Below, in pieces: positions 1 through 64,000 of a DNA stretch of 64,000 nucleotides. The notes under the pieces are model-generated. The model had not been told where the DNA came from. It made no database searches and saw nothing but the letters and a program-made list of their open reading frames with translations. The position numbers were made by a program, and so were the translations under genes. Source of the DNA: Candidatus Helarchaeota archaeon (GTDB lineage: Archaea > Asgardarchaeota > Lokiarchaeia > Helarchaeales > RDOG01); contig JAHPZH010000005.1 in NCBI GenBank assembly GCA_019058315.1, forward strand, positions 128,001 to 192,000. Direction: 5' to 3'. Within the stretch, counting starts at the first letter, position 1. Every line of letters starts with the position of its first letter.

Positions 1-435
1 ATTAAGATAGGAATTAATGAAAAAAATATTATTGAAAATGAGGAAGAAAATTCCTTTGAAATTCCTCTTACGATAGAGTTTGAAAATTCTGATCCTATTA
101 TTTTAAAAACTAAAATGTTAATTACTGAAAAATGGATTTTTTCAAAATGTCTAATCATATATGATAATAAACTTCCTTCTGGAAATATTAAAAATTTACT
201 TTATCAAGAGTTGCTAAAAGCAAATTTTGACTTAGCAGAAGTTACTTTTAGCTTAGATCAAGTGAATAATATTTATATTGAGACAGATATGCCAACAACC
301 ACACATTATGAGAATTTTCAATCCGAATTTCAGAGTATACCATTCGGAGTCCTCCACTTCTTTAATGATATTGTTCCAAAAATTAGTAGCGAAATAAAAC
401 GTCAGAATACCTTTGATCGATCAATGTATGTTTAA
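1..435 (+). CDS. 5'-truncated hypothetical protein, possibly YbjN/T3SS-chaperone-like fold
   Basis: The frame of the 115..435 ORF is open back to base 1 (IKIGINEKNIIENEEENSFEIPL...), so the gene starts outside the window. The LYQELLKANFDLAEVTFSLD..NIYIETD pattern resembles YbjN-like proteins. Confidence 0.55.
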   Translation: MKIGINEKNIIENEEENSFEIPLTIEFENSDPIILKTKMLITEKWIFSKCLIIYDNKLPSGNIKNLLYQELLKANFDLAEVTFSLDQVNNIYIETDMPTTTHYENFQSEFQSIPFGVLHFFNDIVPKISSEIKRQNTFDRSMYV

Positions 436-465
436 TTATTAATCAAAATTCTTATGCAGTTGCCC

Positions 466-1569
466 TTATTCTTTCCTTATTTTTAATTTGATATCCTTTT
501 TTTCTTCCATTTCCCTGAGCATTTTAATAAGTTCATTATATTCAATATCAAGCGACTTAGCTATTGAACGTGCTGATACATCACCTGTACATAATTCTCG
601 AATTTTATATTCCTTCGGGCTCATTAATCCGAGTTGTACTCCCATGGGGCTTAATTTTTTAATATTTTTAGGTAGATAATCAGGTGTGCCCTCAGATGAG
701 AAATCAATCCAATCTTTATCTTCATATTTATCTAGAATATCGATAACCTCGGATTTCTTAATAGAAGTAATCTCAGCAATATCATCAATAGACTTTTCTC
801 CAGAACAATTTTCTAATACGAGACGTTCATCATCCTTGAAACCAATTGTCAATGATACAGGTTCAATCAATTTTGGATACAGCATTACAGGTTTTCTTGT
901 TCTAGATATTGGTTCAATTATTCTAATCCGAAGCCAACCTTTATCTCTAAATTTTTTAATTACCTCATCAACTTCTTCACTTAATAAATTTGATTTTTTA
1001 CAGATATCTTCTACACAAGTATCTCCATCAATTAAATTTAATACAACTGATTCTGTAAGTTCGAATTTATCTTTCATTTTCAATTTTCGTAATAAATAAG
1101 GAACTCTTCGGATTTTAGCTTCAGTTTGATCCTGTTTTTTTGATATTAATGGTTCAATTACAGGACTTGAATTGAATGTAATTTCGGGAGCTTCAATTAT
1201 AGGAGGAAAATTTCCTTGTAATAGATCTTCTAACGGCGAACCATATTCATTGATTTTACTTTTAAAACCTAGAAGTTGACCATGTTTAATTGATTTAGCT
1301 TTGGCATAGAGAATTATTGCGATATTTTCACTAACTTTAAAGAATACTAAATTTAATGACGATAAAGGCATTGCATAATCATTAACTTTTAAAAGCGAGA
1401 AACTCGATCTCATAAAATTTTGTAAAAAATCAATATGTTCATTATATGCTTCATCTAAGTGATATAACTCACCATTCCTCCCTGCAATTGCAATATAGGC
1501 CCTTTTTGTTAACATACTGCCCATATAATCCGAAATTTCTTTAGCAATATTAGAAATTTGATTTTCCAT
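466..1569 (-). CDS. N-terminal roadblock/longin-like domain plus three tandem winged-helix repeats (NPRL2-like architecture)
   Basis: Three repeats of E..VL..(I/C)xGxx.(V/I)..I.......EV..(V/I)..(F/Y)..KxW(L/I). The first (VPYL...FELTESVVLNLIDG..VEDICKKSNL..EEVDEVI..F..KGWL) follows the NPRL2 middle-domain pattern. The N-terminus is a small alpha/beta domain (AYIAIAGRNGELY). Confidence 0.55.
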   Translation of the reverse strand: MENQISNIAKEISDYMGSMLTKRAYIAIAGRNGELYHLDEAYNEHIDFLQNFMRSSFSLLKVNDYAMPLSSLNLVFFKVSENIAIILYAKAKSIKHGQLLGFKSKINEYGSPLEDLLQGNFPPIIEAPEITFNSSPVIEPLISKKQDQTEAKIRRVPYLLRKLKMKDKFELTESVVLNLIDGDTCVEDICKKSNLLSEEVDEVIKKFRDKGWLRIRIIEPISRTRKPVMLYPKLIEPVSLTIGFKDDERLVLENCSGEKSIDDIAEITSIKKSEVIDILDKYEDKDWIDFSSEGTPDYLPKNIKKLSPMGVQLGLMSPKEYKIRELCTGDVSARSIAKSLDIEYNELIKMLREMEEKKDIKLKIRKE

Positions 1570-1977
1570 ATAAAAAAATGAAAGGTTTTGATAATATATA
1601 ATTATTGTATTTTTATTATATTAGATCTATTCACTAAGATAAAAATATTATGGAATTAACTCCCATTACATCTTATCTTTTGGATTACCGGATAATTGGT
1701 ATAAGAAATCTGGAATTTCATTAAAATGGTTTGATTTAATTGTTAAATTATCAAATTTTTTTAGGATAAATGAACTCAAAACCATTATAAATTCAATAAT
1801 AAATGATTTAAAAAATATAGAATTTCCTCTAGATGTTAAAAATGTTAGAGAAAAAGTTAGGTTATGGGTTTATTCTAATAAAATTTAGATGTTTTAATCG
1901 CTTTACTTGGACTTTGGAAATGGCAATGTTCGAAAAAGTAAAATACTTAACTAAGTCTGAATTAAGTAGGGAAAGTT

Positions 1978-4245
1978 ATGCAAAGTGATGAGGAAATAAA
2001 ACTTAGATCAGAAATTTCAGAATATGAGAAATTTCTTGATAAACATTCAATGAGGCAAAATCAATATATGGAAACATTAGTCAAGTACTTAAACGCAAGT
2101 TATGTCCTATCTAAAATTCGGGATAAGGCAGATATTCTTTTTAAAGTTTTTAAAAGATTGGAGAATTTTTCTAAACTTACTTCTGGAAAATTAATTTTTG
2201 ATAAACGTATTAATACACAAGTAATTATCGCTGGACTTTATTTAGAACTTGCGCAGATTCGGGATAAGGAAGCTAATGTAGTCAAAGCACATAAAGCCAT
2301 TGATCTCGCAGAAACACTTTTAATAAGTATAATTTCACCGATACCAAATCGTGATGAATTTAATTTAAAATTCGATTTATTACGCAGCTCTGGATTTATG
2401 ACACTTTCTGACGTTCGAGAGACTAAACAAAACTTGATAGAGGCAATAGAAATCATAGAACGTGCATATAAATTATATAGATCCAGAAAAAACCGAAATG
2501 ATTATTTTATAATGATGACTAACTTGGCAAATTCTTATTATTCATTAGCTGGATTTCAAGAAAAAGAAGATAATCTTTTAAGAGGTCTAAAGGTATATAA
2601 AAAGTCCCTTAAATTCCGTTCGAAATCTAATCGGATTATTTATGTGAAAAACCTTATTTTTATTAGTGCAATTTATTGCCAACTTGCTTCAATTAGAAAT
2701 GAAAAGAAACTAATTAAAAACTCGGATTCCACACTTAGTAAAGCTTTAAGAATCTATAATGTTAACAAAAATCCACTCGAATATGCAAGGATTTGTAATA
2801 CGATTGGGCTTGTTTATAATCATTTGACAAAACATCAAAATAAAGAAGAGATACTCACACAAGCAATTCAAGAGCTTAAAAACGCATTAAGAATCCTCTC
2901 TATTGAAAAATATCCAATGGATTATGCAATAAATCAATATAATCTTTGTCTATCCTATTTCTATCTATCCAAAGTTCGGGATAGATACAATAATCTATCA
3001 AAGGCAATTCAGTTTGCTCACGAATCCCTAAATATTTACAAATTTAATAAATTTCCTCTAGATCACATGAATACCCAAATTCTTCTTGGGATTGCGTATC
3101 TAGAATTAGCTTATTTTAGAGAAAGAAATGATAATTTAAATAAAGGTTTAAAATCCTTGGAATTAGCCGTAACGATTTTTTCCAAAAGGAAATATCCAAT
3201 AAAATATGCTATAATTAAAATTAATATGGGGGTTTACTATGTTTATTTTGGAACTATACGTGGCAAAGAAACAAATCTAAAGAATGCTATTGCATCATAT
3301 AACGAAGCACTAGGCATTTTAACAATCGAAAAAAATCCAACTTCTTATGCATTAATTCAACATAACCTAGGAGCAGCTTTTTTCCATCTCGCTGAAGTTC
3401 GAAATACAAGGAGTAACCTAGCAAATGCATTATCAGCTTACAAAGAAGCTCTTAAGATTAGAAATATTGACGAATATCCTCGAGATTATTTTATAACACA
3501 AATAAACCTCAGTACAACATATTCATATTTATCATTATTTCAAGACGAAGATGAGAATATAAGTAAAGCATTTGCAGCTTATAAAGAGTCATTGAAAATA
3601 ACAACCATTGAAAAATTTCCATTAGATTACGCATTAATTCAAGAAAATCTTGGATATATATATGGCAATCTTGCTATAATTCGGGATAAAAAAGAAAATC
3701 TTAATAAATCAATAAAAGCGTATTATGAAGCTTTAAATATCATAACCTTAGAGGAATTTCCTCTTATTTATGCTAGAATTCAAATTGCCCTCGGAGCTGT
3801 TTATAATAATCTTTCAGAGGTTTCTGGAGACGAAAATTTTCTTTCTAAAGCTATGGATGCTCTTGAAGCATCAGCAAAAGTTTTTTCATTTAGAAATTAC
3901 CCTCTTTTCTATGCTCAGATCCAACATTATCTTGGAAATGTTTATAAGGTCATGGCGAAGTTCCGAGAAAAAGAAAAGAATATCGCTTTTGCAATCCAAG
4001 CTTATAAAGAAGCTCTAAGAATTAGAATCCACGAAAAGTACCCAATTGATCATGCCGAAACGCAGTTTAATCTAGCTAGGGCATATAATACCCTAGCTGA
4101 AATCGGAAACAAAAAAATAAATTTGGAAAAAGCAATTCGGGCTTATGGAATCGCCTTGAATACATTTACTGAAGAAAAATATCATATAAAAACTGAAATG
4201 ATTAAAAATGAATTGGAAATCGCTATAAATAATTATTCGGGATGA
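1978..4245 (+). CDS. Tetratricopeptide repeat protein
   Basis: Many ~46-aa repeats EK(Y/F)PxDYA..Q.NLG.AY..L......NL.KAI.AY.EAL.I. Confidence 0.9.
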   Translation: MQSDEEIKLRSEISEYEKFLDKHSMRQNQYMETLVKYLNASYVLSKIRDKADILFKVFKRLENFSKLTSGKLIFDKRINTQVIIAGLYLELAQIRDKEANVVKAHKAIDLAETLLISIISPIPNRDEFNLKFDLLRSSGFMTLSDVRETKQNLIEAIEIIERAYKLYRSRKNRNDYFIMMTNLANSYYSLAGFQEKEDNLLRGLKVYKKSLKFRSKSNRIIYVKNLIFISAIYCQLASIRNEKKLIKNSDSTLSKALRIYNVNKNPLEYARICNTIGLVYNHLTKHQNKEEILTQAIQELKNALRILSIEKYPMDYAINQYNLCLSYFYLSKVRDRYNNLSKAIQFAHESLNIYKFNKFPLDHMNTQILLGIAYLELAYFRERNDNLNKGLKSLELAVTIFSKRKYPIKYAIIKINMGVYYVYFGTIRGKETNLKNAIASYNEALGILTIEKNPTSYALIQHNLGAAFFHLAEVRNTRSNLANALSAYKEALKIRNIDEYPRDYFITQINLSTTYSYLSLFQDEDENISKAFAAYKESLKITTIEKFPLDYALIQENLGYIYGNLAIIRDKKENLNKSIKAYYEALNIITLEEFPLIYARIQIALGAVYNNLSEVSGDENFLSKAMDALEASAKVFSFRNYPLFYAQIQHYLGNVYKVMAKFREKEKNIAFAIQAYKEALRIRIHEKYPIDHAETQFNLARAYNTLAEIGNKKINLEKAIRAYGIALNTFTEEKYHIKTEMIKNELEIAINNYSG

Positions 4246-4342
4246 TCATATACCTGAAGTAGGTTTTTATAAAAACATGATTTTAACAAGTTAAAGAAAA
4301 CATATAAAAAAATGATATCTATAGAATTTTTTGCATTTTTCT

Positions 4343-4825
4343 TTATTTTTGTGCGTCTTCAAGAGATTTAAAAAAAGCTACGTTAATTTTTGCATTTAAG
4401 GGGAATAATTTAACATTATCAGAAATATTTTTGAGTTTAATTGTTAATCCCCCTATTGATCCAAGAAAATGTTTCTGACCTACATCATATATAATACATT
4501 TCCCTAAAAACATAGCAAAATCTTCTTTAATCTCATCTTTACTCATTTTTATAGAAAGCTCATTTTTTTCTCGAAGAAAATAATTAAAATTATCTTCAAT
4601 TGATTCTATCAAACTTATTGGAAGTTCTAAATCCACCTCGAAATCTTGCGAACTTATTTTAATATGTTGAATATTTGGTATATCGGTTTTAAAGTTTTCA
4701 AAAATTTCACCTGAAAACATTATTTCATCAACAAATCGACTTTTTTTTCCCTTTGTAACTTGTTTTGTTTTTATTTTTTTATCTGTAGGTTTTGGCTTCT
4801 TTGCTTTTGGCATTACATAGACCAC
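4343..4825 (-). CDS. rpo8: DNA-directed RNA polymerase subunit Rpo8 (RpoG/Rpb8-like OB fold) with Lys-rich N-terminal tail
   Basis: EIMFSGEIFE...NIQHIKISSQDFEVDLEL parallels the crenarchaeal RpoG N-terminus. FLGKCIIYD and FLGSIGGLTIKL match the Rpb8 signatures YVMYGKVY and VSYGGLLMRL. Size fits. Confidence 0.68.
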   Translation of the reverse strand: MVYVMPKAKKPKPTDKKIKTKQVTKGKKSRFVDEIMFSGEIFENFKTDIPNIQHIKISSQDFEVDLELPISLIESIEDNFNYFLREKNELSIKMSKDEIKEDFAMFLGKCIIYDVGQKHFLGSIGGLTIKLKNISDNVKLFPLNAKINVAFFKSLEDAQK

Positions 4826-4953
4826 TCATATATTTTTTAATAAATAGTATCTCCAAAATAAAAATCAATTTCTCAACTTTATTTTGATATTTAAAATAAT
4901 CTTAAACTATTTTTAAAATGAATTATTTTTTAATTAATTTTAGCATTTTTACC

Positions 4954-6264
4954 CTAACTAGTATCTTTAGGTAATTTGGGAGCATATATACTGAATAAAA
5001 TGATAGAAACGAGTAAAATACTTGAAGCATATATAAATGCAGAGGATGCTGAAAAAGTTTCATAGATATACCCAAATAAGAGTGTTTCAGGTATGCACAT
5101 CAATCCAATTAGTAAATAATATAACCCATATGCGCTACCTCGTTTTTCCTTTCCTGCAAAATCCCCGACAAATGCCCTAGAGACTGGATCAACTAATCCT
5201 TTATATAGACCATAGAGACCAAAGAATGAAGTAATTAATACTATAGATATTTCACTCGCTTTAATGGGAACACTTAAACCAATACATACAGTTAAAAGAA
5301 TTATTAATCCAAGGATAATTACTTTTTTACGACCAACTTTATCGGATAATCTTCCAGCATAGATAGCACTAATTGCATATGTTATATTTAATAGTCCATA
5401 AATTAGGGGTATTAATGTGAATGATGGTATAAAGGTTCCTAAACCAATTTTTGTAGCAAAATCTTGATAGAATTGAATTATAGGATTAACGGGAAAAAAA
5501 TCCCCCGCTCTAATAATTAAAAATGCAATATTTACCGCAGAAAACTCCATAATGCTTAGAATTAAAATTAATTTTATAAAATCTTTTGTTATTTTTTTTG
5601 TTTTAATAGTTGTTTTAGGAATTTTTACATCTTTTACAAATAATAACACAATTATTGCAATAATTCCTGGAAATATTGAACAAATAATGATATTTGAATA
5701 TGTTATTGATAGAAATAAAAGTAAAAAAACTATGAATGGAGCCAAAATTGCCCCTGTTGTGTCCATAGCACGATGGACACCAAAGTACTTTCCTGTTTTT
5801 TCAGGACGCCAATAACTAATAAGAGCATCCCTTGGAGACGTTCTTATACCTTTACCGAAACGATCTGAAAATTTTAAAAGAAGAATTGGCTCCCAAGTTC
5901 TTGCTAATCCAATTAAAGGTTTTGTTACATTTGATAATATATATCCAGACAATATTATTGGTTTTCTTTTTCCAATTTTATCAGAAAACCATCCCGAAAA
6001 GCCTTTAACTATATTTGCTGTCGCTTCAGCAATACCTTCAATTAAACCTAATATTGTTATACTAATTCCCAATGATAATAAATATAATGGAAAAACGATA
6101 ATTAGCATCTCTGAACTTAAATCTGTAAATAAACTAGTGAAGCCTAATATTAAGATATTAACGGAAACACCGATTACTGTCTTATCAACAGGTTTATCTT
6201 CAGATATATTTTCAAATTTATCTTGTGTTTTATCTTTCTCCAAATTCATCACAATTACAATCAT
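4954..6264 (-). CDS. MFS transporter
   Basis: About 12 hydrophobic segments; motif A twice (GWFSDKIGKRK, GRLSDKVGRKK); DRFGKGIRTSPRDAL. Confidence 0.93.
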   Translation of the reverse strand: MIVIVMNLEKDKTQDKFENISEDKPVDKTVIGVSVNILILGFTSLFTDLSSEMLIIVFPLYLLSLGISITILGLIEGIAEATANIVKGFSGWFSDKIGKRKPIILSGYILSNVTKPLIGLARTWEPILLLKFSDRFGKGIRTSPRDALISYWRPEKTGKYFGVHRAMDTTGAILAPFIVFLLLFLSITYSNIIICSIFPGIIAIIVLLFVKDVKIPKTTIKTKKITKDFIKLILILSIMEFSAVNIAFLIIRAGDFFPVNPIIQFYQDFATKIGLGTFIPSFTLIPLIYGLLNITYAISAIYAGRLSDKVGRKKVIILGLIILLTVCIGLSVPIKASEISIVLITSFFGLYGLYKGLVDPVSRAFVGDFAGKEKRGSAYGLYYLLIGLMCIPETLLFGYIYETFSASSAFIYASSILLVSIILFSIYAPKLPKDTS

Positions 6265-6330
6265 TTAAAAAATTTATAAGTTTTATTTAATCATTAGTGA
6301 ATTGTATAATAAAAAAAAAGGAAATACCCC

Positions 6331-6621
6331 ATGTATCAGAGTTTTATTACTAAATCTGATTTGATTGAACGTATTCATAAATCTGTAAAACTATTTTTTT
6401 TCAGAAAGAACATTAAAGGTAGTAAGTCAGAGCAGATTGAGAGTGTTGAAAAATTTGTTGAAAATTATTTAACACTTTATGATTTTAAATCCGATTTAAT
6501 TGCTATAGATTTCCGAAAAAAGGGTATAAGAATTAAACTTAAGAATCTTAGACGTTATAAAAGTGGTGACAGGCAAAAATTACTTTCAAAACTTGATTTT
6601 TTACTAAAGGGAGGTAAATAA
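6331..6621 (+). CDS. Small basic hypothetical protein, first gene of a putative 3-gene unit
   Basis: 96-aa ORF. Its 3' end contains the Shine-Dalgarno of the next gene and its stop overlaps that gene's open frame. Confidence 0.65.
   Translation: MYQSFITKSDLIERIHKSVKLFFFRKNIKGSKSEQIESVEKFVENYLTLYDFKSDLIAIDFRKKGIRIKLKNLRRYKSGDRQKLLSKLDFLLKGGK
6609..6615 (+). promoter_or_regulatory. Strong Shine-Dalgarno (GGGAGGT) upstream of in-frame ATA codons at 6618/6621/6624
   Basis: GGGAGGT at 6609-6615 is followed by AAATAATAATATTAAGA; the large ORF frame is open from 6618. Confidence 0.6.
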
Positions 6622-9600
6622 TAATATTAAGAACACTTCCATTTTGGGATTTAACAAAAAATGATCTATCGATTAATGAAATATTACTAAAAAAGGATTA
6701 TACCAGAGTTATCCCTTTTATTTTTAATAGGAAAGGAGATATTGGAAGTTTTGGAAGTGTCGAAGATACGTTTTGGGCTCTTTTGGCTCTCCATTTAATG
6801 CAAAAGCTAGATTCAATAAATAGAGATAAAATAAACAAGTTTATTTTTAGTTTTAGGTCTCCTATCGGGGGATTTTTTTCAAATAATGAAGATTATCCTG
6901 ATGTTAGAACTACATTTTATGCCATTTCTTGTTTACATCTCCTTGGTTTGGATTTAAATGAGGATGAGAAGCGAATAACATTTAATTATATAATGGAAAG
7001 CAGAACTAAAGAAGGTTTATTTCTTCATTGTAAGGATCCAAATTGTGATTGTCATCAAAAAGTTGCATTTCTCTATGCGTTTTTTGCAATTGGTAGCATA
7101 ATTTTATTAGATTTTCAAGAAAAATTAGAATCTGAATTCTTTGAAAAAATTACATCATTAGATTTTAATATTCATAATTTTGACACTTTCTTTTTCTTTT
7201 TAGCCATAAATCTGTTACAAATTGATATAAGAATGGAAAATAAAGACTTATTAAAAATTATTCACTTTTTTCAAAGAAAATCAGGTGGTTTTGGACGTAT
7301 TCAAGATACTTTTTGGATAATAACTTGGTTAAATTCTCAAAAGTTTTTACATCGAATTAATAAAGGAGTAGTAATAGAAAAATTTCTCGAAAATCGAAAA
7401 AATTTAGATGGAGGATATAATGAAAAAGGGGAATCAAACTCAACTTTAAAAGTTACAGCTCAAGCGATTATAATTCTTTCCATTCTTAATCCACTTGTTG
7501 TAAAGGAATTAGAAAATGAAATATTTAATCGATTAAGCGAGAACACTCATAATTTATTAAAACGTTTTTCTGATCAATTTTCTATAGAAGAGGAGCGAAT
7601 AGCCGAAATTATAGTTATGCTTAATTCAAAATATAAATGGTTGAATGTTAAATTATTAAAATTCGAATCTGTTTTCAATAAATATATTCAAAACTTAAAA
7701 TCTTCAGAACAAAAAATTGGCCAAAATATTTTAAAATCAGTTTATGATGCAAACCAGAAAAAAATTGACTTATTAGAGTTAGCTAATTCTCTTAATGTTA
7801 ATGAAGAAGAATTAATTCGAGTATTATATGATTTAATAGATGCCAAATTAATTTATGGTAATATTGAACCATCTCAACTCATAAAAGACTCTCATATGCT
7901 TGAAATAAGTTATCTACCTCAATATATTTTAGTAAGAAAAGATCTTCTTCCCTCTGACGAAGTTTCAGTTGAATTGGAAAATTTAAACTTACTTCAAGAA
8001 CAAATTATTGAAGGTATAAATAATCTCCAGAAATATCCAATAGATTTCAAAGAAAGTATAGAATATTTATTGGATATCGATGAAGTTGAAATCGCCAATT
8101 TTAAAATTACTAGACTTTTTAATGATTATTTAATCATTATTCAATCTAACGATGAGGATATTACTGATAAAATTTCAAATATGAAATATTTTAAATCGGA
8201 TATCACAAATCTTTACCAAAAATGGAAAAATGTCTCATCATCCACACTTAAGGCTCTACAAGATATAAATAATGACTTATCAGTAAAAATTTCTTCCAGA
8301 ATGAAAATTGTTACGGCATACAATGATTTAGAGCAATTTGTTAATTTTGTAAATGAAAATATTAACAAATTTAGAAAAAAAATTGAAGTATTTACAGCGA
8401 TTTTTTACAAAACATCCAGCAGAAATGAATTATCTCTTAAATCTCAAGAGTTTATAGAGTTTCTTGATGATATGGATGAAGAATTTAAAGAAATTGCCCA
8501 ATATATCCAAAAAAAGAGCAAGGAATTAGCTAGCATTACTAAGAAAACAAAATTATTTAAAAATGTCATTATTTCAGAAGATCCAATATTTCGTAAGAGA
8601 ATTATTAGCACTGATTTAAAGAAAAAACTACAACCTTTTGGAAATTGGTTAGAAAGCCAGTGGAGCCAAAAGAGAAATGATTCTTTCAAAAAAATTACAG
8701 AATTCAGATCCAAAATACATAAACATGAAGAATTGATTAAATATATTAACGAAATGGAAATTTCAATCATTGCACAATTAAAAAATATCAATAATTTGGA
8801 AAATCATGGAAAAATTTATTCAGGAACTGTAAAAATTATTAATTCCATAAACAAATCAGACAAATATATTTCTAATTTTATTAGAGATACAGGTAAAATC
8901 CTTGAGGATTTTGATTTAGTAGTTCAGGACATCCCAATTATTTGGTCAGATAAAATTAAACAATTTGGGAAGAAGATTCAATCTATAAGAGAAAAAATTG
9001 GAAAGAAAATAATTGATAAACTCGAAATTCAAAAAAAGAATGAATTTGAAGAAAAAATTGAAAATCAAATACAAAATTTTATAATGAAATTAAATGAACT
9101 TGATGAAATACAAAATTTTCATTGGAAGAAAATAAATATTAGTTATAATGAGCTTTTAAATAATCAACTTTCTCTTATAAAACAATCTATTTTTCAAAAA
9201 AATGAAGATTTAATTAGAATCTATAGGGAAAATTCGGAAAAATTTTCTGGATTTGGAGAGTTAAGTCTAATTCCATTAAGAAAATGGGAAAATTTTTACG
9301 AATCCTTCGATGATGGTTTACGAAAGAAAGAAAACGATATTTTAGATATTATATTAGTTCGAATTTTGTTTCAATTATCAACACCGAGGACTGGCGGGCG
9401 TGTAAATCTATCAAAACTCTCTGAGATTATTGGTCTAGATCAAAAAATTATCAATAAAAGGTTAAAGAAATTAGAAGAAAATTTTAAAATTGAAGTGAAT
9501 TTTATTGATAAAGAAAAAGTAATCCCGCTAACTGAAGAAAATCAGACACAACTTAGATTTGAGGATTTTGTTTTACAGTTTTCTCAAGAATTTAAAGAAT

Positions 9601-10493
9601 CTAATGAACAATTAAATCGCTTTTTTAATTATATCTGTGATCGAAAGAAAATTTCAGAAAATGAAGAAGAGATTAAAAGTAAATTAAACCAACTTTCCGA
9701 AAAAATACTAGATTGTGAGATGGAATTAAAGAAGAGTTATTCTATTCAAATGAAAAATGAATATAATAAAAATATTTTAAAGAATTTAGAAGATATAATA
9801 CAAAAATCAAAAGAGAATTTGAATAATATTCAATATATCTTAAATATTAGAGCGGAATATGACGATACTATCAAAATAGAATTTTTTAAAATACATAAGA
9901 AATTTGAAGAGATTTCTGATTTTAGTGCATTTGATGAATTAAAGACGTTTGAAGTATATAATGCTGAGATTGATGAATTTAATCAGTTGATTAACAATTT
10001 CAACATAAAATCTGATGAATATATAAAAAATCAATCTAAAAATATTGAAAATTTTAGTAATTATATTATTGATTTAAGAACTAAATATAACAATTCCCTT
10101 AAGAAATTAAAATCAGATTTAAGAATTCTCAACTCGCAGAAAATTCAGAAAATTAAAAGTAAAATAATTGTAAATTTGAAGGTGATTTTAAAAACAAAAA
10201 TCGAAGAGTACCAATTAAAATTTCAAGAAAATTTATACAAATTCGAAAATGAAGCGTATAAATTAAAGAAAAGGGAGGATATTGAATCCTTAAATGAAAT
10301 AATCAAAGACTTTTATGTAGAATTAAATCAACACCTAAAAAATACCCAACTAGAAATTGAGGACTTTTTAAAGAGTAATGAGACCAACTATAAATTGACC
10401 CGTCTTAAATACAAATTTGAAGATATTTTAAAATCTTGGAATCCAGAAGAAATTAAAGAGGGTTTACTTATATATCTAGGCTCATTTTTATAA
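6621..10493 (+). CDS. Large multidomain protein: prenyltransferase/squalene-oxidase alpha-alpha barrel repeats + PCI-like winged helices + long helical/coiled-coil regions
   Basis: The ORF track starts at TTG 6783, but the frame is open from 6618 and the extension encodes another barrel repeat (GSFGSVEDTFWALLAL, cf. GGFGRIQDTFWII, GGFF..PDVRTTFYAISCLHLLG). Winged-helix motifs IDLLELANSLNV..EELIRVLYDLIDAKLIYGNIE and GGRVNLSKLSEIIGLD. Exact start uncertain. Confidence 0.75.
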   Translation: MILRTLPFWDLTKNDLSINEILLKKDYTRVIPFIFNRKGDIGSFGSVEDTFWALLALHLMQKLDSINRDKINKFIFSFRSPIGGFFSNNEDYPDVRTTFYAISCLHLLGLDLNEDEKRITFNYIMESRTKEGLFLHCKDPNCDCHQKVAFLYAFFAIGSIILLDFQEKLESEFFEKITSLDFNIHNFDTFFFFLAINLLQIDIRMENKDLLKIIHFFQRKSGGFGRIQDTFWIITWLNSQKFLHRINKGVVIEKFLENRKNLDGGYNEKGESNSTLKVTAQAIIILSILNPLVVKELENEIFNRLSENTHNLLKRFSDQFSIEEERIAEIIVMLNSKYKWLNVKLLKFESVFNKYIQNLKSSEQKIGQNILKSVYDANQKKIDLLELANSLNVNEEELIRVLYDLIDAKLIYGNIEPSQLIKDSHMLEISYLPQYILVRKDLLPSDEVSVELENLNLLQEQIIEGINNLQKYPIDFKESIEYLLDIDEVEIANFKITRLFNDYLIIIQSNDEDITDKISNMKYFKSDITNLYQKWKNVSSSTLKALQDINNDLSVKISSRMKIVTAYNDLEQFVNFVNENINKFRKKIEVFTAIFYKTSSRNELSLKSQEFIEFLDDMDEEFKEIAQYIQKKSKELASITKKTKLFKNVIISEDPIFRKRIISTDLKKKLQPFGNWLESQWSQKRNDSFKKITEFRSKIHKHEELIKYINEMEISIIAQLKNINNLENHGKIYSGTVKIINSINKSDKYISNFIRDTGKILEDFDLVVQDIPIIWSDKIKQFGKKIQSIREKIGKKIIDKLEIQKKNEFEEKIENQIQNFIMKLNELDEIQNFHWKKINISYNELLNNQLSLIKQSIFQKNEDLIRIYRENSEKFSGFGELSLIPLRKWENFYESFDDGLRKKENDILDIILVRILFQLSTPRTGGRVNLSKLSEIIGLDQKIINKRLKKLEENFKIEVNFIDKEKVIPLTEENQTQLRFEDFVLQFSQEFKESNEQLNRFFNYICDRKKISENEEEIKSKLNQLSEKILDCEMELKKSYSIQMKNEYNKNILKNLEDIIQKSKENLNNIQYILNIRAEYDDTIKIEFFKIHKKFEEISDFSAFDELKTFEVYNAEIDEFNQLINNFNIKSDEYIKNQSKNIENFSNYIIDLRTKYNNSLKKLKSDLRILNSQKIQKIKSKIIVNLKVILKTKIEEYQLKFQENLYKFENEAYKLKKREDIESLNEIIKDFYVELNQHLKNTQLEIEDFLKSNETNYKLTRLKYKFEDILKSWNPEEIKEGLLIYLGSFL

Positions 10494-10526
10494 TTTCAAA
10501 AAATTGAATTAAAAAGGGTAACAAAG

Positions 10527-11657
10527 ATGGAAAAATATTTAGAATTATTATCTGAAAAAACACCTTTTGATTCCTTCGTTTCCAAGAGGTATAAGCGAGA
10601 ACAATTTGATATTCCAGATATAAGAAATTCTATAGATAAAGAAATTATGAACATAATCAAAAATCTGAAAAATCAACAGGAAAATCATATATTTGCAATA
10701 ATAGGTGATGTGGGATCAGGAAAAACTCATTTTTTTTGGGTTCTAAATAATTTGTTTAATATTAAATCACCAGATTTTTTTATTACATACATTTCACCTC
10801 AAGATACTAAGATTGATGACGTTTATTTTAATCTATGTTCAAATATTTTAGCAGATCTGGGAGAAAAATCTCTCAAATTGATTGCATCAAATATAATTAA
10901 TATCGGTGGTGGAAAGACTATAAATTTAGATTTACTTGGGCTCATTAAAATTAAAAAATCACCAAGAATTATAATAAAACAAATTTTTCAAAAACTAGAT
11001 CCCGAAATTTCAGAGTTTGAAAGAAGTTTAATCAAAGTTTTCATCTATTTAGGGGCAGGAACTACATTCGAGCGAGAAATAGCATTAAAATGGTTAAAAA
11101 AAGAATCACTAACCGCAAAAGAACTTAAAAAATTAGACATTAAATCAAATGATTTTACAGAAAAGGAATACCAGGAAATTTTCAAATTTATCTCAACTTA
11201 TATTGGAAAACCTTTAGTAATTTTTTTTGATGATATTGAATATTTTCAATTGTTAGATAAAGAGAGAGAATTCGCAGAATTAATTAATACTATATACATG
11301 TATCTAAATTCAGTTTTAATAATTTTAACATCTTTATCAAGTAGTTGGAGTTATTTTAAAAATTTAATTGAGACCGTATTGAAGAAAGAATTTAAAAATA
11401 CTAAGAGTTTGAACAATTTTACAGAAAATAATGTCCTAAATTTTTATAAGAAATCAATGGAGGAATTCTGGAAAAAAAATAAACTCAAACCACCACAAGA
11501 TCCTTTATTTCCCTTAAATAATAAAATTTTAAAAATAATCCATCTTAAATCCAACGGTAATCCACGTTTAGTAAAAAAAATGCTAAAAGAATCCATTGAA
11601 CAGGAATTATTTGAAATTCAAGTGGAAAATTTATGGGAATTAAAGGAAATGATTTAG
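10527..11657 (+). CDS. P-loop AAA+/STAND-type ATPase (BrxD/DUF2791-like features)
   Basis: Walker A GDVGSGKT, Walker B VIFFDDIE, sensor-2-like SNGNPR; the ALKWLKKESLT..ELKKLDI helix pattern resembles BrxD-like ATPases. Confidence 0.8.
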   Translation: MEKYLELLSEKTPFDSFVSKRYKREQFDIPDIRNSIDKEIMNIIKNLKNQQENHIFAIIGDVGSGKTHFFWVLNNLFNIKSPDFFITYISPQDTKIDDVYFNLCSNILADLGEKSLKLIASNIINIGGGKTINLDLLGLIKIKKSPRIIIKQIFQKLDPEISEFERSLIKVFIYLGAGTTFEREIALKWLKKESLTAKELKKLDIKSNDFTEKEYQEIFKFISTYIGKPLVIFFDDIEYFQLLDKEREFAELINTIYMYLNSVLIILTSLSSSWSYFKNLIETVLKKEFKNTKSLNNFTENNVLNFYKKSMEEFWKKNKLKPPQDPLFPLNNKILKIIHLKSNGNPRLVKKMLKESIEQELFEIQVENLWELKEMI

Positions 11658-11802
11658 AAATATCTTTTTTTTTTAATTCAAAGTAATCTTTTCTTTATTA
11701 AAGCATTAATTATGGTCTAATTTTTATCATATTTTTTTAAATATTCAAAATAATCAATAAATTATATGGATTCAAGATAGATAAAGAAAAGAGTGGGGCA
11801 TT

Positions 11803-13002
11803 TTGCTTCAAAAAAAATGTTTAGAAGATGTTATAGTATTAGACACATCACAATTTCTTTCTGGTCCTTACGCATCAAGTTTACTAGCGGATTTAGGGGC
11901 GGAAATCTGGAAAATTGAACCTCCAATTGGGGAAATAATGCGGCTTTATACATTATTCAAACCCTCAATTGCACCAATGATGAATTTACTCAATAGAAAT
12001 AAAAAATCTATTACACTAAATATGAGAAGTAAAGAAGGTAAAGAAATTTTTAAAGAATTAATAAAAAAAGTGGATATTCTTTTAGAAAACAATGTTCCAG
12101 GTTATATGGATAAATTAGGTCTAGGTTACGAAGTGTTAAGAGATGTAAATCCTGGTCTGGTTTATTGTGCAATTAGTGGATTTGGTCAAACTGGTCCATT
12201 AAGAGAACGCCATGCATTTGATATGATAGCCCAAGCTACTGGTGGTATCATGAGTGTATTGGAAAGAGAAGATCGAGCACCTTCAGTATTTATTGCAGAT
12301 CTTGGTGCAGGTGTACATGCCGCATATGGCATACTTGCTGCATTACATTATCGAGATAAAACGGGGATAGGACAATTCGTAGATATTTCAATGCAGGATA
12401 TCATGTACGCATTTAACTTTAGAGCTGTAATACGTGGTGCATTACCAGAAGATTCTTTGCAAAGAGAAGACCAAGAACGTATAACGGTCCCAATATATCA
12501 GAGTTTTAAATGTAAGGATGGATATGTGGCAATCGTGGCTATTACGGATCGGCAGTGGAAGCGTGTAGTTCTCGCAATGGATAGAAAAGAATTACTCCGA
12601 GTCCGTAAATATAGAAATGTAATAAAAAGAATAGAATTTGTCGATGAAATTTATGAAATTGTAGAGTCTTGGACAAAAGATAAAACAGTTGTTGAAGTAA
12701 TCGAAATAATGGAAAATGCAAAAATTCCATGTGGACCCATAGTTCCTTATAAGGAAGTCTCAAATCATCCACAGATACTTGCCAGAGAAATGGTTAGAGA
12801 ATATATTGTGGATGATCCAGAAAAGAAAGGCGAGAAACGAAAGATTACAATACCAGGAATTCTCATAAAATTGTCTGAAACTCCAGGCGATATCTGGACA
12901 CTAGCACCAGGCCTTGGTGAACATAATAAAGAAATTTATGAAGGTATTATGGGATATAATAAAGAAAAACTTATCCATTTTAAGAAAAAGGGTATAATTT
13001 AA
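11803..13002 (+). CDS. CoA-transferase family III (CaiB/BaiF)
   Basis: LSGPYASSLLADLGAEIWKIEPP, LNRNKKSITLN, ISGFGQTGP, IADLGAG (catalytic Asp), GQFVDISM, APGLGEHN. Confidence 0.95.
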   Translation: MLQKKCLEDVIVLDTSQFLSGPYASSLLADLGAEIWKIEPPIGEIMRLYTLFKPSIAPMMNLLNRNKKSITLNMRSKEGKEIFKELIKKVDILLENNVPGYMDKLGLGYEVLRDVNPGLVYCAISGFGQTGPLRERHAFDMIAQATGGIMSVLEREDRAPSVFIADLGAGVHAAYGILAALHYRDKTGIGQFVDISMQDIMYAFNFRAVIRGALPEDSLQREDQERITVPIYQSFKCKDGYVAIVAITDRQWKRVVLAMDRKELLRVRKYRNVIKRIEFVDEIYEIVESWTKDKTVVEVIEIMENAKIPCGPIVPYKEVSNHPQILAREMVREYIVDDPEKKGEKRKITIPGILIKLSETPGDIWTLAPGLGEHNKEIYEGIMGYNKEKLIHFKKKGII

Positions 13003-13011
13003 TTTAAAATC

Positions 13012-13371
13012 TTATTCCTTCAAATTTTCTTCTTTAAATTTATCTGGTTGAGGTTTAGGATTCATAAAAAAATAAGCGAGATCATCTTGAGAATAACATT
13101 CATCCCCTTCTTTATATAACCATAACTTTTTCTTTTGTTCATCTGACAGTGTAATTTGTTGGCAACTTCCACCCCCTATCAAAATGCCTCGAAAAACATC
13201 TAATGCTTCTTGCGATTCACCTTCTATTCTCATCTCCAAATAAATTCCATCAGCTATTGATTTATACAATGCCAATAACCATTCTCTATCCTCTAAATCC
13301 CAAAGAGCTGGCTTTGGTATATATTTTTCTTTAGGATACTCCCAATCAATCGAGCTAAGAAGTACTTTCAA
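13012..13371 (-). CDS. Small hypothetical protein (has a decayed paralog at 16941-17219)
   Basis: 119-aa ORF with TTG start; the collinear degenerate copy nearby supports it being a real gene. Confidence 0.8.
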   Translation of the reverse strand: MKVLLSSIDWEYPKEKYIPKPALWDLEDREWLLALYKSIADGIYLEMRIEGESQEALDVFRGILIGGGSCQQITLSDEQKKKLWLYKEGDECYSQDDLAYFFMNPKPQPDKFKEENLKE

Positions 13372-13500
13372 TATTTCAACACTCCGAATTATCTATCTCT
13401 TGGGAATTGAACGAAATATATAAATGATATGATTAATAAAATTTTTAAGTTAGGAAATTAAATAGATTAAAAAAATGAGATTTTTTTAGAAGAAATATTT

Positions 13501-16500
13501 TTATAATATTTCTTTTTTAGTATTTTCTTTAAAATTTGTTTTAGAAACCGATTTATTTCCGAATTTTTGATTTAATTCTTTAATTATTTTATTAATTTTC
13601 TCAATAGTTCTATTATTTTTAATCAGAATTGTAGCAATTATAGAAAATGCTGATATAATGCCAATGATGATTCCTAAACCAGGTAATGACAAAAATAAAT
13701 TTAAAATATCACCGTCTCCTGATGTTAAAATTAAATTAGGAAAACTAGGCTCATCAGGTGTTGGCTGAGTTGTTGTTATAGTTACAATAACTGTATCCGA
13801 ACAAAATTGATTAATGCTATCATTATATTCAATAGTATAATTGAATATCCCAGTTACACTTCGATAAATAGGAACATTTATGTAAGTATTATTATACCAA
13901 TTAGTCCAATCTATCCATACTACACCATTTAACCAAACTCGGTATTGTGGCAGACCAAATCCTAAACCCCAATCATCATATAGTATCCAACCAATTGTTT
14001 CTGAACCATCTAGAGAAGTTATAATATCATTAGGTTGATTTGAAGTAGGTTGATAATCTACTATAGTAATTATTACTGTATTTGATAATCCAAATATATT
14101 GAACATATCATTATATTCTATAGTATAATTGTAAACTCCTAGAGCAGTGCGGTTAATAGCTATATTGAGAGGAGTATTGTTGTCCCATGAGGTCCAGTTT
14201 ATTAAGATATAATATTGATCATTTGTATCATTTACCCATACACGATATTGACCCGGACCAGAATCATCATATAGTATCCAATTAATGGTCTCTAATCCAG
14301 TTATAGAAGTTGTAATTGGTATTGGATTGTTAGAAGTAGGTGGATTATCTGTAATTGTAACTATTACTGTATCTGGTATGCCAAATATATCGAATATATC
14401 ATTATATTCTATAGTATAGTTGTAAACTCCTAAAGCAGTGCGGTTAATAGCTATATTAAGCGGAGTATTATTGTTCCATGATGTCCAGTTTATTAAAATA
14501 TAATAATTGTCATTTGTATCATTTACCCATACACGATATTGCCCTGGACCACAATCGTCGTATAGTGTCCAATTAATGGTCTCTAATCCGGTTACAGAAG
14601 TTATAATTGGTGCTGGATTGTTAGAGGTAGGTGGATTATCTATAATTGTAACTATTACAGTATCTGGTATGCCAGAAATACTGAATGTATTATTAAATTC
14701 AATAGTATAGTTGTAAACCCCGGGAACAGTGCGGTTAATAGCTATATTAAGCGGAGTATTATTGTCCCATGATGTCCAGTTTACTGAAATATAATAATTG
14801 TCATTTGTATCATTTACCCATACACGATATTGCCCTGGACCACAATCGTCGTATAGTGTCCAATTAATGGTCTCTAATCCGGTTACAGAAGTTATAATTG
14901 GTGCTGGATTGTTAGAGGTAGGTGGATTATCTATAATTGTAACTATTACAGTATCTGGTATGCCAGAAATACTGAATGTATTATTAAATTCAATAGTATA
15001 GTTGTAAACCCCGGGAACAGTGCGGTTAATAGCTATATTAAGCGGAGTATTATTGTCCCATGATGTCCAGTTTACTGAAATATAATAATTGTCATTTGTA
15101 TCATTTGCCCATACACGATATTGTCCTGGACCAGAATCATCATATAATATCCAATTAATTACTTCTGAACCTATACTTGTTGTGTTAATAATCCCAGGAT
15201 GGTTTGAATGAGGTCGTTTAGCAAGTATTACCCTTTGGGCATAAATATCATCACTGGTTCCGCTTCTAGAATCTCGCCATGAAACGATTGCACCATTTAA
15301 ACCATCGAAACAAATTTCTGGACTATCTTGATTATCGATTGCCGTGCAGATAATAGTTTCACTACCTAACCATTCCAAATCTCCGCTGGAATTTACTTTC
15401 TGAACATAAATATCAGTTTCAAGAAATCCTTTTCTATCATCAGACCATGTAATTATTGCGCTACCCGTTCCATCGCTGCAAATTTGAGGTTCCAATTGAT
15501 CATCACTTACCGTACAGATGGCAGTTCCATTATTTACCCATTCCAAACCTCCACTAGAATTTACTTTCTGTGCATATATATCCCAATCGCTACCTCTTTC
15601 ATCTTGCCATACGATAATTGCACCACTATTATTATCACTACAAATTTGAGGGGTAATTTGATTATTGACCTCCGTACAAATGTCAGTTCCATTAGCTACC
15701 CATTCAATACCTCCACTGGAATTAATTTTTTGTGCATATATATCATCATTACCATCTCTTCCATCTCGCCATGTGATAATGGCACCTCCAGAATCATCAC
15801 TACAAATTTGAAAATACCATTGGTCATTGATTTCCGTGCAGATGGCAACTCCGTTGTCTGCCCATTCCCTTTCTCCACTAGAATTAACTTTTTGTACATA
15901 GATATCAAGATCACTACCTCTATCATCTTCCCACACAATGATTGCACCTCCAGCACCATCACTGCAAATTCGATTATTCGACTCGGATCCACTTGCTAAA
16001 CAGATATTAATTCCATTATTTACCCACTCTATACCTCCAGTGGAGTTTATCTTCTGCGCATAAGTTTCGTAATCGCTCCTATAATCGTCCCACGTCACAA
16101 TTGCTCCCCCAGCGCCGTCGCTGCAAATTTGAGGATCCCATTGATTATTACTAGCTGTGCAAATGGCAGTTCCATTATCTGACCACTCCAAACCTCCGCT
16201 GGAATTTACTTTCTGTATATATATATCCCGATCAGTACCTCTTTGATCTTCCCATACTATAATTACACCGCCCACACCGTCACTGCAAATTCTAGGTCTA
16301 CGTTGTTCACCAGTTGCCGTGCAGATGAGAGTTCCATTATCTATCCATTCCGTATCTCCACTGGAATTTACTTTCTGAGCATAAATTTTCCTATCGCTAC
16401 CTCTTTCATCTACCCACACAATGATTGCACCGCCCGCACCGTCATTACAAATTTGAATATTATATTGATTCCAGATAGCAGTGCATACAGCAGTACCATT

Positions 16501-16674
16501 ATTATCTTTATTCCATATTAAAATAGGTGCGGCTTTAGTAGAAATCATTGTATTTCGGTATGAGTTATTCCAAAAAGGTAAAAAATTTATTGTGGACGAA
16601 ATATTAGTAAATAAGATAGTTGAAATTATAAAAACCAATCCAAATAATAAATTTAAACATTTATATTTTTTCAT
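13501..16674 (-). CDS. Membrane-anchored cell-surface glycoprotein: signal peptide, 8-repeat beta-propeller, five ~97-aa Ig-like repeats, C-terminal TM anchor
   Basis: Hydrophobic N-terminus; 8x NGxxICT..NQ..PQICSDGxGGAIxxWxDxR...DIYAQKVNSSG; 5x PxSNxP...ExIxWxLYDD.G..QYRVW...YNYTIE.N...DTVIVTI; many N-x-S/T sequons; TM plus basic tail at the C-terminus. Confidence 0.88.
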   Translation of the reverse strand: MKKYKCLNLLFGLVFIISTILFTNISSTINFLPFWNNSYRNTMISTKAAPILIWNKDNNGTAVCTAIWNQYNIQICNDGAGGAIIVWVDERGSDRKIYAQKVNSSGDTEWIDNGTLICTATGEQRRPRICSDGVGGVIIVWEDQRGTDRDIYIQKVNSSGGLEWSDNGTAICTASNNQWDPQICSDGAGGAIVTWDDYRSDYETYAQKINSTGGIEWVNNGINICLASGSESNNRICSDGAGGAIIVWEDDRGSDLDIYVQKVNSSGEREWADNGVAICTEINDQWYFQICSDDSGGAIITWRDGRDGNDDIYAQKINSSGGIEWVANGTDICTEVNNQITPQICSDNNSGAIIVWQDERGSDWDIYAQKVNSSGGLEWVNNGTAICTVSDDQLEPQICSDGTGSAIITWSDDRKGFLETDIYVQKVNSSGDLEWLGSETIICTAIDNQDSPEICFDGLNGAIVSWRDSRSGTSDDIYAQRVILAKRPHSNHPGIINTTSIGSEVINWILYDDSGPGQYRVWANDTNDNYYISVNWTSWDNNTPLNIAINRTVPGVYNYTIEFNNTFSISGIPDTVIVTIIDNPPTSNNPAPIITSVTGLETINWTLYDDCGPGQYRVWVNDTNDNYYISVNWTSWDNNTPLNIAINRTVPGVYNYTIEFNNTFSISGIPDTVIVTIIDNPPTSNNPAPIITSVTGLETINWTLYDDCGPGQYRVWVNDTNDNYYILINWTSWNNNTPLNIAINRTALGVYNYTIEYNDIFDIFGIPDTVIVTITDNPPTSNNPIPITTSITGLETINWILYDDSGPGQYRVWVNDTNDQYYILINWTSWDNNTPLNIAINRTALGVYNYTIEYNDMFNIFGLSNTVIITIVDYQPTSNQPNDIITSLDGSETIGWILYDDWGLGFGLPQYRVWLNGVVWIDWTNWYNNTYINVPIYRSVTGIFNYTIEYNDSINQFCSDTVIVTITTTQPTPDEPSFPNLILTSGDGDILNLFLSLPGLGIIIGIISAFSIIATILIKNNRTIEKINKIIKELNQKFGNKSVSKTNFKENTKKEIL
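14496..15106. repeat. Exact intragenic tandem duplication, period 291 bp (~2.1 units)
   Basis: 14496-14815 is identical to 14787-15106; the ORF track shows two identical antisense ORFs 291 bp apart; diverged units flank both sides. Confidence 0.92.
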
Positions 16675-16940
16675 TATTAATGCATTCCTTAAAAACTGAA
16701 ATTATCCCTTTAAATCAGGTAAATTCTATTATAAAGTAATTATAAATGGTTTCTATTGATTATTTGTTAAATTTACTTCAAATTTAAATAATTCCTTCTT
16801 TATTTTTAATGAAATAATTAAGTCAGAAAAACAATAATATAAATCAAATTAACGATCTTAAGTAAGTTGTATTTATTTATGTGGAAAAAGTGGAATTTAT
16901 TATCCTAAATCTAATAAATTTTTAATTAAAATATAGTCTA

Positions 16941-17219
16941 ATAGCAATTTTATCCTTCTTTATATAACTATGACTTGTAATTATGCTCATCAGACAATGA
17001 GAGTTAGCGACAACTTCCAACACCCATTAATATTCCTCGAAAAACATCTAAGGCTTTTTACAATTATCCTTCTATCCTCATTTCCAAGACAATTCTATCA
17101 GTGATCGCTTTATACAGTGCAAATACCAAATCTCTATTTTCTAAATCCCACATACTCAGCTTTGGTTCATATTTTTTAGCGGGCTACTTCCAATAAATCA
17201 TAATAATTAGCACTTTCAT
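16941..17219 (-). pseudogene. Degenerate copy of the 13012-13371 gene
   Basis: Translates MKVLIIMIYWK*PAKKYEPKLSMWDLENRDLVFALYKAITDRIVLEMRIEG*L*KALDVFRGILMGVGSCR*LSLSDEHNYKS*LYKEG*NCY. This is gaplessly collinear with MKVLLSSIDWEYPKEKYIPKPALWDLEDRE...LYKEGDECY and has six in-frame stops. Confidence 0.9.
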
Positions 17220-17268
17220 TATTTTAACACATAAAATTATCAATTTCTCAATAAATTCCCTGATAAAA

Positions 17269-18477
17269 TTAATTAGGACCAAAATGTTTTAAAATGACTA
17301 AATTTTCAGTCTTACTTAGATTTGTAAAATTCACACCAGCTTTAGCTTTTTCATGTGAAATGAAATATTCATCATTTGTAATTTCCCCATACCTTATTTG
17401 TGTTGGAGTCTCTAATGGCAATTTATCAATTGTGCCATATCCTTGAATTGCAATTAGTCCATAAGCTGCATTTTCTTTATTTACAATGCTTTGACCTGGA
17501 AATACTGTAAGTCTTTTACCAGAAAACTCCTCCATTCCATAAATTATATTATGTTCTTCATAACCAATAGCATGCATTTCCTCAATTTTTTTCACAGGTT
17601 TTGGAGCACAGAAATGGTGCTCTTTAAAATTTGGATCTAGATTTGCTTCCCAATCGATTAAATCAACAATATAATCTAAATTTTCTTGTTTATCTTGTGG
17701 AACATCTTTTATTACAAGATTCCACTCAATTGAATTACCTGTAACGAGGGATTGAAACATTGCAAAGACATCACTAGCTTTCTGTATTTCATAAGTCACT
17801 AATGTTCCGGGTGCATGTAGAATTCCTGGGGGGATTGACCATCCTGTCCCCGGCTGTAATGCATATGCTTTTGAAAAATTTAAAATGCCGTTGTCTCCCT
17901 GATTCCAATTCGCTAAACACTTTTTAATATCTTCCCGGGTCGTTCCAGGCACAAATCCAAAAAATGTATATGGGAAGTTATTATAAGTAAAATTCAATTG
18001 TTCAGGAAAATAATACGCCTCAGGCTTTCCAAGTCTCCCAACATCTTTAGCTTTAATATCATCTTGATGAAGATGGAATGGTATTGGATTCATATTATCA
18101 AAAAATTTAGTTAAAACCATCCATCCCTTGTGTTTTTCTATAATATGTTTTCCAAGAATTTGATCACCTATAAGATCAATTGCTTCTTTTAGAAGAATTC
18201 TATTTTTTGGGGATTTAGGATCAATAATTATGTAACTTAATCCCTCATCTTCTGGTGTCCCCGGTCCATTATCAGCAATTGTAGTTGATGCAAGCCACCT
18301 TTCGTCGATTCCTCCTCGGTTTTTTCCAAGAGCATAGATATCCGAATTTACCAATTTTAATCTTCTTCCTGGGTTAAGAAATGCTCGTGGAACCCAAGTT
18401 GGACTTAAATGTAGAATTCCATCATTAGCCTTGAGATATTCCTTAAGTATTTTTTGTTTCCGGTTCATTTTATTCAC
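17269..18477 (-). CDS. Mannose-6-phosphate isomerase-like cupin protein
   Basis: Metal-binding cupin motifs PFHLHQ, KPEAYYF, PGILHAPG, YEIQKASD. Confidence 0.75.
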   Translation of the reverse strand: MNKMNRKQKILKEYLKANDGILHLSPTWVPRAFLNPGRRLKLVNSDIYALGKNRGGIDERWLASTTIADNGPGTPEDEGLSYIIIDPKSPKNRILLKEAIDLIGDQILGKHIIEKHKGWMVLTKFFDNMNPIPFHLHQDDIKAKDVGRLGKPEAYYFPEQLNFTYNNFPYTFFGFVPGTTREDIKKCLANWNQGDNGILNFSKAYALQPGTGWSIPPGILHAPGTLVTYEIQKASDVFAMFQSLVTGNSIEWNLVIKDVPQDKQENLDYIVDLIDWEANLDPNFKEHHFCAPKPVKKIEEMHAIGYEEHNIIYGMEEFSGKRLTVFPGQSIVNKENAAYGLIAIQGYGTIDKLPLETPTQIRYGEITNDEYFISHEKAKAGVNFTNLSKTENLVILKHFGPN

Positions 18478-18591
18478 AATAACACGTTAAAATACTAATT
18501 ATTAAATTACTTAAGAAAAATTTTCTAAATAAAATTATCAAATTTTTTTAATATTTTACTCGACGATAATAAAGAATTATCCTTTAAATGT

Positions 18592-18876
18592 ATGGCGACA
18601 AACATAACATATAACTTTGGCCGAGATGAAAAATTGGAAACCGATGAAAAAAAATTTGGAACTTTTGAGTTATATGAGGAAAATATTGAATCAATTAAAG
18701 AAAACTGGACCATAAATGATAAATATTTTTCTCCCGAAGTTGGTATTTTAAGTATGTTAATGTTATTAAATGATATCTTTTTGCAGCCACATATTCAATC
18801 CCTCGTAAATCAATTTTTAACAAAAAAATATAAAGAAATAATTTTGCTTTGCTATATTTTTAAACCTCAAATATAA
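18592..18876 (+). CDS. Short hypothetical ORF or gene remnant
   Basis: 94 aa, no recognisable motif; the frame extends upstream without a start codon. Confidence 0.3.
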   Translation: MATNITYNFGRDEKLETDEKKFGTFELYEENIESIKENWTINDKYFSPEVGILSMLMLLNDIFLQPHIQSLVNQFLTKKYKEIILLCYIFKPQI

Positions 18877-18923
18877 TCGATTTTTTAAACTCCAGCGTCG
18901 GTTTCCAATTTTTCATCCAATTT

Positions 18924-21900
18924 TTAACTATTTTTATTATTTTCGAATCCGAATTTCCAATCTAATCGTTCCAAATATTCATTTAATGAGCTCACTGTAT
19001 ATCCTTTTCTTCTAATACTTTCTATTGCATCAACTAGAGCTATTGCTAATTGTAAATTCGTCAAAACAGGAATATTAAATTCTACAGCCATTCTTCTAAT
19101 ATCATATTCGTCGTTTATTACTTTAAGGTATTTTTCAACATTTTTAGTTGTAGGAATATTAATAATCATATCTAATTTGTTATTAGTAATATAATCCCTG
19201 ATATTTGGCTTTACTTCAGATTCTGAAAGTTTATGAAGGATTGTTACATCAATTTTATTCTTTTCAAGTACTTCAGCTGTATGATCAGTTGCAAAAATAT
19301 TGAAATTCAGTTTATGTAATTTTTGAACTAAGGGTAGGATTTGACGTTTTAATAATTCTCCTCCAACGGTAACTAATACGTTTCCTTTCTCTATTGGGAC
19401 TTCTAAATCGGTAGCAATCAGTCCTTTTAATAAAGCTTCATGAAATGTTTCACCATAACAAGCTGCCTCTCCAGTAGAAGCCATTTCAACTCCAAGAACT
19501 GGATCAGCACCACTTAGCCTCATGAAGGAAAACATGGGAACTTTTATTCCATAAAAATCTATTCCAGATGAAGGTTTATTATGGAAACCGGTTACCTCAT
19601 ATAATTTTTGTCCCAGCATTACTGTGGCTGCAAGTGTCATTAAATTAACACCCTTCGATTTAGAAACAAATGGCATTGAGCGAGATGAGCGAAGATTACA
19701 CTCAATGACATATACTTCATCATCCTTAACGAGGTATTGAATGTTAAATGGTCCCTTTATTTTTAGAGCTTTTGCGATTTGTCCAGTTTTTTTCCTAATT
19801 CTATTGTTTATCGCTATCGGAATAGTATAAGGAGGTATGGACATAGTGGCATCTCCTGAATGGACACCGGCATTTTCTATATGTTCTATCACAGCCCCAA
19901 TAAACACATCTTCGCCATCACATACTCCATCTACGTCAACCTCCCGTGCATCTTCCATATACTTACTAATTACTACTGGAAATTCTTTAGAAATCATTGC
20001 TGCTAAATCCAAATATTCTTTAAGTTGACTCTTAGAATAAGCAACTCGCATTGCAGCACCAGATAGTACATAAGATGGACGAACTAAAATAGGATATCCA
20101 ACTTCATTGGCAAACTTAAAAGCATCATCTTTAGTTGTAAGCTGGCTCCATTTTGGTTGTTTAATGCCTAACTCATCTAATAATTTACTAAATTTAGAAC
20201 GGTCCTCTGCTCTGTCGATATCCCTTCCTTCAGTCCCAATAACTTCTACCCTTCCAGTTCTATAAATTTGTTGAGTTGAAGCTAACTTTGGTGCCAAATT
20301 ATTCGAAACTTGACCTCCAACAGAAACCACAACACCCCTAGGATATTCTTTTTCATAAATATCTAAAACTCTTTCAAAATTAATTTCCTCAAAATATAAT
20401 TTGTCACTCATATCATAATCAGTTGACACGGTTTCAGGATTATAATTTATTATAATAACTTCTTTCATTCCTAAATCCCTAAAAGCCCAAGCAATATTTA
20501 CTGTTCCCCAATCGAATTCAACTGAGCTACCAATTCGGTAAGTACCACTTCCAAGTACTATAATCTTACTAAAATCTTGTTTATTAGTAAAAACTAAATC
20601 ATCTTCTTTGCCTCCATAAGTAGCATAAAGATAATTTGTTTGGGCAGGCCACTCGGCAGCTAAAGTATCTATTTGTTTTATAACGGGAGAACAATCTATT
20701 TTATTTCTTATCCTTCTAATAGTTATTTCATCAGTATTAAGACATATAGCAATTTGAACATCAGAAAAACCATATTTCTTTGCTTTCTGAATAGCCTTAT
20801 GTAATTCTTTAGGGGCTGAATGCAGACTAAGACTTTTCAACCATGCTTCAATATCAACAATATTTTTTATTTTGTAAAGGAACCATTTATCTATGCCAGT
20901 TAACTGAAAAATTTCATCAATACTCATTCCTGCTTTCATTGCATCTGGAATAATTAGAAATCTCTGGTCTGTCGGATTTATCAATATATCCTTTAATTCT
21001 TCTAATGAATAATCATAACCATCATTACATACCAGACCAATTTTACCAATTTCTAACATTCGGATTGCCTTTTGAAATGCCTCTTCGAAATTTCTACCAA
21101 TTGCCATAACTTCTCCGACACTCTTCATTTGCGTCCCTATCCGTCGACTGACTTTTCCAGTGAATTTCTGTAAATCCCACCGAGGTATTTTTACAACAAG
21201 ATAGTCCAATGCTGGCTCAAAACATGCTGTTGTAACATTTGTCACTCTGTTAATTAACTCTGGCAATGTATATCCTAAAGCTAATTTTGCAGCAATATAA
21301 GCTAGTGGATAACCTGTTGCTTTCGAAGCCAGAGCTGATGACCTTGATAATCTTGCATTAACTTCAATAGCTCGAAATTCAAATTCATCAGAAGGACCTG
21401 AATACATGCCATACTGAATATTGCATTCACCAACAATACCCAGTTCTCGTATAACCCTTATCGAGGCAGCCCGTAATTCGTGGTATTCTTTATTAGTAAG
21501 AGTTTGAGAAGGTGCAATAACAACACTTTCACCTGTATGAATCCCCATAGGGTCGAAATTTTCCATATTACATACCGTTATACAATTGTCTGCATAATCT
21601 CGGACTACTTCATACTCTATTTCTTGCCAGTACGGTCTTTCTAAATATTCTTCAATTAATACTTGATGAATCATGCTTTGAGCAAGACCCGTTCCTACAA
21701 TTTGTCTTAATTCATCCTCATCATGAGCAACTCCAGATCCTTTTCCTCCTAAAGTATACGCAACCCGTACCATAATTGGATATCCTATTTCGTCAGCAAT
21801 TTTTAAAGCTTCTTCCATGGAAGTAGCACTGCCACTCTTTGCTACTTCTACATTTGACTTTAACATGGCTTGTCTAAATAATTCCCTGTCTTCTGTTGCC

Positions 21901-22271
21901 TCAATTGCAGAAATAGGCGTACCAAGAACTTTAACACCATATTTTTTAAAGATTCCTTTTTGCTTTAGCTCTACACCTACATTTAAGGCAGTTTGACCAC
22001 CAAATGCTAACATTATAGAATCAGGTTTTTCCTTTTTAATTACTTCTTCAACAAATTCAACTGTAATTGGTAATAAATATACAGTACCAGCCAGTCGGGG
22101 ATCGGTCTGAATAGTTGCAATATTTGGATTAATTAGAATGCATTCAATGCCCTCTTCACGAACAGCCTTTACAGCTTGACTTCCACTATAATCAAATTCT
22201 CCAGCTTGACCGATTTTGATGGCTCCTGAACCCACGACCAGAACTTTCTTTACCCAATCAAATTTAGGCAT
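18924..22271 (-). CDS. carB: Carbamoyl-phosphate synthase large subunit
   Basis: GSGAIKIGQAGEFDYSGSQA, NMENFDPMGIHTGES, SRSSALASKATGYPLA, second ATP-grasp half, C-terminal MGS domain. Confidence 0.98.
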   Translation of the reverse strand: MPKFDWVKKVLVVGSGAIKIGQAGEFDYSGSQAVKAVREEGIECILINPNIATIQTDPRLAGTVYLLPITVEFVEEVIKKEKPDSIMLAFGGQTALNVGVELKQKGIFKKYGVKVLGTPISAIEATEDRELFRQAMLKSNVEVAKSGSATSMEEALKIADEIGYPIMVRVAYTLGGKGSGVAHDEDELRQIVGTGLAQSMIHQVLIEEYLERPYWQEIEYEVVRDYADNCITVCNMENFDPMGIHTGESVVIAPSQTLTNKEYHELRAASIRVIRELGIVGECNIQYGMYSGPSDEFEFRAIEVNARLSRSSALASKATGYPLAYIAAKLALGYTLPELINRVTNVTTACFEPALDYLVVKIPRWDLQKFTGKVSRRIGTQMKSVGEVMAIGRNFEEAFQKAIRMLEIGKIGLVCNDGYDYSLEELKDILINPTDQRFLIIPDAMKAGMSIDEIFQLTGIDKWFLYKIKNIVDIEAWLKSLSLHSAPKELHKAIQKAKKYGFSDVQIAICLNTDEITIRRIRNKIDCSPVIKQIDTLAAEWPAQTNYLYATYGGKEDDLVFTNKQDFSKIIVLGSGTYRIGSSVEFDWGTVNIAWAFRDLGMKEVIIINYNPETVSTDYDMSDKLYFEEINFERVLDIYEKEYPRGVVVSVGGQVSNNLAPKLASTQQIYRTGRVEVIGTEGRDIDRAEDRSKFSKLLDELGIKQPKWSQLTTKDDAFKFANEVGYPILVRPSYVLSGAAMRVAYSKSQLKEYLDLAAMISKEFPVVISKYMEDAREVDVDGVCDGEDVFIGAVIEHIENAGVHSGDATMSIPPYTIPIAINNRIRKKTGQIAKALKIKGPFNIQYLVKDDEVYVIECNLRSSRSMPFVSKSKGVNLMTLAATVMLGQKLYEVTGFHNKPSSGIDFYGIKVPMFSFMRLSGADPVLGVEMASTGEAACYGETFHEALLKGLIATDLEVPIEKGNVLVTVGGELLKRQILPLVQKLHKLNFNIFATDHTAEVLEKNKIDVTILHKLSESEVKPNIRDYITNNKLDMIINIPTTKNVEKYLKVINDEYDIRRMAVEFNIPVLTNLQLAIALVDAIESIRRKGYTVSSLNEYLERLDWKFGFENNKNS

Positions 22272-23490
22272 TTAGACTCCTCCGTAATTCTTTAATATAA
22301 TTATCAATTAGATATTCTGCGTCCACAGGTCCAGGAGTGTGTTCAGGATGAAATTGAACAGAATAAGCAAACTGCTTTTCATGTTTTATCCCTTCATTTG
22401 TTTTATCATTGGCATTCATAAACCAAAGTTTAAGACCTGTTCCTTTCATTGACTCATTATCTACAGAAAAACCATGATTTTGAGTGGTGATATAACATCT
22501 ATCAGTCTCCAAATCTATTGCTGGTTGATTTTGAGAACGATGACCATATTTTAATTTGAAAGTCTTAGCCCCCATAGATAGCGCAAAAAGTTGATTACCT
22601 AAACAAATTCCCATAAAGGGTAATTTTTCTTCTAATATTAGAGTTCTTAATGTTTCAATCGTTTTTACACATTTAGCAGGATCTCCTGGTCCATTTGTAC
22701 AAAAAAGACCATTAGGCTCATATTTTAAAATTTCATCAGCTGAAGCATCATATGGAAATCTGATTATATCTGCTCCATTTTTTAACAAGACTTTTAAAAT
22801 ATTAAATTTCATTCCAGTATCAATCAAAGCAACTTTAATCTTGGAATCATTTTCATAAATAATCGGTTCCTGAATTGATACTTCCTTAACTAAATCTCGA
22901 TCATTGGGATCTTCAACATGTTTTACTTCTTTTTTTAACGCTTCGATATCTGGTTCTTCTCCCTTCTCACAAACCTGAACAATTCCTAACATAACTCCAT
23001 GAACTCTTAATTTCTTTGTCAATGCTCTTGTATCAATTTCTTCAATACCTGGAATGTTTTCTTTTTTTAACCATTCATCTAAACTCATTTTACTTTCCCA
23101 ATGGTTAGGTCTCTTACAAAGTTCGTGGATTATTAGAGCTGTTGGTTTGATTCCGTTTTTTATTTTTATATCCTCGTATTTTGGGGCATCATCACCTGGT
23201 TTTATTATCGAAAAATCACTCTCAAAAAAATCAGGGATATTCCATTTATCTCTCTTATTAGGATCGGGTACACCATAATTACCAATTAAGGGATATGTTA
23301 AAGTTAAAATTTGACCTTGATATGATGGATCAGTTAAACTTTCTGGATATCCTACCATTCCAGTATTAAAAACAACCTCACCAGATATTTTTTTAGAAGC
23401 TCCGAAACCAATACCTTCGAAAACCGTACCATCGCTTAGAATTAATACGGCTTGCCTACTATTTGCATCTTCATCTAGCATACAAATCAT
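22264..23490 (-). CDS. carA: Carbamoyl-phosphate synthase small subunit
   Basis: GEVVFNTGMVGYPESLTDPSY, GICLGNQ nucleophile, QFHPE; overlaps the carB start. Confidence 0.98.
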   Translation of the reverse strand: MICMLDEDANSRQAVLILSDGTVFEGIGFGASKKISGEVVFNTGMVGYPESLTDPSYQGQILTLTYPLIGNYGVPDPNKRDKWNIPDFFESDFSIIKPGDDAPKYEDIKIKNGIKPTALIIHELCKRPNHWESKMSLDEWLKKENIPGIEEIDTRALTKKLRVHGVMLGIVQVCEKGEEPDIEALKKEVKHVEDPNDRDLVKEVSIQEPIIYENDSKIKVALIDTGMKFNILKVLLKNGADIIRFPYDASADEILKYEPNGLFCTNGPGDPAKCVKTIETLRTLILEEKLPFMGICLGNQLFALSMGAKTFKLKYGHRSQNQPAIDLETDRCYITTQNHGFSVDNESMKGTGLKLWFMNANDKTNEGIKHEKQFAYSVQFHPEHTPGPVDAEYLIDNYIKELRRSLNA

Positions 23491-23566
23491 TTTTAAAATG
23501 ATAATTTTTTAAAAAAAAGAATTCGTTATAGATAGAACTAATTTTATAATATAACGAATGATACTT

Positions 23567-24295
23567 CTATTCTAATTCTTCAGGAATAATAAAGCATTGG
23601 ACTGTTAATAGGCAAAATATTGTCATAAATGCTTGCCATTCATAAAATGGGGACGATAAATAAAATGGTGTAATTGGATTAGGGATAAAGCGACCAGTTC
23701 TATTAGTCGGAGCGAGAATTACCCATAATAATCCACAAATTAGGCAATATATTAAAAATGAAAGGTAAATAACTAATAAAATCTTAGAAAACGTAATGGT
23801 TTTGCCCTCTGATAGATTATTTTTTAACATTAGAATTGCAGAAAAAAATGACATAAGAAAAAACCCTAAAAAAATAAATCCTGCATTTATAAGATGGATA
23901 AGCTTAAATATACTCGGTTCATAAAAGTTTGGGATTAATCCAATGAGTATTGAGCCAATTGAATATGTAAAGAAAAGAAATGCTATTAACTTTGCGTCAA
24001 ACTTGTTTATTTTAGAATATTTTTTATATATATATTGGATGATAGGTAATGTTAAAATTCCCAATGAAATAAAACCTAAACTAAAAAAAATAAATCCAAT
24101 TGGGTTTTCTTCAGGCCACCCCAATCGGCTTATCATAGAAGTCGTCCAGTTATACGGATAAATCGGAATATAAGGGTATAATAATCTCGCCATAAATAAA
24201 AAAAATAGAAATGTTCCAATTATGAAGGGTACATAATAATACGTAAGACTTTTTTTTGAAATCATCCCTTGAAAAATTTCTTTTAATTTCGGCAT
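23567..24295 (-). CDS. DUF998 / Frag1-DRAM-Sfk1-like polytopic membrane protein
   Basis: Likely start is ATG 24295 (MPKLKEIF), 1 nt after the GTPase stop; the ORF-track extension overlaps the GTPase. About 6 TM segments with family-like motifs MISRLG, IHLINA and FYEW. Confidence 0.65.
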   Translation of the reverse strand: MPKLKEIFQGMISKKSLTYYYVPFIIGTFLFFLFMARLLYPYIPIYPYNWTTSMISRLGWPEENPIGFIFFSLGFISLGILTLPIIQYIYKKYSKINKFDAKLIAFLFFTYSIGSILIGLIPNFYEPSIFKLIHLINAGFIFLGFFLMSFFSAILMLKNNLSEGKTITFSKILLVIYLSFLIYCLICGLLWVILAPTNRTGRFIPNPITPFYLSSPFYEWQAFMTIFCLLTVQCFIIPEELE

Positions 24296-24296
24296 A

Positions 24297-24839
24297 TCAA
24301 ATTCCTTTATGTATTGATTTTTGCCAATATTCAAATGCAAGTTTAGCCAATTCATTAAAAGCCTCCTCCACACCTTGACCTTCTTTGGCTGATGTTTCAA
24401 TATAGGGACAAGGAACTTGGTCTGCAAAAGATTTTGCATCTTTTTCACGTATAGTCCTCATAATCTCCAGATCCACTTTATTTCCAATGAGAACTATGGG
24501 AATCCTCCCTGTAAAGCTCCAAAGATCCTTTATCCATTTAAGAATATTAGGACTGAATGTTGTATAACGAGTTAAATCAAAGACAACTAAAGCTCCTGAA
24601 GCTTCTTTATAAAATGCTTGGCGTATAAATTTAAATCTTTCTTGTCCTGCAATATCCCAAATGGAGAGAGTTATTTGATTCTCGCCATTATTGAGGGATA
24701 CATCCTTCACAAAGAGGTCACAACCTACAGTCATCTTATATTCCTTTTGAAAGACATCATTGACGAATCTTTTAATCATAGTGGTTTTTCCAACAGCTGC
24801 ATCCCCTATCAATAAAATTTTAAATTTATATCTTACCAT
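24297..24839 (-). CDS. Rab-like small GTPase (Ras superfamily)
   Basis: Likely start ATG 24839 (MVRYKFK). G1 GDAAVGKT, G2 YKMTVG, G3 WDIAGQERF, G4 NKVD, G5 ETSAK; RabF-like VGCDL, TLSIW, RFKFIR, FYKEA, VVFDLT. No C-terminal Cys. Confidence 0.95.
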   Translation of the reverse strand: MVRYKFKILLIGDAAVGKTTMIKRFVNDVFQKEYKMTVGCDLFVKDVSLNNGENQITLSIWDIAGQERFKFIRQAFYKEASGALVVFDLTRYTTFSPNILKWIKDLWSFTGRIPIVLIGNKVDLEIMRTIREKDAKSFADQVPCPYIETSAKEGQGVEEAFNELAKLAFEYWQKSIHKGI

Positions 24840-24855
24840 TTTAAATACTCGATTT

Positions 24856-26127
24856 TTATTTTTTCTTCGTTGAAAATGCAGCATAAGCTTTTAAATATAC
24901 TTTAACCGGGATTATTTTTGGATTACGTCTAAAACTAGCCGGAATTTGAGCACCACAGCGAGAACATAAATCAGAACTTCTAAGCCAATCTTTAAATGCG
25001 TCTGCATGGGCAGGATGTTTACAATTAGGGCATAAGATTATACCCCTTCCTTTATCTGAAGGTTTAGGTAATTGAAAACAGAATATGCATTTAAAATCCT
25101 CAACGGTTATTACTCCTGCTACTGGCAATAATTCTTTTAATTTTCGACTAATTTGAGGCTTTTTTTTCTGATCAGGCACTTGAACACGGGATTGCCTTTG
25201 AACTCTTGTAATTCGAACTGTGGGTTTTTGGCGACGAGGTCTTGATACAGTAACAGTGGGCTTTTGACTAGGGCGACGATTTGTTGGAATATTTGATCTT
25301 GGTCTAATAGGGGTTCTCCTTCGTGTAGTTGGGATATTAAAATCCCTTAATTGTGGAGGAGGTCTCATTTCTGTAGTTATCTCTGGCATAGTATAGGGTG
25401 CAGTTGATTTCCCATACCTAATTGATAAAATTAATGAATAAATACATAAGAAAATTACAATTAAACTAGGATTTTGGTGAGTAGGTTTCAATGGAAAATA
25501 AAAAAAGTCAATATAATAATAAAAAAGGATAAGATAGACAAATTCAACCATAAATATATAAAAAGTACATAGATTTCCAAACTTTCTACCAGTTGTCGAT
25601 TTTTGGCCTATATGGACTACGTGATATTTTTTAAAACATGAATATAGTGAATATAAAGAATAAAGAAAGTAGGGAGCGGCAAATATAATATTCCATGTAC
25701 TCAAATATAATTCGCTCCCAGTCAAGATATTCCATTCCAGAATATTAGTAAAATTACCCCACAAGCTAAATAACATTCCCATAGATAGCGTGCCGGAAAT
25801 GAAAAAAGAAGTATTATGTGGTGAATTGAATTCACGGTGGTATTTTATTAATGAGAAAAATTTGATAGTAAAACAAAACCAAAATCCTATCAATAACCAA
25901 GAAATAAACAGAGCGGAAACATTTCCGATAGCTCTATTAAATTCTAAAGAAAAATAAAGAATATATACAAACACATTTATTGTATTTAAATTGAAATAAT
26001 CATAAATTATCATAAAAGCTAGAAATGTGAGATAATCGTTCTTCGATACAATTAAAGAAGTGGTATTTATTACCGCAATTATTAAAAAAAGCAAAAATAT
26101 GATAAAATACCATCGTTTTTTAACCAA
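24856..26127 (-). CDS. Polytopic membrane protein with C-terminal RING(-H2-like) finger; putative membrane E3 ligase
   Basis: About 6-7 TM helices (aa ~5-240), an Arg/Pro/Thr-rich linker, then CIFC-x15-CPNCKHPAHADAFKDWLRSSDLCSRC with the RING Trp. Confidence 0.82.
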   Translation of the reverse strand: MVKKRWYFIIFLLFLIIAVINTTSLIVSKNDYLTFLAFMIIYDYFNLNTINVFVYILYFSLEFNRAIGNVSALFISWLLIGFWFCFTIKFFSLIKYHREFNSPHNTSFFISGTLSMGMLFSLWGNFTNILEWNILTGSELYLSTWNIIFAAPYFLYSLYSLYSCFKKYHVVHIGQKSTTGRKFGNLCTFYIFMVEFVYLILFYYYIDFFYFPLKPTHQNPSLIVIFLCIYSLILSIRYGKSTAPYTMPEITTEMRPPPQLRDFNIPTTRRRTPIRPRSNIPTNRRPSQKPTVTVSRPRRQKPTVRITRVQRQSRVQVPDQKKKPQISRKLKELLPVAGVITVEDFKCIFCFQLPKPSDKGRGIILCPNCKHPAHADAFKDWLRSSDLCSRCGAQIPASFRRNPKIIPVKVYLKAYAAFSTKKK

Positions 26128-26164
26128 GAAATAAATACCACCAGGGATTTATTAGCATTATCAT

Positions 26165-26968
26165 TTACTCTTCATCATATTCAAGATATATCGCTTTTCC
26201 CTCGATAATCGGGTCTATAAACTTCAGTAGATCGGGTAATATTTTAGCACTTAATGCACCTTTTACTTCGAAAGGAACAGCAAACCATTTTCTAGTTTTC
26301 AAGTTTGCCTTAAAAATATTAAATCCAAATGAAGTTCCATCAATCATGTATGGGTCAATTACAAGAGCAATAGATTTTTTCCATAGTCTTTGATATCTAC
26401 TTTGAGTACCAAAATCTTCTGTGCTCATAAAAAGACCGTAGGATGGGTGTGAATGATACCACCCACATATAAATAAATTTCTGTTTCTTATATCATTAAA
26501 TGCCCTTACGTAATTTTTATAGTCCTTAATTTCAGCATATATGGCCGAACCGTGCCCCATTGGATAGGCATCTTCTATATGGAGCGCTTTACCGTTTTCT
26601 AATTTTCCAGCTAAAAGCCCTATTACTTCAACCCATTCATCCCTAGGAATGTTAGAATTAGCATATTTAAGTGCATGACTAGCAATTTTTAGAACTGATC
26701 CGACTGAAATTTGGATAATATCTGCACTTTTTGAAACTTCGATAGGGAGCGGTTTTTCAACTGATTTTTCAATAATAACAGTCTTTTTCTTTGTAGGTTT
26801 AGAAATATCTATAGTAGGTTCCTTTTCCTCAGATTTTAATTCGGTATATATTTCCTCAAGTAACTCTTTTTTTAACTCTTCTTTAATTTTCTTTTTAAAT
26901 GCTCTTACATCAATATGCTTGCTATTAGCATCATTATTATTATCCATTAAAAATCCTCTTTTTACCAT
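26165..26968 (-). CDS. JAB1/MPN+ (JAMM) metalloprotease, Rpn11/CSN5-like deubiquitylase
   Basis: EVIGLLAG, GWYHSHPSYGLFMSTEDFGTQ (HxH-x7-S-x2-D), ALVIDP; short charged N-terminal helix. Confidence 0.94.
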   Translation of the reverse strand: MVKRGFLMDNNNDANSKHIDVRAFKKKIKEELKKELLEEIYTELKSEEKEPTIDISKPTKKKTVIIEKSVEKPLPIEVSKSADIIQISVGSVLKIASHALKYANSNIPRDEWVEVIGLLAGKLENGKALHIEDAYPMGHGSAIYAEIKDYKNYVRAFNDIRNRNLFICGWYHSHPSYGLFMSTEDFGTQSRYQRLWKKSIALVIDPYMIDGTSFGFNIFKANLKTRKWFAVPFEVKGALSAKILPDLLKFIDPIIEGKAIYLEYDEE

Positions 26969-27489
26969 TTTTTATTAGCATACTTTTTAACTAAATGTTT
27001 TACTTTCTTATCGAACTCTTTAGGATCCTTCATCATTTCAACTGCTGCTTTTTTATTGAACACATCAGTTGGATTAATGAATTTTCCTCTCGTATTCAAC
27101 ATAGCTATAATTGCCTCTACAACAGTAACTGCAGTCTTTGAAGGACTCCAACCACCTTTTTTACCTATATAATTTGGATCAATAAGCGCAAGGCAAATAT
27201 TTCTTTGTCCTGGATATTCATGAGGTTTTGGCCAAAAATTGGGGTGCCATAAACCTGTATGCATACGTACAAATGGAGGATGTCGTGGATATTCAGCGGG
27301 AAATCTCAATTCAAGTCTAAAAAGACCTCCTTGATAGGGAGTTTTCTTAGGTCCTTTTATAGTTATGGCAAGATGATCAAGACTTTTTCTTTTAGGGTTG
27401 AATGGTTTTAACTGAACGATACTTCCAGTTTTTAATAATTTTTTTAGTTGTGCAACATCTTGAGAGATTCGACTGCTTCTTAAACTCAT
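26962..27489 (-). CDS. Ubiquitin-conjugating enzyme E2
   Basis: IKGPKKTPYQGGLFRLELRFPAEYPRHPPFV, WHPN, active-site NICL, WSPS; SD AAGGTGA upstream. Confidence 0.96.
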   Translation of the reverse strand: MSLRSSRISQDVAQLKKLLKTGSIVQLKPFNPKRKSLDHLAITIKGPKKTPYQGGLFRLELRFPAEYPRHPPFVRMHTGLWHPNFWPKPHEYPGQRNICLALIDPNYIGKKGGWSPSKTAVTVVEAIIAMLNTRGKFINPTDVFNKKAAVEMMKDPKEFDKKVKHLVKKYANKKW

Positions 27490-27622
27490 TTTATCACCTT
27501 ATTTTTCTATTAAGATTTTCTAAATTATTTAAATTATTAAAAATTTTCATTAAATTTATAATTTGTTTTATATTTTCACCTAAATAATTCAAATAAAAAT
27601 TAAAATTATACATTTTTTCTCA

Positions 27623-28843
27623 TCATGTGATAACTAAAGTTATAAAAATTTCTCCACCCTTAAATCCGACAGCAGTAATAAGTTCTAGTTGTCTTAAGTC
27701 ATTTTTTTTCGGTGTTAGGTCTAAATCAATTTCTTTTACCATATCGAAATCCATTATTGTTAACATCGGTTCCATTTCTGGGTCGGGTTTAAAGCCTTTA
27801 TTTATTAGCAAATTAATAATATCATGCATTGGAGCTTTATGGTGGATATTAAGTTTCACACGCCTAACATCATTACTACATTGAATACAATTTGGATTTC
27901 TCTTTTTTTCAATGGAATAAAATTTCATTGTCATACCATTATAAATAACATAAGATTTAATTGGTTCTCCTAATTTCTTATTTCCTGCAATCCAATTTAA
28001 AATTTTAATTGTTTCATGTGACTGGAGAGATGCAATCACTGCATTAATGGTTATTATCCCCGGATCATGCCTATCCAAAAGTTTAACTACTTCGGATTGA
28101 GTAAATAGGGGTAAAAAATTAAATTTTTTTACAAGTTCATTTGCTTCCTTTCGAATGAAGTTAATCTCCTTACTTTTTTTTGGGTCAGGATCTCGATTAT
28201 ATTTTTCATTAAAAAACATAGTGGATTTAATCACACAATGAACTCTTTTTCTAGGTATTCCTACAACAGTACAAGCTGCCATTTCATCCATTTCTGAAGG
28301 AGGGGGTGGATAACATTCGAAACAAGCATTTTCATATGGAAATATTGTATATACATGACCATTATATCCAGAGACACCGCCATCAAGAAGTGGCTTATTA
28401 AAACGTACACATTGTGCATTTAAATTGAGTCTAGCATTTATTGAGTCCAATCCACCAACAACAACATCAGCTGCTGCGTAAACTTCCGGTTCAAGTCTTT
28501 CGAGTGAAGTATGATAACTTTTAATTGTAATATTGGGATTAATTTTTTTCAATTTCTTCATAGCGGCTGTTGCTTTGGGCTCACCCATTTTAGCATCAGA
28601 AAATAAAATTTGTCTATTTAGATTAGAGTATTCTATTATATCCAAATCCACAAGATCGAGATGACCAACTCCCAACATTGCCAGATTTTTAGCAACTTCG
28701 CACCCAAGACCTCCTACACCCGCAATTAACACTCTTGAATCTTTAATTATTTTTTGTCTCCAGCCAGCAAGCCTAAATTGACGGTTATATAATTCTCTTT
28801 CTTGTGAATTTAATTCTTTGTTAAAAAAATCAGATTCATCCAT
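27623..28843 (-). CDS. Ubiquitin-like activating enzyme E1 (Uba2/Uba3-type)
   Basis: YNRQ, GVGGLGCE, VDLDIIEYSNLNRQILF, Zn pairs CFEC/CIQC, catalytic ACTVVGIPRKRVHC like Uba2/Uba3 CT-x4-P-x4-HC; ~80-aa C-terminal domain (possible UFD). Confidence 0.95.
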   Translation of the reverse strand: MDESDFFNKELNSQERELYNRQFRLAGWRQKIIKDSRVLIAGVGGLGCEVAKNLAMLGVGHLDLVDLDIIEYSNLNRQILFSDAKMGEPKATAAMKKLKKINPNITIKSYHTSLERLEPEVYAAADVVVGGLDSINARLNLNAQCVRFNKPLLDGGVSGYNGHVYTIFPYENACFECYPPPPSEMDEMAACTVVGIPRKRVHCVIKSTMFFNEKYNRDPDPKKSKEINFIRKEANELVKKFNFLPLFTQSEVVKLLDRHDPGIITINAVIASLQSHETIKILNWIAGNKKLGEPIKSYVIYNGMTMKFYSIEKKRNPNCIQCSNDVRRVKLNIHHKAPMHDIINLLINKGFKPDPEMEPMLTIMDFDMVKEIDLDLTPKKNDLRQLELITAVGFKGGEIFITLVIT

Positions 28844-28976
28844 TTTTTACACCAATTTTTAGATAGATAACTCATCTCAATAATATCAATTTTATTAAAA
28901 AAAAAGGTTGAAAGAAAGTAATTTTAGATTTAAAAAGTAATAATTTTTTATATTTAAGTTACAATAGAATTTAGTT

Positions 28977-29330
28977 TTACCCTGCTGTGCTAGCGGGAAT
29001 AAGAAGTACAGTGTCTCCGTCTTTTACATTATAGTCCATTAAAGGACTTGCGTCATCCATTGTGACTCCACCAAATGATAAGTGAAAATCACCTGGATTT
29101 AACCCAAATAGATTTCCTACAGTTTGCTTAATGGCACTAATATTATTGCCAGTATCTACCATTAATTTTTGCTTTTTCTCGCCCGGTCCAATCGTACTCA
29201 TAAAGAAAAGATTAACTTGATCACCACTAACTCCCGCTTTTGGTGTTTTAGATGCTATACCAGGACTTTTAGATGATGGTTCTTCTAATTCTTCATCAAA
29301 ATCTTCTGATTCCTCTAACATATTTAACAT
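28977..29330 (-). CDS. Ubiquitin-like modifier with acidic disordered N-terminal extension and C-terminal -AG
   Basis: FHLSFGGVTMDDASPLMDYNVKDGDTVLLIPASTAG aligns with ubiquitin [36 protein letters not shown]; first gene of the E1-E2 cluster. Confidence 0.9.
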   Translation of the reverse strand: MLNMLEESEDFDEELEEPSSKSPGIASKTPKAGVSGDQVNLFFMSTIGPGEKKQKLMVDTGNNISAIKQTVGNLFGLNPGDFHLSFGGVTMDDASPLMDYNVKDGDTVLLIPASTAG

Positions 29331-29460
29331 CTCATATTTTTTTAAAAAATTCTTTATAATAACCTTATGTGAAATGTTTATTTTTAACCTTTATCTTTGC
29401 GGTAATATCAAACATTTTATATGAATATTAGATTCTAAGGTTTAACTATCAATTCTTTCA

Positions 29461-30663
29461 ATGAATTATCATTTCGTGAATTATATGAAAGATAAACAAC
29501 CCCCAAAATATCAGATCGCCGATAAAACCCCAACTTCCGAAGAATACCCTCCTATAAGCGAGAAATTGCTTAAAAAATTACAAAAAGAACGATTAAATGT
29601 TGAAAAAGAGTGGAAAAAGCTAGAAGAAGAACGGAATAAATTGGAGAAAGTCATTAAAAAAATGGAAAGTTATGGAGCTACAATCGAAGATCTTGAAAAG
29701 AAGAGAAAAGAAAAAGAATATGAAGTAAAGGATCTTTTAAGGGAAAAAGATCAGTTAAATAATGAATTAGATAGAATAAAAAAAGAAATTGATAATGAAA
29801 AAAGTAGATTAGCTTCCCAAAAAGACAAGATGGATATTATGAAAGAAAAAGTCCGTTCAAAAGATAAAGAATTAGATAAAAAAATGAGTGAGATAAAAAG
29901 TAAAGAAATAGAATTAATTCGTTCAAAAGAACCTGTGGAGAAAGAAATTGCAAATTTAGAAAGACAGAAGGACAGAGAGAAATCACAATTAGAAGATCTT
30001 GGTAAAAAAATTGGGAAATATAAAAATGATGTTAAAGATCTCCAAGAAGATAGAGATCGTTTAAAAAATGAGCGGGATAAATTAGAAAAAGAGGTTGTAC
30101 GAGAGAAGCAATTACTTTCTGATGAGAGAAATAAAATTGAGAAAGAAAAAGATGACTTAAGCAGGAAAAAGAAAGACTTAGATAAAAGAATTAATGATTT
30201 AGAGGGGAAGAAAAAGGATTTAAGAAATATAAAAGATGAGCTTAGTAAAGAAAAAAATGACTTAATAAAAACTAGAGAGAAAGAACAAGCACGGGTGAGG
30301 GATTTAACCAATAAAATTCCAAAGTTGGAAAGCGAAATAAATTCATTAGAGAAAAAAATTCAAGATTTAAATGTTAAATTGAGCGATTTAAAGAACAATA
30401 AAAGATTATTAGAAAATGAAATTAATAGAATGTCAAAAGAGATAGAAAATAATAAGGCCAAAATGCAAAACGAAATGAAAAATATTGAAAATGAAAAAAC
30501 AAAGATAAATAGCGAAAAAGATAATATCAAACGTGAACGGGATAAATTAAAAGAAGAAAAAAGTAATTTAGAAAATGAACGTAAAAATTTAGAAGAACAA
30601 ATAAGAAAAATGAAAACTATTAAGAAAGAAAAAATAAGAACTAAAACCCCTTTAGGTTATTAG
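29461..30663 (+). CDS. Long coiled-coil protein
   Basis: ~350 aa of K/E/L/I heptad-like sequence, almost free of Pro/Gly, with internal quasi-repeats; divergent from the Ubl gene. Confidence 0.8.
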   Translation: MNYHFVNYMKDKQPPKYQIADKTPTSEEYPPISEKLLKKLQKERLNVEKEWKKLEEERNKLEKVIKKMESYGATIEDLEKKRKEKEYEVKDLLREKDQLNNELDRIKKEIDNEKSRLASQKDKMDIMKEKVRSKDKELDKKMSEIKSKEIELIRSKEPVEKEIANLERQKDREKSQLEDLGKKIGKYKNDVKDLQEDRDRLKNERDKLEKEVVREKQLLSDERNKIEKEKDDLSRKKKDLDKRINDLEGKKKDLRNIKDELSKEKNDLIKTREKEQARVRDLTNKIPKLESEINSLEKKIQDLNVKLSDLKNNKRLLENEINRMSKEIENNKAKMQNEMKNIENEKTKINSEKDNIKRERDKLKEEKSNLENERKNLEEQIRKMKTIKKEKIRTKTPLGY

Positions 30664-30668
30664 ATTTT

Positions 30669-32246
30669 TTATTCCCACTCAATAGTTGCTGGTGGTTTAT
30701 GAGTAATATCATAGACTACTCTTGATATTTGGGATATTTCATTTGTGATCCTTGTGGAAATTTTTTCGAGTATCTCAAATGGAATTTTAGCAAAATTAGC
30801 AGTCATGGCTTCTCTACTTTTGACTGCCCTTATTGCAAGTACATAATCATAAGCTCTTGCATCTCCCTTTACCCCAACGCTTTTAATATTTGTTAAAACG
30901 GCAAAATATTGCCATAAACCATCTTTTAAGGCTTTATTTTTTTCTATTTCATCTGTTACTATTTTATCAGCCTTTCTTAATAATGCAATCTTATCAGGTG
31001 TTATCTTGCCAATTAACCTTACAGCTAATCCAGGACCGGGAAAGGGTTGTCTATGAATAATTTCCTCTGGTAATCCCAATGATTTTGCAATTTCTCTGAC
31101 CTCATCTTTATATAAATCTTTTAAGGGTTCTACAATTCCCTTAAATTTTATCTTTGTAGGGATTCCAGCAACATTATGGTGACTTTTAATTTTATCAGAA
31201 TATTTACTTAATCCCGATTCAATTCTATCTGGATAAATTGTGCCTTGAATAAGATATTCTGCCCCAAATTCTTCAGCAACTTCTTCAAAGACTTTAATAA
31301 ACTCTTCTCCAATAATCTTTCTTTTCTGTTCTGGGTCTGAAATATTCCTTAATTTTTTGAAAAAACGATCCTGTGCATTAATTAATTTAAGGTTCACTCC
31401 AAGTTTTGTAAAGGTTTTTTCAACAAATTCAGGTTCTCCCTCTCTCATAAGACCTTGATCCACAAAAACAGCCATTAGATTTTCCCCAATAGCTTTAGAA
31501 GCAAGCACTGTGGAAGTGCTCGAATCTATACCACCACTTAGTGCAATTATTGCTTTTTTATTCCCAATTGTTGAAACAATCTCCTCAATAGCATCATTTA
31601 TTATAGATGTAGGTTCCCAATTAGCCTCACATTTACATATATTAAAGATAAAATTTCTTAACATTTTTATTCCATTTTCAGTATGAACCACCTCGGGATG
31701 AAACTGTAGTCCATAAATATCTTGCTTTTTATTTTGAAATGCAGCAATTGGACAATTACTGGTATGAGCTAATATTTCAAATTCTTCAGGAAGGCTAAAA
31801 ACAGTGTCACCATGGCTCATCCAAACTTTCTCCTCTTGTTTTAAACCTTCTAAGATCCCTATCGGTTTATCTACAATTATTTTAATAGAACCATATTCTT
31901 TCTTAGCTCCACTTTCTACTTTTCCATTAAAAGTTTGAGCAAGTAAATGATGACCATAACAAAGACCAAGGATTGGAATATTTAGACTTAAGATCCTCTT
32001 ATCAAATGTTGGAGCGTTTTCTTCATAAACACTAGATGGACCTCCAGAAAAAATTATTCCTTTTATTTGGAACTTATCCTTCAATTTCAGTAAATCATTA
32101 GGTTTTATTTCACAAGGGATTATTTCTGAGTAAACTCTTTGTTCTCTGACTCTTTTAGTAATAAGATGAGCATATTGTCCTCCGAAATCCATAATAAGAA
32201 TAGTATCGAATTTTTTAATATGTTTATTTGATTTTAAATTACTCAT
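30669..32246 (-). CDS. guaA: GMP synthase (glutamine-hydrolysing), fused GATase + ATP-PPase
   Basis: DFGGQY, GLCYG, QFHPEV, LSGGIDS, KSHHNV, PFPGPGL, KPPATIEWE. Confidence 0.98.
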   Translation of the reverse strand: MSNLKSNKHIKKFDTILIMDFGGQYAHLITKRVREQRVYSEIIPCEIKPNDLLKLKDKFQIKGIIFSGGPSSVYEENAPTFDKRILSLNIPILGLCYGHHLLAQTFNGKVESGAKKEYGSIKIIVDKPIGILEGLKQEEKVWMSHGDTVFSLPEEFEILAHTSNCPIAAFQNKKQDIYGLQFHPEVVHTENGIKMLRNFIFNICKCEANWEPTSIINDAIEEIVSTIGNKKAIIALSGGIDSSTSTVLASKAIGENLMAVFVDQGLMREGEPEFVEKTFTKLGVNLKLINAQDRFFKKLRNISDPEQKRKIIGEEFIKVFEEVAEEFGAEYLIQGTIYPDRIESGLSKYSDKIKSHHNVAGIPTKIKFKGIVEPLKDLYKDEVREIAKSLGLPEEIIHRQPFPGPGLAVRLIGKITPDKIALLRKADKIVTDEIEKNKALKDGLWQYFAVLTNIKSVGVKGDARAYDYVLAIRAVKSREAMTANFAKIPFEILEKISTRITNEISQISRVVYDITHKPPATIEWE

Positions 32247-32373
32247 GGGTCTTACGCCATTAATTTAATTTATAATGTTAAGATGTTTTTTTAATAATAT
32301 TTTGATTTAAATTATTTAAAGAATAAATGTTAAACCACCTAAATTAAATAACAAGCTTAAAATATGTGATAAA

Positions 32374-32475
32374 ATGCCATCAAAGAAGAAAAAAAAACCT
32401 AAGAAAAAAAAGAAAAAAGTTGGTAGATTGAAAACAAGTAGAAAAGTAGACAATATTCAATTAAGTGTTGAATAA
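32374..32475 (+). CDS. Candidate 33-aa highly basic peptide MPSKKKKKPKKKKKKVGRLKTSRKVDNIQLSVE
   Basis: ATG 32374 to TAA 32473-32475 in the guaA-hisF gap; weak GTGA upstream; below the ORF-track cutoff. Confidence 0.35.
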   Translation: MPSKKKKKPKKKKKKVGRLKTSRKVDNIQLSVE

Positions 32476-32551
32476 CCTTTATTATTATTTTTGAAAGCAA
32501 CTCTACTTAACAATCTATTTTTCGTTAAAATACTATTAATTACTTATAAAT

Positions 32552-33364
32552 TTATAATCGGACAGACACACCTTTTTTTGCCAGAAATTCTTTTATTTCT
32601 TTAATTCTGTATGTGCCGTAATGAAAAATACTTGCAGCTAGGGCAGCATCAGAATTTCCAATAGTCAATGCCTCTAATAGATGCTCAGGTGTCCCTGCTC
32701 CACTACTTGCAATTATTGGAACTGGCACTCGATCAGATAATTCCCGTAAAAATATTAAATCATACCCTTTTTGTGTTCCATCAAAATCCAATGATGAAAT
32801 CATAAACTCCCCAGCACCGAGTTCTACTACCTTTTCGCACCATTTAAATGCATCTAATTCTACTTCTTCTCTTCCACCGTAAATATAAATGCTCCACCAA
32901 CATTTACCTTCTGGAGTTTCTAGAACTATTCTTTCTGGAGCTTCTGATTCATCAGAAACATACACACGCTTAATATCAACAGAGGATACAATACATTGAC
33001 TTCCAAAAATTCCTGCAGATTCTTTTATTAAATTCGGATTTTTAACAGCAGCTGTATTAATTGTAACTTTATCAGCTCCGTGAGAGAGAATTTGACGGAT
33101 GTCCTCAATATTTCGAATCCCACCACCAACAGTAAACGGAATGAATATTCTATCAGCAGTTCTACTGACAACATCAATCAGAATATCTCTTTTTTCATAA
33201 GATGCTGTTATATCCAGAAATACTAACTCGTCAGCACCTTCCTCATTATAAAATGCAGCTAATTCAACCGGATCTCCAGCATCTTTTAGTTCTTTGAATT
33301 TAATTCCTTTTACAACCCTACCTTCAGTCATATCCATACATGGAATAATTCTCTTTGCTAACAA
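32552..33364 (-). CDS. hisF: Imidazole glycerol phosphate synthase cyclase subunit
   Basis: MLAKRIIPCMD, GRVVKG, GADELVFLDITAS, PFTVGGG, DGTQKGYD, AALAASIFH. Confidence 0.98.
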   Translation of the reverse strand: MLAKRIIPCMDMTEGRVVKGIKFKELKDAGDPVELAAFYNEEGADELVFLDITASYEKRDILIDVVSRTADRIFIPFTVGGGIRNIEDIRQILSHGADKVTINTAAVKNPNLIKESAGIFGSQCIVSSVDIKRVYVSDESEAPERIVLETPEGKCWWSIYIYGGREEVELDAFKWCEKVVELGAGEFMISSLDFDGTQKGYDLIFLRELSDRVPVPIIASSGAGTPEHLLEALTIGNSDAALAASIFHYGTYRIKEIKEFLAKKGVSVRL

Positions 33365-33384
33365 TGACTTATCTCACTTTCCTT

Positions 33385-33996
33385 TTACTTTTTTACATAT
33401 TCGATGAAATTTCCTAGCATTTTTAATCCAGTTTCTCCAGATTTTTCAGGATGGAATTGGGTTGAAAATACTTGTCTATTAGCTAAAATCGAAGGAAATA
33501 TTACTCCATAATTTGTGTTAGTAATGATATCATCTTTATTTTCTACTTCACCATAAAAAGAGTGAACGAAATAGACGTAAGAGCCATCTTCAATACCATT
33601 CAAGAGAGGATTTTCAGGTTTTGCAAAATCTAAAGTATTCCATCCCATATGAGGCACTTTAACTGTGCCAGGAAGTTTTATAACTTTACCTTTATAAACA
33701 TCTAATCCCTTATAAATGCCTCCTTCAGTACTCGTGGTAAATAGTAGTTGTAGACCCAGACATATACCTAATAATGGTTTACCTAGACGAATTTGATCTA
33801 AGATAATCCCAGAAATTGGCATTAACTTATCTATTGCACCTTTAAATGCACCAACACCTGGCAATACAAGTGCATCAGAAGCATCCATCTCTTTTTTTTC
33901 GTGGGTCAAAATTATTTCAGCATTTACTTTTGTAAGACCGTTTGAAATGCTTCTTAAGTTTCCTACGCCATATTCAATAATAGCGACTTTTACCAA
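33385..33996 (-). CDS. hisH: Imidazole glycerol phosphate synthase glutaminase subunit
   Basis: GNLRSI, LPGVGAF, GICLGLQ, PHMGWN, YFVHSF, QFHPEKSG. Confidence 0.98.
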   Translation of the reverse strand: MVKVAIIEYGVGNLRSISNGLTKVNAEIILTHEKKEMDASDALVLPGVGAFKGAIDKLMPISGIILDQIRLGKPLLGICLGLQLLFTTSTEGGIYKGLDVYKGKVIKLPGTVKVPHMGWNTLDFAKPENPLLNGIEDGSYVYFVHSFYGEVENKDDIITNTNYGVIFPSILANRQVFSTQFHPEKSGETGLKMLGNFIEYVKK

Positions 33997-34168
33997 AGAA
34001 AAAACCTATCTAATTAAAATCATGATATATATTTTTTAATCAATTATACAAATATGACTATATTTAAAGGTATTTTAGTCAAAATTGACAGAACATTCGT
34101 CTTTTTTTATCATATTGGCTATAAATTCATCCTTCAGTATTTAAAAATTCTCTTATAGAGATATGAAT

Positions 34169-34837
34169 TTAATCAAACTCTATACCACGTGACTTATAAA
34201 CCAAATATACATAGAGGACACCGCCGAGAAAACCACCAACATGAGCCCAATAAGCAACGCCAGACCCACCTGCGATTATTCCATATAAAACTTGTAAGGC
34301 AAAATAGAATATTACTGCTACCCATGCTCTTGTTCTCCAAAGGAACCTACCAGCATAGACCAAAGCTTGATTCTCCGGAAATAGTAGTGCATACGCCCCC
34401 ATGACTCCAAAGATTGCGCCTGAGGCGCCTATTGCAGGTATAGTTGGATCCATGAACACTGAAGCGATCAATCCATAAATTAAATTTGCGACTATACCTG
34501 AAAGAAAATACATTATTAGAAAAGATATACGCCCTAATATAAAGGAGTCCCGTCCTAAACTTCCCTCAATATCGAGTGAAAATAGGAAAAAATAAAACAT
34601 GTTAAATCCAATGTGAAAAATATCTCCATGAATAAACAATGAAGTAATTATTGTATAGAGTTTTCTTCCATTAAAAAATTCACTAGCGGTGAAACCAAGA
34701 TTAATAAAATGGATGTCAGGCTCACCCAAAATCCAATTTGCCATTACATTGACTCGTATAAAGACAATTATATTAATTATAATTATACTAATGGTAACTA
34801 TTGGTTTTCTAAAATATCTAGGAAAAACAATTGCCAT
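34169..34837 (-). CDS. Rhomboid-family intramembrane serine protease
   Basis: FIHGDIFHIGFNM, catalytic GASG, AYWAHVGG. Confidence 0.95.
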   Translation of the reverse strand: MAIVFPRYFRKPIVTISIIIINIIVFIRVNVMANWILGEPDIHFINLGFTASEFFNGRKLYTIITSLFIHGDIFHIGFNMFYFFLFSLDIEGSLGRDSFILGRISFLIMYFLSGIVANLIYGLIASVFMDPTIPAIGASGAIFGVMGAYALLFPENQALVYAGRFLWRTRAWVAVIFYFALQVLYGIIAGGSGVAYWAHVGGFLGGVLYVYLVYKSRGIEFD

Positions 34838-34962
34838 CCTTCAAACCTCATTAGATTAATAAACAATTGTATTAGTAACTAATAATTTCTTATTAAATTA
34901 AAAGAATTGTGTTTTCATTAATAATAAAACTTTTTATAACCAGATAAATAAAGGATAACTTA

Positions 34963-35649
34963 ATGTTAGACATATTAATTAATACAATTAATCATCTGAG
35001 TTATATAAACACTCCACTTTTTTATGCAGAGTTAATTTCCAAAATTATACTTAGTGCAGCATTAGTTATTGGGGGATTCATTTTTCTAAGGCGATTCTTA
35101 AAGATTATAAATAAGACCGAAGAATCTTTTCAAAAATTTTTCGCTTTAGGCATCTCCTTATTTGGTTATTTTTATGCATTAACCCGAATTTTTTACATTT
35201 TTTCAGATTTTTTAATTGAAGGTACTCCAGAACATTTGCTTTTTTGGCGTTTGGCTGCTTTGACTATGTTAATAGCTTTGACTTTCTTAGAAATAATTAT
35301 TGAAACGTATTTAGTTAAAACATATTATTTCTTTACTTTAATTGCTATAATAGCAGCGTTTCTGTTACTAATTTTACCCCTAAATCAAGCAAGAATAATT
35401 TCATATACACTTTCTCCAACTCTATTAGTTAATATTGTTGGGATATATATCTACGTGGCATATAAATCACGGGGAGAGGGGGAAACAAGTAAAAAGGCAA
35501 TAACCAGTATGTTTGGTATTTCATTAATTGCAATCGGTATTGTAATTGATGGAGTTGTTATAAAGAACATCGTTGGTTTTGATACTGGTCTGATTGGTGC
35601 AATTGTAATGATGGCTGGTCTTGCTTTATTTTTTAAAGCAAATTATTAA
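34963..35649 (+). CDS. Multi-pass (about 7TM) membrane protein of unknown function
   Basis: Hydrophobic helices; similar layout to 38157-38888 (F.YA(L/I)xR(I/V)...(S/A)D, FW). Confidence 0.75.
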   Translation: MLDILINTINHLSYINTPLFYAELISKIILSAALVIGGFIFLRRFLKIINKTEESFQKFFALGISLFGYFYALTRIFYIFSDFLIEGTPEHLLFWRLAALTMLIALTFLEIIIETYLVKTYYFFTLIAIIAAFLLLILPLNQARIISYTLSPTLLVNIVGIYIYVAYKSRGEGETSKKAITSMFGISLIAIGIVIDGVVIKNIVGFDTGLIGAIVMMAGLALFFKANY

Positions 35650-35688
35650 ATTTATTAATTTCTATAATTATTACTTAATTTTATTAGA

Positions 35689-36003
35689 TTGGTTATTAAA
35701 TTGAAAAAAAAAGAATATGATTCTATTTCAGAAGATATGATTGGAAAGGAAATTACCCTAATTGGTTTGGCTGTTGATGCCAAAGCTGGAGCGTGTGTAT
35801 TGTTAAAAGATGATGTTGCTATATATGTTCAAGAATGGGAGCATTGGGAACCTGAAATTCTGGGAAAAAAGGTATCTGTGACAGGAACACTTGTAGAAAA
35901 AAAATTCATTCCTGATCCAATAATTGATGAAAATGGAGCTATAAGTCAAGGAGCAGAAGGATCTCAGTTAGTTTTAGAGAATGCAAATTGGAAATTGGTA
36001 TAA
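35689..36003 (+). CDS. Small hypothetical protein, possibly OB-fold
   Basis: GKEITLIG..VDAKAGA...GKKVSVTGTL beta-rich pattern. Confidence 0.6.
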   Translation: MVIKLKKKEYDSISEDMIGKEITLIGLAVDAKAGACVLLKDDVAIYVQEWEHWEPEILGKKVSVTGTLVEKKFIPDPIIDENGAISQGAEGSQLVLENANWKLV

Positions 36004-36019
36004 AACCTAAAATATTTCT

Positions 36020-36397
36020 GTGGATTTGATAGTCTTGAGCGATGAAAACATATTTGAGGAGTATAAAAGAGTCGCTTTGTCCATAAAAAAAGTACATGTA
36101 ACTGATGAAGAACTAATTCTGGAATGGAAATATGAGAAAAGAGAAAATGATGTATATTTATTTAAAGATTTAAAAAAAGCTACAATTATTACTACAGATC
36201 AAGGACCATTTGAAGAAGATGTATTCTGGTTATTATTATTTAAAATACCCATTATGATTCCTCAAGCTGCTGGAACTGATAAACTGTTAGAAAAGTTACA
36301 AAAATTGCCAGGATTCGATAATGAAAATGTGATTAAAGCAATGACATGCACAGAAAATGATTCTTTTCTTGTGTGGGAAAAAAAGAATAAAGAATAA
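36020..36397 (+). CDS. Hypothetical protein
   Basis: 125 aa with a conserved-looking TTDQGPFEEDVFWLL ... LQKLPGFDN motif. Confidence 0.7.
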   Translation: MDLIVLSDENIFEEYKRVALSIKKVHVTDEELILEWKYEKRENDVYLFKDLKKATIITTDQGPFEEDVFWLLLFKIPIMIPQAAGTDKLLEKLQKLPGFDNENVIKAMTCTENDSFLVWEKKNKE

Positions 36398-36470
36398 TTA
36401 GTTTACGTTGTTTATTTTAGTTATTTTTTAAAAATCTTAAAATTTTTTTGAGAATTGGGTTGAATCTAAA

Positions 36471-37478
36471 TTGTTGGTTCCGAGACCAATTTCTGGAGGT
36501 ATACTACTTTCTTATAAATGTAGCAGTGAATGCAAACATTGTATGTATGCTTGTTCCCCAAACTGGAAAGCAGATTGGATCTCTTTAAAAGATGCAGATA
36601 AAATTTTAAACCAATTGGCTGATAAGATTCAAGCAAGTCCCCTTGGACCAGATAAAATTGATATTAATCATGGTCTTCATTTTACAGGTGGAGAACCGTT
36701 TTTAAATTATGATCTACTGCTTAAAATTACCGATTTAGCGTCAAAGCTTAAAATCCCATCAATGTTTGTCGAAACTAATTGTTTTTGGTGTAAAGATGAC
36801 GAAGCGACTAGAAATAAACTCGTAGAATTAAAAAGAGCTGGTTTAAATGGAATATTGATTAGTGTAAACCCATTCATTCTTGAACAAGTACCTTTCGAAA
36901 AAACAGAAAGAGGATTTAGGATAAGTAGTGAAATCTTTGGAGAAAATGCTATAATATACCAGGATCTTTTTTATAATATATTCAAACTTCTTAAATTAAA
37001 AGATACTTTGCCATTTGAAGAATTTTTACGGAAATCTCCCGATAGCTTACAATATGTAGAATTGATACCTATGGGTAGAGCAGTCTATAAAATAGGACAT
37101 TTATTTAAAAAATACAAAGCGAAAAATTTCTTTAATTTATCATGCAAAGGAGACTTACTGAGGGATTGGCATGTTCATATCGATAATTATGGTAATTATA
37201 TGACTGGATATTGTGGTGGAATTAGTTTAGGAGATGCTAAAGACCTTAATCTTATACTTGAAGGTATTGATTTAGATGAATTTCCTATACTTAAAGCTTT
37301 GATATCTAATTTAAAACAACTTTATAGAATTGGAGTTGAACAATTTGGTTATAAAGAGCGGAATGAGGGTTATATTTCAAAATGTCATCTTTGCGTTGAT
37401 ATAAGAAGACATATTGTGCAAATAACTGATAAATTTAAGGAGTTGAAACCAAAAGAATTATATTATAATTTAGAATAA
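36471..37478 (+). CDS. Radical SAM protein
   Basis: CSSECKHC (CxxxCxxC), FTGGEPF, ETN; C-terminal Cys cluster (C...C...CHLC). Confidence 0.93.
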   Translation: MLVPRPISGGILLSYKCSSECKHCMYACSPNWKADWISLKDADKILNQLADKIQASPLGPDKIDINHGLHFTGGEPFLNYDLLLKITDLASKLKIPSMFVETNCFWCKDDEATRNKLVELKRAGLNGILISVNPFILEQVPFEKTERGFRISSEIFGENAIIYQDLFYNIFKLLKLKDTLPFEEFLRKSPDSLQYVELIPMGRAVYKIGHLFKKYKAKNFFNLSCKGDLLRDWHVHIDNYGNYMTGYCGGISLGDAKDLNLILEGIDLDEFPILKALISNLKQLYRIGVEQFGYKERNEGYISKCHLCVDIRRHIVQITDKFKELKPKELYYNLE

Positions 37479-37527
37479 ATATTTATACACTTAAAATCTA
37501 GATTTAACAACTTAGAGGGATTGAATC

Positions 37528-38085
37528 ATGGAAATTATAATTAATAAAACCAAATTACGTCTAATTAGAGGAGATATAACCGATCAAGAAACCGATGCTA
37601 TTGTAAATGCTGCCAACTCAGGTTTAATGGGAGGTGGTGGTGTAGATGGAGCTATTCACCGGAGAGGTGGTCCGAAAATACTTGAAGAATGCAAAAAAAT
37701 ACGGCAGTCAGAATGGCCAAAAGGTCTTCCTACAGGAAAAGCAGTTATAACAACTGGAGGGAATCTTAAAGCAAGTTTTGTAATCCATACTGTAGGACCC
37801 ATTTGGCGTGGTGGAAATAATAAAGAACCCGAATTACTTACAGATGCTTATCGAAACTCATTGAAATTAGCTGTTTCTAAAGGTTTGAAATCAATTGCAT
37901 TCCCCTCAATCAGCACGGGTGCATATGGTTATCCGATATGGAAGGCTAGCTTAATCGCTCTATCTACGGTGAAGGAATTCTTGGAGAAAGAAAATAAATT
38001 AGATGAAATTATTTTTGTACTTTTCAGCCAGAGTGACCTAGAAACTTATAAAGATGTAGCAAAAGAAGTTATTCCAAATGTTTAA
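37528..38085 (+). CDS. Macro domain protein (YmdB/MacroD-type ADP-ribose hydrolase)
   Basis: GDIT, AIVNAAN, GGGGVDGAIH, VIHTVGP, AFPSISTGAYGYP. Confidence 0.95.
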   Translation: MEIIINKTKLRLIRGDITDQETDAIVNAANSGLMGGGGVDGAIHRRGGPKILEECKKIRQSEWPKGLPTGKAVITTGGNLKASFVIHTVGPIWRGGNNKEPELLTDAYRNSLKLAVSKGLKSIAFPSISTGAYGYPIWKASLIALSTVKEFLEKENKLDEIIFVLFSQSDLETYKDVAKEVIPNV

Positions 38086-38156
38086 TTCTTGATATAAAAT
38101 ATTTAATTTAAAAAATATATGATTTTCAATGTTTAAAATATCAAAGAGATGATTTT

Positions 38157-38888
38157 ATGGCAATTCCTTCGGGTGAATTAAATCCCAATTATTTTATTCA
38201 AGACATGAGAGTCGGATTATGGCTTGTAGCCATTAGTCTTTTACTTTTATTTGCTAAGGATTTTTTTTATAGGAGTAGAAAAGCAGAATTAGAAAATCAA
38301 AAGAAATTATTTTCAGGTTTTGCTATTTTTTTTACTTTATATGCAATAGCAAGAGTTTGTTTCATGATTGCTGACTATGGTTTTATTCATATTAATGGAA
38401 TTCCTCTTCCTGAATTCCAATTTGGAAGAGATTGGGTAGGTGGTTTTTATTTTAATATTTTCTGGCAAATTGGAACACTTTTTGGAGTAATAGGATTTAC
38501 AACTTTAGTATTTTATATAGAGAATTATTTACTAGAGAAAAAAACCAAGTTGGTTTTCAGTGTTATAGGATTAGCATTAATAGGGCTTGTATCATCGTTA
38601 GGGTTAATAGTTCGAAATTTAGTATATATAGCTATTGCATTTATGGCTGCAGTTCCAGTTATTTTATATTTTTATTATGCCAATTTATCTGAGGGTGATA
38701 TAAAAAAGAAAGCAACAATATGTGGGATTGCGCTCTCATTTTTGTTGGGAGGAATAGGATTGGATAGTAAATTAATGCAAAATATTTTATTTCCTTTAAA
38801 TATTCCAACGAAAATAATTGGAACTTTGTTATTAATTCTTGGACTCTTCATATTTAACCACGAATACAGCACCACAAGTGGAATTTGA
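38157..38888 (+). CDS. Multi-pass (about 7TM) membrane protein, paralog-like to 34963-35649
   Basis: About 7 hydrophobic segments; shared FxYAxxRxxxxxxD, FW and S.G...KKA pattern. Confidence 0.75.
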   Translation: MAIPSGELNPNYFIQDMRVGLWLVAISLLLLFAKDFFYRSRKAELENQKKLFSGFAIFFTLYAIARVCFMIADYGFIHINGIPLPEFQFGRDWVGGFYFNIFWQIGTLFGVIGFTTLVFYIENYLLEKKTKLVFSVIGLALIGLVSSLGLIVRNLVYIAIAFMAAVPVILYFYYANLSEGDIKKKATICGIALSFLLGGIGLDSKLMQNILFPLNIPTKIIGTLLLILGLFIFNHEYSTTSGI

Positions 38889-38942
38889 GCAAGGTTTAGA
38901 AAATAAGTAAAATTTAAATGATTTATTATTGAAGAGTATATT

Positions 38943-40772
38943 TTATTTATTTAATTCCGCTAATTCTTTCGCCATTTTTGCACATAATTCGGAATTTTTC
39001 TTATCATTAATAGCAGAGAATAAATTAGTAGCGATATTATAATAAAGGACAGCTTGTTTGAACTTTTGTTGTAATTCTGCATCATAGGCTCTCTTCAAAT
39101 TTTTTTTAATTTTTTCATCCTCTATATCCTCAAGGGGAATAATAGGAACAAATTCTTCAACACGTGCTTCTATATCAGCTAATTTATTAAGTTCATCGAT
39201 TTTCATTATGCATAATTCTCTATTTTTAGTATCATTATAATCTGTAAACTTTCCACACGCTTCTGAATAGAATTTTAAAGCCCGATCATATAATTCTAAT
39301 CTCTCAGCTATGGCAGCGTTCTTCAACATATTTTTTATTTCTTCATTTGGGATTTCTTCTTCAGGAATTAATAATTTCTCTCCTTCTTCACTTGATTCGA
39401 TTGAAATAGGTTTTTCTTCGATTTGTAGCCTTTCATTTAGTTCATTAATTTTCATTCTGCATTTTGTAAAACTATCTTGATCTTCATTAATTGCAAATTT
39501 TTCGGCTGCTTCGAAATAAAATTTTAATGCTTTGTCATAAATTTCTAGCTTTTCAGCAAGAGCTGCGTTCTTTAATAAGCTCTTAATTCTCGGATCCGAA
39601 ATTAATTCTTCATCTATTAATAATTCTACCTTTTCTTCAACAGCTGAACTTATTTGTGAAAAAGCTGTTTCTTCTGAAATTTCTTCTAAAATAGGGGGTT
39701 GTACGGGACTAATTTCTACTTTTTTAGCCTCTTCTTTAACAACTTTTGGTTTACTTGCATCTAATTGTTGCTTTTTAATTAATTCTTTTATCCTTTCTGA
39801 ACATTTATTAGAACTTTCACGATCTTTATTTATTAAAAATAATCCTGCTGCGGAATTATAATATGTAATTGCTTCAGCATATCTTTTTGCATTTTCTGCT
39901 TGATATGCTTTTTTAATTATGGACCTCGTTTTTTCATCATAAATTAACGCCTCATCAATTATAGGTTCAATTTCCGCTAAACTTTCATCAATTGCTACAA
40001 TAGGGACAGGTTTGGTTTTTTGCTCCTCAATTTCTTGAAGCACTAATTCTTCTTTATATAAAGCCATTTCCTTTGATTTATTGGCATATTGATAGCAAAT
40101 TTGTGCATTATCGTAATCCCCTAACCCGTTAAAAAGCCCTGCGGCAACACCGTAATAGATAGTAGCTTCTTCAAATTGGCTATTATTAATAGCATATTCA
40201 GCATTTTCCAAAGCTTCAATCACCCTATCTCTAATCACTTCTGCATCTCTGATATTTACACCTGGAAGTTCTCTTACCTTCATTGCATCTACGAGAGGAT
40301 TAGAAATTTGTGGTTTTGGTATTTTTGGAGTTTCTAAAGTAGTTCCTCTATCTTTTCTTTCTTCTACAATAATTTTTAGATCTTGATTTGCATTTTGAAT
40401 AATTCTATCTAATACTGGTGCAAATGGTTGGAATAACTGTTCATTAAGACCGTCTGCGGTTAATTTATTACCATAACCTTGGACTAGAAATTCGGAAATG
40501 ATTTCTTCCATAATTGGACCAATATCAGCTTCATTTAAATTAAAATCAGCTGCTACTGTTAAAATCATGGTTTCGGTTGATAGATAAAAAAATTTGAACG
40601 ATCCCATAGTAACGGACCTAATAGCTTCCCCACTAAGCTCTTCAGAAAAATTGAAGAATGCTGTTATAAAACCGCCGAATAAATCCTTGTCTATTTTGTT
40701 GAATTCTCCATAATTCTGTTGTAATACGCATAAGCTATTATTTTTATTGATAATCCAGACGTTAGAAATCAA
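38943..40772 (-). CDS. Longin-domain protein with five three-helix MIT/TPR-like repeats
   Basis: N-terminal longin-like MISNVWIINK..LCVL...DKDLFGGFITAFFNFSEEL..IRSV..G.FKFFY; five A..AE....Y..A..(Y/F)Y..AA..F...D......C units separated by acidic linkers. Confidence 0.75.
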   Translation of the reverse strand: MISNVWIINKNNSLCVLQQNYGEFNKIDKDLFGGFITAFFNFSEELSGEAIRSVTMGSFKFFYLSTETMILTVAADFNLNEADIGPIMEEIISEFLVQGYGNKLTADGLNEQLFQPFAPVLDRIIQNANQDLKIIVEERKDRGTTLETPKIPKPQISNPLVDAMKVRELPGVNIRDAEVIRDRVIEALENAEYAINNSQFEEATIYYGVAAGLFNGLGDYDNAQICYQYANKSKEMALYKEELVLQEIEEQKTKPVPIVAIDESLAEIEPIIDEALIYDEKTRSIIKKAYQAENAKRYAEAITYYNSAAGLFLINKDRESSNKCSERIKELIKKQQLDASKPKVVKEEAKKVEISPVQPPILEEISEETAFSQISSAVEEKVELLIDEELISDPRIKSLLKNAALAEKLEIYDKALKFYFEAAEKFAINEDQDSFTKCRMKINELNERLQIEEKPISIESSEEGEKLLIPEEEIPNEEIKNMLKNAAIAERLELYDRALKFYSEACGKFTDYNDTKNRELCIMKIDELNKLADIEARVEEFVPIIPLEDIEDEKIKKNLKRAYDAELQQKFKQAVLYYNIATNLFSAINDKKNSELCAKMAKELAELNK

Positions 40773-40874
40773 ACCATAATCACAAACTTAAGATATACCC
40801 ATTTATCAATTTACATTTGTATTTTTTTATTCTTAATATTTTCTTGTTTATAACATAATAATATTTTTTTACTC

Positions 40875-42023
40875 TTAGAAATCTGATGCTTGTGAAGCGA
40901 CCATAGTCTCTAGTTTTTCCCAATTTTCATCAATAACTTCTTCAGTTTTAAAAGATTTAAACAAGACATTTCTGAGCATTTTCCCAGCACTCTGTTCTTT
41001 CTTTAAAAACTTCTGAATTTGTGATTTTTTATATTTACGTGTGAATTCTTCAACCATCCCCTCCGTAATTTCCCCTTCTGTAAGGAGTGCATTTGCTACA
41101 AATTCGGCAACATCGAAACCAGTTGACATGCAAGAAATGATTCCTGCAGCACCGATTGCCCCTACATGCCCTCCTGCATCCCCGACAAATGCTACTCCAT
41201 TACCAAAAATATTCTTAATTGGTCCCCCAAAATTCAAAAAATCTCTAGAACTATAATAGCTCTTGGCTTTTTCTATAATTCCTCTCATTCTATCATTTTC
41301 AATACTTTTCTTTCTCCATAGTTCTAGGATATCAAAATTATCAGGTAAATCATGTGTCCAAACCGTTATACCAGTTTCTCCAGAACTTGGACCCTTAGGA
41401 AACATCCACATTGCACCAGGCGGATTTGTAATGAGGTGTAATTCGATATGTCGAGGATTTGGAACGTTTAAATTTTCAAAATTAAATTTTAAAGCATAAT
41501 ATATTTCAGATTGCTTAATATTAAGTTCATTTCCAATTTTTGACTCATTTCCATCTGCAGCAATAATGAATTTAGTCTTAATATTGAATTCCTTATTATC
41601 TTTTATGCAAGTAGCTCCTACAACTTTCTCATTTTCTTTAATAGTTTTTAAAAATTCAGTGTTTAGTAATACTCTACAATTGGTTTTTGATAATTCTTTA
41701 AAGATTTCAACAATAAAAAGGCGATAATCAATTGCAACCAACGGTTCTGAATGTTCCATCTCCATATATTTTTTTGCACTAGGAGAATAGATTCTTCTCC
41801 CCGTTAATTCATTTAGAGTAACTTCTTTAGGTAACCCTTTTCCGAAAATTTTTTCAAATATGGGAGATTTTTTTTGAATACATTCTCCTTTTATCTTATA
41901 CCCAATCTCTGACTCTTTTTCAATTAAAATTGTATCTAATTTATTTCTAGCAGAAGCAATTGCAGCGCATAATCCTGCAACACCAGCACCTACGATTAAA
42001 ATATCACAATTTAGATTTTTCAT
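40875..42023 (-). CDS. Geranylgeranyl reductase-family FAD oxidoreductase
   Basis: IVGAGVAG, IIAADG, WMFPKG, FVGDAGGHV. Confidence 0.85.
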   Translation of the reverse strand: MKNLNCDILIVGAGVAGLCAAIASARNKLDTILIEKESEIGYKIKGECIQKKSPIFEKIFGKGLPKEVTLNELTGRRIYSPSAKKYMEMEHSEPLVAIDYRLFIVEIFKELSKTNCRVLLNTEFLKTIKENEKVVGATCIKDNKEFNIKTKFIIAADGNESKIGNELNIKQSEIYYALKFNFENLNVPNPRHIELHLITNPPGAMWMFPKGPSSGETGITVWTHDLPDNFDILELWRKKSIENDRMRGIIEKAKSYYSSRDFLNFGGPIKNIFGNGVAFVGDAGGHVGAIGAAGIISCMSTGFDVAEFVANALLTEGEITEGMVEEFTRKYKKSQIQKFLKKEQSAGKMLRNVLFKSFKTEEVIDENWEKLETMVASQASDF

Positions 42024-42098
42024 TGGAGTAACTTCCCGTAAACATTATAAGCTATTTCCAATACTAATATAAAATTATTGAATCTTGAGAGATAAACT

Positions 42099-42878
42099 TT
42101 GGAAAAAGATATAGATTTAAAGGGGAAGTACATTTTAATTGTTGGTGGGGGTAAGGCTGGACTCCATGCATTTAAATATTGTAAGAAGAAAAAAGCCAAA
42201 ATTCTCATAGTTGACCCCGATCGTAATTGTATTTTAAGACATCATATTGAATATTTTTTAGAACCAAATGAAATTTCAGAAATTGATTCAATAGCAACTT
42301 CTTCAGAGTCCATATTAATTCAAGGAGGATTGAAAACTAGTTTTAGCATGCTTAATCAATTTAAATTTATATATGTTTTTCCTACTGTGCCCCTTCATCT
42401 CGCAGCCACTTTTGTTGTTCATTATTTGACAAAATTGGGAAAAAAAGTTTATCCTGATAAAGAAATGTTCTCTAAAATAATAAATAAAATTCCATCAGAC
42501 TTAATTCTTGATGTAGATAAGCAAAAAGCAATTGCAATTTTGAGTTACATGCCAGAAGGATTAGAATGTAAAAAAAATTGTTCTTCTCCAATAGTTTGCC
42601 CAGTTTCAGGTATTGAAAAATCAGCTCCATTATTTGAAATAATTAATTCAAAAATCAGTAATTTAAATGGAATAGTTCTCGAAAGTAAGCAGTTGGAGCC
42701 CGGACTAGGAGCAATTGAGGGAAATTCTATTTATAATTTATTTGAATTTATAAAAAATAAAAATCATATTATTATCGCAACTGCAAGTCGGTGTCATGGG
42801 CTTTTAAATACATTTAGAGTGGGGATAGATTTTCTGAAGATTATTAATCAAATAGCTCATCTAAATCTTCCAAGATAA
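42099..42878 (+). CDS. NAD(P)-binding Rossmann protein with Cys-rich C-terminal domain, function unknown
   Basis: ILIVGGGKAG; CxxxCxxxxxCP; ATASRCHG. Confidence 0.75.
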   Translation: MEKDIDLKGKYILIVGGGKAGLHAFKYCKKKKAKILIVDPDRNCILRHHIEYFLEPNEISEIDSIATSSESILIQGGLKTSFSMLNQFKFIYVFPTVPLHLAATFVVHYLTKLGKKVYPDKEMFSKIINKIPSDLILDVDKQKAIAILSYMPEGLECKKNCSSPIVCPVSGIEKSAPLFEIINSKISNLNGIVLESKQLEPGLGAIEGNSIYNLFEFIKNKNHIIIATASRCHGLLNTFRVGIDFLKIINQIAHLNLPR

Positions 42879-42913
42879 TCTAAAAATTAGAGAAAATAAT
42901 TTTTAAAGGAAGA

Positions 42914-44377
42914 TTAGACCAAGATTTTTTGTTGTTTAAAGTAATCAAATAGATCTAGAGCTGATTTTGCTGCCAGCTCGGTTCCAACTCCCCAACCACC
43001 AGCATCAGCAGAGCTATAATATAGATTCTTAATTGGAGATATTTGAGATGGTCTATTTTTTCCAACTTGACCCACTATTTGCCCAATACCCGTTCCAGCA
43101 CCTTCCTTGCCCAATTTAGCATCTAAGAATACGTCAGAAACGAAATCAGTCCAAAGGATGTGCCCCTCAATTTCTGGCCATAGATCTAGGAGTGTGTTCA
43201 TACATGCTTTCTCAAATGCTTTAGAAATTTTTTTCCTTTCTTCATCTTGAGTAACACCAAGCGTTGGTGTAACAGTATGGAGATTTTGACAACCTGGAGG
43301 CGCAAGATTAGGGTCCAAATTTGAAATAGGAACAATCATTAAAACAACTTTTTTTGGGACATCTTTGGCTGTTATATCTCCTTCTATCAATTTATTCGGA
43401 TCCAAGACTTTCATATCGCTTGCATCCATTTTGGGGACATAATTCAACCATTTATCGTCGGTGACATGAATATCAACACCCAACTTTAAGGAGCATACTT
43501 GACCACCCCACACTAGATTCTTAATTCTTTCTACGTAATCCTTTTCAAAATGATTTTCTCCTACTAATTTCAGAACTGTGGATTTGATATCAGCATTTGA
43601 AATTACAATATCACTTTCTACAAATTCATTATCTTTACCTACTTCCACACCTATTGCAGAACCATCTTCGACAACAATTCGATTTACTTTGGTTTCTAAC
43701 TTCACAATTCCGTTATTCTCTTCGATTGCTTTACAATAAGCGGTAGGAATTGCCCCTGTACCTCCAAAAGAATAGCCAAAAGCCCTGTTTGTTGCATTTA
43801 ATTTTGAACAACGTAAAAATTCACCAGCAGAGGTTTCTGTTGGTTTGGTTCCAAACATTAAGCCAGCTTGTAATGTGTACATAAATGCATTAAGTTTTTC
43901 TTGTTTTAAATAATCGATTAATGGAACATCATCAAATTTATAGGTATCCTCATAACTCATTTCATTTATAATTTCTCTAAAACCCCGTTTTTTGCTTTTT
44001 CTTGGTTTTTTCTTCTTTTCAGCCCCCGATTTCTTTGAAATTTTTTTGAGTCCAAAACTAAGAATGTTTCCCATCATATTTATACGAGGACCAGGATCTC
44101 GACAATAAGCCCACTTGACTGCATCTGGTTTTCCAATTTTATTTAAAATTTCCCCAAGGAATCCCTTATCACAATTTCCGAAAATATGAGTTCCGACATC
44201 ACATACCCATTCACGGCCAAGTTTATCTTTTTTTAAGTATGAGCCACATCTTCCCCCAATCCAATTATTTTGCTCATATAAATTAATTTTCGATTTAAAT
44301 GAAGTTGCTATTAATGCTCCTATTCCACTTCCGCCAATTCCGCTTCCAATAATTGCAATTCTTTTCATGTTTATCAT
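42914..44377 (-). CDS. Phytoene desaturase (CrtI/COG1233)-like FAD oxidoreductase
   Basis: IIGSGIGG, EQN..IGGRC, GGTGAIP, VISNAD, DPNLAPPG, SPIKNLY. Confidence 0.88.
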   Translation of the reverse strand: MINMKRIAIIGSGIGGSGIGALIATSFKSKINLYEQNNWIGGRCGSYLKKDKLGREWVCDVGTHIFGNCDKGFLGEILNKIGKPDAVKWAYCRDPGPRINMMGNILSFGLKKISKKSGAEKKKKPRKSKKRGFREIINEMSYEDTYKFDDVPLIDYLKQEKLNAFMYTLQAGLMFGTKPTETSAGEFLRCSKLNATNRAFGYSFGGTGAIPTAYCKAIEENNGIVKLETKVNRIVVEDGSAIGVEVGKDNEFVESDIVISNADIKSTVLKLVGENHFEKDYVERIKNLVWGGQVCSLKLGVDIHVTDDKWLNYVPKMDASDMKVLDPNKLIEGDITAKDVPKKVVLMIVPISNLDPNLAPPGCQNLHTVTPTLGVTQDEERKKISKAFEKACMNTLLDLWPEIEGHILWTDFVSDVFLDAKLGKEGAGTGIGQIVGQVGKNRPSQISPIKNLYYSSADAGGWGVGTELAAKSALDLFDYFKQQKILV

Positions 44378-44420
44378 AATTAATACTTTGTCTTAAATAA
44401 TTAATTCAAATTATACCAAG

Positions 44421-45434
44421 CTATATAATCTCTTGTATTAAAGTTACTATAGATGTAATATCTAACGCAGGTCTAGTTCTGATTATTAACAATAGAACAT
44501 AAGAAAACAGATAAAGCCCAATTAATACGATTCCAGCTATTTTATCAACTTTTCCTCTACAACAAAGAATAAAAATAACACCAATAGAAGCAATAATTAC
44601 ATATAGTATTGCAGGTACTATAAGTTCGGCAGATACTTCATTTGGAAATAAAACTTGTCCAATACCAATCGCAAGACTTGCGTCAATAATACAGCTTCCA
44701 ATTACATCGCCAACTGCAACCTCAACCTCACCCTTTCGAATTGCCCCTATATCAACTACAAGTTCTGGAAGTGAAGTACCAATCGATACAACAAAAAAGC
44801 TGATAATAAAAGCGGGTATATTAAAGAGTCTAGATATCTCTAAAACTCCCGTTATTATCATAGTCACACCAACAGCGACTCCAATGAAACCTAAAGCGGT
44901 AAGTATTATATGAAATAATTTGCTGTGAGTTGTGTTATGTAATTCAGGGTCCATGCATACTTCCCCCAATTTTTCTTTATCAACTACCGCATCAGTTAAT
45001 AATAGATAAATAGGCCAAGTGCCTACTAAAAATAGCCCGTTAACCCAGGTAAAATATCCTTTTTCAACGACGGAAAGTAAAATTATGAGTGCCAGAATTA
45101 AACATCCTCCCATTATAAGAATCTCTCTGCGTTTAATAGCAAATGATTTCCCAATAAAAGGTAATAATCCTAAAACTAGAGTTAATTGAGTGAGCACAGA
45201 TCCGGATGCATCTCCGATATTGATGTTCGCACGACCTAGAGAAGATGATATTATTGAATTAACAATTTCAGGCATATCCGTTCCTAAAGCAACTATCGTC
45301 ATACCAATAATAAGAGAAGGAACGCCAAATATACATGCAAGCGTTATACTATTCTTTACAGCAACATCACTAGCGTAAATCATAATAATTGAGCCAATAA
45401 TAAGAAGAATTATTGCAATTGTTAAGTCCATCAT
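44421..45434 (-). CDS. Na+/Ca2+ (CaCA, YrbG-like) antiporter
   Basis: Two alpha repeats ALGTDMPE and SIGTSLPE; about 10 TM. Confidence 0.92.
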   Translation of the reverse strand: MMDLTIAIILLIIGSIIMIYASDVAVKNSITLACIFGVPSLIIGMTIVALGTDMPEIVNSIISSSLGRANINIGDASGSVLTQLTLVLGLLPFIGKSFAIKRREILIMGGCLILALIILLSVVEKGYFTWVNGLFLVGTWPIYLLLTDAVVDKEKLGEVCMDPELHNTTHSKLFHIILTALGFIGVAVGVTMIITGVLEISRLFNIPAFIISFFVVSIGTSLPELVVDIGAIRKGEVEVAVGDVIGSCIIDASLAIGIGQVLFPNEVSAELIVPAILYVIIASIGVIFILCCRGKVDKIAGIVLIGLYLFSYVLLLIIRTRPALDITSIVTLIQEII

Positions 45435-45463
45435 TTTTTTATAGTATTTTTTATTTATAAAAA

Positions 45464-46870
45464 TTAGACTTTTTGCCGTTTAATGAATTTTATAAAGCGT
45501 TTGACTTTTCTAGATGTGAACATGCCTTTAGCTCTTAAAATATAGAACATAATACCAATAGCAATTACAATTAAAGTAAAAAAAATCATGTCAAAATGAA
45601 GCATAGCAAAAATTGGGATTATTGCAATATTAAAACCACATGCAATTATAGGAATAATTGGGTATAGTGGTGTTTTATTTTTAATTTCATACTTATCTTG
45701 TTTTTTTCTTAAAAAGAATATACATAAACAAATCAAAGTAACTCCAAAAAGATAGCCAACATCAGCTATAATTGCCACCTTTTCAATTACTCCTAGACTT
45801 GCAAAAATTATAGAAAAAATAAGTCCAATAAAAATGGCATAATGGGGAGTTCGATTTTTAAAATGTAAAACACCAAAAATTCTCGGAAAATAAGCATCTT
45901 TTCCGAATGCATATATAATACGAGAATTAGAACAAATAGTTGCATTAATTGCTGATGCGACTGTTGCAATAGCTGCTGAATTTAATAAAACTCCTCCCAA
46001 CCTCGGTAATATTGTTTCAGCTGTTAGTGATAATACAACTCCATGACCACGTGTAAATTCATATATTAACTTTACTTGAAATTCTCCTGTTACAATGATT
46101 ATTACATAAATAATTCCAATATAGACAATTGTAGAGATTATTATGGTCAGAATAATTGATAATTTTATGGTTCTTTGAGGATTTTTCATTTCTTCTGCCA
46201 CATTATTGATTATTTCAAATCCGTAAAAACTGATATAGATTAATCCTAGTGTTTGAATAAAAAATAAAAAATTATCAGGGGTTGGTATAACATTTGTAAA
46301 ATTTATTGGAAAACTTCTTGGAAATAAAAATTCTTTTGGAATAGAAATACCTAAACATATTATGAATACTAAAACAAATATTTGCGTCGATGTAAGAATA
46401 ACTTCTACATTTCCAGCTTCTGAAATTCCCTTGTAGTTAATCATACTAAATATTATTAAAATTAAAATTGCAAAAATAGGGATTAGAATTGCCTCAGAAC
46501 CTGATAAGGGATTACCTAACCAATTAAATAAAATATCAACAAAACCAATTGCATATACTGCATTAGCAGCAGAATTGCCAATCAACATAAACCAACCAGT
46601 TATGAAACCGTAAAAACCTCCTTTTAATTCTTCTGCGTAAGTGTAACCTCCACCAGCTTTTGGAATAGTAGAGCCTAATTCAATATAGCAAAGACCTGTA
46701 AAAAGACTTATAATGCCTAATATGAGATATGCTAATATTGCCGAGGATCCCGAAAGCGATATTGCTGCACTGGATAATATAAAAATTCCAGCACCGATCA
46801 TAGCCCCAATTCCAATCATAAGAACTTGTAATAAGCCCAGGACTCGTTTAAATTCAATTTTTTCAGTCAA
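45464..46870 (-). CDS. APC-family amino acid permease
   Basis: GAMIGAGIF, ELGSTIPKAGGGY, FYGFE..AEEMKNPQR, SRIIYA. Confidence 0.95.
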   Translation of the reverse strand: MTEKIEFKRVLGLLQVLMIGIGAMIGAGIFILSSAAISLSGSSAILAYLILGIISLFTGLCYIELGSTIPKAGGGYTYAEELKGGFYGFITGWFMLIGNSAANAVYAIGFVDILFNWLGNPLSGSEAILIPIFAILILIIFSMINYKGISEAGNVEVILTSTQIFVLVFIICLGISIPKEFLFPRSFPINFTNVIPTPDNFLFFIQTLGLIYISFYGFEIINNVAEEMKNPQRTIKLSIILTIIISTIVYIGIIYVIIIVTGEFQVKLIYEFTRGHGVVLSLTAETILPRLGGVLLNSAAIATVASAINATICSNSRIIYAFGKDAYFPRIFGVLHFKNRTPHYAIFIGLIFSIIFASLGVIEKVAIIADVGYLFGVTLICLCIFFLRKKQDKYEIKNKTPLYPIIPIIACGFNIAIIPIFAMLHFDMIFFTLIVIAIGIMFYILRAKGMFTSRKVKRFIKFIKRQKV

Positions 46871-46936
46871 ATAACTTCACAATCAAGAAAATATCAAATA
46901 TTAGGATTTTTAAGGAATCTGAATCTAAATAACCCA

Positions 46937-47284
46937 TTAAGTATTAATATCAGTATCTAGGGAGGTTAATATTTTCTTTTCAAAAAAATCTTTATCAAAT
47001 TCAGAAACATAACCACAATTATAACAATTAAATATGAGATGGACCCGATTTGTCCTATTTGCCTTATTTGGATTTAAATAATTTGCTTGTAGAACATGTA
47101 CATGTCGTATACCTGTAACTTTCATTGATGAGTTACAGAATGGGCAGTTTATTTCTAATTTTTTTAAGTCATCAGAGATTTTAATCCATAATTTTTTCAA
47201 TTTATCTTTTTGAACTTTTTTCTTTTGATCTTTTTTCTTATCTTTTTTAATTTTTTTTTCATGATCTAATTTAGAATCTTCCAC
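46937..47284 (-). CDS. Zinc-ribbon protein with Lys-rich N-terminus
   Basis: CPFC ... CYNCGY. Confidence 0.7.
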   Translation of the reverse strand: MEDSKLDHEKKIKKDKKKDQKKKVQKDKLKKLWIKISDDLKKLEINCPFCNSSMKVTGIRHVHVLQANYLNPNKANRTNRVHLIFNCYNCGYVSEFDKDFFEKKILTSLDTDINT

Positions 47285-47698
47285 TTTCTACCACATGATT
47301 CTTTCATTCTAAATTCAAGGGATTCTTAATTAAATAAAGAGGTTTCATTAAGTCAAAATAATGAATTAAAATGTTAATTTCTCAAATTTTGAGCTTAATT
47401 GAGAAAGTATCTATATAAATTTTATTAAAATAAAAAAAAGTTTAAATAAATTTATTTTAATTTACTACATTTTATATTATCTCCAATATACCAACCCAGA
47501 TTTTTAAAAAATTAGCATATAATTTTTTGAAATTTAATTGAGAAATATTATTATTTCAATAATAAAACTGAGTTTTAAGAATTTGGATAATTTTTCTATT
47601 TTATTTTAAATTAGGATATTACAATTTAATAAATTATTAATAGAAAATTAGAAATTTCGAATAATATTTTATGAATTATAATAATACTAGATAAAAAA

Positions 47699-48880
47699 AT
47701 GAAAAATAGTGAGGGAATAAGTTTGCCTTATAATTATGCGGACATTCCGGATAAATTTGCAACAAAATCTTTTTGGCCCCTTGGTAGACACCTATGGAGG
47801 ATTTATAAAGAGATGGGATGGGAGATTTTTTATCAAGTTCTTGAATGGGGGCAAAGGACGCTTTATGAGCTCATGAGCCAACGATTAGACGAAACAATTT
47901 TAACAGCGAAAGATACTATTGCAGGAAAAATTAAGAATCCCGAGAAAGTTCTTTCATATCCCATGTTTCCACCAGTAGGATGTATGCGGGCCGATCTTCA
48001 GCAAGGAACGATGAAATTACTCTACGGAGAATCTGCAGATGTGTCATATGTTGCCATCGATGATGAAACAGAAGAAATAATTATGATTGTGGATGGTCAT
48101 GTAGAAGACGGAATTCCGGTGGACTGGTGGACTGTAAATACGGATGATGAGTTGTTAGATCGTCGACATCAGAAATTAGGTTATAAATTACGAGATATTA
48201 CTAAAAAAATTCGGTTTAATATGAATAAAGCTGGTCATAGAATAATAGATGTTCTTAAAGATGTGCGCAATGAAAGAGCACCTCAATGGGCTACTTCAGA
48301 TTTTATGGTTTGCACAGTGTGGTTGACTTCTGCTGTTAGTGTAATAGCTGAACCTTCGTCCTGGGAAGCGTTTAGCGCCATCTGGGATGGAATTAATGCA
48401 AAAGCGCAATACGGGCTTCCTGATTATTGGATGACGTATATTCCATGGCCTCCTATGATCGCAACTATTATTGCAATGGGTCGGTTGGGCTGGCAGCTGA
48501 GAATTAACGGACTTTTTGCAGGACATGTATTATATTTACTCGGTATAGAGGAAGAAATTATACAAGGTATAAAGGAAGATTTCCCCGAGTTCTATGAATG
48601 TGCCTATGTTTCGGGTACAACCCAACAAGGGATTCCACGTCCTATGCAGACTATAAATTCGGTTCCTCCTGATCTAAAAAGTAAAGCAACTTATAAAAAT
48701 GAGAAATTCGACTGGAAATATCCTGAAGGTTGGATACAATTGGAAGATTTGGGATTAACAATTGAGGAGATGCTCGAAGGTATATATTTAGATGTTACTC
48801 ATGAGACACCATTAGATGAAAAAATAGATGCTTCAAAAATTGTTTCACGAGGAATTGGACGGAATACAAAATTTGAATAA
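47699..48880 (+). CDS. Hypothetical soluble protein
   Basis: 393-aa ORF, globular Trp-rich composition, no motif recognised. Confidence 0.8.
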   Translation: MKNSEGISLPYNYADIPDKFATKSFWPLGRHLWRIYKEMGWEIFYQVLEWGQRTLYELMSQRLDETILTAKDTIAGKIKNPEKVLSYPMFPPVGCMRADLQQGTMKLLYGESADVSYVAIDDETEEIIMIVDGHVEDGIPVDWWTVNTDDELLDRRHQKLGYKLRDITKKIRFNMNKAGHRIIDVLKDVRNERAPQWATSDFMVCTVWLTSAVSVIAEPSSWEAFSAIWDGINAKAQYGLPDYWMTYIPWPPMIATIIAMGRLGWQLRINGLFAGHVLYLLGIEEEIIQGIKEDFPEFYECAYVSGTTQQGIPRPMQTINSVPPDLKSKATYKNEKFDWKYPEGWIQLEDLGLTIEEMLEGIYLDVTHETPLDEKIDASKIVSRGIGRNTKFE

Positions 48881-48899
48881 TTGATTAGAACGTCTCAAA

Positions 48900-49919
48900 T
48901 TATTTTAGTTTTGATATTAAATATTCTGCAACTCCAGCTCCCTTTTTTCCATCTATTTCAAATGTTGCAATTTGTTCAAAAATTTCAGTAAATCCTTCTG
49001 AAGAGGGAAGAGGGAGATATATATTATGAACAGTTTTTGATTCTATGGTCCTTTTTTTTCCATGTTCATCTATAAAATTAAAAACAGAAGAGATTGGTGT
49101 TTTTCCATCACTTTTTGTTTTAGTAGATATTTCGACACTTTCTATTGTTGTATTTCCTTCATTATTTGAATAAAAACCATTCAATAATTTTTTTCCAACA
49201 AATTCAATTTGGAATATATTAAGTGTTTCATCTTCGAATTGAGCCGAAATCCAATACCAGCGATCAATTTTTACCCAATCTCTAGTTCCCCAGCTGTGAT
49301 CTCGATGTCCAAGGCAATTAATTTTTAAAGTTTCCCCTTTTTTCTTTAAAGTTAAAGTCCCAGTTGCCCTCAAGCCTTGTTCGTAATGGTGTTGAGCAGT
49401 TCGCTCTAGTAATTCAACACCTAATTCTTTAATCGACTTCAAGGGATCTTTATGGGATAAATAGTTATATACAGGAAATCTGCCTTCAAAGCTGATATCT
49501 AGCTCAAATCTTTTATCTTGATAAGTAATTCTCCATTTTTTCATTGGTTCAATACAATAATATTTTACTTTTTTATCAAAATCTAAAGTATCAAACATTT
49601 TATCGGTTGGAATATCATTAGCATAGCCAGTAATTTTACCATCAAGTAATAACACCAACATGATTCTAGATCTTTTTTGACCCATCTCATAAGAGATACG
49701 AGTTATAAAATATAATTTATTTGATGGATCTATTAGATTAAAATACCAACTTTCGTTATGATGAGGCGGAAATGTTCCAAAGTCATGTTTATATTCATCT
49801 TTTTCTGAAACATCAACTCCACTCTCAAGGTAATTCAATAAATTTGCATCAATTTTCTGATTTTTTTCTTTCAGATAGTCCAATATTTTATCTTTCATGT
49901 TATCTTTCTCCAATTTCAA
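48900..49919 (-). CDS. AttH/CrtC/tocopherol-cyclase-like beta-barrel (lipid-binding hydratase/cyclase-like) protein
   Basis: NESWYFN and GHRDHSWGTRDW motifs typical of this superfamily. Confidence 0.7.
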   Translation of the reverse strand: MKLEKDNMKDKILDYLKEKNQKIDANLLNYLESGVDVSEKDEYKHDFGTFPPHHNESWYFNLIDPSNKLYFITRISYEMGQKRSRIMLVLLLDGKITGYANDIPTDKMFDTLDFDKKVKYYCIEPMKKWRITYQDKRFELDISFEGRFPVYNYLSHKDPLKSIKELGVELLERTAQHHYEQGLRATGTLTLKKKGETLKINCLGHRDHSWGTRDWVKIDRWYWISAQFEDETLNIFQIEFVGKKLLNGFYSNNEGNTTIESVEISTKTKSDGKTPISSVFNFIDEHGKKRTIESKTVHNIYLPLPSSEGFTEIFEQIATFEIDGKKGAGVAEYLISKLK

Positions 49920-49925
49920 TAATTT

Positions 49926-51239
49926 TTAATCTTTTAAGGAATAATATGATGGATCTTTCATTCTTTTTTTTCTAGTTTGAAAAAAACGATTAAGAAATGG
50001 ATGAAATCCTGTTGAACCTTTTAAGAAACCCATTTCATGCTTCCTTAATTCTTCAATATAACGTTTAACATCCTTTGTATTGACTAGATCTGAATTTTGC
50101 TGATCTAATGCAACATCATTAGTCCATCCCCAATCCCATTTATTTTCCAATTTAGCAAAAGGGGTAAATTTGGATACAAAATTAGTGTATACATTAACAC
50201 CTGCCATTATTCTCCTAATTTCATTCCAACCTGCAACTTCAATAAACATTTCATTTAAAGATTTTTGACTATAATCTATTAAATGATCCAGAATATCTAT
50301 GGGGAGTTTTTCTATATTGCCAAGATTATCCGGATAACTTAATTTTGAAGGATGAATTAATTCTTTTGTCCATAATCCTATTGAAGTAATATTTTGAGAA
50401 AAATCAGAGGGTTCAGAAAAACATGTGCCCCAATCATTGAATTTTACTGATTTCATGTTTTTTAGAGTCATACCAATGATAATATTTGGAATTTTAGACT
50501 TAATCTCAGTTTTCTGGTAATCTAACAGAAAAATATCCAAATCTAACGGATTTTTTCCTGTATAGAGATCTGTGAATTCCTTAAATATTAGAACCTCATC
50601 CGGAGAATCAGTTTCGTAAGGACCATGATTAAAATTTCCAGATCTACAATCTGCACTTGCTAAAAAATTTCTGCTTGTTAATAAACCGATAGTTCTTTTA
50701 AGCTTTTTATTTAATTCTGGTTTTATAGGTCTCATTTCTTTTAATAATGAATCAATAAAATCTTGTGAGAGAAAACGAATTGAACCATCTTCTACTGCCA
50801 TTGTGCCACTATCAAGATAATTTGGGCATAATTTTGACCAAAAATCTAAAATAAATTTGGTTTCTTTCTTTTTTTCCTCGGGTTCAACTATGATATTGGT
50901 GTTGCCAGTAGCTTTTTTTTCTAAATTATCGTAGATTATTTGCGCTCTACCATGTAAGTATAACATTATATAAGAATTAAAATCTAATTGATTTCTATAA
51001 CTTGCCAGAGTTTTATTTCGCTTGCCAATTTCCTCAGGAGTAATTATTTTTGCTATTTCTTTTGTTATTTTATATGAGAAAGCTTGATCATACAGTAATT
51101 GACAGGCAACATGAATATAATGAGTTACTGGAAAGAGCTCACTTTCAACGACAACTCTTCCAATTAAATTTTCACGGACATTTTCAGAAACATAATAAAT
51201 TAATTTGTTTGTTTCCTCATCACTAATATTGCCTAACAT
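49926..51239 (-). CDS. Hypothetical protein, likely co-transcribed with 48900-49919
   Basis: 437-aa ORF ending 6 nt before the next gene; no motif recognised. Confidence 0.8.
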   Translation of the reverse strand: MLGNISDEETNKLIYYVSENVRENLIGRVVVESELFPVTHYIHVACQLLYDQAFSYKITKEIAKIITPEEIGKRNKTLASYRNQLDFNSYIMLYLHGRAQIIYDNLEKKATGNTNIIVEPEEKKKETKFILDFWSKLCPNYLDSGTMAVEDGSIRFLSQDFIDSLLKEMRPIKPELNKKLKRTIGLLTSRNFLASADCRSGNFNHGPYETDSPDEVLIFKEFTDLYTGKNPLDLDIFLLDYQKTEIKSKIPNIIIGMTLKNMKSVKFNDWGTCFSEPSDFSQNITSIGLWTKELIHPSKLSYPDNLGNIEKLPIDILDHLIDYSQKSLNEMFIEVAGWNEIRRIMAGVNVYTNFVSKFTPFAKLENKWDWGWTNDVALDQQNSDLVNTKDVKRYIEELRKHEMGFLKGSTGFHPFLNRFFQTRKKRMKDPSYYSLKD

Positions 51240-51427
51240 TTATCAATACACTTTTCAAAAAGTCTTATTGCAATATACTTCATTTTAATTCTTTTATTGA
51301 TTCTTATTCTCTAAATATATCAAGATTTTCATTTTTCTAGAAAATAATAAAAAGAGTATAAACCATAAAAATTAGCATTATTTAGGTCCTAGTTAATATT
51401 TATTACATGAATAAATGAGGTAAAAAA

Positions 51428-52423
51428 ATGACAAAAGCTAAGAAAAAGGTAAAGAAAAAGAAAACTGAAGAAAAAAAAGCAGATATTGAAATTGGAACAA
51501 AAAAGAAAAAACAAGAAGCTAATGGAGCATTTAAACAGATGTCAAAGGCCTATTCGACCTCTGCTAAACTCATGAAAGCAAAAATGAAAAAAGAAAGAGC
51601 AGATGATTTAGAACTCCTCGACAAAGCAGCAGATGATAATATTATCATAGTTAAAGGGGTTTATGATAAAGTTGAACTTGTTATGGATGCTGTTGGCTTG
51701 GAATATATTTTTTTAGAGGAAGAAGCTGTAGGGAGAGTTGATTTTAGGTCAGACCAAATCCTGATCATCAATTGTCCAGGGAGTAAAATTGATGAGCAAG
51801 GAATTAATGATATACGAGATTTCGTAAAAAAGGGAGGATTCTTATTAAGTACCGATTGGGTACTAAAAAATATCCTGGAAAAAGCATTTCCTGGTTATAT
51901 AGAATATAATGGGCATAGCACTGGAGATGAAGTTGTTGGAATCCAGGTTATTGATAAATCACATCCTTTACTTAAAGGAATGTTTAGTGATGTATCAAAT
52001 CCTCAATGGTGGTTAGAAGGATCTTCGTATCCGATTAGAATTTTAAATAAAAAAGCGGTTAAGGTATTAATTAGTAGTAAAGATATGAAAAAACGTTATG
52101 GGGATGACCCAGTCGTTGTATATTTCGATTATGGTAAAGGTAAAGTAATGCATATGCTTTCACATTATTATCTTCAACGCACTGAAACCAGAACGGAAAG
52201 ACAAAAGAAATCAGCAAAAGCCTATGCTGCCGAAATGAAAATAAGTAAGGATGAAATCGATATGGAAGATTTGGAAGATATCTCACTTGGAGAGGTTGAA
52301 TCAGCTTATACATCGGCTCAGTTTATAGGAAATTTAATTGTTGAAAAACAAAAAGAAAATGTAGAATTGCATAAAGCTAAAGATAAAAAGTTAAAAAAAG
52401 GGAAAAAAACAAAAAAATCCTAG
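51428..52423 (+). CDS. Class I glutamine amidotransferase-like fold protein with Lys-rich termini
   Basis: ILIINCPG, IRDFVKKGGFLLSTDW, YGKGKVMH pattern; SD GAGGT upstream. Confidence 0.65.
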   Translation: MTKAKKKVKKKKTEEKKADIEIGTKKKKQEANGAFKQMSKAYSTSAKLMKAKMKKERADDLELLDKAADDNIIIVKGVYDKVELVMDAVGLEYIFLEEEAVGRVDFRSDQILIINCPGSKIDEQGINDIRDFVKKGGFLLSTDWVLKNILEKAFPGYIEYNGHSTGDEVVGIQVIDKSHPLLKGMFSDVSNPQWWLEGSSYPIRILNKKAVKVLISSKDMKKRYGDDPVVVYFDYGKGKVMHMLSHYYLQRTETRTERQKKSAKAYAAEMKISKDEIDMEDLEDISLGEVESAYTSAQFIGNLIVEKQKENVELHKAKDKKLKKGKKTKKS

Positions 52424-52523
52424 AATTTCAAAGCTTTTACAATTCATTATATAAAAAAATGGATTTATTTTTGTTAATATGTAAGATAAAAAAAAAGGTT
52501 GTATAATTTTTAATAGACTTAGC

Positions 52524-53090
52524 TTATGCTTCTTTTAATTTAATTAGTTTTGGGATTAATAAGACTAACATTCCACCAAGTGTTACCAATGTTGCAATAA
52601 TTGCTAATGCAGTTGGTTTTGCCATATAGATTAGTAGACCTAACAGAATATAAGGAGTCCTGTTACCTCTACTTACACCACTAGAGGCAAGTGCTATAAT
52701 GAGATCTGTAAGGCGAAGTTGTTGCCATTGATTTAAAGTAATTGCACCTAAAATTGCTCCAGTTATACCTATCCCGATTGAAACCCATTCCAATATAGCT
52801 AACATTTTATTTTCAGAGTCCCCTGAAACCATCGCAATTATTCTAGAAATTAAAATTAGAATAGGACCAATAAAAGCCAATGTTATACCAGCAATCGCAA
52901 TTCCAGGCGAATATAATATAAATAATATAAGCGGTATAATGTCCGCAGGGGTATCTTGTGCAAGTAAGGCCATGATTATGATAAATAACGTGTTGGAATC
53001 AACGTCAGCAAGACCCAATCCAATTAAAAGCGCACCAATTCCGAGGAGCCCGAGTCCAATAAATGTTAAAATATCTCTCGCTTCTACCAT
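52524..53090 (-). CDS. Hydrophobic membrane protein
   Basis: 188 aa, mostly TM helices. Confidence 0.75.
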   Translation of the reverse strand: MVEARDILTFIGLGLLGIGALLIGLGLADVDSNTLFIIIMALLAQDTPADIIPLILFILYSPGIAIAGITLAFIGPILILISRIIAMVSGDSENKMLAILEWVSIGIGITGAILGAITLNQWQQLRLTDLIIALASSGVSRGNRTPYILLGLLIYMAKPTALAIIATLVTLGGMLVLLIPKLIKLKEA

Positions 53091-53208
53091 TATTATTCCT
53101 TCTATAAATTATTAAATTAGAAAAAAAATTAGTTGATATTTTAAAGATTTTTACTTATTAAATCTTTTTTTATTTTAAAAGAAAAAGAGGGTGTTTTAAT
53201 AAGATTTA

Positions 53209-53907
53209 TTAACCTTTACTCATTGATTTTGCAATTCTATATTTGCATGAGGGAAAATTATCACATTTACATTCAATTTCTTCTACTTGAACATGTAGAG
53301 GGGATATGAATTCATCAATAACACCTTTAAGCAAACCAGCTTGAATCTCGCATATTGACTTAAATTCCTTATTTCCATCACAAATGCAATTTTGAATCTC
53401 TAAAAAAAAGCTATCATTCGAAAGTGGATCTAATTTAACTTCTGCTTTAACATTTGCAATTGGATATGTAATTTCCACAGCGAGAGCTGCTAGCTGCGTG
53501 ATATTTTCGAAACTCAATTCCATTGAATTAAATTGTTTGGAATATAATTGTGCTGCCCCATTTTTTGCCATCTCCAATCCAATTTCCCTAGCGATTTTTT
53601 GATCGTTAAAATATTTTTTAAAAAGAACAGAGTGAAGGAATTGATAAAAAGTAACGCTGTAGATATTTCTATCTTCAAATGCTTTGGATTTGCGAGCAGG
53701 ATAAAATAATTTTGATGTAGGTCCTTTTTCGATTTTGTATATTAAACCTTTTTCTGCCATACCTTCCAAATATTTTGCAGTGGAATTTCTATTAAGTTTA
53801 ATTTTTTTGGCTATTTGTGATATTGTTAATCCCAGATCCTCCTTTTCCAATAAATTGAGGATCTTGATCTGTTGTTTTGAACCACTTTTTTTCAATAGAA
53901 ATCCCAT
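53209..53907 (-). CDS. HTH + V4R domain transcriptional regulator
   Basis: LTISQIAKKIKLNRNSTAKYL HTH; C..C...CEIQAGLLKG..VEEIECK...CKY V4R motif. Confidence 0.88.
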   Translation of the reverse strand: MGFLLKKSGSKQQIKILNLLEKEDLGLTISQIAKKIKLNRNSTAKYLEGMAEKGLIYKIEKGPTSKLFYPARKSKAFEDRNIYSVTFYQFLHSVLFKKYFNDQKIAREIGLEMAKNGAAQLYSKQFNSMELSFENITQLAALAVEITYPIANVKAEVKLDPLSNDSFFLEIQNCICDGNKEFKSICEIQAGLLKGVIDEFISPLHVQVEEIECKCDNFPSCKYRIAKSMSKG

Positions 53908-54039
53908 TTAAAAAAATGTTAAATTATTTGATTAAATATCTAATTTCAAGACATTATAAAAAATATATTCTTTATGGATGAAACTTTTTAATCATTATAT
54001 ATTTAGAAACATGATATAATAAAGATCGCATTTAAAAAA

Positions 54040-55521
54040 TTATATAATTTTATCTTGTTTTAGAATTTCAAATAATTCAAGAGCTGACATCGCGGCTAAT
54101 TCAGTTCCTATACCCCAGCCACCAGCATCGGCAGAAGAGAGGTATAATCCTTCAATAGGTGTTTTTTGTGATGGTCTTTTGTGACCTACTTGATCAATAG
54201 TCTGACCAATCCCAGTTCCTGCACCTTCTTTACCCATTCTCTTTTCAAGGTAAACATCAGATACAAAATCGGTAAAAACAATATGTTCTTCAACTTCAGG
54301 CCATAATGATAATAGCGAATTCATGCAAGTCTTCTCCCACTTTTTACTATTAGTTTCACGTTCGGCCATTGTTAGGTTTGCAACTCCAAGTGTAGTGGTT
54401 ACTGTATGAATATTTTGACAACCTTCGGGAGCTAATTTCGGATCATGATTACTCACTGGAACAATTAACAAAGCACTTTTCTCTGGAATTTCTATTTCTT
54501 TACTATCAATAGCAGAACCGTCAAATTTTCCTCTCAAAGTCTCTAGAATTCTCATATCCATCGGTGGGACGTATGTAATCATTTTTTGGTCAGTTATTAT
54601 AGTATCTAAAGATATTTTTTGGCTGCATACTTGCCCGCCCCAAATTAAGCCTTTAATACGTTCAGTATATGCTTTATTAAAATTCTTTTCCCCCGCTAAT
54701 TTAAGGATTGTTGTTTTAATATCTGCATTTGAGATCACAATATCCGCTGGATAGAATTTATTATCAGGACCAGCCTCAATTCCTTTAGCCTTTCCATCTT
54801 CAATAACTATTTTATTTACCGTTCCCTCTTCACCTATAATGATTTTTCCTCCAGAACTTTCAATAGCCCTACAATAAGCTTCGGGAACGGCACCACAACC
54901 ACCAATTGGATAGCCCATCGAACGATTCATGCCATTAAGGCGGACACAACGAACAAATTCTCCCGCAGAAGTAATATCTGGAGCAGTGCCAAACATGACT
55001 CCACCTTGCATCATGTACATCATTTTTGTCATTGCGTATCTTGAACTATCAGGAATAACTTCATTTAAATAATCTATTAGCCTAACTTCATCTAATTTTT
55101 TTATTTCTTCAGGGGTCATTTCAATAAATTTTTGCATAATTTCTTTTCCAGGTGCGGGTTTTTTACTTTTAGTTGGTCTATCCCGTTTCTTCTTGCCTTT
55201 TTTTCTTTGACCGGAATAGGAAATCCAATTACCCATAATATTAATTCTTGGTCCTGGATTAACTGTGTGGCTCCATTCTACCGTTTGACCACATCTGTCT
55301 AGTATTTCGCCTAATGGACCTTTCTCACAATTGCTAATAATATGGCAACCAATGTCCATACGCCAAGTTCTTCCTTGTTCATCTTTTTTATTATATGATG
55401 CACAACGTCCTCCAAGGATCGTGTTTTGTTCAAATAAAATAATATCTGATTTACTTTCTTTACTAAGTAAAGCTCCAATACCTGAACCACCTATCCCGCT
55501 ACCAATTATTATGACTTTCAT
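54040..55521 (-). CDS. Phytoene desaturase (CrtI/COG1233)-like FAD oxidoreductase, close paralog of 42914-44377
   Basis: IIGSGIGGSGIGAL, WGGQVCS, APEGCQN, GKEGAGTGIGQ, SSADAGGWG shared with the paralog. Confidence 0.88.
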   Translation of the reverse strand: MKVIIIGSGIGGSGIGALLSKESKSDIILFEQNTILGGRCASYNKKDEQGRTWRMDIGCHIISNCEKGPLGEILDRCGQTVEWSHTVNPGPRINIMGNWISYSGQRKKGKKKRDRPTKSKKPAPGKEIMQKFIEMTPEEIKKLDEVRLIDYLNEVIPDSSRYAMTKMMYMMQGGVMFGTAPDITSAGEFVRCVRLNGMNRSMGYPIGGCGAVPEAYCRAIESSGGKIIIGEEGTVNKIVIEDGKAKGIEAGPDNKFYPADIVISNADIKTTILKLAGEKNFNKAYTERIKGLIWGGQVCSQKISLDTIITDQKMITYVPPMDMRILETLRGKFDGSAIDSKEIEIPEKSALLIVPVSNHDPKLAPEGCQNIHTVTTTLGVANLTMAERETNSKKWEKTCMNSLLSLWPEVEEHIVFTDFVSDVYLEKRMGKEGAGTGIGQTIDQVGHKRPSQKTPIEGLYLSSADAGGWGIGTELAAMSALELFEILKQDKII

Positions 55522-55643
55522 TTTTTATATCTCTGTTTTCAAATTATATTTTAAAATTTAATTATCTAGTAGAAGAGTACATTAATATCTAGTTAGATAT
55601 AATTGTTCTTTATATTCCATGTATTATTCAAAAGGGTGTAAAT

Positions 55644-56786
55644 ATGGAAGATTTGTTTTTTTCTGACAAAGAAATACGGTTACAAAAAGAAATTCGAGGA
55701 TTTCTAAAAAAAGAATTAGAACCAATAAAAGAGAATATTAACAAGAATGATGAAATCCCTCTTGAATTAATTAGAAAAATCGGGGCAAAGGGGTATTTTG
55801 GTCCATTGATTTCCAAAGAATATGGGGGTTCAGAATTAGGAATGATAAGTCACATGATCATCACTGAAGAAATTTCCAGATTAAATGTTGCCGTATCAGT
55901 TACACGGACTCCATGTATTTTAGATGGAATAACGCTATTTAGATACGGAACGAAGGAGCAAAAAGAAAAATATTTATCAGTCATAGCCAGAGCTGAAAAA
56001 ATTTGTGCAATTTGCATTACTGAAAAAGGAGCGGGAACAGATGTGGCAGGGATTCAAACAATAGCTGAAAAAAAGGGAGGAGAATATGTAATTAACGGAT
56101 CTAAGAGATTTATTACAAACGCAGGTTTAGCAGATTACTACTTTGTTTGGGCTTTAACCGATCAGAAAGTCAACCCCCGTGATGGACTTAGTATTTTTTT
56201 GGTGGAAAAAGATACTCCAGGCTTTATAACAGATAATCCATACGGATTAATGGGTTTAAGGGGAGTTAAAAATGGAACTCTTGAATTTGAAAATGTTTAT
56301 GTTCCTAAAGAAAATCTTATTGGAGAAGAGGGGAAAGGGTTCCAAATGTTAATGAAGACTTTTAATGTTGAGAGATTAACTCTAAGTTCTGAATGTAATG
56401 GCATATCACTAGCTGCATTTGAGGATTCAAAGAAATACGTCAGAGAAAGGATTCAGTTCGGAAAAAAAATCGCGACATTTCAAGCAATTCGTCTAAAAAT
56501 TGCTAAAATGGCAACAGAAATCCGTGCTGCAAGACTTTTAACTTACAGTTCTGCAAGACTCTGGGATTTAGGAAAAGAAGTAACCAAAGAAGCGTCCATG
56601 TCCAAAGCTTTTTCAAGTAAAACTGCTGTTGAAACTACAACCGAAGCAGTTCAAGTTCATGGCGGAGATGGATATACCGATGTTTACCCCGTAGAACGAT
56701 ATATGAGAGATGCGAAATTCTTTCAAATTGGCGGAGGAACTAGTGAGATACAAAATTTAATTATTGCTAGAGAAGAACTTAAATGA
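55644..56786 (+). CDS. Acyl-CoA dehydrogenase
   Basis: ITEKGAGTD, NGSKRFITN, RIQFGKKI, QVHGGDGY, IGGGTSEIQ. Confidence 0.95.
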   Translation: MEDLFFSDKEIRLQKEIRGFLKKELEPIKENINKNDEIPLELIRKIGAKGYFGPLISKEYGGSELGMISHMIITEEISRLNVAVSVTRTPCILDGITLFRYGTKEQKEKYLSVIARAEKICAICITEKGAGTDVAGIQTIAEKKGGEYVINGSKRFITNAGLADYYFVWALTDQKVNPRDGLSIFLVEKDTPGFITDNPYGLMGLRGVKNGTLEFENVYVPKENLIGEEGKGFQMLMKTFNVERLTLSSECNGISLAAFEDSKKYVRERIQFGKKIATFQAIRLKIAKMATEIRAARLLTYSSARLWDLGKEVTKEASMSKAFSSKTAVETTTEAVQVHGGDGYTDVYPVERYMRDAKFFQIGGGTSEIQNLIIAREELK

Positions 56787-56831
56787 ATTGGGTAAAAAAT
56801 CTTTAATATAAAAAAAAAATTATAATTTAGA

Positions 56832-57764
56832 TCACTTCTTTTTAACGACAATTACTATCACAATAGTAATACCGATTATAACAGCAACAGCAATTCCTAT
56901 GATAAGTCCTGTGTTTGCTCCACTTTCCATGGTCATCAAGGCTAATAGTACTAATGGAAGTAAATTAGTGCCACCAGCATTTTTTGTAAGGTTCATTTCC
57001 CAAACCAGAACCCAACCTCCACTGTATGTATACCATCGACTACAATTTACAATTCCTCTATTATTGATAACTAATTCTTTCATGTGGTCTCCATTAGTCA
57101 TTCCATCCCATACTCTCCAGATTCCTTCAACATTTGGAGATGCAGGATTGCTTTGTGAAACTCCAGATCCGCCACCGCCATGATGTAACATTATTCCCCA
57201 CGTCGTATTTACAATTGTATGATTAGTATGCGTCCAGTTCATAGGAACACAAAACGGAAGAAAATATGTTAGTAAATATCCAGGTGTTATATTTACGTAG
57301 AAGTTATAAAGACCTTGACAATTTGAAATGCCACTCTGTTCCCATTGTCTAAATGAAGAATTATACGCACTTATGACCCAAGGAAGACTTACTCCCATAA
57401 ATTCACTAGTGAGTAAGCTCCAACCAGATGATTGATTATAATAATATACTAACGCCGTTATTAAATCTGCATACCAAAGCCAACCAGTCTCATCATATAA
57501 CAAAAAAGCCCAAGAGTTATATCCATAAGTATACTTAAAATACACTTTATCACAGCTATTCATAGGAATAGATCCAAATAAACTATTACCACCAACAGTA
57601 CAATTATATAGATAATTTCTGATTGTAGAAGAATTAAATCCATTACCCCCTTCTTGCCAAGGTGGTGGTGGTATTTGGGCGGATATTGATTGAATAGGAA
57701 GAAGGAATAGCATTGATGCAATCAAAGTAACTAACAGAGGTAGAAATAAATTATTTTTTTTCAT
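56832..57764 (-). CDS. Secreted, C-terminally membrane-anchored protein
   Basis: Signal peptide, aromatic/Asn-rich ectodomain with sequons, C-terminal TM + KKK. Confidence 0.8.
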   Translation of the reverse strand: MKKNNLFLPLLVTLIASMLFLLPIQSISAQIPPPPWQEGGNGFNSSTIRNYLYNCTVGGNSLFGSIPMNSCDKVYFKYTYGYNSWAFLLYDETGWLWYADLITALVYYYNQSSGWSLLTSEFMGVSLPWVISAYNSSFRQWEQSGISNCQGLYNFYVNITPGYLLTYFLPFCVPMNWTHTNHTIVNTTWGIMLHHGGGGSGVSQSNPASPNVEGIWRVWDGMTNGDHMKELVINNRGIVNCSRWYTYSGGWVLVWEMNLTKNAGGTNLLPLVLLALMTMESGANTGLIIGIAVAVIIGITIVIVIVVKKK

Positions 57765-57978
57765 AGTTTTCCCTACCTATAATATGAACTATTAAAATTC
57801 TATATAAAAAATTTTATATAAAAATTTATTCGAAAATCTAGTTTTTTTATGAAAACAAACTAATATCTATAAGAAATATTACATTCAAACTTACTGGAAA
57901 CAGATTTCCAATAATAGAATTAATACAAAATAAAAAATGAAATAAATTATTTTTTTTATCATTTTGTCCCAATATTAT

Positions 57979-58049
57979 ACTGGAATAAGGAGCGCATCCC
58001 TATCAATAATACATTAAATTTTTTTGTATTATTTCATTTTTCTTCCAGT
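57979..58049 (-). promoter_or_regulatory. Eukaryote-like SECIS element in the 3' UTR of the selenoprotein gene
   Basis: Minus-strand RNA: ACUGGAA GAAAA AUGA AAUAAUACA AAAAAAUUUAA UGUAUUAUU GA UAGGGA UGCGC UCCUUA UUCCAGU. It shows helix I (ACUGGAA/UUCCAGU), an AUGA...GA core, a perfect 9-bp helix II and an A-rich apical loop, starting 1 nt after the TAG. Confidence 0.85.
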
Positions 58050-58050
58050 T

Positions 58051-58374
58051 CTATTTTAAATCACCGATTATTAGATAACCTCTTCCTTCATCTATTTTTC
58101 CATCAATTATTATTTTTTCTGCCATAAATAGAAAATATGCTGCATCTTCATCTACAAAAACTTGCAATCCATTTATAGTTCCTAATAATTCTAACTCATT
58201 CAATCTTGATGTATCCTCAAAATGGATCGATGTCCAGTGTGCTCTTTGAGTAGTACATCAAGAAAACCGCTCAAATTCTGTTATCACCAATATTTCATTA
58301 TTTTCTTTATTGTTTTTTAGTCGTTCAGTGATCACACGTTTGGCAAGGTCTGTCAACTCAATCTTTATAGTCAT
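58051..58374 (-). CDS. Selenoprotein, HesB/IscA-like fold, U-C motif (107 aa, Sec39)
   Basis: MTIKIELTDLAKRVITERLKNNKENNEILVITEFERFS-U(TGA 58260-58258)-CTTQRAHWTSIHFEDTSRLNELELLGTINGLQVFVDEDAAYFLFMAEKIIIDGKIDEGRGYLIIGDLK. HesB-like pattern (IELTDxA...INGLQVFVD...IID...G.L) on both sides of the UGA; SECIS downstream. Confidence 0.85.
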
Positions 58375-58456
58375 TCTAATTCAACTTTATATTCTTATCT
58401 TGTTAATACTCATTACTATTTAATAAAAACGATTTTGTAAAAATAAAAATTAGATT

Positions 58457-58744
58457 TTAATCTTTTATACCAGGTCCTTTAATAACACCTTCATGGTCAT
58501 CATAAGGGATTTGACGAATTAACGCCCAATTTTTTACTGCTCTGGAGTAAATTCGAACATCCTTAATATCGTCATATGCTCCGAAATAAACTACAACACT
58601 ACAATCTTTATCTTTGGTCTTGAATTTTCCAGCAATTTTTTTGATGAAAATTGGTTCATCTTCTATATCCATTTGAATTTTAGAATTCTTAGATAATAAT
58701 TCAATTGCAAGATCAATACCTGTCTTAATATCATCTTCTTTCAT
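58457..58744 (-). CDS. Small hypothetical protein, tandem paralog of 58760-59026
   Basis: MKEDDIKTGID...FIKKIAGKF vs MKKQDIEKGIE...FMRKLDGKF. Confidence 0.7.
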   Translation of the reverse strand: MKEDDIKTGIDLAIELLSKNSKIQMDIEDEPIFIKKIAGKFKTKDKDCSVVVYFGAYDDIKDVRIYSRAVKNWALIRQIPYDDHEGVIKGPGIKD

Positions 58745-58759
58745 ACAACATTCGCTCCA

Positions 58760-59026
58760 TTAACTAACTTCTCCCAAATCTTCTACTTTGATATTTCTTT
58801 TTTGCGCTCCTTTTATAACCATTTTTTCTAATAAAGCTATTTTCTCGGGATCTTCCGAAATTAAAACATACCCCAGAATACTGCGCACTTCATTATTGGA
58901 ATCCAAGAATTTTCCGTCCAATTTTCTCATAAAGCATATATCTTCCTTATAATCTATTTTTGTTTTGGAATTTTTTAGCGTTTCTACGAATATTTCTATT
59001 CCTTTTTCGATATCTTGTTTTTTCAT
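58760..59026 (-). CDS. Small hypothetical protein, tandem paralog of 58457-58744
   Basis: See paralog; 15-nt spacing. Confidence 0.7.
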   Translation of the reverse strand: MKKQDIEKGIEIFVETLKNSKTKIDYKEDICFMRKLDGKFLDSNNEVRSILGYVLISEDPEKIALLEKMVIKGAQKRNIKVEDLGEVS

Positions 59027-59142
59027 ATGATTAAACCCTTAATAATGTGGAATAAAATATTGAAATTCTATCCAATTAATCTATTCTTTATATTAACCTA
59101 ACTCCCTTATAAATTATAATTGAAAAAAATATACCTTTAGAA

Positions 59143-60633
59143 TTATTTTGATAATTTTTCAAAAAGAATTAAAGCACTATCTGCAGCAAGTTCCGCTCCA
59201 ATTCCGTGCATGCCAGTATCGGCTCCAACAACATAAAGATTTTTTATTGGGAGCTCCATTGGGGGTCTAAATTTTCCAACTTGATCTACAGTTTGCCCTA
59301 TTCCTATAACATTACCACCTTGTCCTGCAAATTTTTCAATTTCGGCGGGAGTCGTTATCTCCTTCCACATTACATGGTCTTCCATTTGTGGGAATATGTC
59401 CAATAACCCATTGTAAATTGCATCTGCCCATTTATCATAATCGCAATTACCTTCAGATGGGTTAGCTGGAACACCAGAACCTCCAAAAATTAATTGCTTT
59501 CCTTCAGGAGCCGATGTTGGGTCGAGATTAGATACGACAGGAACCATAATCATATAATGCTTTTCGGGAATATAGTTTTGAAAAGCTTCAGATTTTAAAA
59601 TTTCACCCACCGAAATTCTGGACATTATTTCATCAGTTTTAATTTCTCCACTCATTATTTTAGAAACAATTTCTTGATCAATACCAAATTCCTTACCGAA
59701 TTGTTCTACAGCTCTTGGCAAATCATCAAAATTAACATACATAAACATATTTTCTTCCGTAATTTTCTCATCGAGGGCAACTTTAACCATTAAAGTTGCT
59801 GCAGAAAACGAATAATTTTTTACTTTTTGAACAAAATCCTTTGAAAAATATTTTTCTCCGACTAAATTCAAAGTGGTCGCTTTAAGTCCAGCATTTGAAA
59901 TTACTATATCGGATTCTATAAATTCTCCATCATCTAATTCAACGCCAGTCGCTTTATTTTTTTCAACAATTATTTTCTTTACTTTTGTTTCTGTTTTTAC
60001 TTTACCTTTATCTTGGACTATAGAGTCACAATATGCACTAGGAATAGCAATACAACCACCTGTTGGATATCCACTACTTCTATTATTCATCATCTCTTTT
60101 TGACAAATAATGAATTCGCCAGTGCTAGTGGCTTGTTGAGTAACAAAATAGAGCCCACAAAAATAGGAAATTAGTGCTTGTGCCTTTGGATCATCAGTGT
60201 AACGTCCAACAAATTCATCAATGGGAACGTACATTAATTTCTCAATTTCCTCATCTGAAAATTTCAATACATCACTATATAATTTAATAAAATTGCCAAG
60301 ATCTTTACTACTGAAATTTAGTTTCCCAACATCCCGAGGAAACTTAATGATTTGACCATTAAAATGAAATTTTGGAAGTGGTCGGCAGTAATTCCATTTA
60401 ATGGAATTATTTTCAATGATTTGTGCTATTTTACCTAATCTACCCTTATCGCAGTTTGCTATTAAATGGCAACCTACATCTAGTTTAAAACCCTCCTTTT
60501 CATAGGTAGATAATCTTCCGCCTACAAGTGAATTTTTCTCGAATAACGTCACATCAAAACCGGAATGTTGTAATAATGCGCCCACTCCACTACCACCTAC
60601 GCCAGAGCCTATAATATTAACTTTTGTTTTCAT
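59143..60633 (-). CDS. Phytoene desaturase (CrtI/COG1233)-like FAD oxidoreductase
   Basis: IIGSGVGG, EKN..VGGR, GYPTGG, VISNAG, DPTSAPEG, LPIKNLYVVG. Confidence 0.88.
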   Translation of the reverse strand: MKTKVNIIGSGVGGSGVGALLQHSGFDVTLFEKNSLVGGRLSTYEKEGFKLDVGCHLIANCDKGRLGKIAQIIENNSIKWNYCRPLPKFHFNGQIIKFPRDVGKLNFSSKDLGNFIKLYSDVLKFSDEEIEKLMYVPIDEFVGRYTDDPKAQALISYFCGLYFVTQQATSTGEFIICQKEMMNNRSSGYPTGGCIAIPSAYCDSIVQDKGKVKTETKVKKIIVEKNKATGVELDDGEFIESDIVISNAGLKATTLNLVGEKYFSKDFVQKVKNYSFSAATLMVKVALDEKITEENMFMYVNFDDLPRAVEQFGKEFGIDQEIVSKIMSGEIKTDEIMSRISVGEILKSEAFQNYIPEKHYMIMVPVVSNLDPTSAPEGKQLIFGGSGVPANPSEGNCDYDKWADAIYNGLLDIFPQMEDHVMWKEITTPAEIEKFAGQGGNVIGIGQTVDQVGKFRPPMELPIKNLYVVGADTGMHGIGAELAADSALILFEKLSK

Positions 60634-60743
60634 CTTTTCATCCTCTAGTAAAGCAAAAATGAAGAAATTAAAGAATTTTTACATATTTATCAATCTTGTA
60701 ATAATTTCAAAAATATTAATTTTGAAAAATAGTAGCTAAAAGT

Positions 60744-62090
60744 TTAATGTTGTGGTTTTTGGGAAGGTTTAGCTTCGTGATGAAAGACAATAGGTTTAAA
60801 AGACATTGAGAAGGCAGTTATTGCTAATATTGTAGCTACCATAGCGAACCAGGATGAGCCGAAGGTTCCGAGGATAAAACTTCCTAATAATGGACCTGTA
60901 ATTTGTGCAAGATTGTCTAGTGAAGTGTTTAAACCACCCATTTTTCCTTGTTCCTTTGGGCTTACGGATCTGCTTTGAAATGAAATTAATACACCTCTTG
61001 TACATGAAGCAGCATAGCTCACAAGCAAAAGAACCAGAAGGAAACCAATAAAATTCTGAACGAATACCAATGCAAAAAAGGCTATAACAAAACAAGTTAA
61101 ACCAATTTGAGATGTTCGTTTATCACCAAATTTCTTTAATGTAGGTTCAAAAATGTAAAAACGAATAATTAAACGAGCAACACCTGAAAGAGACATATAA
61201 AAGCCTATTTCGTCTGGACCCATATTCAATTTTATATCAGCAAAAAGTGAAATATTTGAAATAAAGACCATAAAAGATATTGTGTGAAAAGCCCATTGTA
61301 TAAGCAAGAACATAGCTAGCCCATTTTTCCATATTGGCTGGTTTTTTGTTTCTAATTTTATTGAAGTTGGCTTGATGGGGATATTTTGAAATCCCTTTTC
61401 CTTTTTGGGCTCCGATTGGGTTTTTACAGGTGCTGATTCTTTTAGATATAAAAATGTAACAATTATTGTAATGAGAGAAAGACATGCAGAAAATAATCCA
61501 GGAGCTATAATGCCCCATCTAGTATAAAGAAATCCTCCTAATGCAGGTCCAAATAAAGATGCAAGAACATGCGCTACACCTACATTAGTCATTTGGGAAG
61601 CACGATGTTTAGGTGGAACAACATCTCCAATTACAGCTTTTGCTATAGGGAAGTTTCCGCCGAAAATTCCATCAATAATTCGACTAATTAATACCATTTC
61701 ATAACTAGTTGAAAAAGCTAACATTACAAATGCAGCTAATGTCCCAAATTGACTAATTAACAATAAAGGTCTTCTTCCATATTTGTCACTTAAACTCCCT
61801 AAAATTGGACCGAAAAAGAATCCAAAAACTGCATTCGTTGAAAGAGCCATGCCAACCATCAAAGCCACAGTTGGAGAATAAGGAAATAAATCAAAGATCG
61901 GTTGTAGTTCAGGTATAGGTAGGTTTAATTCTTTAATAAAAAATGGAAGAAATGGAATAATGAGGGTAAAACCTAAAATATCTATAAAAACAGCTATCCA
62001 TAAGGGAAATAGACCTGGAAATTTTATTTTTGCTATCTTAAGATCGAGTGGTTTTATGTCAGTTATTTCATCATTCATAAATAATACCAA
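60744..62090 (-). CDS. MFS transporter (DHA1/TetA-like)
   Basis: FIDILGFTLIIPFLP, LGSLSDKYGRRPLL, SRIIDGIFGGN, GPALGG. Confidence 0.93.
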   Translation of the reverse strand: MVLFMNDEITDIKPLDLKIAKIKFPGLFPLWIAVFIDILGFTLIIPFLPFFIKELNLPIPELQPIFDLFPYSPTVALMVGMALSTNAVFGFFFGPILGSLSDKYGRRPLLLISQFGTLAAFVMLAFSTSYEMVLISRIIDGIFGGNFPIAKAVIGDVVPPKHRASQMTNVGVAHVLASLFGPALGGFLYTRWGIIAPGLFSACLSLITIIVTFLYLKESAPVKTQSEPKKEKGFQNIPIKPTSIKLETKNQPIWKNGLAMFLLIQWAFHTISFMVFISNISLFADIKLNMGPDEIGFYMSLSGVARLIIRFYIFEPTLKKFGDKRTSQIGLTCFVIAFFALVFVQNFIGFLLVLLLVSYAASCTRGVLISFQSRSVSPKEQGKMGGLNTSLDNLAQITGPLLGSFILGTFGSSWFAMVATILAITAFSMSFKPIVFHHEAKPSQKPQH

Positions 62091-62303
62091 ATTTTGAGAA
62101 ATTATGATTTATTGAAGTTCGAGAAGGATAATAAAACAAGGTAATTTTTTATAAAACTTTTATCTTTGAAAACAGACTCAAATTTATTGGTGTATCAATT
62201 AAATTATTTTATATCTTCAAAGTTTAAATTAAAATTAAATTATTTTGCACTTAAATAAGGATAACTCATCATAACAGATTTATCAAACAACGGGAGTTTA
62301 TAG

Positions 62304-64000
62304 TTGATTAATGAATTATTTCACAAAGCGGAGGAAGAGATAGACGAATATAATTGGAATAACGCAATAAAGATACTCGAAAATGCAGTAAAAATTAGCA
62401 ACGATAAAGAATCTCAGGGAAATTCCTATTATAAATTAGGAGAAATTTATCAATTTATGGCAGATTTGCAGAAATCAAGAGAAAAAAATTTTGAAAATTT
62501 TAATAATGCAATTTTAAATTTTCAGAAGGCAAATAAAATATTTATAGAACTAAAAAATGAAGGAAAAAAAAGCGCAACTCAAGGTTTTATTAACCTTTTA
62601 AAATATATTTCTGAATCTGTAAAAGGGAAAGAAGAAATTTTACTTGAAAATGCAAAAAAACAGTTTTATCAAGCAAAATTAATATATTTAAAAAATGGCA
62701 ATTTACTAGATTCTTTAAAAATGGAAATTCTAGAAAGTAGAGCCTTAAGTTTACTTATTGGTGAAAAACTCATTCGTATTGATGAAAAAGTGGATTTCAA
62801 ACTATTTGCATTAGAGGCTGAAAAATTAGTTATGGATATATGGAAGAAAATAATTAATCAGCAAGATCTTTCCGAAATTTACCTCTATTTTTTCCTAGCG
62901 AATGTTTTGGAATTTTCTACTTGGAGTATAATTTATTTACCAACAAATGACATGGACATTATACAATTTATAATTAAAATCGTAAATCAATTAGGAGAAT
63001 TTATAAATAAATATGAAAATTCAAAAAAAATAACTGCTTATTTTTACGCTACTGCAATGTACGCATATCTTAATATGATTTTTGCTATACAGCATGTAAA
63101 TAATCAAGTTGAACAAAAATTATTTTTTAGAAAAGCTCAAAAATGGGTGAAAAAAGGGGAAAAAGTACTAACAAAGATACAAAACAATCCTGCTTTGGCA
63201 TGTTTCTACTTTACTAGATTTACAACTTCAATATTTTTAATAGCGACAGGGTTTTTTACTAGAGATTTTAAGAATGTCTTACAAGATTTAGATCTTAGCA
63301 TTGATTCGGCATCGTTCATATTTCCTAAAATAATGGTTGTTAATATTTTATTATATACTGCAGGCATTATTTTGGCTGGTGCACATAATCGCGCTACACC
63401 TAGAGGACAACGTATTGATTTTGCGCAAAAAGCCTTAAATCTTATTGATTTAGCAATGAATGAAATTTCAGTAGTTGAAAGAACAAGTTACAAAATTCTA
63501 ATGACGGATCGCGACGTTCTTTTATGTGCAGCTCATGCAGTAATGGGCGATATAATTAAAGATATTAAAACCAAATCTGAACATTTACAAATAGCAACTA
63601 GTAATTTTAAGAAAATAACAAATTATGATGATCGAAAAATAAATGACACTTATTTCTATTATCATATTTTTTTGTATTTTGCTTCTAGAACTGGACCTTT
63701 ATTAGCTAAAAATTCAATAAATGACTCGGATAAAATTGAATTTTATAAAGAAACGATAGAACTTTTATTAAAAAGTAAAAAAAAGATGGTTCCTCTTTTT
63801 CATCAAGAGAATTTATTTCTAATTGGAGATATTTATCTTAGAATTGGAAAATTATCAAATGATGAGAATATATTAAAACAATCTTATGCGGCATATTTAG
63901 ACGCGATTGAATATTGTAAAAATAAAGGTTATTTCAATTTAGAGGGATCTGCATATGTAAACCTTGCTCAGATTGATGATAGACTGGGAAATTTTGGCTC
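62304..64000 (+). CDS. 3'-truncated large TPR/alpha-solenoid protein (not in ORF track)
   Basis: TTG 62304 after SD GGGAG. The frame reads LINELFHKAEEEIDEYNWNNAIKILENAVK..QGNSYYKLGEIYQ and appears open to the window end (..GSAYVNLAQIDDRLG). Confidence 0.8.
   Translation, partial: MINELFHKAEEEIDEYNWNNAIKILENAVKISNDKESQGNSYYKLGEIYQFMADLQKSREKNFENFNNAILNFQKANKIFIELKNEGKKSATQGFINLLKYISESVKGKEEILLENAKKQFYQAKLIYLKNGNLLDSLKMEILESRALSLLIGEKLIRIDEKVDFKLFALEAEKLVMDIWKKIINQQDLSEIYLYFFLANVLEFSTWSIIYLPTNDMDIIQFIIKIVNQLGEFINKYENSKKITAYFYATAMYAYLNMIFAIQHVNNQVEQKLFFRKAQKWVKKGEKVLTKIQNNPALACFYFTRFTTSIFLIATGFFTRDFKNVLQDLDLSIDSASFIFPKIMVVNILLYTAGIILAGAHNRATPRGQRIDFAQKALNLIDLAMNEISVVERTSYKILMTDRDVLLCAAHAVMGDIIKDIKTKSEHLQIATSNFKKITNYDDRKINDTYFYYHIFLYFASRTGPLLAKNSINDSDKIEFYKETIELLLKSKKKMVPLFHQENLFLIGDIYLRIGKLSNDENILKQSYAAYLDAIEYCKNKGYFNLEGSAYVNLAQIDDRLGNFG

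What the first reader, a model, noticed from the sequence alone, without database searches (positions are those of the whole stretch)
23567..29330. Membrane-targeted ubiquitin-like conjugation operon coupled to a Rab-like GTPase: Ubl-E1-E2-JAMM-TM/RING E3-GTPase-DRAM-like protein
Seen: seven co-oriented genes with gaps of 133, 133, -7, 37, 16 and 1 nt, forming a complete write/erase cascade. Known: archaeal Ub-E1-E2-RING-JAB operons exist (Caldiarchaeum, Asgard), typically with a small soluble RING and sometimes next to ESCRT genes. Unusual here: the E3 is a polytopic membrane protein, and the operon continues into a Rab-like GTPase and a second polytopic membrane protein. Inference: a proto-ERAD or membrane-protein sorting system in which Ubl tagging at the membrane is linked to a GTPase switch, or the GTPase is itself the substrate. 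This is the best candidate for an undescribed system in the window.
Basis: partly seen in the sequence, partly recalled or inferred. Interest (0 to 1): 0.9.

Follow-up and report, generated by a model that had tools for sequence, protein, structure and literature searches.

The report
Asgard membrane-anchored ubiquitin-like tagging operon

Summary
The seven ORFs and six gaps are exactly as described, but the conserved unit is five genes: Ubl-E1-E2-JAMM-6TM/RING. It recurs in Lokiarchaeia, Hodarchaeales, Heimdallarchaeaceae and Borrarchaeum-like genomes with all catalytic residues invariant. The GTPase and last gene (DUF998) follow it in only 1 of 52 other loci, a near relative; the GTPase is a relocated duplicate in a genome with about 70-100 small GTPases. 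The tag ends in Ala-Gly and lacks ubiquitin's Ile44, Lys48 and Lys63 equivalents, which argues against ERAD-type degradation. The RING has Glu (Ala here) at ligand 6 and docks canonically on this E2 in a model (0.62 vs 0.01). The conserved partner is instead the divergent coiled-coil gene (29461-30663), head-to-head with a Ubl gene in 45 of 48 genomes. It shares a rare KTP motif with the Ubl arm and is the best substrate or scaffold candidate. The E1-E2 cluster appears in a 2017 table, and this scan noted the operon before in other genomes; I found no paper on the single-Gly tag, membrane E3 or motif. Ca. Lokiarchaeum ossiferum has the operon; P. syntrophicum MK-D1 lacks it. Verdict: new variant of a known kind.

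The parts
28977..29330 (-). Ubiquitin-like modifier, 117 aa: acidic disordered N-arm with an I-x-S-K-T-P motif, beta-grasp core, tail ending Ala116-Gly117 (= ubiquitin Gly75-Gly76); Ser/Val/Asp at the Ile44/Lys48/Lys63 positions
   Evidence: PF00240; gapless alignment to ubiquitin, offset 41; terminal Ala-Gly invariant in 26/26; 20 of 39 stand-alone homologues have 1-3 variable extra residues after the Gly
27623..28843 (-). E1 activating enzyme, 406 aa, UBA2/UBA3-like single chain; catalytic Cys191, Zn pairs Cys174/177 and Cys319/322, C-terminal extension
   Evidence: ThiF; best PDB hits SUMO E1 UBA2 2e-39, MoeB 8e-36, NEDD8 E1 UBA3 5e-35, far above UBA5 2e-18; motifs invariant over 20 loci from several classes
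26962..27489 (-). E2 conjugating enzyme, 175 aa; HPN 82-84, catalytic Cys99, 7-residue inserts before and after the Cys
   Evidence: UQ_con; PDB hits Ubc15/UBE2R about 1e-14 to 1e-16; invariant in 41 rows
26165..26968 (-). JAMM isopeptidase, Rpn11/CSN5 type; Glu114, His172, His174, Ser182, Asp185
   Evidence: JAB; best PDB hit 6fjv, an Rpn11-like protein that I take to be the Caldiarchaeum enzyme, 4e-17; invariant
24856..26127 (-). Membrane RING protein, 423 aa: 6-TM core (N-in, C-in), basic disordered linker (about 250-325), RING with ligands C347 C350 C366 C369 H374 [Glu in the family, Ala377 here] C388 C391 and Trp381
   Evidence: AlphaFold pLDDT 84, TM domain alone 89; fold hits are RING/U-box for the C-terminal domain; charge profile and ligand counts; E2 docking 0.62 vs 0.01
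29461..30663 (+).
   Evidence: Beside the operon in most Lokiarchaeia loci; single copy, head-to-head with a Ubl gene in 45/48 genomes; motif statistics
24297..24839 (-). Rab-like small GTPase, 180 aa, G1-G5 motifs present, no C-terminal Cys; lineage-specific neighbour, not a conserved part
   Evidence: Ras; 68% identical to G000:C7:87448, which keeps the ancestral neighbours; beside the cascade in 1/52 loci
23567..24295 (-). DUF998-family membrane protein, 242 aa; lineage-specific neighbour
   Evidence: Orthologue hits PF06197; homologues in only 11/150 class genomes, none of the 11 fetched loci shows cascade genes

Best explanation
An ancient Asgard conjugation system, separate from the known di-Gly ubiquitin/ESCRT cluster, that attaches its own single-Gly modifier to proteins at the cytoplasmic face of the membrane. 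(1) The JAMM trims any residues after Gly117 and later removes the tag (inferred from variable tails and the Caldiarchaeum Rpn11 precedent). (2) The E1, probably a homodimer, adenylates Gly117 and forms a Cys191 thioester (motifs shown, activity inferred). (3) The tag passes to E2 Cys99 (inferred). (4) The 6-TM protein holds its RING in the cytoplasm on a long basic tether and binds the charged E2 (topology and docking modelled, not measured). (5) The tag lacks the Ile44 patch and Lys48/Lys63, so it most likely acts as a SUMO/NEDD8-like regulatory or tethering mark rather than a degradation signal (inferred). (6) The likeliest acceptor is the Lys of the [IVM]-x-[STE]-K-T-P motif at both ends of the divergent coiled-coil protein and in the tag's own N-arm, which would allow SUMO2-like chains (inference, about 40%; a docking or phosphorylation role is the alternative). 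The GTPase and DUF998 genes are recent neighbours in one Helarchaeales branch.
For: Five-gene order kept in 33 of 34 E1-orthologue loci of Lokiarchaeia (the 34th contig ends in E2) and in 17 of 20 Ubl-anchored loci of other classes, one family rearranged. Named homologues: Hodarchaeales, Heimdallarchaeaceae, Ca. Borrarchaeum, CR_4, L. ossiferum. All catalytic residues invariant. Terminal Gly aligns with ubiquitin Gly76 and is invariant. E2-RING model: score 0.62, best control 0.01; mark reached by 58 of 80 solved and 2 of 110 mismatched pairs; runs agree in at least 96% of contacts, partner pLDDT at least 88; interface is the canonical helix 1/loop 4/loop 7 plus the family-specific E2 insert 108-111. 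E2-RING is a textbook pair, so the pass may come from likeness to solved structures. KTP: 11.9 and 6.7 per 1000 aa in Ubl and coiled-coil homologues vs 0.156 in the genome; extended motif in 3 of 4776 ORFs, two being this Ubl and this coiled-coil. A separate di-Gly Ub-E1-E2-small RING-ESCRT cluster lies on C10 of the same genome.
Against: No activity or expression was measured. RING ligand 6 is Glu, not Cys/His, and Ala in this branch; no Arg follows the last Cys. The coiled-coil gene was not found in the Heimdallarchaeaceae, Hodarchaeales or f19 genomes searched (0/26, 0/16, 0/10) although their Ubl arms keep the motif. The extended motif was fitted on these same families, so only its rarity elsewhere is a control. 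Kin genomes are not independent samples.
Confidence: 0.62

Rival explanations
1. Proto-ERAD without the GTPase: the 6-TM domain recognises damaged membrane proteins and the tag sends them to Cdc48/proteasome.
For: Architecture (polytopic domain, linker, C-terminal RING) parallels Hrd1/gp78 (own knowledge); best E2 hits are Ubc15/UBE2R/UBE2G-type enzymes with a post-Cys insert; Hodarchaeales loci add a RING-less paralogue of the TM domain directly downstream, as in heteromeric membrane ligases; some Ubl fusions carry vWA or HerA ATPase domains.
Against: No Ile44, Lys48 or Lys63 equivalent. The TM family is closed: 108 representatives at 50% identity, all full-length ones apparently of the same TM-RING or TM-only type. 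The system is missing from the closed P. syntrophicum MK-D1 chromosome, unlike a housekeeping quality-control pathway.
Confidence: 0.17
2. One reading: a duplicated GTPase and a DUF998 protein were recently recruited as switch or substrate of the membrane ligase.
For: Gaps of 16 and 1 nt; both genes kept at 82-86% identity in GCA_013375355.1; the GTPase copy sits on a long branch (0.49), as after a change of function; DUF998 homologues lie beside small GTPases in 3 of 11 other loci.
Against: Absent from 51 of 52 loci, including the other Helarchaeales (L034, L035, L083; also L086); 103 Ras-family matches in this genome, 1.4-2.2% of ORFs; the run also continues into carAB 76 nt later; the GTPase has no KTP motif.
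Confidence: 0.1
3. In this Helarchaeales branch the RING has lost ligase activity (Glu to Ala at ligand 6) and serves only as a membrane anchor for the E2.
For: Glu in 126/130 and 74/75 homologues; Ala only in the window and three Helarchaeales relatives.
Against: The other seven ligands, Trp381 and the E2-contact residues are kept; the Ala is shared by proteins only 47-54% identical, so the domain stayed conserved long after the change.
Confidence: 0.1

Closest known systems
Caldiarchaeum subterraneum Ub-E1-E2-srfp-Rpn11 operon (PMC5654768, PMC6043591) and the Helarchaeia Ub-ESCRT cascade (10.1101/2023.07.25.550441)
   Same: Compact operon of modifier, single-chain E1, HPN-type E2, RING and Rpn11-like JAMM; pro-tail trimming likely
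   Different: Single-Gly tag with SUMO-like arm and no Ile44/Lys48/Lys63; 6-TM E3 instead of a small soluble RING; Glu/Ala ligand; no ESCRT linkage; a canonical cluster exists separately in the same genome
Asgard E1/E2 gene clusters I/II listed by Hennell James et al. 2017 and the Lokiarchaeota 'Ub region' of Hatano et al. 2022 (PMC9192718)
   Same: Very probably the same locus: their Table S2 lists CR_4 E1 OLS16232 and the CR_4 orthologue of this E2 is OLS16231.1; the GC14_75 orthologue of this E2 is in Hatano's alignment
   Different: In the text I could read they describe no single-Gly tag, membrane E3 or coiled-coil partner; Hatano's Loki 'Ub' for two-hybrid tests was another family (Lokiarch_37670, di-Gly). 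I could not see the figures.
Eukaryotic SUMO and NEDD8 pathways
   Same: E1 nearest UBA2/UBA3; disordered N-arm with a Lys motif; no Lys48 chain site
   Different: Single Gly, JAMM instead of SENP/NEDP1, no separate SAE1/NAE1 subunit in the operon, membrane RING, no sequence orthology shown
UFM1 pathway and Asgard Ufm1 homologues (PMC12962969)
   Same: Tail spacing I-P-x4-G with one Gly; ligase at a membrane
   Different: No PF03671 match; E1 not UBA5-like; E2 has HPN; E3 is a RING; a different Asgard protein (L143) looks more UFM1-like and does not match this family
ERAD/membrane ligases Hrd1, gp78, Doa10/MARCH
   Same: Polytopic domain plus cytoplasmic RING; ligand order resembles C4HC3 (RING-CH)
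   Different: No sequence or fold match found for the TM domain; RING is C-terminal (N-terminal in MARCH); tag unsuited to Lys48 chains

Membership tests
Archaeal Ub-E1-E2-RING-JAMM operon | Modifier, E1, E2, RING and JAMM genes clustered, catalytic residues intact | tested here: met
Archaeal Ub-E1-E2-RING-JAMM operon | Di-Gly C-terminus of the modifier | tested here: not met
   Ala-Gly invariant in 26/26; one homologue (L035) has a second Gly after it
Archaeal Ub-E1-E2-RING-JAMM operon | Small soluble RING E3 (srfp) | tested here: not met
   6-TM fusion in all intact loci
Archaeal Ub-E1-E2-RING-JAMM operon | Sequential thioester transfer and isopeptide formation | not testable with these tools
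   needs reconstitution
RING E3 | RING fold | tested here: met
   top Foldseek rows all RING/U-box, E 0.05-0.6, none under 0.001; VIA Z 7.7, rmsd 3.9, 74 aligned to 3lrq
RING E3 | Eight Cys/His zinc ligands | tested here: not met
   seven present; ligand 6 is Glu in 126/130, Ala here
RING E3 | Binds the E2 by the canonical surface | tested here: inconclusive
   model supports (0.62 vs 0.01) but a textbook pair can pass from memory
UFM1 system | Modifier matches the Ufm1 profile | tested here: not met
   0/26 members at E<=1; none in genome at E<=10; note the profile finds nothing over cut-off in 251 Asgard genomes, so identity with the structure-defined Asgard Ufm1 set is not strictly excluded
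UFM1 system | UBA5-type E1, UFC1-type E2, UFL1-type E3 | tested here: not met
ERAD ligases (Hrd1/Doa10) | Homologous membrane domain | tested here: inconclusive
   no match by Pfam, HMM, Foldseek or VIA-align; best Z 8.8 covers one helical hairpin only
ERAD ligases (Hrd1/Doa10) | Lys48 chains read through the Ile44 patch | tested here: not met
   Val/Ile at 48 and Ser at 44 in 26/26
Rab GTPases | Ras-family G domain | tested here: met
Rab GTPases | C-terminal prenylation cysteines | tested here: not met
   no Cys in the C-terminal tail
DRAM/Frag1/Sfk1 | Match to the Frag1 profile | tested here: not met
   no Pfam hit for the window protein; orthologue hits DUF998 only; that DUF998 shares a clan with Frag1 is from memory

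The most novel reading that the evidence does not exclude
Asgard archaea, including Hodarchaeales, run a second, orthogonal modifier pathway with a single-Gly tag, a membrane-embedded E3 of its own family and a consensus acceptor motif (hydrophobic-x-S/T/E-K-T-P) that tags and tethers a long coiled-coil protein at the membrane and builds chains through the tag's N-arm: a prokaryotic counterpart of SUMO-style, motif-directed conjugation that predates eukaryotes.
Probability: 0.35. Interest if true: 0.85.

Novelty: new variant of a known kind. Interest (0 to 1): 0.64.

Why it matters
It would show that splitting of ubiquitin-like tagging into separate pathways, and membrane-embedded ligases, began in archaea rather than in early eukaryotes. 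The characterised archaeal cascades all use di-Gly ubiquitin and a small soluble RING. All parts are small, expressible and present in a cultivated organism (Ca. Lokiarchaeum ossiferum, Ubl = NEF87_002996, annotated hypothetical), while MK-D1 lacks them and gives a natural comparison. The shared KTP motif gives a precise first substrate to test.

Tried and rejected
GTPase or DUF998 as conserved members: rejected. UFM1 membership: rejected by sequence; the weak PF03671 hit in G336 is a GTPase 130 kb from the Ubl genes. Fold searches for the TM domain gave only generic helical hairpins; the ESM Atlas gave only the family's own cluster or nothing: no evidence either way. Ala at RING ligand 6 as a sequencing error: rejected, shared by three other assemblies. 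Promoter/terminator scan: counts equal to shuffles, and the scan is for bacterial promoters. Spang et al. 2015 was not held; figures of the 2017 and 2022 papers are not readable. Literature searches for a single-Gly Asgard modifier or an Asgard membrane E3/ERAD found nothing relevant, but subscription papers are missing. No E1/E2 tree with eukaryotic sequences was built and the Ubl was not folded (both prediction jobs went to the E3).
Full report
Observation. The seven minus-strand ORFs are present and the gaps are 133, 133, -7, 37, 16 and 1 nt once the GTPase is started at 24839 and the last gene at 24295. Pfam names ubiquitin, ThiF, UQ_con, JAB, a weak RING and Ras. The last gene has no hit, but its 82%-identical orthologue is DUF998. 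The same-strand run continues 76 nt later into carA-carB, so tight spacing does not mark the end of a functional unit. The host is an Asgard archaeon: the nearest E3 homologue (80%) is labelled Ca. Helarchaeota, so Helarchaeales is inferred.

What is conserved. The E1 has orthologues at about 60-70% identity in most of 150 class genomes. In 33 of 34 orthologous loci the order Ubl-E1-E2-JAMM-TM/RING is kept; the last contig ends in E2. The Ubl family was found in 97 of 251 phylum genomes, in seven families besides the window's own, and not in several others such as f12 (0/59). Seventeen of 20 loci from other classes hold the cascade, one family as E2-JAMM-E3 followed by Ubl-E1. Named members include Hodarchaeales, Heimdallarchaeaceae, Ca. 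Borrarchaeum, CR_4 and Ca. Lokiarchaeum ossiferum. A closed 4,324,194-bp genome, the size of P. syntrophicum MK-D1, has no Ubl or E3 match and only a sister E2, so the system is dispensable. These genomes are kin, so counts are descriptive.

What is not conserved. Of 52 loci with at least 1.5 kb downstream of the E3, one has the GTPase and DUF998 genes: GCA_013375355.1, whose proteins are 80-91% identical to the window's. Other Helarchaeales loci lack them. The genome holds 103 Ras-family matches. The window's GTPase is 68% identical to a copy on C7; homologues in five relatives are closer to that copy (68-77% vs 58-65%) and four of them share its neighbours. In a tree the window copy and its near twin form a long branch inside that family. 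It is a relocated duplicate. DUF998 homologues are patchy (11/150) and none of the fetched loci shows cascade genes.

The modifier. It aligns without gaps to ubiquitin at offset 41. Gly117 equals Gly76 and Ala116 replaces Gly75; both are invariant. Twenty of 39 stand-alone homologues carry 1-3 variable residues after the Gly, which points to trimming there. Ile44, Lys48, Lys63 and Lys29 are replaced by Ser, Val/Ile, mostly Asp, and Thr. An acidic disordered arm precedes the fold. The tail spacing recalls UFM1, but no member matches PF03671, and a different Asgard protein (L143) looks UFM1-like and does not match this family's profile. The genome also has a canonical di-Gly Ub-E1-E2-small RING-ESCRT cluster on C10 and a sister E1-E2-JAMM cluster on C6.

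The enzymes. The E1 is nearest SUMO and NEDD8 E1 catalytic subunits, with MoeB at a similar score and UBA5 far lower; Cys191 and both Zn pairs are invariant. The E2 keeps HPN, Cys99 and Trp114 with two inserts. The JAMM is nearest an Rpn11-like structure (6fjv) and keeps all five catalytic residues. In Caldiarchaeum such an enzyme matures pro-ubiquitin (PMC5654768).

The E3. AlphaFold gives six membrane-length helices in the family core, a disordered linker and a compact C-terminal domain. Basic residues cluster at the N-terminus, loops 2-3 and 4-5 and the C-terminus, which puts the RING in the cytoplasm. The C-terminal domain matches RING/U-box folds. Ligand 6 is Glu in 126 of 130 homologues and Ala in four Helarchaeales, two of which lack the GTPase. 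An E2-RING model scores 0.62 against a best control of 0.01; the mark was reached by 58 of 80 solved and 2 of 110 mismatched pairs, runs agree in at least 96% of contacts and partner pLDDT is at least 88. The interface is canonical and includes the family-specific E2 insert, but this is a textbook pair and the pass may reflect likeness. The membrane domain has no detectable relative outside the family; that is inconclusive for ERAD homology. Hodarchaeales loci add a RING-less paralogue of this domain right after the E3, so a second membrane subunit may exist there, but it is not DUF998.

The missed partner. The divergent coiled-coil gene at 29461-30663 is single-copy and head-to-head with a Ubl gene in 45 of 48 genomes, even where the E1 genes lie elsewhere. 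It was not found in the Heimdallarchaeia-type families searched. Its two ends and the Ubl arm share a KTP motif: 38/39 and 66/74 homologues, 43- and 76-fold over the genome background. The extended form occurs in 3 of 4776 ORFs, two being these proteins; the pattern was fitted on these families. By analogy with the SUMO consensus, which also sits in SUMO2's own arm (own knowledge), the Lys is the likeliest acceptor; a docking or phosphorylation site is the alternative.

Mechanism and odds. Most likely (0.62) a separate single-Gly conjugation pathway acting at the inner face of the membrane as a regulatory or tethering mark; steps are inferred from invariant residues, gene order and one model, none is measured. 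Rivals: degradative quality control (0.17), recent recruitment of the GTPase in one branch (0.10), a catalytically dead RING in this branch (0.10).

Novelty. The kind of operon is known, and this E1-E2 cluster was very probably tabulated in 2017 (CR_4 OLS16232/OLS16231) and counted in the Lokiarchaeota Ub region in 2022, where a different Ubl was tested. I found no paper on the single-Gly tag, the membrane E3 or the KTP partner, within the limits of the library. First-stage readers of this scan noted the operon, tail and Glu ligand in other genomes; these are unchecked notes, not support. The KTP link was not found among them. Verdict: new variant of a known kind, interest 0.64.

Noticed in passing
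G000:C10:181556-182236 (L089): The same Ubl, with an intact Ala-Gly end, fused behind a roughly 145-aa domain that looks longin/uDENN-like by eye (no Pfam hit): a possible route from this tag to GTPase regulators.
   Followed up: partly
L100:12072-13814, L101:1910-3718, L046:9691-11448, L037:13076-13876: Ubl of this family fused C-terminally to a HerA/DUF87 ATPase, to a vWA protein, or to a 2-TM protein without terminal Gly, all next to the operon.
   Followed up: partly
L097-L099, L107, L108, L111: Hodarchaeales operons have two tandem Ubl genes and a RING-less 6-TM paralogue after the E3; Heimdallarchaeaceae loci have a 192-223 aa membrane gene at the same place, relationship untested.
   Followed up: partly
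G000:C6:265358-272367 (L137): Sister cluster: Cys-rich protein, E1, E2, JAMM, a second ThiF gene and a vWA-RING protein, with no Ubl gene; its E2 type is the only one found in MK-D1.
   Followed up: partly
G000:C10:102910-109963: Canonical di-Gly ubiquitin, E1, E2, small RING, UEV-like, Vps4-like and two ESCRT-III-like genes, identified by eye from translations.
   Followed up: no
L124, L126, L132: DUF998-like genes lie beside small GTPases of different subfamilies in 3 of 11 loci, more than the roughly 0.4 expected; may be a loose pairing.
   Followed up: no
L143 (G224:C224:10294-10446): Short ORF with a UFM1-like core and I-V-P-R-D-x-x-G tail plus three residues: candidate true Asgard UFM1 homologue.
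   Followed up: partly
L082:11732-12922: carA of the near relative is only 46% identical to the window's while neighbours are 80-91%, and has Asn where the window has the glutaminase Cys.
   Followed up: no
window 38943-40772 (-): 609-aa protein with a MIT domain hit (4e-7), a possible ESCRT-III binder.
   Followed up: no
window 6783-10493 (+): 1236-aa protein with an N-terminal prenyltransferase alpha-alpha toroid hit, followed by a weak KAP NTPase gene, in a low-GC stretch.
   Followed up: no
window 34169-34837 (-): Rhomboid protease 5 kb upstream; adjacent to the coiled-coil gene in the near relative L082 but not matched in other loci.
   Followed up: partly

Follow-up and report, generated by a model that had tools for sequence, protein, structure and literature searches.

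A lokiSECIS element with a kink-turn-like core and a conserved third arm behind a predicted IscA/HesB-fold selenoprotein gene of a Lokiarchaeia genome

Introduction

The window studied here, by which we mean the whole stretch of 64,000 nucleotides that was analysed (contig C2:128001-192000), belongs to a Lokiarchaeia genome of 5.79 Mb in 12 contigs with roughly 30% G+C. A first-pass annotation made from the letters alone had pointed to a short structured RNA in it, which it read as a eukaryote-like selenocysteine insertion (SECIS) element of the Lokiarchaeal type carrying an extra hairpin in the 3′ side of its internal loop. The locus raises two questions: whether this RNA serves a selenoprotein gene, and which one, and whether the extra hairpin is a peculiarity of a single copy or a part of the element itself.

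SECIS elements of this general kind have been described. In the text of Mariotti et al. 2016 (PMC4989117), the lokiSECIS is defined by an AUGA, a 9-bp stem, an 11-nt apical loop whose first five bases are mostly A, a GA (rarely AA) following the stem and a final loop G, as a rule preceded by A, that is called "ultraconserved", and the Asgard models outlined in the methods of Huang et al. 2024 (PMC11227280) cover the core, the upper stem and the apical loop. As for the genes served, the text of Huang et al. 2024 lists seven Asgard selenoprotein families, and eleven archaeal families are given in the list of a 2026 review.

Results

A putative selenoprotein gene upstream of the element

When the minus strand of 58051-58377 was translated with TGA read as selenocysteine (U), we found a single frame open from the ATG at 58374 to the TAG at 58053-58051, in which the Sec lies within the motif F-S-U-C (Table 1). 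ORF calling under table 11 recovers the C-terminal 50 aa alone, as an ORF at 58051-58203 (-). The distance from the UGA (58260-58258) to the AUGA of the element was measured at 223 nt, close to the "about 220 nt" of the first-pass annotation, and the first helix of the element begins 2 nt past the UAG stop.

Table 1. Features of the selenoprotein locus, in window coordinates
Feature	Position	Strand	Basis
Putative selenoprotein gene, unannotated: 107 codons + UAG stop, predicted IscA/HesB fold, Sec at codon 39	58051..58374	-	TGA=U translation
In-frame UGA read as selenocysteine, followed by UGU (Cys)	58258..58260	-	sequence; family alignment
Complete SECIS, three-way junction with kink-turn (k-turn)	57979..58049 (71 nt)	-	MFE fold, R2 score, covariation in relatives
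Helix I, 5′ strand ACUGGAA	58043..58049	-	pairs with 57979-57985, 7 bp
k-turn bulged strand: -1b A 58039; bulge L1-L3 AAU 58038-58036; G1b A2b 58035-58034	58034..58039	-	sequence
Helix II (NC helix), 5′ strand, 9 nt	58025..58033	-	perfect 9 bp with 58005-58013
Apical loop of 11 nt, AAAAAAUUUAA; opens with six A and ends AA, not the usual AG	58014..58024	-	MFE fold
Helix II, 3′ strand	58005..58013	-	MFE fold
k-turn non-bulged strand: G2n A1n 58004-58003; -1n U 58002	58002..58004	-	sequence
Side hairpin (third arm): stem UAGGGA/UCCUUA, loop UGCGC 57996-57992	57986..58002	-	MFE fold; covariation; RNAalifold
Helix I, 3′ strand UUCCAGU	57979..57985	-	MFE fold; covariation
Likely transcription stop: oligo-U (UUUUUU A UUUU) ~45 nt past the SECIS	57927..57937	-	read from sequence

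Four further Asgard genomes encode distant homologues of the protein; at the Sec site two of these homologues have TGA and the other two Cys-Cys. In the latter pair (L030 and L031), it is the second residue of the CC motif that is aligned to the UGA. Further family members were located via their SECIS, namely two paralogues in the same genome and three in relatives, and the Sec column of the family alignment is occupied by U or C in 10/10 members, with homology running on both sides of the UGA. The search of genome contigs and metagenome contigs returned no close orthologue of the protein, so that there is no orthologue-level covariation for this particular SECIS copy.

The Pfam model Fe-S_biosyn (PF01521) matches 6/10 family members, with a best E of 4.4e-6, while the selenoprotein itself scores below the cut-off of that model (13.5 vs 26.3 bits) and below the curated cut-off of TIGR01911 (14.9 vs 66.35 bits, E 0.031). 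A weak match to NF041239, a family with a CC/Se motif, was obtained for the homologue of genome G277 (E 0.0057). The AF2 model of the selenoprotein has a pLDDT of 77.8; its top PDB matches are IscA, SufA and DsrR (TM 0.5-0.62, best E 2.5e-4), and the predicted fold is complete only when the halves on both sides of the UGA are joined. Judging from these best matches, the predicted product would be an IscA/HesB-fold selenoprotein. It would resemble the HesB-like selenoproteins of TIGR01911 and the NF041239 family in being a small protein of predicted IscA/HesB fold with Sec probably at a conserved Cys position, but it differs from them in its motif, which is U-C rather than UxGP, in its SECIS, which is of the Asgard type and lies in the 3′ UTR, and in scores that fall far under the cut-offs. 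A HesB/IscA-like family in Asgard archaea is absent from the lists of Huang et al. 2024 and of the 2026 review.

Directly upstream of the selenoprotein gene, at 58457-59026 (-), we observed tandem paralogous small ORFs of 95 and 88 aa, both starting MK..DI..GI, which may form one operon with it. The locus is also flanked on either side by paralogous FAD-dependent oxidoreductase-like genes of ~495 aa with an N-terminal GSGxGGSG, at 54040-55521 (-) and 59143-60633 (-). Oligo-T terminators are used in archaea, whose genes often end in oligo-U, and by analogy the oligo-U tracts downstream of the element are likely an archaeal transcription stop.

Fold of the element and its place among known SECIS

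The AUGA/GA core, the 7-bp helix I, the perfect 9-bp helix II and the side hairpin UAGGGA-UGCGC-UCCUUA of the first-pass annotation were all recovered, exact to the base, from the minus-strand sequence and the RNAfold structure. The three-way fold is both the MFE and the centroid structure, at -17.3 kcal/mol, compared with -8.4 +/- 2.8 kcal/mol for dinucleotide shuffles (z -3.2; 2/200 shuffles as good as the native sequence), and there is no mismatch in any of its helices. A 5′ loop, GAAAA, precedes the AUGA (58037-58034, -).

The features of the lokiSECIS are nearly all present: an AUGA directly 5′ of the stem, 9 bp, an 11-nt loop that starts with AAAAAA, and the GA at 58004-58003 (-). The one missing is the final loop G, usually found as AG; here the loop ends in AA, as it does in 3/73 relatives, with AG in 65/73. 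This last base was overlooked in the first reading of the sequence. That reading was right in calling helix II shorter than its eukaryotic counterparts, 9 bp being the length found, but this is no peculiarity of the element, since it equals the published lokiSECIS geometry (PMC4989117). When the region 57700-58500 was scanned with the SECIS covariance models of Rfam, no match was obtained at E up to 10, and only sub-threshold snoRNA noise appeared.

Family membership was assessed with a covariance model of our own. Reference SECIS were located 3′ of protein-defined genes, namely SelD, a NiFe hydrogenase and three VhuD carrying one TGA or two, and some further ones by descriptor. MAFFT alignments (A1 and A2) scrambled the 3′ half of the SECIS, and they were replaced by a single-sequence covariance model followed by realignment. 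Eight SECIS, the element under study not among them, went into the resulting model, R2. Searched over the 5.79 Mb of the genome, R2 ranked the element first with 69.1 bits (E 1.5e-14), and since it was trained without the element a chance match is excluded. Matches of R2 at E<1e-4 in the genome lie just 3′ of ORFs with an in-frame UGA in 9/9 cases; the ORFs in question encode VhuD, hydrogenase, three IscA-like proteins, a DsbA-like protein (U-P-W-C), a ubiquitin-fold protein (C-U-U) and a small membrane protein. Together with the published lokiSECIS geometry, the R2 score supports the initial description of a SECIS that is eukaryote-like, of the Lokiarchaeal type and built on a kink-turn core. 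The element is a lokiSECIS, or Asgard type I eSECIS-like structure, and thus of an already known kind.

Pattern searches were less informative. A strict perfect-stem pattern found only 2 true elements in the genome. A relaxed descriptor returned true elements amid noise and is weak evidence when taken alone, because its "three-way" matches made up 14% in the reversed genome vs 19% in the real one. A 25-bit match of the single-sequence model R1 within the window, at 42421-42481 (+), was judged a false positive; it is AT-rich and without the AUGA and most of helix II.

Several other genes also precede elements of this kind. Locus L054:1136-2146 (G277:C185) holds a tandem pair of IscA-like Sec genes, each with its own three-way SECIS, in which the stop codon is the UGA of the AUGA core. 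At L046 (G000:C3:493159-496232), an ORF with the motif F-D-F-I-U-P-W-C-Y ends just before a SECIS at C3:494659-494732 (-) and appears to be a DsbA-like Asgard selenoprotein, of a sort rare according to the text of Huang et al. 2024. In several genomes of the class (L053, L060, L064, L068, L069, L078), small single-pass membrane ORFs with the motif G-G-G-U-x-C lie directly 5′ of high-scoring SECIS, and they may represent a selenoprotein family outside the published lists.

Selenocysteine machinery of the genome

The first-pass annotation had made its reading depend on the presence of tRNA-Sec, SelB, SepSecS and SelD, and all four were found. The tRNA-Sec scores 63.5 bits and has the anticodon TCA (ARAGORN), SepSecS scores 400 bits and SelB 287 bits, the latter above its curated cut-off; SelD has an in-frame TGA. 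A KTI12/PSTK-like gene (116 bits) is a candidate for PSTK. SelB, SepSecS and tRNA-Sec adjoin one another at C5:124363-127228. Over the stretch compared, this SelD agrees residue for residue with the entry Lokiarchaeia_GCA_019058315 in a FASTA supplement to Huang et al. 2024 (PMC11227280), so that the genome, or one nearly identical to it, was part of their survey. A search of the genome for an extra, SBP2-like L7Ae-domain gene found none, the L7Ae family being represented by two ribosomal-type genes only, which agrees with the literature. Beside SelB, SepSecS and tRNA-Sec (G000:C5:124363-128115), we also noted an AIR-synthase/SelD-like paralogue without TGA.

The third arm in relatives

The side hairpin had been taken for a structural variant of this element that turns its core into a three-way junction. 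It is a variant relative to the published models only, and it is not private to this copy. Comparison with the other SECIS of the genome (VhuD, SelD and others) revealed the same arm at the same position: judged by eye and by MFE folding, each selenoprotein 3′ UTR examined, that of SelD with its type II element included, has a hairpin of 4-6 bp after the 3′ GA and ahead of helix I's 3′ strand. Full-length matches of R2 were obtained in 129/151 genomes of the class, amounting to about 344 elements, and in a phylum-wide sample matches occurred in 5/5 genomes of one family from another class.

The fold, for which the earlier reading had asked for covariation, is supported both in an alignment of 42 elements and by RNAalifold. 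In the 42 model-aligned elements, 91.6% of cells form standard pairs, a count taken from an alignment that was fitted to the model, vs 52% in shuffled alignments and 38-50% when pairing partners were slid by 1-3 columns. Double changes occur in 22/22 pairs; helix I covaries in 7/7 pairs and helix II in 9/9, and in the side hairpin compensatory changes are seen in 5/5 modelled pairs, with 93.5% of cells paired. RNAalifold found the same three helices de novo, with at least one compensatory change in 19/19 pairs. The loop of the side hairpin reads YGYR in 63/73 relatives and contains GC in the other 10, and the hairpin lies 0-4 nt from the core GA; alignment A7 and the set of 73 elements were mostly gathered with an arm-containing model, and their counts are biased to that extent.

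We therefore also assembled a sample blind to the RNA, consisting of 40 two-TGA VhuD genes from 37 genomes of five families, a single gene family gathered by protein homology alone with two-Sec VhuD as the query. (A Pfam FlpD search of 41 genomes had returned almost only Cys forms, and was replaced by that query.) The third arm is present in 40/40 of these genes: the parser found the core, side hairpin and helix I in 34, and the other six, which include flanks from genomes without any R2 match, were resolved by MFE folding or inspection. A comparable relaxed parser run on random AUGA-stem-GA candidates was positive in 14-19%. The third arm is thus conserved and present in every SECIS of this type sampled, a rule for the class and not a one-off.

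Some VhuD elements have departed from the usual core. Behind a two-Sec VhuD at L039:139-204 (-), which corresponds to G000:C11 about 387935-388000, AAAA...AA replaces AUGA...GA and there is no k-turn core; this SECIS keeps the 9-bp stem, the A-rich loop, the side hairpin (loop AAUGCAA) and helix I. In two genomes of the same order (L134, L135; G003:C59:15627-15907, G001:C57:8246-8526), the VhuD SECIS has GGAGGA in place of AAUGA, a loop of 10 nt and no U before the GA; a GA/GA core, the third arm and helix I are kept, and these elements were missed by R2.

Two possible contacts of the side loop were considered. A kissing loop through a self-complementary UUGCAA was rejected, most loop variants not being palindromic, and when the relatives and VhuD elements were inspected, the side loop and the apical loop were not seen to covary.

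The core as a probable kink-turn

Parsing of 73 distinct elements for k-turn features gave a helix II of 9 bp in 73/73 and an apical loop of 11 nt in 70/73. The three bases before G1b (L1-L3) are AAU in 52 and GAU in 15. Positions -1b and -1n form a pair in 72/73 (G-C 60, A-U 11, U-A 1), a figure reached by 0/5000 shuffles, and a -2b/-2n pair forms in 46/73, above any shuffle. Among the RNA-blind VhuD elements there is a further subclass, which has U-A at -1 and C-G at -2. At 3b.3n, where helix II starts, non-Watson-Crick pairs are frequent (U.U 18, U.G 11, G.U 9).

Judged by its sequence, the core conforms to a standard k-turn having three bulged nucleotides, and its canonical (C) stem of 1-2 bp opens into a three-way junction. 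It shares with standard kink-turns such as Kt-7 and those of box C/D (PMC5061560) the 3-nt bulge, the pairs G1b.A1n and A2b.G2n and a Watson-Crick -1b/-1n pair, a likeness at the level of sequence, but it differs from them in that its C helix branches after 1-2 bp. The element under study belongs to the covarying minority with A-U at -1b/-1n, and its -1n U (58002) has as its partner either the -1b A or a base within the side hairpin.

A k-turn made three-way by an extra helix on the non-bulged strand recalls the k-junction of the TPP riboswitch and of DUF-3268 (PMC4005666, PMC10573300), in which, by definition, the third helix lies on that strand between A1n and -1n (PMC10573300). A strict k-junction was rejected, since the covarying -1b/-1n pair, often with -2b/-2n too, precedes the third helix: the order is k-turn, then junction. 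It is plausible by analogy that the extra helix is coaxially stacked with the C arm, as in a k-junction.

The 3b.3n pair of this element is a Watson-Crick A-U. According to the rules of Lilley (PMC4382518), a k-turn with such a pair should not fold in metal ions alone, and therefore a protein partner is predicted for its folding; L7Ae or L30e would be the obvious candidates.

Discussion

The element, its gene and the alternatives

We consider it highly probable (about 0.9) that the element is a functional lokiSECIS in the 3′ UTR of an IscA/HesB-fold selenoprotein gene, built as a k-turn with a three-way junction and directing Sec insertion at the UGA. The mRNA would fold into a kink-turn with the AAU as its bulge and tandem G.A/A.G pairs, helix II forming the non-canonical arm with its A-rich loop of 11 nt, while the C stem of 1-2 bp would open directly into the junction, where helix I meets a short hairpin whose loop contains GC; this three-dimensional geometry we infer from the likeness to standard k-turns. 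By analogy with the eukaryotic and euryarchaeal systems, the folded RNA would recruit Sec-tRNASec in complex with archaeal SelB and GTP, directly or via a k-turn-binding adaptor, and a ribosome paused at the UGA of codon 39, 223 nt upstream, would then insert selenocysteine instead of terminating. For the third arm, our best guess is that it stacks on a C stem of 2 bp and so supplies a stable canonical arm, and that its conserved loop is a contact for a binding factor or for helix II.

Part of this reading would fall if the side hairpin were a chance product, or a functionless insertion specific to one gene. A stem of 6 bp is short, the genome has only 30% G+C, and a hairpin plus stem is found in 14-19% of random candidates; but such an origin is made very improbable by the arm recurring in one and the same place throughout the examined selenoprotein 3′ UTRs of the genome, in 40/40 protein-defined VhuD from five families and in a second class, and by its compensatory changes at each pair and its loop with a conserved G-Y. 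The hairpin could instead be a separate element that abuts on the Sec signal without belonging to it, such as a terminator or a stabiliser of the mRNA 3′ end, as a U run following the hairpin in some relatives (G277, L034:1849-1919), the frequent oligo-U ends of archaeal genes and the oligo-U ~45 nt downstream in this locus might suggest. However, no U run directly follows the hairpin here, helix I always encloses it with strands that covary across it, its spacing to the core GA is fixed at 0-4 nt, and its loop sequence is kept across unrelated genes, for which a simple terminator would have no need; we regard this alternative as unlikely, although less so than a chance hairpin.

The gene itself might be a decaying pseudogene, or two small ORFs, with the SECIS as a relic. 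There are no close orthologues that could show selection, the conserved G of the apical loop is lost and the protein falls under the Fe-S_biosyn and TIGR01911 cut-offs. Against decay, the frame is open on both sides of a single UGA, homology runs across that UGA, which is aligned to Cys or Sec, the predicted fold needs both halves, and the SECIS is the top-scoring one of the genome with helices free of mismatches, so that we give a relic about the same low weight as a separate abutting element. The least probable of the alternatives is a k-turn RNA of another sort with no link to selenocysteine, for example a box C/D-like sRNA or an L7Ae-regulated mRNA element. C/D boxes, too, are marked by AUGA/GA and a bulge of 3 nt, and weak sub-threshold Rfam snoRNA matches do occur nearby, but these sit at 58255-58416, far below the gathering scores; the element has no guide region and no C′/D′ boxes, and all the family members of the genome lie directly 3′ of UGA-containing ORFs.

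Relation to known SECIS

Taken as a functional lokiSECIS, the element agrees with the lokiSECIS in the text of Mariotti et al. 2016 (PMC4989117) and with the Asgard type I eSECIS-like structures in that of Huang et al. 2024 (PMC11227280) in its AUGA, stem, A-run loop and GA and in its site just 3′ of the stop, and its host agrees with theirs in being a member of the Lokiarchaeia with archaeal/eukaryotic Sec machinery and no SBP2. It differs from the published lokiSECIS in the last loop base, which is A, and in serving a gene outside the seven Asgard families listed. While the element type itself is known, the third arm, the three-way junction and the -1b/-1n covariation are absent from the text of both papers (figures and the 2016 supplement aside), as is the IscA-fold selenoprotein family from the published text; a literature search for "SECIS" with "three-way junction" yielded nothing relevant.

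With the eukaryotic SECIS type I of Rfam, the element shares a location in the 3′ UTR, action at a distance on a UGA, an AUGA...GA quartet with tandem sheared G.A pairs, a run of unpaired A in the apical loop and a helix I that closes the structure. In contrast, helix II has 9 bp here and ~12-15 there, the 3′ side of the internal loop is filled here by a conserved hairpin, and there is neither an Rfam match nor an SBP2 homologue on the archaeal side. The VhuD SECIS of Methanococcales and Methanopyrus, as presented in the text of PMC4989117, is a further point of comparison, with its AUGA opposite GAC/AAC beside an extra short stem; the C that follows the GA in those elements corresponds to the -1n C of Asgard elements. 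Those SECIS nevertheless differ in keeping the euryarchaeal GAA_A bulge and in being without the module of 9 bp and 11 nt.

Implications

A broader proposal is that the third arm, with its G-C(A) loop, is obligatory, that together with the k-turn on a C stem of 2 bp it forms the surface for an archaeal SECIS-binding factor (L7Ae, L30e, SelB or a new protein), and that the ancestor of the eukaryotic SECIS was likewise three-way and lost the arm when SBP2 arose. We hold this only tentatively, as somewhat less probable than its opposite. If the arm is indeed obligatory, the published two-helix models are incomplete and the arm would offer a handle for fishing out the SECIS-binding factor.

An Asgard SECIS core that is apparently a k-turn set on a three-way junction presents features that can be mutated, namely the -1b/-1n pair, the third arm and the GC loop. 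Search patterns limited to core, stem and loop can be sharpened accordingly, the 71-nt model having recovered about 340 elements in 129 genomes. Finally, R2 reveals selenoprotein families that homology-based surveys have missed, among them the IscA-fold family, which was found in a genome that one such survey had included.

Follow-up and report, generated by a model that had tools for sequence, protein, structure and literature searches.

In the A-type carriers IscA and SufA, cluster ligation involves one Cys residue in the N-terminal half of the protein and a C-terminal Cys-x-Cys motif, with the clusters being bridged between subunits. A vicinal Cys-Sec redox centre is known from mammalian thioredoxin reductase, where it forms part of the C-terminal GCUG motif. 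Next to these, two selenoprotein families are of relevance here. The CC/Se family NF041239 (Moor_selen_rel; PF28096 CC_Se_fam) is a bacterial family which was predicted in Moorella thermoacetica and for which CxxU is the motif given in review. The HesB-like selenoproteins of family TIGR01911 (HesB_rel_seleno) were 75Se-labelled in Methanococcus maripaludis and occur also in anaerobic bacteria, their function being unknown (PMC11097638, PMC13188914); their Sec motif is UxGP (PMC13188914). For Asgard archaea seven selenoprotein families have been published, and among archaea HesB-like selenoproteins were reported from Methanococcales only (PMC11227280, PMC13188914). The lokiSECIS passages of Mariotti 2016 (PMC4989117) describe an element that resides near the stop codon and combines an AUGA, a 9-bp stem, an 11-nt loop, five A and a GA, and according to these passages standard SECIS models miss it.

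The gene described here is located within a 64,000-nt stretch of DNA from a Candidatus Helarchaeota archaeon (GCA_019058315.1 JAHPZH010000005.1:128001-192000), which is referred to as the window and the positions of which are counted from its first letter. A first-pass annotation of the window had stated that HesB-like selenoproteins occur in some methanogens and bacteria, with Sec at this loop, and had proposed a further one at this locus, putatively with a redox or metal/Se-handling role. The gene at 58374..58051 is very probably a real selenoprotein gene, with Sec predicted to be inserted at codon 39.

Reading frame, strand and conservation of the UGA codon

Translation reveals a reading frame of 107 sense codons on the minus strand, extending from an ATG at 58374..58372 to a TAG at 58053..58051, and for the plus strand over 58051-58374 stops only were found. 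The coordinates of the first-pass annotation hence stand, and the strand, which had been left unstated therein, is the minus strand. The frame possesses a lone in-frame TGA at codon 39, directly followed by a TGT (Table 1), just as had been claimed. Around Sec39 the residues read ...E-F-E-R-F-S-U-C-T-T-Q-R..., whereby Cys40 is the sole Cys of the protein, and the lack of a C-terminal CxC noted before was confirmed. Likewise borne out was the earlier statement that the frame is missing from the ORF calls, as the standard ORF list contains at this locus just a 50-aa piece starting with TTG.

Table 1. Coordinates of the predicted selenoprotein gene, its 3' element and related features. Positions are those of the window unless the window's genome (G000) or a contig is named.
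Feature	Coordinates	Strand	Evidence or remark
Predicted selenoprotein CDS	58051..58374	-	translation, collinear orthologues, dN/dS, AF2 model, IscA-fold matches
Predicted Sec codon UGA, codon 39	58258..58260	-	TGA kept in L019, L020, L036/P0026; Cys in related proteins
Cys40 codon UGU, vicinal to Sec	58255..58257	-	kept in 4/4 U-forms of clade
SECIS, lokiSECIS / eSECIS-like type I with extra 3' side hairpin	57979..58049	-	conservation, MFE fold, covariation
SECIS lower helix, 7 bp	58049..58043 with 57985..57979	-	
SECIS AUGA	58037..58034	-	in internal loop
SECIS helix 2, perfect 9 bp	58033..58025 with 58013..58005	-	
SECIS apical loop, 11 nt, opening with six A	58024..58014	-	
SECIS GA (GA-U)	58004..58003	-	
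SECIS side hairpin, GC-rich	58001..57987	-	between GA and closure of lower helix
5' intergenic region (AT-rich, TATA-like), presumably holding promoter and leader of the gene	58375..58456	-	conservation with L019; promoter role inferred
50-aa TTG-started fragment, given by ORF caller in place of the gene	58051..58203	-	standard ORF list
Paralog, I-G-U-G-G..., ends YGSC	G000 C3:786506-786865 = L042:1501-1860	+	own SECIS
Paralog, A-I-U-G-T-G-G..., ends GGGC	G000 C5:240985-241398 = L044:1336-1749	+	own SECIS
Side-hairpin SECIS, own genome	G000 C3:41555	-	
Side-hairpin SECIS, own genome	G000 C5:241411	+	
Side-hairpin SECIS, own genome	G000 C11:675802	+	
Side-hairpin SECIS, own genome	G000 C3:786881	+	
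Sec machinery cluster	G000 C5:124363-128115		SelB/EFSec-like, SepSecS, tRNA-SeC(tca), then weak SelD/AIR-synthase-like ORF

Two orthologues of other metagenomic origin, L019 and L020 (87% and 70% identity), retain the TGA-TGT pair; both are collinear with the window gene and show no indels in the core. The pair is also kept in a distant relative (L036/P0026), where the surrounding residues read N-U-C-A-S-R-G-E-W. Among the differences listed between the window and contigs of three or four other runs, from which 22 differences of low support were left undisplayed, none falls onto the TGA-TGT. Nei-Gojobori analysis of the window gene, L019 and L020 yielded dN/dS values of 0.12-0.20 past the TGA and of 0.01-0.19 before it, with no indels, from which it follows that the region 3' of the UGA is under protein-level selection. 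As the TGA-TGT pair, the frame and the 3' element are all kept in independent metagenome contigs, the pattern is regarded as exceeding chance.

The two closest database proteins, P0002 and P0003 (87% and 70% identity), carry at face value a W at the Sec site. The underlying contigs (ENA ERZ23499107 and Logan SRR30758826) yield these proteins only if TGA is translated as W, and also in P0026, P0023 and P0020 the W results from TGA=W translation. The W at the Sec site of the database homologues hence is a TGA=W miscall. In a maximum likelihood tree, the window gene, L019, L020 and P0026 group together with seven Cys-type proteins (support 99/98), some of which come from the same family and order as the window and are named Candidatus Helarchaeota in NCBI. 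Within this 11-member clade the Sec39 column is occupied by U in four and by C in seven members, and the Cys40 column by C in all four U-forms and by C, K or R in the Cys-forms. The first-pass annotation had reasoned that Trp, Arg or another residue at the UGA position of homologues would speak for a simple nonsense mutation; near homologues were found to keep the TGA and the nearest Cys-types to possess Cys.

Conservation between the window and L019 extends to around 80 nt ahead of the ATG despite a different upstream gene: the upstream 95-aa gene is common to the window and L020 and not to L019, and a secreted 310-aa gene located downstream is common to the window and L019. Taking the evidence of this and the following sections together, it is highly likely that the locus constitutes a separately transcribed minus-strand gene, encoding a 107-residue selenoprotein of the IscA/HesB fold that possesses a Sec-Cys loop and depends on lokiSECIS-directed UGA decoding.

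The 3' element

A SECIS had been noted right after the TAG, and a structured element of the lokiSECIS type was indeed identified there, beginning 2 nt past the TAG and approximately 220 nt downstream of the UGA (Table 1). In the window, L019 and L020 the 3' UTR is nearly invariant, its conservation exceeding that of the CDS, and the similarity stops just past 57979. The element folds as three helices with an MFE of -17.3 kcal/mol and a z of -3.87, and one pair of helix 2 is A-U, G-C and G-U across the window, L019 and L020, hence compensatory. Among 12 SECIS of family members, eight of the nine helix 2 pairs were found to be changed on both sides. The covariation of this helix was 0.77 as compared to 0.23 in shuffles (0 of 500), with slid partners reaching at most 0.21, whereby only the variety of pair types carries evidential weight since the 12 elements were picked by a pattern that demands pairing.

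The likeness to the lokiSECIS or eSECIS-like type I element, as characterized in the pertinent passages of the publications (PMC4989117, PMC11227280), comprises the AUGA, the 9-bp stem, the 11-nt loop starting with five or more A, the GA and the proximity to the stop codon, and each of these five is shared by the window, L019 and L020. A difference concerns the last loop position, described as an 'ultraconserved' G in the passages of Mariotti 2016, where the window and L019 have an A and L020 has a U; this G is present in the SECIS of the tandem-type genes (see below) and of the other family members of the window's genome. The lokiSECIS passages of the same two publications (PMC4989117, PMC11227280) furthermore do not describe a side hairpin between the GA and the lower helix as it is found in the window element. 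Such a side hairpin, often with a UGCG- or UUGCG-type loop, is located behind the HdrA, the VhuD and all IscA-fold selenoprotein genes of the genome and was observed in other Lokiarchaeia, too.

A strict SECIS pattern had nine matches in the genome (5.8 Mb), as compared to a single one in the reversed-sequence control. Besides the window gene, these matches belong to a VhuD/MvhD gene (C-G-U-H...), an HdrA-like gene, two IscA-fold genes with an in-frame TGA and one possible small membrane selenoprotein; the three remaining matches fall within ordinary genes and are likely to be false positives. The match of the possible membrane selenoprotein (G000 C10, minus strand, 42157) follows a short ORF of hydrophobic character, the in-frame TGA of which lies in the context V-U-P-L-C (UxxC) and which may represent an unlisted small membrane selenoprotein. 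In Rfam searches at gathering thresholds and at E<=10, no SECIS family matched the 3' element of the window gene and solely chance snoRNA-like matches were obtained.

Selenocysteine machinery and genetic code

The genome of the window encodes a tRNA-SeC(tca) (63.5 bits) directly downstream of genes for SepSecS (482 bits) and a SelB-like factor (287 bits), and a PSTK-like gene was identified with E=1e-49 and 170 bits, a score under the equivalog cut-off of 290. The SelD of the genome possesses a single in-frame TGA of its own. The Sec machinery, the presence of which had been named earlier as a point to check, is hence encoded in the same genome. The tRNA-SeC was the only tRNA found to possess a tca anticodon. 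Genome-wide reassignment of TGA was considered and rejected, as TGA serves as ordinary stop elsewhere, terminating 374 of 2436 long frames (15%).

Based on these components, UGA codon 39 would be decoded as Sec by a machinery of the archaeal/eukaryote type, comprising tRNA-Sec, PSTK, SepSecS, the SelB/EFSec-like factor and the Sec-containing SelD. The eukaryote-like SECIS of the Lokiarchaeota type, 2 nt past the UAG, is proposed to steer this decoding.

Protein fold and family assignment

Profile searches with the window protein yielded scores under the respective cut-offs, namely 13.5 bits for Pfam PF01521 Fe-S_biosyn (gathering score 26.3) and 14.9 bits, E=0.03, for TIGR01911 (cut-off 66.35), for which the best score among the relatives was 22.1 bits (P0022). 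The Pfam match covers residues 4-82 and thus supports the earlier observation of HesB-like sequence on both sides of the TGA. On the level of the family, Fe-S_biosyn was matched by six of seven members at E<1, and the Cys-form of genome G005 (L016) passes with 27.3 bits.

An AF2 model computed from the family alignment (pLDDT 80.4, pTM 0.71) was used for Foldseek, with the first 12 matches being of the IscA fold at a probability of at least 0.9. VIA-align identified E. coli IscA (1r94) with a Z of 9.4 (rmsd 3.0, 94 of 97 residues), followed by SufA and DsrR with 8.6 each, and the next unrelated chain had a Z of 2.4. PDB sequence searches with the family profile and with the homologue that passes the Pfam cut-off did not reach IscA, which was reached by fold comparison alone. 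The earlier HesB/IscA-like assignment is consequently supported by Foldseek, VIA-align and the family-level Pfam matches as far as the fold is concerned. By score (14.9 versus 66.35 bits) and by motif (UCTT rather than UxGP), the protein is not a member of TIGR01911.

Within the model, Sec39-Cys40 is part of a loop between the beta strands 27-37 and 44-54. By near-collinear superposition of model residues 3..107 onto chain residues 1..94, this modelled loop coincides with the region in which IscA has its first ligand Cys. In the family alignment (MAFFT), the Sec of other subfamilies is positioned one column later than the Sec39 of the window protein, i.e., on Cys40. As a consequence of this one-residue offset between subfamilies, the loop is shared but a one-to-one match of either Sec39 or Cys40 to the ligand Cys of IscA is ambiguous.

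Distribution and annotation in public databases

A profile search of the window's class identified the family in 56 of 151 species genomes and 17 of 29 genera (E<=1e-5). Among the 69 matches obtained, 61 contain exactly one TGA, four a TGA and a TAA, three no stop and one a TAA only, TGA thus being present in 65 of 69. The TGA position was checked in 18 genes of the family, i.e., the window gene, L019, L020, L036, 12 tandem-type genes and two paralogs of the window's own genome. This census required a profile, as a single-sequence search of 60 relatives returned just three distant matches. All matches belong to the window's class, the family being found in none of 151 genomes from 23 other families (phylum-wide sample, at least 80% complete).

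When 1.84 billion representatives were searched exhaustively with the profile, only 27 proteins were returned, and a word-based search returned 13. The named database members are without exception Asgard "hypothetical proteins", many of them being pieces of 71-83 aa that start just past the Sec site. In public records, members of the family are found solely as C-terminal fragments or with the Sec site given as W, and the suspected mis-annotation in databases was thereby confirmed. In metagenome catalogues the Sec sites of P0002, P0003, P0016, P0020, P0023, P0025, P0026, P0028 and P0036 are shown as Trp, whereby TGA=W translation was verified for P0002, P0003, P0020, P0023 and P0026 and is presumed for P0016, P0025, P0028 and P0036. 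The TGA=W table is applied by gene callers to short AT-rich Asgard contigs and constitutes a systematic trap for tests which ask for Cys or Trp in homologues. Two long proteins, P0018 (866 aa) and P0037 (1734 aa), each align seven to eight times with the family profile, in separate matches that involve its N-terminal or middle part, and may be repeat proteins of the family module or low-complexity artefacts.

The Asgard lists of Mariotti 2016, Sun 2021, Huang 2024 (including 87 supplementary files) and the 2026 review contain no HesB/IscA-type selenoprotein. Within the literature searched, the family is hence unreported among Asgard selenoproteins, and the earlier proposal of a possible addition to the described Asgard selenoproteome agrees with its absence from the lists of Mariotti 2016, Huang 2024 and the 2026 review.

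Paralogs and gene neighbourhood

The genome harbours two more IscA-fold genes with one in-frame TGA each, giving three such genes in total, and both paralogs are followed by a SECIS with AUGA, 9-bp helix, 11-nt loop, GA and side hairpin. Canonical Fe-S_biosyn proteins scoring above the Pfam cut-off were not found in this genome. Full genes are furthermore present on five contigs of other Lokiarchaeia, four of which hold a tandem pair (L018, L021, L024, L025) and one the first gene only (L022). These tandem-type genes possess U-x4-C motifs (U-T-T-x-F/Y-C, U-S-G-Y-F-C), are flanked by a gene for a P-type cation ATPase on one side and an aconitase gene on the other, and each is equipped with its own SECIS of the same architecture. 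The aconitase is encoded on the opposite strand and is absent at the window locus.

In the tandem pair of L018 (907-1287 and 1501-1857), the stop codons of both genes are the UGA within the SECIS AUGA. The second gene of this pair lacks an in-frame ATG, GTG or TTG start, and a conserved Ile codon, 8 nt past a GGTG, may be its start. Orthologues of an alpha/beta-hydrolase (lysophospholipase-like) adjoin IscA-fold genes at L016:553-1410 (minus strand) and L042:460-1302 (plus strand), with the IscA-fold partner being a Cys-Cys form in G005 and a Sec form on C3 of the window's genome, and with order and orientation of the pair being different.

Directly upstream of the window gene, two small paralogous proteins of 95 and 88 aa are encoded (58457-58744 and 58760-59026, both minus strand), which belong to no Pfam family. 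In general, the neighbours of the window gene have no Pfam family or no tie to Fe-S or selenium metabolism, and no isc or suf operon was found among them.

Alternative explanations for the in-frame UGA

The in-frame UGA could be the outcome of gene decay, i.e., a TGG or TGT of a once-intact HesB-like gene would have mutated to TGA and the 3' part would be decaying. The failure of ORF finders to recognize the gene and the W of P0002 and P0003, if taken at face value, are what such a pseudogene would lead one to expect. This W was, however, identified as TGA=W artefact (P0002, P0003, P0026, P0023, P0020), and with dN/dS at 0.12-0.20 past the TGA, with neither frameshifts nor further stops, with a conserved SECIS 3' of the gene and with TGA occurring in 65 of 69 family matches of the class, decay is hardly tenable as an explanation; that the orthologue contigs are assembly copies is excluded by their nucleotide divergence of 13% and about 30%. 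It may also be assumed that near-cognate or suppressor decoding places a standard amino acid (Trp, Cys or Arg) at the UGA, or that UGA is read as sense across the lineage. Sec itself is a prediction from sequence, and public gene callers did use the TGA=W table on these AT-rich contigs. Against this, TGA terminates 15% of the long frames of the genome, the sole tca tRNA found is tRNA-SeC, encoded beside SepSecS and the SelB-like gene, the lokiSECIS behind the gene is shared with the VhuD and HdrA genes, and homologues possess Cys rather than Trp at the site, rendering a standard-residue reading very unlikely.

That the Cys-type homologues are single continuous proteins, collinear through the site, and that the Pfam match as well as the AF2 fold extend across the TGA stands against two independent abutting ORFs of 38 aa and approximately 50 aa. 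The latter proposal would draw on the 50-aa TTG-started ORF being present and on the U-rich tracts 3' of the structured element, the hairpins of which would then merely be a terminator or stability element. As this element possesses the lokiSECIS-specific AUGA/GA core in a fixed 9+11+9 geometry, the likelihood of two separate ORFs is considered next to nil. A selenoprotein gene with Sec at codon 39 therefore is the preferred reading.

Putative function

Within the predicted selenoprotein, Sec39 is expected to be the reactive residue. As a C-terminal Cys-x-Cys is missing and only Cys40 is available beside Sec39, a canonical three-Cys Fe-S site is impossible. The subfamilies share one invariant chalcogen residue, usually accompanied by one more Cys at +1, at +5 or at the C-terminus, and the Cys-form P0024 has no second Cys. 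A chalcogen combined with a Cys of shifting position is reminiscent of a nucleophile whose resolving thiol can change its place, which favours a redox or chalcogen-transfer centre over a bridged cluster or metal site. Provided the gene is real, the Sec-Cys pair was hence judged, with slightly better than even confidence, to be a redox or chalcogen-transfer centre that would cycle via a vicinal selenenylsulfide. What weakens the vicinal-pair mechanism is that the second Cys is unconserved in the closest Cys-forms, where C, K or R is found and where P0024 possesses a single Cys.

A metallochaperone, again assuming a real selenoprotein, would be a homodimer that coordinates, by two Sec and two Cys, either a bridged [2Fe-2S] cluster or a soft metal. 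The IscA/SufA fold is consistent with this, divergent forms might fill the role given that the genome contains no canonical Fe-S_biosyn protein above the cut-off, and the tandem relatives of other Lokiarchaeia adjoin the gene of aconitase, an Fe-S enzyme. However, the C-terminal CxC ligands are missing, the second Cys is unconserved in the nearest Cys-forms, the aconitase gene is on the opposite strand and not found at the window locus, and the structural match is equally good with DsrR, which represents an IscA fold without cluster ligands. The metallochaperone is therefore regarded as a possible but rather unlikely function.

As regards the whole family, Lokiarchaeia may possess lineage-specific multi-paralog IscA-fold selenoproteins that handle Fe-S or Fe-Se clusters or relay Se or S to them, an idea that is to be considered doubtful. 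If true, a selenolate would take the place of the cluster-ligand thiolate of A-type carriers and the proteins would represent the first factors of Fe-S assembly or repair that depend on Sec, with the vicinal U-C form of the window being a self-resolving variant of such a selenolate centre.

Irrespective of function, the findings point to an additional selenoprotein family in more than one third of the Lokiarchaeia species genomes searched, nearly always in its Sec form, which public annotation hides as fragments of 70-80 aa or behind a false Trp. They furthermore expose TGA=W calls on AT-rich metagenome contigs as a systematic error. The Sec/Cys pairs of the family may offer a handle on the role of the long-enigmatic HesB-like selenoproteins.

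Comparison with known systems

The window protein resembles the TIGR01911 proteins in being a small single-domain protein of the IscA/HesB fold with its predicted Sec in the first-Cys loop of A-type carriers and without a canonical CxC, and the weak HMM match, which aligns residues 4-39 to profile positions 3-37, stops exactly at the Sec. It differs from them in its motif, which is U-C-T-T and not UxGP, in lacking the Gly/Ser/Cys-rich C-terminal tail, in its eukaryote-like lokiSECIS as compared to the methanococcal SECIS of the GAA_A type, and in a distribution that was confined to Lokiarchaeia in the genomes searched.

With NF041239 the likeness consists in both being small families with a CC or Se-containing motif. 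Here, residues 5-81 of P0026 align to positions 1-71 of 91 (E=4e-4), and one tandem-type relative (gene B of G028) was matched with E=0.006, whereas neither the window protein nor the read-through search of its genome gave a match. Both relatives remain under the 40-bit cut-off (20.3 bits for P0026 and 16.7 bits for G028 gene B), and the family, being bacterial and possessing a bacterial SECIS, has CxxU instead of UC.

The fold of IscA, SufA and ErpA (PF01521) and of DsrR is shared over nearly the whole chain, with the reactive chalcogen being placed in the equivalent hairpin loop. As opposed to the A-type carriers, the window protein is predicted to possess Sec39 in place of Cys, has no C-terminal Cys and is not found in the context of an isc or suf operon. 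Thioredoxin reductase is comparable, by analogy only, in that adjacent Sec and Cys residues can form an eight-membered selenenylsulfide ring. The order is U-C within an internal loop of the IscA fold, in contrast to C-U on the flexible C-terminal tail of a flavoenzyme, and no partner reductase was identified. Judged by profile scores and motif, the window protein is outside each of the families TIGR01911, NF041239 and PF01521 by score, and its motif differs, but it is akin to the proteins of all three.
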